The notes below the pieces were generated by a model, which saw only the letters and a list, made by a program, of their open reading frames with translations, did no database searches and was not told where the DNA came from. Source: a virus (taxonomy: Duplodnaviria > Caudoviricetes). From it: 25,518 nucleotides of DNA. The translations under genes and the position numbers were made by a program. Positions 1 through 25,518 of this stretch are shown piece by piece (the stretch's first letter is position 1; every line of letters begins with the position of its first letter). The DNA lies in the IMG/VR virus record IMGVR_UViG_3300021368_000025, positions 1 through 25,518 of that record. One strand, given 5' to 3'.

Positions 1-429
1 AAGCTCACGGACTACTGGATTCACTAGATCCATTGTAGCAGTGTTGCCAGCAGAGGTCAATACTTTTATGATCGGTGGGACCACTTGTAATATTGCCACA
101 ACGGTTGCCAGCACTGCGCCAGCACCTATCACAAACTTAGCATTCACTTCTACTTTCTTCTGGAGAGCAGACACTCTGGTGTGGATAGTTTCATTATCCT
201 TTTCGTGGCGTTCTTTCATCTCCTCAAGCATACCGATAATCAATTTATCTGCCCTCTCGCTTTCATCTAATCTGTTTTCATGTCGCTCTAAAATAACAGC
301 AATCTTATTGCTGTTGTCAGAAATAGTCCCGACTGCTTTTTCTAGTTTGTCAAGCATCTCCTTAGAGAGATCTTCATAAATGTTCAGTTTTGATTCCAAA
401 ACTGCTAATCTACCAAGACCGAACGCCAT
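1..429 (-). CDS. Hypothetical coiled-coil protein with a C-terminal hydrophobic (putative transmembrane) segment; 3' end runs off the window
   Basis: Not in the ORF track. ATG at 429 is preceded by AGAGGAG. The frame reads MAFGLGRLAVLESKLNIYEDLSKEMLDKLEKAV...KFVIGAGAVLATVVAILQVVPPIIKVL... and stays open to position 1. Confidence 0.8.
   Translation of the reverse strand, partial: MAFGLGRLAVLESKLNIYEDLSKEMLDKLEKAVGTISDNSNKIAVILERHENRLDESERADKLIIGMLEEMKERHEKDNETIHTRVSALQKKVEVNAKFVIGAGAVLATVVAILQVVPPIIKVLTSAGNTATMDLVNPVVREL
32..60 (-). promoter_or_regulatory. Sigma70-type promoter TTGACC-N17-TACAAT, driving the gene(s) just left of the window
   Basis: Minus strand reads TTGACC TCTGCTGGCAACACTGC TACAAT: near-consensus -35 and -10 with an exact 17-nt spacer. 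Confidence 0.7.
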
Positions 430-441
430 TGTACTCCTCTA

Positions 442-1149
442 TCAGTTATTACGGATAGCAAAGTCAAGAGCAGATTGATAAGTGGCGGCATCTTTGTTAA
501 GCATGTAACGGAACTGCTGTTGCTTGGGTTCATCCAACTGAGCATATGTAGCAGCGATACGCTTAGCAGAGAAACTGTCTAGGTTCTGCTGGGTGCCATC
601 ACCAAAAGTGATCTTGGCAAAGGAAGTTTCACCGTTAGGGTTTAGTTCCGAAGTAGCAACACCAAGAGCGACTTCAAGAGCATCAGTAGTTTCAGTAATC
701 ATAGTATCATCCATAGTAATTTCTTCTTTCTTCAATTTCTTAGTCTGGTCACTTGCTTTCTTTTTGAAATCAGAAAGACGTGCCTTCATAAGTGTGTCCA
801 TTTCTTTCGTCTTGGACTGCATCTTCTTCTTAGCGTCATCACGCTTCTTCTGAAGATCCTTAGCACGGTTCAGTTTCTTCATCTGACCGATTTGCTTCTG
901 TGCTCTCTCAGTTTCTGAGGGCACAGCTTCAGAAATAATAGTTTCTTCTACCTGTTCTTTCATTTTCTTACGTTTAGTGATACGAGAGAGCATTGATTTA
1001 GCACCCTTAGTTCTGCCGTCAACTTTATCCGAGTTCTTATATGTCCTACGCTTCTTAGTATTAACGAAGACAAAGGCAGGTGGCATAGCGAGACCACTGC
1101 CATCGCCTGCCATCATTTCATTCAGATTAGATTCAGTTGCTTCAGACAT
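442..1149 (-). CDS. Hypothetical Lys/Glu-rich protein, possibly virion/head-associated
   Basis: 235-aa ORF in the co-directional late block. It has a VDGRTK motif, a charged coiled-coil region and several I/L-x-E sites. The start could instead be the MM near 1116. Confidence 0.7.
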   Translation of the reverse strand: MSEATESNLNEMMAGDGSGLAMPPAFVFVNTKKRRTYKNSDKVDGRTKGAKSMLSRITKRKKMKEQVEETIISEAVPSETERAQKQIGQMKKLNRAKDLQKKRDDAKKKMQSKTKEMDTLMKARLSDFKKKASDQTKKLKKEEITMDDTMITETTDALEVALGVATSELNPNGETSFAKITFGDGTQQNLDSFSAKRIAATYAQLDEPKQQQFRYMLNKDAATYQSALDFAIRNN

Positions 1150-1478
1150 TCCTGGTTAACATCAACGTTTAAACTTTCGGGTAATCTATTTAGAAAAAGC
1201 ATAAATGCTTTTAGAATTGACCAATACGTTGCCTCTATCTTATAAAAGAGTAGAGGCGTAGCAGCATCGTCAAACACATTATACATTACAATGATGTGAT
1301 TTAATATAAGGTGGGTTTTCAACTCACCAGTAGTATCATAACGACGAAGTAATCTTTTGATATACTTAATTCTATTTAGATCTTCTTCAAAGTCACTGTA
1401 CGTGACTGATGTGGGATTATCATAATGTTTAATAGCAAACATTACCCAGTTCTCATGGGTCAATTCATCAAATAACAT
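1122..1478 (-). CDS. Conserved hypothetical T4-like phage protein
   Basis: 118 aa (MLFDELTHENWVMFAIKHYDNP...EEDLNRIKYIKRLLRRY...HLILNHIIVMYNVF), resembling a family I recall as widespread in marine T4-like phages. Confidence 0.8.
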   Translation of the reverse strand: MLFDELTHENWVMFAIKHYDNPTSVTYSDFEEDLNRIKYIKRLLRRYDTTGELKTHLILNHIIVMYNVFDDAATPLLFYKIEATYWSILKAFMLFLNRLPESLNVDVNQECLKQLNLI

Positions 1479-1484
1479 CCCTCA

Positions 1485-2060
1485 TCAGGCAGTAGTTACA
1501 GTAGCAGTAGCAGAGATTACTTCAGAAGCACCATTGGTTGAGGTGAGTTTGACTCTGTAATCACCAGCATCAGATTCAGCATAAGGATCAACATCATAGG
1601 TGGGTTGATTAGCACCGATGTTTGTCCAGCGTCTGCCAGACTTCTTCTGCCACTGATACTGAAGCGTGGAAGCATCACCAGGAGGTGTGGAAATAGCAGC
1701 AACGCTCAAGGATAGTGGATCACCAACAGCAACTGCCTGAGTAGCAGGTTGAGTATTGATGGTAATGATAACAGAAACATCTGCTGCTGCCGCGTCGTCT
1801 GCCTGGGTCTCATTAGCGTTGAGATCAGGACCAGCAATGGTTACCAGCATCTCTGCCTTGTGACGGGTGTTACCTTCCGTATCGGTATAGGTAAAATAGG
1901 ACCACCAACCAGGAGCATTTAGACCACGCGCCTTATTCTCGGCAAGTGCTGCTTCAGTGTCGTCAATGAATAGGATTTGTTTTGCTTGGGACGAAGGCGA
2001 TACTCCACGACCTGCTTTGGTCTTGTTAGCATTGCTGTCCGTTCTACCGTATAAGGACAT
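1485..2060 (-). CDS. Ig-like (I-set) domain protein, probable virion surface/decoration protein
   Basis: The C-terminal part has an Ig pattern: ITINTQP..., LSLSVAA, YQWQK, ESDAGDYRVKL. A TATAAATA late promoter and a GGAG RBS lie upstream. Confidence 0.8.
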   Translation of the reverse strand: MSLYGRTDSNANKTKAGRGVSPSSQAKQILFIDDTEAALAENKARGLNAPGWWSYFTYTDTEGNTRHKAEMLVTIAGPDLNANETQADDAAAADVSVIITINTQPATQAVAVGDPLSLSVAAISTPPGDASTLQYQWQKKSGRRWTNIGANQPTYDVDPYAESDAGDYRVKLTSTNGASEVISATATVTTA

Positions 2061-2090
2061 TGTATCTCCAGGGACTACTTTTCTATTATG

Positions 2091-2098
2091 TATTTATA
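2091..2098 (-). promoter_or_regulatory. T4-type (gp55) late promoter TATAAATA
   Basis: Exact TATAAATA 30 nt upstream of the ATG at 2060, directly after a terminator U-tract. Confidence 0.8.
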
Positions 2099-2124
2099 AA
2101 AAAAGGGGACCTAAAGGTCCCCCT
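2098..2124 (-). terminator. Intrinsic terminator
   Basis: Minus strand AAGGGGACC-TTTA-GGTCCCCTT followed by a T run, just after the stop of 2132..2347. Confidence 0.85.
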
Positions 2125-2131
2125 TACGAGG

Positions 2132-2347
2132 TCATTCTGCTGCTGGTTCTTCTTTTCTAGCTAGAAGAGCTTTCTCAACTACATCAAGTAGTTGATCATC
2201 AACATCAGTCTTGGTTAGCGAGACTGCTTTTCTAAGGATATGAAGGCAGATCTCAACAAGCTTCTCGCCAAGTTCCTCATCATTGGGAAGTTTAGCAAGA
2301 GCAGCATCAACAATCTTTGATGCTAGGGGGAGTAGGAAGGCAAGCAT
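2132..2347 (-). CDS. Small hypothetical protein
   Basis: 71-aa ORF (MLAFLLPLASKIVDAALAKLP...KTDVDDQLL) between an ATAAATA motif and a terminator. Confidence 0.75.
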   Translation of the reverse strand: MLAFLLPLASKIVDAALAKLPNDEELGEKLVEICLHILRKAVSLTKTDVDDQLLDVVEKALLARKEEPAAE

Positions 2348-2370
2348 TGGTCCATGGCATAGTGCATGAA

Positions 2371-2604
2371 CTATTTATTCTTGTTCTTATGCTTCCAAGC
2401 AGTAGCATAAGCAATTCCCTCTTTCTCTTTAGGATAGTTCTTTTTTATATGCTTGACCATCCGTTCATACTTTTTTCCAGGAGGTGCTACCTCCTCTAGA
2501 TCAACAGATTCTTTTTGCTGACTAGTAAGGGCTTTGAGAATATACTTTTTAGTTTTCTTTTTCTCTCCCTTATCTTTCGGGGCACCGTCTTCAATGCTAG
2601 GCAT
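2371..2604 (-). CDS. Basic hypothetical protein; probably also, or mainly, the -1 frameshift extension of 2625..3413
   Basis: 77-aa ORF with no clear SD before its ATG. The frame is open upstream to the A_AAA_AAG heptamer at 2628-2634. Confidence 0.65.
   Translation of the reverse strand: MPSIEDGAPKDKGEKKKTKKYILKALTSQQKESVDLEEVAPPGKKYERMVKHIKKNYPKEKEGIAYATAWKHKNKNK
2372..2378 (-). promoter_or_regulatory. Probable late promoter ATAAATA overlapping the stop of 2371..2604
   Basis: ATAAATA 24 nt upstream of the ATG at 2347. Confidence 0.55.
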
Positions 2605-2650
2605 TACTTCGACAGATGCCGAACTTACTTTTTTTCTTCTTCGATCTCCT
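2581..2650 (-). promoter_or_regulatory. Putative programmed -1 ribosomal frameshift signal
   Basis: AGGAG (2646-2650), 11-nt spacer, in-frame A_AAA_AAG (2628-2634), UAA, then a stem-loop starting 7 nt after the heptamer (2581-2620). Confidence 0.65.
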
Positions 2651-3413
2651 TAGCGAGCTCAGCAGATTCCTTCATCTTCTTTTTCTTGCCGATCAGTTTG
2701 GTAACTTTCTTACGGCGAGCAAGTAGATACTTGTCAGACTTATCGTGGTCACCGTCATTGTCGATGTCCTTGTCTTCCTTACCTACGGGATCAAGTTTCT
2801 TCTCGGTGATCTCATCGCCAGTTGGTTCGTAACCTGCCTTGACACAGTTGTCTACAGTCTTACCACCTTTCTTTTTGGTGCCAGCAAGCTTGTAACCTTT
2901 CCAACATGCTTTACCGTCTAGACCCTTTGCCTTACCTTCAATAACATACTCAACGCCATTGAGTTCAAAGGTATAAGACTCTTTCTTCATATTCTTATCT
3001 TCCTTCTGACACTTGGAGCACCCCTTCCCGTTACAGTAAGAGCAGTCCCCACAGGATTCTTTCGCAACCACCTTCGTGGTGTCTTTAATCTCTGCTCCAT
3101 GAGACTGTTTGACACCTGCACCGACACGTAGATTGGTAGCAGGATCAGGAGCACCCGCATTTGCTTTGGGATCTTTTGTAGAAAAATCATCTTCTTTATT
3201 CTCCTTGCCAGAGAGGTCAGGGATAGAAGTGGAAGCATCAGCACCACCTTCTCTAGTTGGTGTCTCAGGTCCTTGCTTCATTTCAGCAGGGATACTTTCT
3301 TGGAGATGCTGACCGAAACCACCGCCGCTCATCCAGCGACCATAGGATTCAACTAGAGCTTTCGAGAAGTCATCATTATGTTTAATATCAGTCGTTGGTT
3401 TTTGGCGTTCCAT
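2625..3413 (-). CDS. Late-expressed modular low-complexity protein, probably head/prohead-associated
   Basis: 262 aa downstream of TATAAATA. Modules include CxxCxxCxGxGCxxC, KACWKGYK...KTVDNCVK and DKDIDNDGDHDKSD, separated by xES/xTE-type sites. Confidence 0.75.
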   Translation of the reverse strand: MERQKPTTDIKHNDDFSKALVESYGRWMSGGGFGQHLQESIPAEMKQGPETPTREGGADASTSIPDLSGKENKEDDFSTKDPKANAGAPDPATNLRVGAGVKQSHGAEIKDTTKVVAKESCGDCSYCNGKGCSKCQKEDKNMKKESYTFELNGVEYVIEGKAKGLDGKACWKGYKLAGTKKKGGKTVDNCVKAGYEPTGDEITEKKLDPVGKEDKDIDNDGDHDKSDKYLLARRKKVTKLIGKKKKMKESAELAKEIEEEKK

Positions 3414-3660
3414 TATTTGTAAAGATACTACTTTTCCTTTCTTTATTTATAGTCTCTTGTACTTCACGTATGTCAGATACCCAAGCACGGAACATATCAC
3501 CACTCTCAGTAATAGCGATAACATAGTTAGGACCAGCACGATGTACCCTTCCTTTCTCTCCTGTATTGGTATTAAACACTAGATCTCCTGGTTGATAAAC
3601 CTCTTTCAGGCGAAACCGTTGCTGGTCTGCCGTCTTTTTGATGTCCCTAAAATCTCTCAT
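3388..3660 (-). CDS. Small hypothetical protein, possible SH3/KOW-like beta-barrel
   Basis: 90 aa with an ATGA overlap with the nucleotidyltransferase. The pattern YQPGDLV...GEKGRVHRAGPNYVIAITESGDMFRAWVSDI suggests short beta-strands. Confidence 0.75.
   Translation of the reverse strand: MRDFRDIKKTADQQRFRLKEVYQPGDLVFNTNTGEKGRVHRAGPNYVIAITESGDMFRAWVSDIREVQETINKERKSSIFTNNGTPKTND
3444..3451 (-). promoter_or_regulatory. T4-type late promoter TATAAATA, embedded in the upstream CDS
   Basis: Exact TATAAATA 30 nt upstream of the ATG at 3413. Confidence 0.75.
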
Positions 3661-4208
3661 TTGATACCCATTGCTTTTCGGACTTCCATAAACAGTTCCA
3701 TCTTCTTTTCGATGTTCAATGTATCAGGAATACCAGTTTGGAAAGAAACAAAGTCTGCTTCTGCTGCTGCTTTTCTCATCTTACTTGCTGACATACCAGC
3801 GGCACCATCAGCATCGGGATCACGATCACCAGCAGAGACTACATCAATGTTTCGGAAAGTATACTCAATACCATTATACTTTGTCAACATACCTGTAAAG
3901 GAAGCAACACGATCGCTACCAACTACCATGGTGACATCTTCATAAGTTCCTTGTAAATGCTGTAACACATGGATCGGTGTCTTAATATCTGTGTTGTATT
4001 GAATACTCTTAGCATGTTTAGGGAACATGAGTTTCATATACTTCACCTTTACATCAGACTTTAGAGGGTTCTTTTTCTTATCCAGCGAGTGACTAGTAAA
4101 AATAAGATAGTCATCCGTGCCAGCTTGCTTAGCAACTGCTTGGATCAACTTCTCATGTCCGATAGTAGGTGGATTAAACCTACCAAAAGTAAAGACTGCT
4201 CTACTCAT
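3657..4208 (-). CDS. Cytidylyltransferase-like (HIGH-superfamily) nucleotidyltransferase
   Basis: FTFGRFNPPTIGH (T/HxGH motif), VVGSDR, and MSASKMR (SxS/T motif as in the NadD/CoaD/TagD families). Confidence 0.88.
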   Translation of the reverse strand: MSRAVFTFGRFNPPTIGHEKLIQAVAKQAGTDDYLIFTSHSLDKKKNPLKSDVKVKYMKLMFPKHAKSIQYNTDIKTPIHVLQHLQGTYEDVTMVVGSDRVASFTGMLTKYNGIEYTFRNIDVVSAGDRDPDADGAAGMSASKMRKAAAEADFVSFQTGIPDTLNIEKKMELFMEVRKAMGIK

Positions 4209-5416
4209 TTCCCGTCAACCCAATCCTTTGATACATTAAAGTTAGCAACACTGAACTGTAGACGGTCCACTAATTTAACTGCCGTGGCATCCTCTTGGAT
4301 AGCAACATATCCTTCTGGAGAGGTTACCTCGTAACCATTCTCACTTCTCAGATAGGTACGAATTTTCTCACCCTTCTCCAGTTTACGAATGAAGAGTAGT
4401 TTAGCTTGCTGTAATGTAGTATATAGACCCACTGTTTTAAGAAGAGCAGTTTCATTTGCTTCAATAAAGTCTAGACCATCATATAGTTTCTTCAGTTTAC
4501 CTGCTTTTGCTTTTGGTGTCTTAACTTTGTCTGCTGCCTTCTTCACTTCCCCCTCAAAATATTGTTTAAAATCACGTACAAAGTTAGAAGCACTACTAAC
4601 TCGTCGTCCCTGTCTGACATACGTGTTGAAATAGATCTTGAGTCGGGGTCCTACAGTTAACTGATCGTTTGCTTCGATCTGTTCTGCTACACTATCTAGA
4701 AATGACGCTGATTGATTTACTAGAGTAGTAGATGCTCTCTTCATACTCTTTAGCTTATTAACTTCTTGCTGAGTAAGAAGAACATCTTTACCAAGTTGGT
4801 CAGTCTCAGCACTGAGTACAAGCACATCATCAGTTTGCTTGAGTTGATTTATATCGTAACCAAAAGTAGCAGACAGAGAATCAACACTGTTGCCTCTATA
4901 CGTTGTGTGAAAGACAACTCCGATCTTGGCCCTCTTTGCCTTCTCGTAGAGAGCGGAGCTTTCTGGTATGCAATATGTAATTGTGTTAGGGGTGAACGTG
5001 ATACATCGTTCTCCGTTAATTGTTTCATACTTCTTGTCGTCTGTGAACAGAAGATCCCCTTGTGCCACCCCATTAATACCAAGGGCAGGAAAATACTTAA
5101 GGGCATCTTTTAGTTTAGAAACAAGTCCAGGAGCATGACCATGATTGACATCAACATCAGTGTCTCTAAAATTAATCTTGGCATTTTTGTTGAACACCGA
5201 CTTGGTGCCCACAAAAAATCTAGATGAACCAGGATAGGTCCCACAGAAAATAGCAGGAGCACCATCCCATTTCGTAGTAATTTTGAATGTATTCTTTTGT
5301 TTGCCACTGAATGTCTGGGCAAGTTCATCCAAGAACATGAAAGCATCTCTTGCTCCTTGACTACCGTCAAAGAGGATACTGTCTTCTAAGTGTTCTAGGT
5401 GGGTGTTCTTAGACAT
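4205..5416 (-). CDS. Conserved phage protein with ATP-dependent ligase/covalent nucleotidyltransferase-like motifs
   Basis: 403 aa: TTKWDGAP (motif I KxDG), QGDLLF (motif III-like), PEGYV (motif IV), VKLVDR (motif V-like), and an N-terminal HLEHLED. The CDS is secure; the function is inferred. Confidence 0.7.
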   Translation of the reverse strand: MSKNTHLEHLEDSILFDGSQGARDAFMFLDELAQTFSGKQKNTFKITTKWDGAPAIFCGTYPGSSRFFVGTKSVFNKNAKINFRDTDVDVNHGHAPGLVSKLKDALKYFPALGINGVAQGDLLFTDDKKYETINGERCITFTPNTITYCIPESSALYEKAKRAKIGVVFHTTYRGNSVDSLSATFGYDINQLKQTDDVLVLSAETDQLGKDVLLTQQEVNKLKSMKRASTTLVNQSASFLDSVAEQIEANDQLTVGPRLKIYFNTYVRQGRRVSSASNFVRDFKQYFEGEVKKAADKVKTPKAKAGKLKKLYDGLDFIEANETALLKTVGLYTTLQQAKLLFIRKLEKGEKIRTYLRSENGYEVTSPEGYVAIQEDATAVKLVDRLQFSVANFNVSKDWVDGK

Positions 5417-6849
5417 CAGTACAGTTTTCCGAAAGGTCCGAAGCGGTCGCCCTTCTTCTGGGCGAGGAACGACATGTCAGTCATGAACTGGTTACGTTCC
5501 TTTTCTTTCATGCCCATGAGCATGTCAAGGAAGTACAGTTGCATCATCTTTGACGTAGCAACGTGGGTTTCTGTACCAAGAACAACCATGAGATTGTTGA
5601 CTGCCTCGTCTTCATCGACAACAGTGTCAACCCCCTTTTGCCTCAGTGACTTGATTATCTTAGCATACTCACCCTGTACCTTGGTGAAGTCAGTCAGACT
5701 CTTTGGATACTGTCCATGCCTGTTGTCAAACCTGACTCCATAGTCAATCATCAGTTTTCTTACCATGTCAACAGGTGCCTTACCTAGGCGAGCAGCGCCT
5801 GCTCCCTCTTGTGTAGGTTCCCACTTCAGATTAGAGAATCCAGAACTATCGTTGCCTTTGATCTGAAAATTGTATACAGACTTAGGTGCCTGTACAAAAA
5901 TTCTGGTGTCTTGTGTGCCAAATGAAGTAACACCTTTCTTGTTTTTACCCAAAGATAAGTCAATCTTGACCTTATCTATTTCAAAATACATCTGTTTGTA
6001 TGACTCAAACGCCGCTTCGTCTAAGTTTACCCTCTCATATCTTGCTTCTTTACCCGAGATTTTCTTGAGTGATACTCCAACGATAATCTCATCCCTAAAC
6101 ATTGTTCTAAGGATAGCATTTAGTTCTTGGATGGTTTGACTGCTACCACCATCAACTAGATCTTGAATTTGTCTAATAGTTTTATTAGAATCCTTGATCA
6201 ACCATATGTCAGCAGGGTTCCAATTGTCTTTCTGGGAGATTTGATACTTGGTTCTAACGAGATCAGTAACCCATTTCATGAATCCACCATCACGATTGAA
6301 CTCAGTAAACCTAGGATTAGCGTACTCAACCAGCATAGTCTTCTGCTGCTTGTAGTAATCATCTAACCATGAGTCATCAAACTCTAATTGTGATCTCTTC
6401 CATATCTTTTGTAGCGCCATGTACGCCACACGATCCTTTCGGATATCTTCTGAAGAATTATATCTTTTGTTCTCTCTAAGAACTCGCTTCAAGATATAAG
6501 CAGACCCTCTTTCTTGAGCAGCAGTAGTCTTAGCATCTGGTTGTCCGCCACCAGCAGTCTTACCTGTAATTTCAAAGACTATTTTCTTGTTATCAAGATC
6601 AATTTGATACTTGTCTCTGCTAGATAGACCACCAGGATTCTTAGCAATGACATCCAGCAACATAGAACTATTCAGATAGATCTTATAAGTGCCTTGTCTA
6701 TTAGTAGGCCACTTAAATCCACTATCTGCTTTCTCTGGTCTCAACCAACCAGATGTAGCAACCTCTTCTAAGATAGCTTTCAGTGCTGCCTTTGCTGGAT
6801 TGGGCACTGGAGATACTATCTGAGATATATTAGCAGGTTGTTTTGCCAT
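5416..6849 (-). CDS. Hypothetical protein, putative PD-(D/E)xK-fold nuclease-like
   Basis: 477 aa with a GGAGG RBS. It contains TTAAQE, WNPADIW and IVGVSLKK, an E...PxD...SxK arrangement seen in restriction-like folds. The function is inferred. Confidence 0.6.
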   Translation of the reverse strand: MAKQPANISQIVSPVPNPAKAALKAILEEVATSGWLRPEKADSGFKWPTNRQGTYKIYLNSSMLLDVIAKNPGGLSSRDKYQIDLDNKKIVFEITGKTAGGGQPDAKTTAAQERGSAYILKRVLRENKRYNSSEDIRKDRVAYMALQKIWKRSQLEFDDSWLDDYYKQQKTMLVEYANPRFTEFNRDGGFMKWVTDLVRTKYQISQKDNWNPADIWLIKDSNKTIRQIQDLVDGGSSQTIQELNAILRTMFRDEIIVGVSLKKISGKEARYERVNLDEAAFESYKQMYFEIDKVKIDLSLGKNKKGVTSFGTQDTRIFVQAPKSVYNFQIKGNDSSGFSNLKWEPTQEGAGAARLGKAPVDMVRKLMIDYGVRFDNRHGQYPKSLTDFTKVQGEYAKIIKSLRQKGVDTVVDEDEAVNNLMVVLGTETHVATSKMMQLYFLDMLMGMKEKERNQFMTDMSFLAQKKGDRFGPFGKLY

Positions 6850-6882
6850 AAAAAAAATCCTCCCCTAATATTTAGGGAAGGG
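6850..6882 (-). terminator. Hairpin/terminator containing a late-promoter-like CTAAATA and the RBS of the next gene
   Basis: Minus strand CCTTCCCTAA-ATA-TTAGGGGAGG-A-TTTTTTTT-ATG. Confidence 0.7.
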
Positions 6883-7066
6883 AATTTAAGTAATCCTTTT
6901 CATTCTGATAGGGATGTTTCTTTTTAGTCCAGATCTCATATCCTTCTACAACATCTGGAATTAACCACTGGTCCACGCGATAGCAATACTTCCAGTTGAC
7001 AGGTTGAATACAATTCATCACGACAACTTGGAAGAATGCTACCACATGAATCCAGAGACTATACAC
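6872..7066 (-). CDS. Small hypothetical protein with a hydrophobic N-terminus
   Basis: Probable GTG start at 7066, overlapping the thioredoxin stop: MYSLWIHVVAFFQVVVMNCIQPVNWKYCYRVDQW. The track start at 7150 would overlap thioredoxin too far. Confidence 0.65.
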   Translation of the reverse strand: MYSLWIHVVAFFQVVVMNCIQPVNWKYCYRVDQWLIPDVVEGYEIWTKKKHPYQNEKDYLNSLP

Positions 7067-7355
7067 CGTACTTATCAAATAGTTTACGGATGTTCTGGGT
7101 GATTGGCATACCGCTTGAGTAAGTCTCAAGCAGTTCCTCGTTCTCATCAATGATAATAAGAACAGGAGTAGCAGTCACACCATACTTCTTGGCGAGAGCA
7201 AGGTTCTCTTCTGGGATTGGTTCATCACTGAAGTCCTCAAGTTGGACTTCCTCAATGATACTAGTACGCTCGTCGTTGAGAGCATTGAAGTAACGCTTTA
7301 CTAGACCACAAGGACCACATGAGTCCTTGGTGAATAGGATAAATTTAAAGGTCAC
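7059..7355 (-). CDS. Thioredoxin/glutaredoxin-like protein
   Basis: 98 aa with a CGPC active site and the YGVTATPVLII cis-Pro loop. Confidence 0.88.
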   Translation of the reverse strand: MTFKFILFTKDSCGPCGLVKRYFNALNDERTSIIEEVQLEDFSDEPIPEENLALAKKYGVTATPVLIIIDENEELLETYSSGMPITQNIRKLFDKYGV

Positions 7356-7756
7356 AGGTCACCCTCCTGACGGTTCTCGGAATAGTAGATGTCAAATTGT
7401 CCACCTGGATACCTCTTCTCAAGCTTGCTGACATTACGTTCGATAACCTCTTCAAAGGACACACCTAGTGCCTGAGTTGCCTGTGCTACGTACCAGAGAA
7501 GATCACCCAACTCAATAATAAGATGCTCTCGATTGTGGTCATCCCAAGGTTTACCTTGGAACACCATCTTCTTAACGATCTCCAGAAACTCACCACCCTC
7601 AGCATTGATCCCAACACCAGCAGTAAGAAGACGCTCAATATTGGCACCCTTTCTATCAAGCTCAACCATACGGTCAGCAAGAGCAACAAAGTCTTTTGAA
7701 GCATCACTCGTTACAGCGTCAACAAAAGTTTCATAACGAGAAAAATTGATAGTCAT
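7352..7756 (-). CDS. mazG: MazG-like NTP pyrophosphohydrolase
   Basis: AEGGEFLEIVKK and IELGDLLWY (ExxE...ExxD), located directly after gp41 as in cyanophages. Confidence 0.92.
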   Translation of the reverse strand: MTINFSRYETFVDAVTSDASKDFVALADRMVELDRKGANIERLLTAGVGINAEGGEFLEIVKKMVFQGKPWDDHNREHLIIELGDLLWYVAQATQALGVSFEEVIERNVSKLEKRYPGGQFDIYYSENRQEGDL

Positions 7757-9144
7757 ATTACGAATTTGGAAAATTTATCGAGTCGGTTTTGTTTAGAAGA
7801 AGCATCTTCAAATGTATCAAACGTGTCTTCATCCTCGGTATCGAGAATGTTTTCGGCGTCTGAATCCTCAACATTATAGAGCTTCATTTTCGGTCTGTCA
7901 ATACCCACAGTGAAACGTCGGTAGTAGGTAAGATCGTTGTATCGGTTCTTAAGTTGTTTAACCATGATTCTGCCAGACTGTTCAAGCTCCTCGGTACTAA
8001 TGAGAGCAAACATAAAATCTGCTGTGGCAGGAAGACCAAAGGATTCAGAAGTGTCGGTGAGATCAACGTCACTATTACCAAAACCACTCCTAGTAGTTTG
8101 AGTTGCTGATACGACTGGTACGTCGTTCTCAACAGCAAGACCCCTGAGTTCTTCTGCAATTGCTTTAACATAGGTGTAACTATTGACAATGTGTCCTTTA
8201 TACCTAGAAGAAGCACAGATATTTAGATAGTCCACAAACACGATGTCTGGTTTGAAATATTTCTTCAAAGACAGTTCATTCAACAGTCCTTTGAAGTGAC
8301 CAGCATGAGCAGAAGCAGTAGGATATTCTTTAATGATCAAGCGACCTTGAGTTTTCCTACCAATCTCAGCAACCCTAGAGGTAAAGATCTGCTCAGGAAT
8401 AGTGCTGATATCTTTGATGTTTACGTTCAATAGGTTAGCGTCAATACGTTCAGCAATCTTCTCCTCCGACATCTCCATAGTGATGTAGAGAACATTCTTG
8501 CCTTGGGACAAACATGCTGCTGCCATGTGACACATGAACAAAGACTTACCTACACCAGTACCAGCGAGAGCAATGTTCAATGTTTTGTTAGATAGTCCAC
8601 CCTTGGTTACTATGTTGAACTTATCAATATCAAATGGAGTCTTGTATTCCTCCATGTGATAGTAATCATATCGTTCCTGGACGTTCTCAACGTAGTCGTG
8701 TCCTACGTGTTCGTCAAACGATACCGCTAATGCTTCTTGTAGAATGCTCGGTATCGCATCCTTTGATACCTTGCTATCGCCTCCATCTGCGATCTTGATC
8801 GATTCCAAGAGGGCAAGATATATTGCCCTGTCTTTACACCACTTTTCTGTGGTGTCAAGCAACCACTGGTGTTCGACTGGCGTGTCCTCAAAGGACTTGA
8901 GGGTCGAGACCGCCAGGTTGTAAGATTCTTCCGTGATGTCCTTACGATCCTGGAGGTTAATGATAAGAACCTCCGAAGTCGGGACAGTATCATACGTACT
9001 AGCGAAATTCCAAACCTCTTCATATATGATACGTTCATGATGATCTTCAAAGTATTCAGGTTTTACAAATGGAACTACCTTACGGTAGAACGCTTCGTTG
9101 AACAGAAGATTCCTGATGATCGATAGTTCAATTTTCTCACTCAT
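7753..9144 (-). CDS. gp41: Replicative DNA helicase (T4 gp41-like, DnaB family)
   Basis: Walker [55 protein letters not shown] at 9144 is the likely start. Confidence 0.96.
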
Positions 9145-10159
9145 CTTCTGTGCCATAAAGGAATTCTTTCTGTGCTTGTTTGTCTAATTGTTCGAGAACT
9201 TCAGGGGTGAAGTATTGTTCTGGATCTTTGAGGATTGCTTTGGCATAGATTTTCTTTCCATCAATCTCATAACGTCCAGCAACGTTTTTCCACAACCCTG
9301 CTCGCTCGCCCATCTCAAGTAGTCCATAGTGTCGCTGTAGTCCTCTCTGGTCAAAGAATAGTCGTGTCTCCACCTTAGAACCCTCACGGGTCAGACGGGA
9401 CTTCTTCGCCTCACATTTAATAATGTTTCCGACCAGATCGGTTCCTTCTTTTTCTTTCTTCTTGGAAAGAAAAACGATGGTAGAGGCGGAGTATTTAAGA
9501 CCAACACCTCCTCCCATTTCCTTAGTTGGGACATAAGATCCGATAACGTCATAAGTGTGATTGGTGACTAGCATTGGAATGTTAGCCTTGCCGAGCTTCA
9601 AAGTCAAGACTCGGAAGGCACCCTTAATAAGCTGTGATTTCGTCATGTCACGAACCTGCTTATCATTCTGAATGTCCTCCATCTCCTTAGAAGACGAAAG
9701 CATCCCAAGAGAGTCTAACACGAACATCAATGGTTGGCGCTCATCTTTAGGTTGCTCTAAGTATTTGTCAACGATCCTGATCGCCTGGGTCCTGAACTCC
9801 TCAATAGTATCTACAGGCATGATGATCATACGATCCGAGTCGATACCACGACTCTCAATCATGTCTTTAGAAATGGCAGACTCAGTTTCAAAATAAATGA
9901 CTCCAGCATCAGGATTAGAATCAAGGAAAGAACGAACCACGCTGAGACAAAAGAAAGTCTTGCCCGTGCCCGATTCTCCTGCCAAGGCAGTAATCTTATT
10001 GGAAGGAAAACCTCCGTAAATCGAACCACTAACGAGGGCATTAACCATGTAGCTCCCAGTGTCAATGAAAGATTCAATATCACCAGCAGCAATCCCGTCG
10101 CTAACAAATGAAGCATACTCATTCTTGCTGTCCTTAATAACAGAATTTAGGAAACTCAT
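9137..10159 (-). CDS. uvsX: RecA-like recombinase
   Basis: IDTGSY, Walker [40 protein letters not shown] at 10159, right after the gp43 stop, is the likely start. Confidence 0.96.
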
Positions 10160-10161
10160 AA

Positions 10162-12654
10162 TTAGAAAAATGATAAGAGTGAAACAGACCGCTCGTAGTC
10201 CCAACCGATACATTCTAGCACGTTCTTCAGCGGTTCGAAGAACGACTTCTCAAATTGTTTGTTAAAGTCCACGTACTTCTCAACGTTGAACTCAGGTGGG
10301 AGGTTCTGGAAGAACGAGATTACGTTTTCCTGGATGGGGTTGGGGGTCTTGAGGTAGAGAAATTTGATCTTCTCTCCTTCTTGGATAAGAGGGTACTTGT
10401 GAGTAAGTTTATTACGGCTAACGTGGTGATTGTACAGTAATGCACCTCGGACATGAATAGGTGTACCCTTTGAATAGATGTCCGAAACAGATTTGTATTT
10501 CTTGAGACCATTTACACCTCGGGGGAAAGCAATATTGACACACTCTTCTTTCTTCGTATCTTCTTTGACCTTATCAATATAGTCAATCAAAACATCATTG
10601 TTTTCATTGATAATAATGTCATATGCTTTGAGCAGTTTGTCTCGGAAGAATGCTGGTGTAGATGATCTAGCGGTCTCCATACCACAGATTTTCATCTTGG
10701 GTTCAGCATAGCGTACACCTTCGCTATCCCATACGTTGAGAATATATCGCTTCTTAGCAGTCCAGATACCACGGTCAGCGATATTCTCACGCTTCATCTT
10801 CATCTTCTGTTCATACGCTGCCACATACGTTGCCAGTTCTTCATATGAACGTTCAATAAAAGGTTCCAGTTTCTCTTGGCAGATCTTGTCAAGTATGGTA
10901 ACAATTGCTGCTTTGTCGCTAGACTTAGCACCAAAAAATTTATCAACAAGAGGTCCAAGATTAAGATAGATTGAATCGGTATCGCTAGCGATGACATAAT
11001 CCTCCTTATCTGTAGAGAGCAATTTATTTAGGTATTCGTTCATGTGGTTCTGAATCCAACGGATGGACAACTGACCAGACATGGTGATTGCCTCAGCAAT
11101 CTCCAGACGATAGTACCTAAAGTGTTCGTTACCGATGGCACCATAAGCAGAGTTCAGTTGGATCTTACGTGCCATCTGAATGTTGTTACAGCGAGCGATC
11201 TCTTTCTTGAGGTCGGTACTGGGATTCTTCTCATACTCCTGCTTCGCCTTGAGCATACGCTTCTTATAGATGGTACGTTCCTGATAGATCTTGTCCATCA
11301 GTTCAGGCAAGAACCCACGCTTATTGGTATCGTAGTACGTACCGTTAGCACACAGAGTCTGACCACACAAATCAAACAGTTCAAGCTCCTTGTTCAGAAG
11401 ACGGTCTACCGTGGCAGTCGGATGCCTATGATCCTTAAGCGTCTCTGGCGAGAGGTTGTACTGCATAATGAGGTGAGGGTACAGGGAGTTGAGGTCAAAA
11501 GAGACCACCCAGTCATAAATTCCTGGAGTAGGTTCTTTGACATATGCCCCAGCATATTTGTTGTCCTTTCTGCTTTCATGTTTAGGAGGGATTACTACAT
11601 TACGTTTCGACAGGTAGACATAGATGATGTTGTCCCACATACGTACCTGTGAGTACACATCTTCAAAGTTCACCTTAGCATCATATGCCATGGTGATAGC
11701 AAGTTCGATCAACTTCATCTTGTCATCCAGCTGGTCAACCAGGCGAACGTCAATGATGTTGTAGTCCACAAACTTCTTCCAGTTCTTGGTGTAGAACTCC
11801 TTGAAGGTATCGAACTCACTGTGATCAAGTTTCTTGGCACCAAGTTCTACCGAACAGATATGATCCAGACGGTAGGACTCTTGGTTGGTGTAAGTAAACT
11901 TCTTATACAGTTCCAGATAGTCAAGGCAAGAGATACCACTGATGTCATAGGCAATTTGCTTACGACCTTTAATGTAGATCTCACGATAAAGAATACTCTT
12001 CCAAGGTGAGATCATCTTAGATTCTTTCTCCCCAATCACACGCTCAATACGTTTGATGATGTACGGGATATCGAACAGTTGTACGTTCCAACCCGTCACC
12101 ACATCAGGAAAGTTAGAGATCCAGAAGTGTAGGAATGCCTGCAGCAGACCAACCTCGGTCTTGAACTCAAGGTAGTCCACGTCGGGGTCTGTCGCCTCAT
12201 AGGGGCGAGCACCGAACACAGTGATACGACCAGTGTGAGAGTCCTTCAGGGAGATCAGCAGGATCTCCTGGTCGGCAGTCTCGATGTCAGGGAAACCATT
12301 CTCAGCACCAGTCTCAATGTCAAGCGTGAAGATACGAATCTGATTCATATCAAACTTCATCTCATCCCAAGGATACTCCTCAAGGATGTACTGGTTGTTG
12401 TATCGTGTCTGACCATACACAGGAAAGTCTTCCATCTCCTTGTGAGTGTCAACAAATTGACGTGCATCTTTGATCGTGCCCTGTTTCACAGGACGTACAC
12501 GCTTGCCATCGAGTGTCTTCCACTCGGAGGGTTTCTCGGTAGGCAAGAACAGTGTCGGGTTGAACTTTACCCGATCACTGAACTGCTGACCATGATCATA
12601 ACCACGAACTAGGATAGTGTTCCCTGCTTGCTGAACACTGGTGTAAAACTTCAT
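10162..12654 (-). CDS. gp43: Family B DNA polymerase (T4 gp43-like), uninterrupted
   Basis: ExoI LDIET, Exo[10 protein letters not shown], ExoIII YNIID; polymerase motifs [27 protein letters not shown]. Confidence 0.98.
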
Positions 12655-12905
12655 TCCGTTACTTTGTCTTTCAGGTCATAATAAAGTGCCATGAACATGT
12701 CGTTAGGATCACAGATCAAAGTAATGTCGGATGATCTAACAGCAAGTTCACGGTCGCTGCTGTAAAGAGGAAAGGGCACTGCCCCATCATCTGATATTTC
12801 ACAAGGATATTTTAGCACACAGTCGGGATCACCGAACTCAACACCAGGGATTTCCTCAATCTCTGCTACGATCCAGTGCCCGTCAAACTTGAGGAGTTTG
12901 ATCAT
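12651..12905 (-). CDS. Hypothetical protein (Sm-like fold candidate)
   Basis: 84 aa with ATGA overlaps on both sides; shares its pattern with the two upstream ORFs. Confidence 0.75.
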   Translation of the reverse strand: MIKLLKFDGHWIVAEIEEIPGVEFGDPDCVLKYPCEISDDGAVPFPLYSSDRELAVRSSDITLICDPNDMFMALYYDLKDKVTE

Positions 12906-13387
12906 ACTACCTCAGGGGTGACAGCAGGTTCCTCGTCAACTGCCTCAAACGGCGTAGCGATAGGATGCTCAGCAGTATTAGCGCCTACGCCAGCAGTGTT
13001 AGGGATGGCAGTACCAACTGCTTCCTCAATAGCTTCTCGCTGTGCTTCCGAGTTCTTGTCCTGCTGCTGATCGATCTTTGCTCGATATGCTTGAGTCAGA
13101 CCAGGATCAGGTTGTCCGATAGTCAGGATGCCATCGTAAGGAATACGATACTGATTATCTACAGAGTACGGACACCACTTGCTGAACTTAACCTGGAGAT
13201 CTTTCTCTGGTTCTTCTGGGTTGGGAACAGAGATAAGTTCTAGTTCATAAGGGTAGTTCATAACAAGGCAGACACCTTTACGTTCCTCACCCTCTCCTTC
13301 AAATACTTCCTGAAGGATAGTAATTAGTTTGTCGCCCGTCTTGAGAACTACAATAGACGGATTCAATGTTGCTGCTTCTTCACTCAT
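12902..13387 (-). CDS. Hypothetical protein (Sm-like fold candidate) with an acidic tail
   Basis: IVVLKTGDKLI...MNYPY...FSKWCPYS...YRIPYDGILTIGQP. Confidence 0.8.
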   Translation of the reverse strand: MSEEAATLNPSIVVLKTGDKLITILQEVFEGEGEERKGVCLVMNYPYELELISVPNPEEPEKDLQVKFSKWCPYSVDNQYRIPYDGILTIGQPDPGLTQAYRAKIDQQQDKNSEAQREAIEEAVGTAIPNTAGVGANTAEHPIATPFEAVDEEPAVTPEVV

Positions 13388-13728
13388 CGATTTAACTCCT
13401 TTTTAAATGTCTCAAATTCTTCTGGTGTTAGTACAGGATATACAGGTTGGTTGATCTCAACATATGCTGAGAGAACATTAGGAAGTGGATCACCTATACT
13501 AATGATTTTTTCAAAACCAATCCGAAACTCCTTGGTGCCACTAAAAGGACTCCAAGGGAACAAACTGATTTCTTTCTCCCCTTCCTCACTAGGAACCAAG
13601 TTCAGTGCCATGGGCATTGAAAGAAGGAAACAGAAGGGTTCACCTTCCTTATCCCTCAACTCAGTAACTTTAGCAATGACTTGCTCGCCTGAAACCAAAT
13701 GAATAATGTTGATAGACTTCATAACCAT
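13384..13728 (-). CDS. Hypothetical protein (Sm-like fold candidate)
   Basis: IIHLVSGEQVIA...LSMPM...LFPWSPFS...FRIGFEKIISIGDP. The start could be 13722. Confidence 0.8.
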   Translation of the reverse strand: MVMKSINIIHLVSGEQVIAKVTELRDKEGEPFCFLLSMPMALNLVPSEEGEKEISLFPWSPFSGTKEFRIGFEKIISIGDPLPNVLSAYVEINQPVYPVLTPEEFETFKKELNR

Positions 13729-13742
13729 AGTTGGTTTCCATT

Positions 13743-13771
13743 ATTATACCAAAAAAAGACAGGACCGACAA
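13743..13771 (-). promoter_or_regulatory. Sigma70-type promoter TTGTCG-N17-TATAAT overlapping the hsp20 terminator
   Basis: Perfect TATAAT at 13743-13748, TTGTCG at 13766-13771, 17-nt spacer. Confidence 0.7.
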
Positions 13772-13781
13772 GCGGTCCTGT
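13751..13781 (-). terminator. Intrinsic terminator after hsp20
   Basis: ACAGGACCG-CTTGT-CGGTCCTGT-C-TTTTTTT. Confidence 0.85.
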
Positions 13782-13789
13782 GCCAATAT

Positions 13790-14230
13790 TTATTCTGTCA
13801 GCAATTGTTTGTTTGACGGTTTGCTTCCAATCTCATACACAGTTTTCTTCTGGTGTTCTGGAATAATTTTTTCCAGCGAAACACGCAATAAACCGTCCGC
13901 AAAATCTACATCAGTTACTCTTACATCGTCTCCCAGTTGCCATGTTCTAACGAAAGATCTCTTCGAGACGCCCTTGTGGACATACTCGATCTTAGGATCT
14001 TGTCTCGCATTTGTTGTGGCAATTCTGAGAATGTTTGATTCAGTAGATACTTCGATCTCCTCTGGTTTAAATCCTGCCAGAGCGATTTGAACTTCGTAAT
14101 TACTGGTGTCATACTTGATTAGGTTGTAGGGAGGATAGTTCTTATCATGTTGAGTCATCGAATCTAATCGATGAAACACATCACTCAGACCTACAGCGTG
14201 GGGTAAGTAAATGTCCCAAGTATTTGTCAT
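13790..14230 (-). CDS. hsp20: Small heat shock protein (Hsp20/IbpA-like)
   Basis: NYPPYNL, IALAGF, YVHKGVSKRSFVRTWQL, DGLLRVSL, IPEHQKK; AAGGAG RBS. Confidence 0.95.
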   Translation of the reverse strand: MTNTWDIYLPHAVGLSDVFHRLDSMTQHDKNYPPYNLIKYDTSNYEVQIALAGFKPEEIEVSTESNILRIATTNARQDPKIEYVHKGVSKRSFVRTWQLGDDVRVTDVDFADGLLRVSLEKIIPEHQKKTVYEIGSKPSNKQLLTE

Positions 14231-14298
14231 GGTTAGTCTCCTTTATTTAAGCGAGAGTTTAGTTGAATTGGACCCCGAAGGCATCCAATATTATTTAA
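14231..14298 (-). promoter_or_regulatory. Structured hsp20 5' leader: TTAAATA late-like promoter, C(UUCG)G hairpin, and an SD-occluding hairpin
   Basis: ATTGGATGCC-TTCG-GGGTCCAAT (14267-14289), and TCTCGCTT-AAATA-AAGGAGA (14237-14256) pairing with a bulged G. Confidence 0.6.
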
Positions 14299-14307
14299 CC
14301 AAGACAG

Positions 14308-14341
14308 AAAAAAACTGCTACGGTAAAAACCGTAACAGTTT
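14308..14341 (-). terminator. Intrinsic terminator after regA
   Basis: AAACTGTTACGGT-TTTT-ACCGTAGCAGTTT-TTTT. Confidence 0.85.
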
Positions 14342-14348
14342 GTTCGGG

Positions 14349-14771
14349 TTACACCTCAGTCTTCTTCCGACCGATGTTATATTTACTTTCCAAAGTCCAC
14401 TCGTCTTTTTCTTTAAAGGCGAGAACTTTAATTTGATTAAGTGGAGCAACGTCAGAAATTTTATCGCTCTCCACTAATGAAACAAGACCCCAATCAGAAA
14501 GAAGTTGGATGATCCTGTTCCGTCTTTGAACATCATTCAATGAAAGATTTGTGCTCTTACCATCGAGAGCGAACAACTCTTTGAAGTGAACGATATAATA
14601 CTTTCCTTGTTTATGAAGGATATGACACGACTGATATAGTTTCCTTTCTTTCCTGGATGCTACACCAATACGTGTGAGGGTTTCTCGAACCTTGAGGAAG
14701 TCGTCAGGTTGTCCCAAGGCAACCTCTACCATGTCAGCAGGTTGCCAGGTTACTTCAATATCTGTACTCAT
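14349..14771 (-). CDS. regA: Translational repressor RegA
   Basis: DDFLKVRETLTRIGVAS...LYQSCHILHKQGKYYIVHFKELFALDG. Confidence 0.96.
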   Translation of the reverse strand: MSTDIEVTWQPADMVEVALGQPDDFLKVRETLTRIGVASRKERKLYQSCHILHKQGKYYIVHFKELFALDGKSTNLSLNDVQRRNRIIQLLSDWGLVSLVESDKISDVAPLNQIKVLAFKEKDEWTLESKYNIGRKKTEV

Positions 14772-15148
14772 TTCATACCACCTTTATTCAATGTCTTTCT
14801 TATAGAATCAAGTTCCTCTTTAGTGAGAATGTTTAAAGCTTCTAATGCTTTATTATGACTGTAACCATAATATTGCTTTACAAGTTCTAACTCTTCAAGA
14901 GTTTCCTTGCGTAACCAGGGAGTGAAACGTTTCCTCGGCTTCAAACTATTTATAAAAAAGTCATACTGTAGTCTTTTGTCGAGATGAGGGTTCTTGTTCA
15001 TCTCGTTAGCATACAGAATGGTGTCGGTAAAAGATGATAGACACTTGTTTATAATAAAAGGCGGATACTTTCGCTCCGCCTCAGGGTCATCCTTCAGGAT
15101 GTTCTTCTTAGATTGATTGATACTATACAGATAGTCTTTAAGTTCCAT
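14768..15148 (-). CDS. gp62: Clamp loader small subunit
   Basis: YLYSINQSK, YPPFIINKCLS, ANEMN, QYDFFINSL.PRKRF, VKQYYGYS..KA; located directly upstream of regA. Confidence 0.93.
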   Translation of the reverse strand: MELKDYLYSINQSKKNILKDDPEAERKYPPFIINKCLSSFTDTILYANEMNKNPHLDKRLQYDFFINSLKPRKRFTPWLRKETLEELELVKQYYGYSHNKALEALNILTKEELDSIRKTLNKGGMK

Positions 15149-15291
15149 TATTTAAATACAGCGGTCACTCCCATTACTTTAGCGTTAGGGTTACGTGCTA
15201 GGGCAACCTCCCTAGCTTCTTCATAGTTACGAGCAATCACAGTCTCAGTGAAGACCGTGCCAGCGACGTAGAGTTTGACTTCACATTTCAT
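15148..15291 (-). CDS. Small hypothetical protein (47 aa)
   Basis: Below the track cutoff. MKCEVKLYVAGTVFTETVIARNYEEAREVALARNPNAKVMGVTAVFK fills the gap exactly, with a TAATG overlap with gp62. Confidence 0.78.
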   Translation of the reverse strand: MKCEVKLYVAGTVFTETVIARNYEEAREVALARNPNAKVMGVTAVFK

Positions 15292-16132
15292 AGTTCATAA
15301 GGACCAGTTCGGTCCTGCTTGCTTGATCTGTATTATAGGACCCTACGCTCCTCATGGTGTAAGTGTGTGCAAATTCTGCTACTGTCCACCCTTCGAATCT
15401 CTCTTTGACCAGTTGAGACGAATTGTAAGATACGAGGTGAGGAGAGACGTACCGATCGCTATCACTAGCAAAATCATCATGGGAGAAGCATTTGTGCATA
15501 CTGCCTCTCCTTCCATAAAGGTTACTTTTAATGTCGTAGGGAGGGTCTGAGTAGATGAATACCCGCTTAGAGTCGGAAAAGAGCTTTTCATAATGTAGGT
15601 TAGTAAATTTCCAGTTGCCGATTAATGCTTGATAGTCAGTCAGTTTCTCAATTCCATTGAAGGAGAAGTTACTTTCACTGGCTTGTTTTGAGAATGATGA
15701 TGACTCAGTGAGACCAGAGAAAGAACACTTATTAACAACGTAGAAAGAAACAGCACGCCAGATACCTTCATTGTATGGCGGGAACGTATCTGTTGTCGAA
15801 AAACCTGATAGATATTCTTTGGCATCCAAGAATAGTTTCTTGGCAGAATTGGGGTCAGGGTGCCTTTGCTTAAGTTGGAGGAGTATGTCCTTAATTTCAT
15901 GACCATGATCCTGGAGTTCTCTCCAAAAATTATACAGTGGTTCATATAGATCGTTGACCCATATGTCCAAATGAGGATATCGCTTAGACACTTCTAGTGC
16001 CATGGAACCACCACCTAAGAATGGTTCACGATACTCTTCAAACTCCTTCAGGTCAGGAAGATACTGAAATAGTTTACTAAGAGCTCTAGACTTACCACCA
16101 GGATATCTAAGCGGCGTCTTCAGGGATTTCAT
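15281..16132 (-). CDS. dam: DNA adenine methyltransferase (Dam/D12 class)
   Basis: PLRYPGGKS, EPFLGGGS (motif I), VNDL, YSDPPY (motif IV). MKSLKTP at 16132 is the likely start (alternative 16144). Confidence 0.92.
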   Translation of the reverse strand: MKSLKTPLRYPGGKSRALSKLFQYLPDLKEFEEYREPFLGGGSMALEVSKRYPHLDIWVNDLYEPLYNFWRELQDHGHEIKDILLQLKQRHPDPNSAKKLFLDAKEYLSGFSTTDTFPPYNEGIWRAVSFYVVNKCSFSGLTESSSFSKQASESNFSFNGIEKLTDYQALIGNWKFTNLHYEKLFSDSKRVFIYSDPPYDIKSNLYGRRGSMHKCFSHDDFASDSDRYVSPHLVSYNSSQLVKERFEGWTVAEFAHTYTMRSVGSYNTDQASRTELVLMNYEM

Positions 16133-16289
16133 AGTCTGGGGCATGATATTTAAGGTATTCCCAAAAGGTCAATTTCATTTCTTTATGCGTCATGCCACAG
16201 TGAGCGGCAGCAGCAGGTAGGTTCATTGTAGCACGAAACAATGCTTCGTTCGCTTCTGCTACATTCTCTGGTGTAGTTTTAACTCTCAT
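16107..16289 (-). CDS. Small hypothetical protein, possible HTH-like
   Basis: 60 aa with an ATGA overlap with gp44: MNLPAAAAHCGMTHKEMKLTFWEY. Confidence 0.75.
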   Translation of the reverse strand: MRVKTTPENVAEANEALFRATMNLPAAAAHCGMTHKEMKLTFWEYLKYHAPDYEIPEDAA

Positions 16290-17233
16290 TTAAATTCACA
16301 ACTCATCATGATCTCAGTCAGACATGCCAGGAGATTAATCTCTTGGTCAGGAACAATGTGAATGTCCCTAGAATATTTGGCAATAATCAAGACTGCTTCA
16401 GGAACAGATGCTCCTTTGAGGTTGTCATACAAGACATCATAGAGTTTCCTCATCACAGTAGTAGGATCATTGTTGATGTTATCCACAACCCACTTACGAA
16501 CGATGGTGAACTCCTTGTTCTTGAGAGAACGAACCAGAGAATCTAGATTAATGTCAGCAACATCGGCAAGGATAGCAGAATCAATGCCGCCACTAGCAGC
16601 GAATCGCTGACACTCATTAATAAGACGACGCCAATCAGGATAGTAACGCTTAACAACTTTTGCCAGAACTTTGTCTTGGTATTCGACTTCTTGCTCATCT
16701 AGGATCTCCTTCAGTCTAGCAAAGAACAATCCCTGTAGTCTGCCAGACTGTTCAGTATTGATCTTGAAATCAACAACAGTACAACGACTGTGGAGAGGTT
16801 CAATGATCTTGTTAGGGAAGTTACAGGTGAAGATGAAACGACAGTTACTATGGAACTCCTGCACAGCGGTCCTGAGAGACAGTTGTACATCGTTAGTGGT
16901 GTTGTCTGCCTCGTCAATGATGACGACCTTGTGAGCGCCACCAGAGGTCAGTGAGACAGTCGTGGCAAACTGTCGGACACGGTTCCTCACGGTGTCCAGA
17001 AAGCGTCCTTCATCCGATCCATTGATCACGATGTAAGAGGCACCGATCTCGTCACACAGTGCCTTGGCAACGGTAGTCTTACCGACACCAGCCGTTCCAG
17101 CGAGCAATAGATTAGGGATCTCTCCCTGATCTACAAATCCCTGAAAAGACTTCTTGATATTCTCAGGCAGAATACAGTCAGCAACTTTGCTGGGACGATA
17201 CTGTTCCACCCAAAGAAATTTTTTCATAATCAA
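16286..17233 (-). CDS. gp44: Clamp loader large subunit (AAA+)
   Basis: LWVEQYRP, Walker A GTAGVGKT, INGSD, Walker B IIDEAD, SRC motif, YPDWRR. Confidence 0.96.
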   Translation of the reverse strand: MIMKKFLWVEQYRPSKVADCILPENIKKSFQGFVDQGEIPNLLLAGTAGVGKTTVAKALCDEIGASYIVINGSDEGRFLDTVRNRVRQFATTVSLTSGGAHKVVIIDEADNTTNDVQLSLRTAVQEFHSNCRFIFTCNFPNKIIEPLHSRCTVVDFKINTEQSGRLQGLFFARLKEILDEQEVEYQDKVLAKVVKRYYPDWRRLINECQRFAASGGIDSAILADVADINLDSLVRSLKNKEFTIVRKWVVDNINNDPTTVMRKLYDVLYDNLKGASVPEAVLIIAKYSRDIHIVPDQEINLLACLTEIMMSCEFK

Positions 17234-17769
17234 ATAAAGTTAGCGTTAATAAGAATACGATTCTTATGTTTCATAGGAGAGTGACCAGTGTGGTAATGAG
17301 AACCATCAAAGACACACAAGCGATTTTTCTTGGGTGTGATAGTTTTCATGACAGTATACTCTTCACTCTCATCGGTTTCATTATACACCACTGTGTCACC
17401 ATCTGAGTCAGACACGTAGTAGATAGCAGTAGTATGTTTTTCACCAAACAAATCTACATGAGGTGGATGTAAAACTTTCACACCATTTGCTACAGTCATA
17501 TCACACCGAGCACGTGCTAGGTTTTTCTCCACATGACTTTCTAGTTGTGCTAGGAAAGGTCTCATGAGAATGGAGAGTGGAGTATTAGTATACCCACCTT
17601 CATCAGATGAATGAAGAAGAAAACTAAACCCATACTGATAAATCTCACCATGAGTATAGAGATCACCAGAACTACTACCCTTGAAATACCATTCTTGCTG
17701 AGGTGATTGAAGTTGTTGTTCAATCATATTAGCATAGGTTGGTGTCAAGAAATCATCAACAATATTCAA
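17230..17769 (-). CDS. 2OG-Fe(II) oxygenase
   Basis: IVDDFL N-terminus, PHVD (HxD), IYYV.DSDGDT, PKKNRLCVFDG..YHTG (distal H), RILIN (2OG-binding R). Confidence 0.85.
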   Translation of the reverse strand: MNIVDDFLTPTYANMIEQQLQSPQQEWYFKGSSSGDLYTHGEIYQYGFSFLLHSSDEGGYTNTPLSILMRPFLAQLESHVEKNLARARCDMTVANGVKVLHPPHVDLFGEKHTTAIYYVSDSDGDTVVYNETDESEEYTVMKTITPKKNRLCVFDGSHYHTGHSPMKHKNRILINANFI

Positions 17770-18434
17770 GGTTCTAGAGCAATATAGTATACAAGGTCAT
17801 GACCGACATGACGCCACTCGGTAATCAGTTTACTGGAGATCTTCACATTGTAATCACCAGGGAACAGTTTAAGGTTCTCAACTTTCAGGAACAGTTCATG
17901 AGCACCAGTAGCAGTGCCTTTGATCTCCTGGGTGTAAGCATTAGCAGTGTCGTTCTCTTTGTCACACAGGTTTAGAGTAACCGTGCCATCTTCTGTAGAT
18001 ACAAAAGAAAGATCTGGCAAATTGTAAATCATAGATGCGTTCTGAAGTCGTTTCAATTCTTCAGATGACAGAGAGAACTCCATGTCAGCACCAGGGAACT
18101 TGACATCACGATCAGGAGCAGACTTCAATGTGATCTCAGGATCGGAGAAGTAATACTTAGCAGAGCGACGACCGCCACGAATGGTGACATACTCATCGTT
18201 GTCAAAGTTCAGACCAGGATTTTCAAAGAGAGACAGACCAAGCAGGAACTGACCAAGGTCATAGATGCCACAGGTCTTAGGGAACATCTCAGGAGAAGTG
18301 TACTGAGCAATCATGTTCTCACCAACACTGATTGTCTTCAACACATTACCCTCACGGATCATGATAGATCCATTGATTGTCGAGAAGTTCTTCAGGACAG
18401 AAATAGTTTCGGGTGTAAGTGAAAGTTGACTCAT
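17766..18434 (-). CDS. gp45: Sliding clamp
   Basis: LTPETISVLKNFSTINGSI, GIYDLGQFL, KVENLKLFPGDY, YYIALE. Confidence 0.95.
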   Translation of the reverse strand: MSQLSLTPETISVLKNFSTINGSIMIREGNVLKTISVGENMIAQYTSPEMFPKTCGIYDLGQFLLGLSLFENPGLNFDNDEYVTIRGGRRSAKYYFSDPEITLKSAPDRDVKFPGADMEFSLSSEELKRLQNASMIYNLPDLSFVSTEDGTVTLNLCDKENDTANAYTQEIKGTATGAHELFLKVENLKLFPGDYNVKISSKLITEWRHVGHDLVYYIALEP

Positions 18435-18724
18435 CGATTAGGATACTCCTCAGTGGTAGCAGATTTATCAGAAAAATGTAGTAGAAGCAAAGCGTAGTGA
18501 AGAATCTTGATGATGTCACGACGGGCAGTGCCCTTCTTATCATAGCGTGAAGCATACTTCAAGATGTTAGATCGGCAAAATGCCTCAGCATCACCACATG
18601 CTTCAATAAGATCTAGTGTTTGAATTTGGTTATTGCCAGTGGAATAGTGCTGGTTGTACGTACTCGTAACGTAATCACGGAGCTCCTTAAGGAGCTCCTC
18701 TTCATTATATTTCATAAAATTCAT
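18431..18724 (-). CDS. DUF3310-like (T7 gp1.7-like) protein
   Basis: TYNQHY...QTLDLI...FCRSNILKYASRYDKKG...DIIKILHY. The true start is probably 18724 or 18715, not 18919. Confidence 0.75.
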   Translation of the reverse strand: MNFMKYNEEELLKELRDYVTSTYNQHYSTGNNQIQTLDLIEACGDAEAFCRSNILKYASRYDKKGTARRDIIKILHYALLLLHFSDKSATTEEYPNR

Positions 18725-18725
18725 A

Positions 18726-18962
18726 TCAAGGGGTGAAGATGTACTCCAGTTCATCATGATAGCATTCAATGACTCCGCCGTCAACATCTTGGAGATATAG
18801 TTTGAGACCTTTACCATCCAAAATTTTACCAGATCGCCCATCTTTGAGATGGGCAATTGATCCACGATAACCATGGAACTCTTCTTCTTGAGCAGTAATG
18901 TATGCTTGAGCGTCTTCAATCATTTTATCTAGGAATTGGTTATCTGGGAATTCTTCTTTCAT
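18726..18962 (-). CDS. Small hypothetical protein
   Basis: 78 aa with a GGAGG RBS and a 4-nt overlap with the AAA gene. Confidence 0.75.
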   Translation of the reverse strand: MKEEFPDNQFLDKMIEDAQAYITAQEEEFHGYRGSIAHLKDGRSGKILDGKGLKLYLQDVDGGVIECYHDELEYIFTP

Positions 18963-20020
18963 ACTTCCTCCGTGGTGTCTACTTTATCATCAATTTTTTC
19001 GTAAAGGGAAAGGAAAGATTCCTTAGTCTCGTCATCAAAGCGGTTGACACAAGATTGAATTGCTTTCATCCGCTTGCCGAAAATCTTATAAGCGTTGATG
19101 ATGTGTACCAGTCGGCGGGTGCTAATGATCTCATCAATACCACCGTCATTAAAGGTCTTACGAATGATGTCTGCCCAGTCAACCAGACGGGTTACAAACT
19201 CATCGTCATCACACATCTTGCTAAGGATCTTTGCCTCAACAGAAGGAGTGGGATACTCCTGCTCGAAGGTCAAAGCAAAACGCTCAAGGAATGCTTCGTT
19301 AAGAACGTTAGTGCCGATGAAGCGACCGTCATCAGAACCCTTGCCCTTAGTGTTGGCAGTAGCAACTACAGTGAAACCAGGAGCAGGGTTGACATACCGA
19401 CCAGTCTTCTTAAGGAAAACACCCTTGCCCTCAAGGATAGATTGGAGACACAGGATCTTGTTCGATGCCAGATCAACCTCATCTAGAAGCAGCACAGCTC
19501 CCCTCTCCAGAGCTTCAATGACTGGACCATTGTGCCAAACAGTGTTGCCGTCAACCAGACGGAACCCACCAATAAGATCATCCTCGTCAGTTTCAATGGT
19601 GATGTTTACACGGATCAACTCCTTATTTAGGAGAGCACATGCTTGCTCAACAGAGAAAGTTTTACCGTTGCCTGACATACCAGTGATGAACACAGGGTAG
19701 AAGATACCAGAACCAAGGATCTTCTTGAGGTCAGTAAAGTTACCGAACGGGACAAAACCTTCATCTTTCTGGGGAACAAGGTTACGATCTTCCTGTTCGG
19801 GAGCAACCATCTCTTCCAGTTGCTCACGTGCTTCTTCAATGGTCAGGTTCCACTTACCACGACCAGTTTTGTAGGGTTCCATACGGTTACAAATAGTGGC
19901 GTAAGAATAACCCATGTGCTCAGCACCTGCTCGGATAGCAGCGGTGCCAACCTCAGTACCATAGTTCTCTTCGATGTAAGCGAAGAGTTGAATCATGTCG
20001 ATGTGAGCGAGACGGGGCAT
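18959..20020 (-). CDS. cobS: MoxR-family AAA+ ATPase (annotated CobS-like in cyanophages)
   Basis: Walker A GMSGNGKT, TDEDDLIGG, Walker B LLLDEVD, ATANTKG, LNEAFLERF, ISTRRL. Confidence 0.9.
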   Translation of the reverse strand: MPRLAHIDMIQLFAYIEENYGTEVGTAAIRAGAEHMGYSYATICNRMEPYKTGRGKWNLTIEEAREQLEEMVAPEQEDRNLVPQKDEGFVPFGNFTDLKKILGSGIFYPVFITGMSGNGKTFSVEQACALLNKELIRVNITIETDEDDLIGGFRLVDGNTVWHNGPVIEALERGAVLLLDEVDLASNKILCLQSILEGKGVFLKKTGRYVNPAPGFTVVATANTKGKGSDDGRFIGTNVLNEAFLERFALTFEQEYPTPSVEAKILSKMCDDDEFVTRLVDWADIIRKTFNDGGIDEIISTRRLVHIINAYKIFGKRMKAIQSCVNRFDDETKESFLSLYEKIDDKVDTTEEV

Positions 20021-20044
20021 TGTGCTTTGTTTGTTGATGAATTA

Positions 20045-20087
20045 ATTATAGAGCATGGTGGGGTCTTAGCGACCCCGTGTGGACAGT
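20045..20087 (-). promoter_or_regulatory. Early-type promoter: ACTGTCCAC box, GC hairpin, TATAAT
   Basis: ACTGTCCAC (20079-20087), GGGGTC-GCTAA-GACCCC, then TATAAT (20045-20050) 28 nt after the box. Confidence 0.7.
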
Positions 20088-22208
20088 TTAAGAAATGACT
20101 GTGGCGAAGGAGGACAGGATCTTTTTGTTGGTGGTCTTTGCCTTGAGCATAGAACGGAAAGACTTGCTGATTGCTGTCTTCTTAGCACCAACCTCAACAT
20201 CAAACTCAACGTCAGAAGACAGAGTAGTTTGACCCATAACATAGAGAGAATCATATCCAAGACCATGGAGTTCCCAGGACTTCTGCTTCCTCCACTTCTT
20301 CATAACAGCATCATGATCATGCTTCCAACCATGAATACCTTTGTACAGATCACTGAAGTCACTACCGTTGCCGATACGGAAACCAATGAAGTTGACCTGA
20401 GGGAAGTTGTCTTTCAGATTCTCAAGGAGAATAGTAGAGAGACTGTTACTCTGCTCCCAATCAAAGTGACGATAGGTTCGACCTAACTTACGATCACGAA
20501 GACAGCAGTTAACAGAGACACTACGGTTACCAACATAATCATTCAACTCAACATCGTAGCTCAGGTTGTTGCCTTCACCATCAGTGAGAATACAGACGTT
20601 GACTTTCTGAAGGTCATTCTGTTTCTGGAAATGAGGGATGAGAGTCTTGAGAGTAACCAAGCTTTCATTGAGAGGAGTACCAGACAGATCCAAACCCATG
20701 GGGTTGTGGTAGTAGATAGCGTGACGACTGTAGTAGTAAGCAAGACGATACAAGTAGTTGATACTGGTATCAAAACTCTTGCTGTTACTACGAGAGGTAG
20801 CAAGATTCAACAGATGGAACCGTTTGTGAACTGAGAGCATGTTGTGCTTACGTTCGTAAACATACTCATGGTTGTACTCTTCAGGATTACCCTGAAGCAA
20901 ACCATCGTGCCACTCATAAGTGAAAGCATAAACCTCAAAAGGAATCTGAACCTTACGGCAGAACCAGCAGAGGTTGATTAGTTGCTTAACAGTATCCATG
21001 AGGACATTGCCCATCGATCCCGACCAGTCAAGAATAAAGATCATGCCGTGGTTCTTGCCGTCAGGCAGAACGGTCACTTTCTTAAAGATGTCGTCATTAT
21101 ACTTATAAGTATGAAGCTTAGAAGTATTAAGAACACCAGTTTTAGATTGACCAGAACGAGCGTAAGCGTCAGCAGACTTACGACACTCGAACTCTTTAAC
21201 AAGATAGTTTACCTCTTTCTGAGAAGATTTCTTGAAGTCATTGAAATCAGCATCGACAGACTCGAAGATGTTACCCCAGTCATCACTACGCTGTTTAGCA
21301 ATGTCTCCCCAGTATTTACCAATGTAATCCTGAAGTTCATCGTAATCTACGATAGCTTTTTTGAGATTCACTTCGGGAACCTCTACGTACACAGGTTCTT
21401 GAGCGTAAGGACGATCGTTCGTTAGTTCTTCTGCTGCTTCGTCAAAAGCTTTCTGAGTTTGTGACTCAAACGCTTCTCCACCTTGCTTGCCGAATGTAAT
21501 AGTTTCGATATCGGCTTCATTACGGTCGCCGTCACCATCGCTGTCGTTGGAATCATTGGTTTCTTCTTGGTCTGCTTCGTCGGTGTCAGTTTCTGCTGTT
21601 GGTTGTACAGCAGGAGATTGTTGTCCTTCCTGAGAAGATTCAGGAAGATTATCAGGAGTCTTCTGTTCTTGCTGTTTCTTTAGATACTCTTTGAGTTGTC
21701 GGCAGACAGTGAGAACATCATCAAAGGTCTCACAGTCAGCAACTTTTTTCACATACTCAGTCTCCTCAGTGCTAAAAGGAATACGAGCATAAGCACCAAC
21801 CTTGAAGTGGAGGTTAATACGATCAATCAAATTGAAGGTGTTTAGATCTTCTCCTTCAATGTCAAAGAAGTCTTGCTCGTTAAGTTCCTGGTATCCATTG
21901 TAAAAATCTTTGTTGAGACCAGCATACTTACGCTTCATCAACTTCTCGATACGAGCATCCTCCACAACATTAATGAAGTCTTTAGGAACATCGAAGTCCC
22001 AGACATCATTAGGTGTGAACAGAGCGTGACCGACTTCGTGACCCACCAGCAGATCATAGACAACGTTAGATGCCTTGTCCCACAGGGGCAGAGTCAGCAC
22101 ACGACGGATGACATCGAAAGAAGCAGTGCTGACCTTACGGTGTTCAACGACAAGGTTCTCGGTAGCGAGCAGTCGTGCCAGGTTGCCTCGGATCTCTTGG
22201 TTGAACAT
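20088..22208 (-). CDS. Zinc-peptidase-like plus VWA (MIDAS) domain protein, CobT-like partner of the AAA+ ATPase
   Basis: HEVGH followed by NVVEDARIE, an acidic linker, then the MIDAS elements LDWSGSM, SGTPL and ILTDGE. ATG at 22208 (MFNQEIRG) is favoured over GTG at 22229. Confidence 0.88.
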   Translation of the reverse strand: MFNQEIRGNLARLLATENLVVEHRKVSTASFDVIRRVLTLPLWDKASNVVYDLLVGHEVGHALFTPNDVWDFDVPKDFINVVEDARIEKLMKRKYAGLNKDFYNGYQELNEQDFFDIEGEDLNTFNLIDRINLHFKVGAYARIPFSTEETEYVKKVADCETFDDVLTVCRQLKEYLKKQQEQKTPDNLPESSQEGQQSPAVQPTAETDTDEADQEETNDSNDSDGDGDRNEADIETITFGKQGGEAFESQTQKAFDEAAEELTNDRPYAQEPVYVEVPEVNLKKAIVDYDELQDYIGKYWGDIAKQRSDDWGNIFESVDADFNDFKKSSQKEVNYLVKEFECRKSADAYARSGQSKTGVLNTSKLHTYKYNDDIFKKVTVLPDGKNHGMIFILDWSGSMGNVLMDTVKQLINLCWFCRKVQIPFEVYAFTYEWHDGLLQGNPEEYNHEYVYERKHNMLSVHKRFHLLNLATSRSNSKSFDTSINYLYRLAYYYSRHAIYYHNPMGLDLSGTPLNESLVTLKTLIPHFQKQNDLQKVNVCILTDGEGNNLSYDVELNDYVGNRSVSVNCCLRDRKLGRTYRHFDWEQSNSLSTILLENLKDNFPQVNFIGFRIGNGSDFSDLYKGIHGWKHDHDAVMKKWRKQKSWELHGLGYDSLYVMGQTTLSSDVEFDVEVGAKKTAISKSFRSMLKAKTTNKKILSSFATVIS

Positions 22209-22231
22209 GTCTCTCTGTCGTGTGTCCACAT

Positions 22232-22275
22232 ACTATAAAACCCCCTGGGGTCACCAGAGGGTTGTAGTGGACAGT
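22232..22275 (-). promoter_or_regulatory. Early-type promoter: ACTGTCCAC box, hairpin, TATAGT
   Basis: ACTGTCCAC (22267-22275), AACCCTCTGG-TGACC-CCAGGGGGTT, then TATAGT (22232-22237) 29 nt after the box. Confidence 0.65.
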
Positions 22276-22285
22276 ATGTAGACTG

Positions 22286-22924
22286 TCAATACTCAAACAC
22301 AGAATCATCATGTCCCGCTGGTCCCTTAGGCATGATGTTGAATGCCAGGGAATACCGTTTGGTATCTGTTTTATGTAGCAAAACTTTATGTTGAACCCAA
22401 CTAGGGAACAGAAGCATCATGTTTGTCCTGGGGTTAATCTCCCAAGACCTAGAGTTGAAGTAATGGTAATTAAATGCCTCTACATTGATAGTCTTGTGTA
22501 GAGGATCATAGAATACAATAGGAGCACTGTCCTCATCATACGCTCCAAAGTAAATGATACCACTGTACCAGGAGTTTGTATGAGAATGTTGTAGACAACT
22601 ACCACCATTATATGTACGAGTCAACCAAGAACTAGTGAACTGAATATCAGTTTGATAGTTCATGACATCAATAATATAACTGAGACACTTGTCTCGGATA
22701 TACTCAGCAATTTCTGGTTGACTATTCAACCAGTGTTTGTCTAGAGTTGTCGCCCCATTACAACCATCCGCTTCATCATCTTCTAACCACTCCTGGTCGG
22801 GAGCAAGATCATACAGCTTCTTAGAGATATCAAAGTCAATAGCACACGAAGCAATTGGGTTAGCAAACACTGGCATAACCTGCCAGTAAGGATCTTGATC
22901 AGTTGTAAAAGGTGGGATATTCAT
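22286..22924 (-). CDS. Putative 2OG-Fe(II) oxygenase (HxH type)
   Basis: SWL...QHSHTNSWYSGIIY...FYDP...LLFPSWVQHKV...RYSLAFN. Confidence 0.85.
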   Translation of the reverse strand: MNIPPFTTDQDPYWQVMPVFANPIASCAIDFDISKKLYDLAPDQEWLEDDEADGCNGATTLDKHWLNSQPEIAEYIRDKCLSYIIDVMNYQTDIQFTSSWLTRTYNGGSCLQHSHTNSWYSGIIYFGAYDEDSAPIVFYDPLHKTINVEAFNYHYFNSRSWEINPRTNMMLLFPSWVQHKVLLHKTDTKRYSLAFNIMPKGPAGHDDSVFEY

Positions 22925-24636
22925 GCTTCAGACAACACAGAATAATTTTTTACTTTCTCAAATTTCATAGTACGATCAAACTTACCTTCAAGACTTTCTT
23001 TGTGACTAATGACAAACACGTTTGTATTGTCATCAAAGTTACGAAGGATCCAACCAAGTTCACTACTACCATTCTGGTCTAGAGAACCATCAAAGATCTC
23101 GTCTAGAATAAGGAGGTTAGTATCGACACTATTCTTAAGTTTAGCAATGCTTCTCCAAGTAAGCAGCAGAGCAAGATCAATACGAGCTTTCTCTCCCTCA
23201 CTGAAAGATTCGTAAGTAAAGATGTCTCGGTATCTAGATTTAATAGTTTCCTCAAAGTTTTCATCTAGAGTAAAGTTGACGTAAAAATCCATCCTCCTGA
23301 GATAATCTCCGATGAGTTTGTTCATCGCTGGAAGATATCGTTTTATAATTCTACTTTTAATTCCATTATCTTTTAACAATTGACCAGCAACATTTAATGT
23401 ATCTTTATCTTTCTTGGATGAGACAAATCGATCCTTGATAGATTTTTTTTCATCAACGTAAGCAGTCAGTTTTTCAAACTCTGCTTTCTTGCTGCTAGTC
23501 GGAGCATTGAGATCTTTGATCTCTGTTTCTCTATTACTAATCTGCTGATCCAAAGATGTAATCTCATAGTTCAGTTGATTGATGATGGAATTGATCTCCA
23601 CGATTTGTTCAGACAACTCCATAAACTTTGATTCACGTTGCTCTTCTTGCTCGATGGACTTCTCAAGATCACCGAAGCCTTTCTCCAAGGTCAGTAATTC
23701 TTTGTCACCCTCATTGATCTTCTGATCTCGGAAGTCCTGTCCAATCTCTTGTGTACACGTAGGACACACATGATTATTAATAAAGAACTCAGTCTCTTTC
23801 TTACAGGTGCTGATCTTTTGTTGGATCTTCACACGAAAGGTATTGAGTTGCTTGAGTTTCTTTTTGTTATCGGCAAGAGTTTTCAACTCAGTATTGTAGT
23901 CGGCAAGAACTACAGTTTGATCAGCAACATTTTTCATTGCTGTTCCTTTGTCTACTTTCAAAGTTTGAATGATTGTCTCTTTCTTCTCAATCTCAGACTT
24001 TGTTTTCTTCTCCAACTCCAGCATGTAATTTTTCTGGAGTTCGATCTTGTCTGTAGACAACTTGAGTTGATATTCTAGTTCCTTAATCTCTTCGTTGTTG
24101 TCACGTACCTTGTCCTTCAGCAAAGTATTCATGACTGAAAAGATTTGGATATCTAGAATATCTTCAATGATTTCTCTACGTGATGCCACTGGCAATTTCA
24201 TGAAAGGGACAAACGTAGATGACCCTAGAACTACAATCTGAGTGAAGGACTTGTAGTTCATCTTCAGAATATTTTGTTCCAGTTGTTTCTGGTAGTCAAC
24301 TGCTGTAGATGACTGATCAATCATCTGACCGTTTTGATAAATCTCAAACGTATTAGGTTTGATTCCACGAATGATTTTGAATTCGTTCCTACCAATACTA
24401 AACTCTACTTCAACCACACAACCTTTCTCATTGATGCTATTAACTAGCATCGGTTTGTTGATCTTCCTAAATGGTTTACCAAACAAAGAGAAAGTTAATG
24501 CGTCAAGAACTGTGCTCTTACCAGCACCATTTGTCCCGATAATTAAGTTTGTTTTATGGGAGGTTAGATCCACCTCGGTGAACACATTCCCCGTAGACAG
24601 GAAGTTTTTCCAGCGGATCTTTTCAAATACGATCAT
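22921..24636 (-). CDS. gp46: Recombination endonuclease ATPase subunit (Rad50/SbcC-like)
   Basis: WKNFLSTGN, Walker A GTNGAGKS, coiled coils with a CPTC zinc hook, signature FSEGE, Walker B LILDEIFD, VISH. Confidence 0.96.
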   Translation of the reverse strand: MIVFEKIRWKNFLSTGNVFTEVDLTSHKTNLIIGTNGAGKSTVLDALTFSLFGKPFRKINKPMLVNSINEKGCVVEVEFSIGRNEFKIIRGIKPNTFEIYQNGQMIDQSSTAVDYQKQLEQNILKMNYKSFTQIVVLGSSTFVPFMKLPVASRREIIEDILDIQIFSVMNTLLKDKVRDNNEEIKELEYQLKLSTDKIELQKNYMLELEKKTKSEIEKKETIIQTLKVDKGTAMKNVADQTVVLADYNTELKTLADNKKKLKQLNTFRVKIQQKISTCKKETEFFINNHVCPTCTQEIGQDFRDQKINEGDKELLTLEKGFGDLEKSIEQEEQRESKFMELSEQIVEINSIINQLNYEITSLDQQISNRETEIKDLNAPTSSKKAEFEKLTAYVDEKKSIKDRFVSSKKDKDTLNVAGQLLKDNGIKSRIIKRYLPAMNKLIGDYLRRMDFYVNFTLDENFEETIKSRYRDIFTYESFSEGEKARIDLALLLTWRSIAKLKNSVDTNLLILDEIFDGSLDQNGSSELGWILRNFDDNTNVFVISHKESLEGKFDRTMKFEKVKNYSVLSEA

Positions 24637-24896
24637 TCTAAGTCTTTCGGGGGAATCAAGAAATCATCTTTAGTTATTATAGCATACTTGTGATATCTTT
24701 CCTCACAAGCACCAACAATCAGGTCTTCATCAATCTCAACAACTTGTAACTTGGGGTTAGTGGGATCAATAACCATCATGCCATTGTACCTCTCAGCGTC
24801 ATCAGAATCTTCGAAGATAGGAATGATCTGATCACCATCTTCATTGATGACCGAGAACACTCCTTCTACTTTATCAGCTAACGTGAGAATGTACAT
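24633..24896 (-). CDS. Conserved hypothetical protein between gp47 and gp46
   Basis: 87 aa with TGATG and ATGA overlaps: IFEDSDDAERY...IITKDDFLIPP. Confidence 0.8.
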   Translation of the reverse strand: MYILTLADKVEGVFSVINEDGDQIIPIFEDSDDAERYNGMMVIDPTNPKLQVVEIDEDLIVGACEERYHKYAIITKDDFLIPPKDLE

Positions 24897-25518
24897 CAGG
24901 CAACTTCACAGCTCTCAATATATAGGGACCTCATCAACTTCTTTAGTTCGGTTTTATCTACCGTCATCTCAGTTTCGTCAACATACTCATTAAGCAAAGT
25001 CATAGTATCTTTGACTTCTAAGTTGACTTCATCGTCACTATCATCTTCTGTAGTAAGAGATTCCACAATCTTAATATCATGGACTCCAACATCATACAGA
25101 CGATCTACTAGATCCTCAAACATATGATAGTCAGTCTTTTCTTCAACGACAATCTTAATATACTTGTCAGCATATTCATGGACGTTCAACTTATCGTAGT
25201 CGTCAATCTTGTCGTTGTAAAAGATCTTCTCAAAAATCTCGTATGGATTCTTGACCCTAGTCAGTTTTTTTGTGGGTGGATCATAGAGATGGAACCCACG
25301 CTCATCCTTGTAATCATTCCAGAACATCTGGTAAGGATTGCCCAGGTATGTGATGTTACCCTTCTTGGACTTGTGGTGGAAGTGACCAGAGAACACTTGC
25401 TTAAACCGCTTGTAGATCTTAGGGTCCATGCCATGTTCCATCTTGAGACCAGGAGTTACTTCAAACCCATCGAGTTCGAGGTGCCCCATGACGATCTCGG
25501 CATTTGTGCTTTCAAGAT
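24896..25518 (-). CDS. gp47: Recombination endonuclease nuclease subunit (Mre11/SbcD-like), 5' part outside the window
   Basis: MGHLE, VFSGHFH, YLGNPY...D...RGF. The frame is open to the window edge. Confidence 0.93.
   Translation of the reverse strand, partial: LESTNAEIVMGHLELDGFEVTPGLKMEHGMDPKIYKRFKQVFSGHFHHKSKKGNITYLGNPYQMFWNDYKDERGFHLYDPPTKKLTRVKNPYEIFEKIFYNDKIDDYDKLNVHEYADKYIKIVVEEKTDYHMFEDLVDRLYDVGVHDIKIVESLTTEDDSDDEVNLEVKDTMTLLNEYVDETEMTVDKTELKKLMRSLYIESCEVA

Follow-up and report, generated by a model that had tools for sequence, protein, structure and literature searches.

A predicted, conserved dnaX-type −1 frameshift cassette at an unannotated late gene of T4-like cyanophages

Of the frameshift systems described so far, the closest in mechanism to the junction analysed here is Escherichia coli dnaX, the source of tau and gamma, which combines the slippery heptamer A_AAA_AAG with a Shine-Dalgarno (SD) motif within 9-14 nt, a simple 3' hairpin and a single tRNA-Lys(UUU) (PMC5389563, PMC5009743), the last perhaps shared by the likely host group of the cyanophage. 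The dnaX shift truncates its product (PMC5389563, PMC5009743), whereas in the cyanophage the zero-frame stop adjoins the heptamer and a shift would extend the protein; dnaX is also a replication gene, whereas the cyanophage locus is a phage late gene. In outcome, closer parallels are gene 10 of T7 and T3 and the structural genes of Lactobacillus phage A2 and Listeria phages A118, A500 and PSA, where a fraction of the protein from a late gene gains a C-terminal extension through a shift close to the gene's end, and where in-frame and frameshifted versions coexist among relatives (PMC5009743). Unlike these, the cyanophage protein is neither a capsid nor a tail protein and lacks an Ig-like domain, its tail consists of short basic modules, the phage is a T4-like myovirus, and a third layout with a separate gene exists. 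As a protein, it is best compared with the gp21-processed T4 proteins IPI-III, gp67 and gp68, since it is likewise late and highly charged, with L/I-X-E at module borders and, in its separate-gene form, a putative targeting peptide of 10 residues at the start (PMC9958956, PMC9026906, PMC5694885). It differs from them in that no Pfam, PDB or named PHROG match shows sequence homology and no virion-proteome detection is on record for it, and the parts of PMC9958956, PMC9026906 and PMC5694885 that concern the T4 proteins mention no frameshift.

The locus lies on the minus strand of IMG/VR record IMGVR_UViG_3300021368_000025, which was analysed as one stretch of 25,518 nt (the window; about 25.5 kb, the whole virus record). 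Its gene order, read from translations (gp46, cobS, clamp and loader, polymerase, uvsX, helicase, mazG), is that of a T4-like cyanophage. The first of the two reading frames at the junction, ORF A, matches 141 phage records at the DNA level, nearly all from Synechococcus phages, and 42 at the protein level, and is the orthologue of S-PM2 p142 (T4-GC 842, phrog_4359); S-PM2 p142/p143 correspond to T4-GC 842/843, and Syn1_163/164 are orthologous at the same locus. In the GenBank entries of all ten phage records opened, ORF A and the ORF after it stand as two separate hypothetical genes with no note of recoding. PHROGs offers only families of unknown function (phrog_4359 for ORF A, phrog_11250 for the −1 extension), Pfam has no match for either ORF, the PDB has none, the Atlas clusters are hypothetical apart from a weak Dockerin lead, and Rfam has no match near its gathering score. 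The neighbours are a cytidyltransferase-like gene, the phrog_402 gene and a head protein with an Ig-like domain. A 90-aa gene at 3388-3660 is labelled a ribonucleotide reductase subunit in PHROGs and GenBank and matches the C-terminal part of cytidyltransferase families; the label is probably a mislabel. Elsewhere in the window, a 477-aa ORF (5416-6849) lies between mazG and a phrog_455 gene. The parts of the junction are collected in Table 1.

Table 1. Positions of the predicted frameshift cassette and its surroundings in the window
Feature	Position	Strand	Remarks
Late-promoter-like NATAAATA	3444..3451	-	30 nt upstream of ORF A start; motif match, putative function
ORF A, 262 aa, Lys/Glu-rich, modular, mostly disordered in prediction	2625..3413	-	S-PM2 p142 family
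Asp-rich loop module, conserved (residues 205-236), preceded by I-x-E motif	2706..2801	-	
Internal SD-like AAGGAG	2646..2651	-	11-nt spacer to heptamer
Slippery heptamer A_AAA_AAG, in frame	2628..2634	-	last two Lys codons of ORF A
Zero-frame stop TAA	2625..2627	-	−1 frame reads GTA (Val, non-start codon)
3' hairpin	2581..2620	-	begins 7 nt past heptamer; covers ATG at 2604
−1 extension, 85 aa, phrog_11250	2371..2628	-	includes 77-codon ORF 2371-2604; VEVMP-type motif conserved at start
Mobile basic module, preceded by L-x-E motif	2371..2490	-	in ORF B here; in frame inside ORF A in 3 relatives
Second NATAAATA late-promoter motif	2372..2379	-	last codons of extension, upstream of next gene
Small conserved downstream gene, phrog_402	2132..2347	-	T4-GC 424 position
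Intrinsic-terminator-like hairpin closing the unit	2102..2125	-	

An earlier note on this DNA, made from the letters alone, had proposed a dnaX-like −1 cassette here, and each of its elements (A_AAA_AAG, SD, 3' hairpin and open −1 frame) can be located. The 262-aa ORF ends in the in-frame heptamer and TAA as claimed, with seven A in the run (2635-2629); the SD-like motif has the spacing given for it; the minimum free energy fold reproduces the proposed pairing; and the −1 frame runs without a stop for 85 codons from the GTA into the downstream ORF, so that translation in the 0 and −1 frames gives predicted products of 262 and 347 aa. The downstream ORF, said to lack a clear SD of its own, has no SD match before its ATG, which sits inside the hairpin. 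The description of the gene as late agrees with the NATAAATA motif upstream, a type of late-promoter motif described for cyanomyoviruses (PMC2984593); no sigma-70-like site was found on the coding strand. The note's further proposals, that the protein is probably virion-associated and that its two forms are made at a fixed ratio, are conjectural. The hairpin (−17.4 kcal/mol) stands out against dinucleotide shuffles (z −3.0; 3 of 200 as good) and is only borderline against synonymous-codon shuffles (z −1.8, p 0.053). Very probably, the window carries a conserved dnaX-type −1 frameshift cassette at an unannotated gene, which would make 262-aa and 347-aa forms of a late protein.

A run of A before a stop might also be a homopolymer error that split a single ORF, a reading to which true in-frame fusions at the same locus in other phages lend some colour. 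The note had asked for a check of the A7 run: the contigs contain no 8-A run, although contigs cannot show minority transcripts. A contig from run X1, possibly the source sample, spans 2596-2787 with no differences and no gaps, and an indel at the slip site is listed in none of the four runs compared, out of 20 that contain the stretch. Because this contig bridges the site gap-free and heptamer and stop are kept in 39 distinct relatives, including six cultured phages, we regard sequencing error as excluded, its probability being negligible.

Homologous junctions were gathered from 10 phage records, an IMG/VR protein search (33 loci) and a search with an Asp-rich-motif pattern (120 of about 740 stretches). 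This pattern was placed about 30 residues before the stop, and the heptamer was used to pick no locus. Among the 164 sequences, the window included, 97 have the Asp-rich motif at most 40 residues from the stop, the rest having run off the locus or being other proteins; the VEVMP-type motif follows in 93 of the 97, always in the −1 frame and with no stop between. The 72 distinct junctions analysed from these 93 fall into two layouts. In type I (33 junctions, among them S-RSM4, S-WAM2, S-H9-1 and Sf-CH1b), the downstream frame, ORF B, begins at an ATG of its own, located at or beside the stop; in type II (39 junctions, among them the window, S-PM2, Syn1, S-H9-2, Sf-CH3, S-CAM1 and S-CAM3), there is no Met at the junction. 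In-frame A_AAA_AAG occurs in 39/39 of type II versus 0/33 of type I, so the conservation of the heptamer, on which the note had staked its reading, bears it out. So does the linker, which in every type II junction is open for 30 codons in the −1 frame, while the +1 frame is closed in all 39 and the 0 frame in 37. The heptamer lies directly before the stop in 37 of the 39 and one codon earlier in L119 and L156, and the base before the Lys pair stays A across Glu, Gly and Ser codons. The type II sequences are related, so these counts overstate the number of independent events. Since the slip site is kept in all 39 comparable relatives, ribosomes very likely shift −1 here and add the next small gene as a tail.

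ORF B could instead be a separate gene throughout, reached by reinitiation, either at a GTG overlapping the stop or at the VEVMP motif's Met, with the heptamer merely coding for Lys-Lys. The sister group works in this way, with an ATG at or next to the stop in 33 of the 72 junctions; GTG overlaps a TGA in 23 of the 39 type II junctions and the Met is present in 38; and the ten GenBank records opened show two genes. Against this, the first −1 codon reads GTA in 15 junctions, the window's among them (GTG in 23, CTG in one), the tail of L119 is 49 codons without any ATG, GTG or TTG, an SD match precedes a candidate start in only 3/39, and the hairpin encloses the window's ATG. Conservation also extends to the residues ahead of the Met, which are open only in the −1 frame, and the Met is replaced by Leu in S-WAM2 and L119. 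We therefore consider the separate gene quite improbable for type II junctions. GTA and GTG junctions interleave on a tree, with 8 changes, 6 of them forced by well-supported branches; the tree is a quick, unrooted one of 60 of the 72 junctions with tail columns included, and recombination may explain some of the GTA/GTG changes. Because it is unrooted, we claim no direction of layout change.

Type I junctions have a peculiarity of their own: AAA AAA stands before the stop in 24 of 33 (23 of them as G_AAA_AAA) versus 13 of 249 internal Lys-Lys pairs, and such ends (for example, L007:2260-2270 and L010:2618-2627) are one base from a type II junction. They could be a relic or a weak slip site. 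The tails of L006, L045, L049, L078 and L154 retain a stretch similar to residues 9-20 of the type I N-terminus, which lies after the would-be targeting peptide and forms a hairpin of its own. In the S-PM2 tail (L002:3223-3507), a DUF3008 (PF11450) module stands where the window has another module.

The signals flanking the heptamer follow the same division. GGAG lies 11 nt before the heptamer in 24 of the 39 type II junctions, at 8 nt in 9 and at 14 nt in one, and is absent in 5, so that 25 of 39 fall within the 9-14 nt over which an SD stimulates −1 frameshifting (PMC5009743); no type I junction has GGAG within 30 nt upstream (0/33). In the 24 junctions with the 11-nt spacing, the first G of GGAG is supplied by six different amino acids, and in eight of them it comes through GCG, AGG or GGG, codons that account for 3-5% of those encoding the amino acid in question in these genes. 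The SD-like element is kept even where this takes a rare codon.

Downstream structure is more heterogeneous. Compared with synonymous shuffles, the 57 nt after the site have a mean z of −2.11 in type II, with p<=0.05 in only 21/39, and of −0.46 in type I, with p<=0.05 in 7/33. The note had proposed hairpin covariation as a check, and this holds in part: there are compensatory changes in the window's subgroup and none in 11 S-PM2/Syn1-type junctions. In the window's subgroup (15 sequences, 14 distinct), 89% of cells pair under a structure taken from the window itself, and 3 pairs have changed on both sides; the covariation score beats 500/500 shuffles, the number of both-side-changed pairs is not above shuffles (135/500), and RNAalifold recovers the same stem independently. 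The 11 S-PM2/Syn1-type junctions share a weak stem (consensus −5.8 kcal/mol). A 3' structure about 5-8 nt downstream, as in dnaX-type sites, is present in the window's subgroup, whereas the S-PM2/Syn1 subgroup has a weak one; other subgroups have unrelated hairpins at the same 5-7 nt spacing (for example, L006, L030 and L078). A single hairpin common to all junctions was rejected: RNAalifold on 27 aligned sequences finds none (−1.5 kcal/mol), and the stems differ by subgroup.

The heptamer itself is common in S-PM2 genes. A genome-wide avoidance was suggested by its absence from all 649 internal Lys-Lys pairs of A ORFs, but fails in the 247 ORFs of S-PM2, where it occurs in frame 17 times versus 19 expected, and in B ORFs, where 30 of 321 Lys-Lys pairs (9%) are spelled this way, two of them in the window's tail. 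Because neither S-PM2 nor B ORFs avoid it, its presence alone is weak evidence; the features beyond chance expectation are where it lies, how it is conserved and which signals flank it. Only two of the 17 S-PM2 heptamers are at a stop, with −1 frames of 95 and 163 codons, and away from stops the −1 frame closes within 25 codons in 14 of 15. The two heptamers in the window's tail (2476-2470 and 2446-2440) lead into −1 frames that close after 1 and 3 codons. The first is written GGA AAA AAG in 13 of 16 copies of its module, and the GGAGG upstream of it is also able to form local pairs. In S-PM2, p153, a C39-like peptidase gene (with its downstream region, L200:15534-16714), also ends in A_AAA_AAG-TAA, and its −1 frame of 163 codons matches phage lysozyme (PF00959, 1e-21), the annotated p154 being only its last 72 codons.

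The shiftiness of A_AAA_AAG has been tied to a single Lys tRNA (PMC5009743). One tRNA-Lys match, UUU, was found in each of five picocyanobacterial genomes reached via psbD, with a single pattern that may miss a divergent tRNA and in genomes that may not be the phage's host; a search via the phage hsp20 reached no cyanobacterial genomes. S-PM2 encodes a tRNA-Lys(UUU) itself, and frameshifting of csoS2 has been predicted in alpha-carboxysome bacteria (PMC5009743).

Two further alternatives bear on these signals. RNA polymerase could slip in the A run and add one A, giving the same fused protein; the window's run has 7 A, and minority transcripts would be invisible in contigs. Transcriptional slippage usually needs longer runs, though, and here the run is only 6 A in 4/39 junctions and never exceeds 7, and the signals present (the final G, the spacing of the SD, the hairpin 3' of the site) are of the ribosomal kind, all of which makes this origin exceedingly unlikely. 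Or the cassette may be the relic of a former fusion, slipping at a low, unselected rate and leaving the tail effectively silent, as might be thought from how common the heptamer is in S-PM2 genes, from tails down to 32 aa in Syn1 and Sf-CH3 with a weak hairpin in that subgroup, and from the unselected E. coli cases that are often near neutral (PMC5009743). That, too, is very unlikely, given a tail open and conserved at the protein level in 39/39, an SD kept by rare codons, and compensatory and unrelated hairpins that recur. A tail assembly chaperone with a G/GT frameshift was considered and rejected: the locus is not between the tail tube and tape measure genes. Vladimirov 2022 reportedly deals with the tail chaperones of T4-like phages.

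Under the favoured −1 shift, two tRNA-Lys(UUU) would exchange their pairing with AAA AAG for one with AAA AAA, translocation being slowed by the hairpin and by pairing of the SD with 16S rRNA. Some ribosomes would in this way move back by one base and extend the protein by the 85 residues of the downstream frame, and unshifted ribosomes would stop at TAA and release the 262-aa form.

Some relatives encode both parts in one frame. In one of 18 A-type proteins, P0017, which came from a search for longer proteins related to the tail, ORF A modules lead in frame into the VEVMP-type motif. Among 27 loci fetched with it, 20 (14 distinct) hold both parts in one ORF, a number that falls to 5 with a stricter N-terminal pattern; ORF B stands separately in one, and in 6 the pattern used finds no motif. 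The gene upstream is the same as in the window at all 20 fused loci, and the downstream head gene is the same at 18. With in-frame fused orthologues at the syntenic locus, the predicted frameshift product exists there as an ordinary protein, and comparison of the loci shows three layouts in sequence: in-frame fusion, heptamer junction and separate gene.

What the protein does may be approached through its modules. ORF A homologues contain 17% Lys and 11% Glu, and fold prediction for ORF A gives no confident fold (pLDDT 52, pTM 0.16). Both ORFs are built of short modules that have been gained, lost and moved between A and B and that start after [ILVM]-x-E in 116 of 146 cases versus 2.7% of all positions, a statistic that is partly circular as the borders were set by eye. 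T4 gp21 cuts after L/I-X-E (PMC9026906) and degrades core proteins to peptides (PMC9026906, PMC9958956, PMC5694885). The 10-residue peptide at the start of type I ORF B has F/Y at position 4 and F/L at position 7 in 33/33 and Glu at 9 or 10 in 27/33, a pattern in keeping with the positions described as important in the T4 capsid targeting sequence (positions from the literature, not the T4 sequence); such a peptide is not evident in ORF A. The supplement table of Sullivan 2010 has no proteomic mark for GC 842, 843 or 1080, S-PM2 and Syn1 orthologues included, in a column that is incomplete, being blank also for a known virion protein; for a protein cleaved into small peptides, a blank would be expected too. 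Together, the late-promoter motif, the L/I-X-E borders and the targeting-like peptide point to an internal head polyprotein. We lean towards reading the protein as a string of short basic modules split by L/I-X-E sites, which would be packed in the prohead core and cut by a gp21-type protease. In that case, the shift would supply the tail modules, which have no start codon or targeting peptide themselves, at less than 1:1.

The earlier note knew of no description of such a frameshift for this gene, and our search agrees: none was found in the literature on cyanophages, Kyanoviridae or phage structural proteins, subscription papers and bioRxiv supplements lying outside its scope. Term searches find no "frameshift" in PMC3037559, PMC2984593, PMC9602691 or PMC10976474 and nothing on this gene in PMC9602691, PMC10976474 or PMC12846349; two-thirds of the text of PMC5009743 is without mention of cyanophage. 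A prior prediction may exist. The mechanism is textbook dnaX type; what is new, in the literature searched, is its occurrence at this gene.

A broader interpretation is more tentative, and we hold it as a possibility a little short of even: T4-like cyanophages may use −1 frameshifting to set the dose of an internal head polyprotein that is processed by a protease. The locus would have three interchangeable states (in-frame fusion, frameshift fusion, and a separate gene carrying a targeting peptide of its own), a single base would divide two of these states, and the same stop-adjacent signal would join a peptidase to a lysozyme in S-PM2. For annotation, the finding would put right the description of this gene pair in numerous abundant marine phages, the cultured S-PM2, Syn1, S-CAM1 and S-CAM3 among them. 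Documented phage frameshifts mostly concern tail chaperones, capsid or tail proteins, and none for T4-like cyanophages was found in the literature searched. With its three natural layouts, the locus is well suited to asking by what route frameshifting comes about between one fused gene and a coupled pair, and which product ratio is selected.
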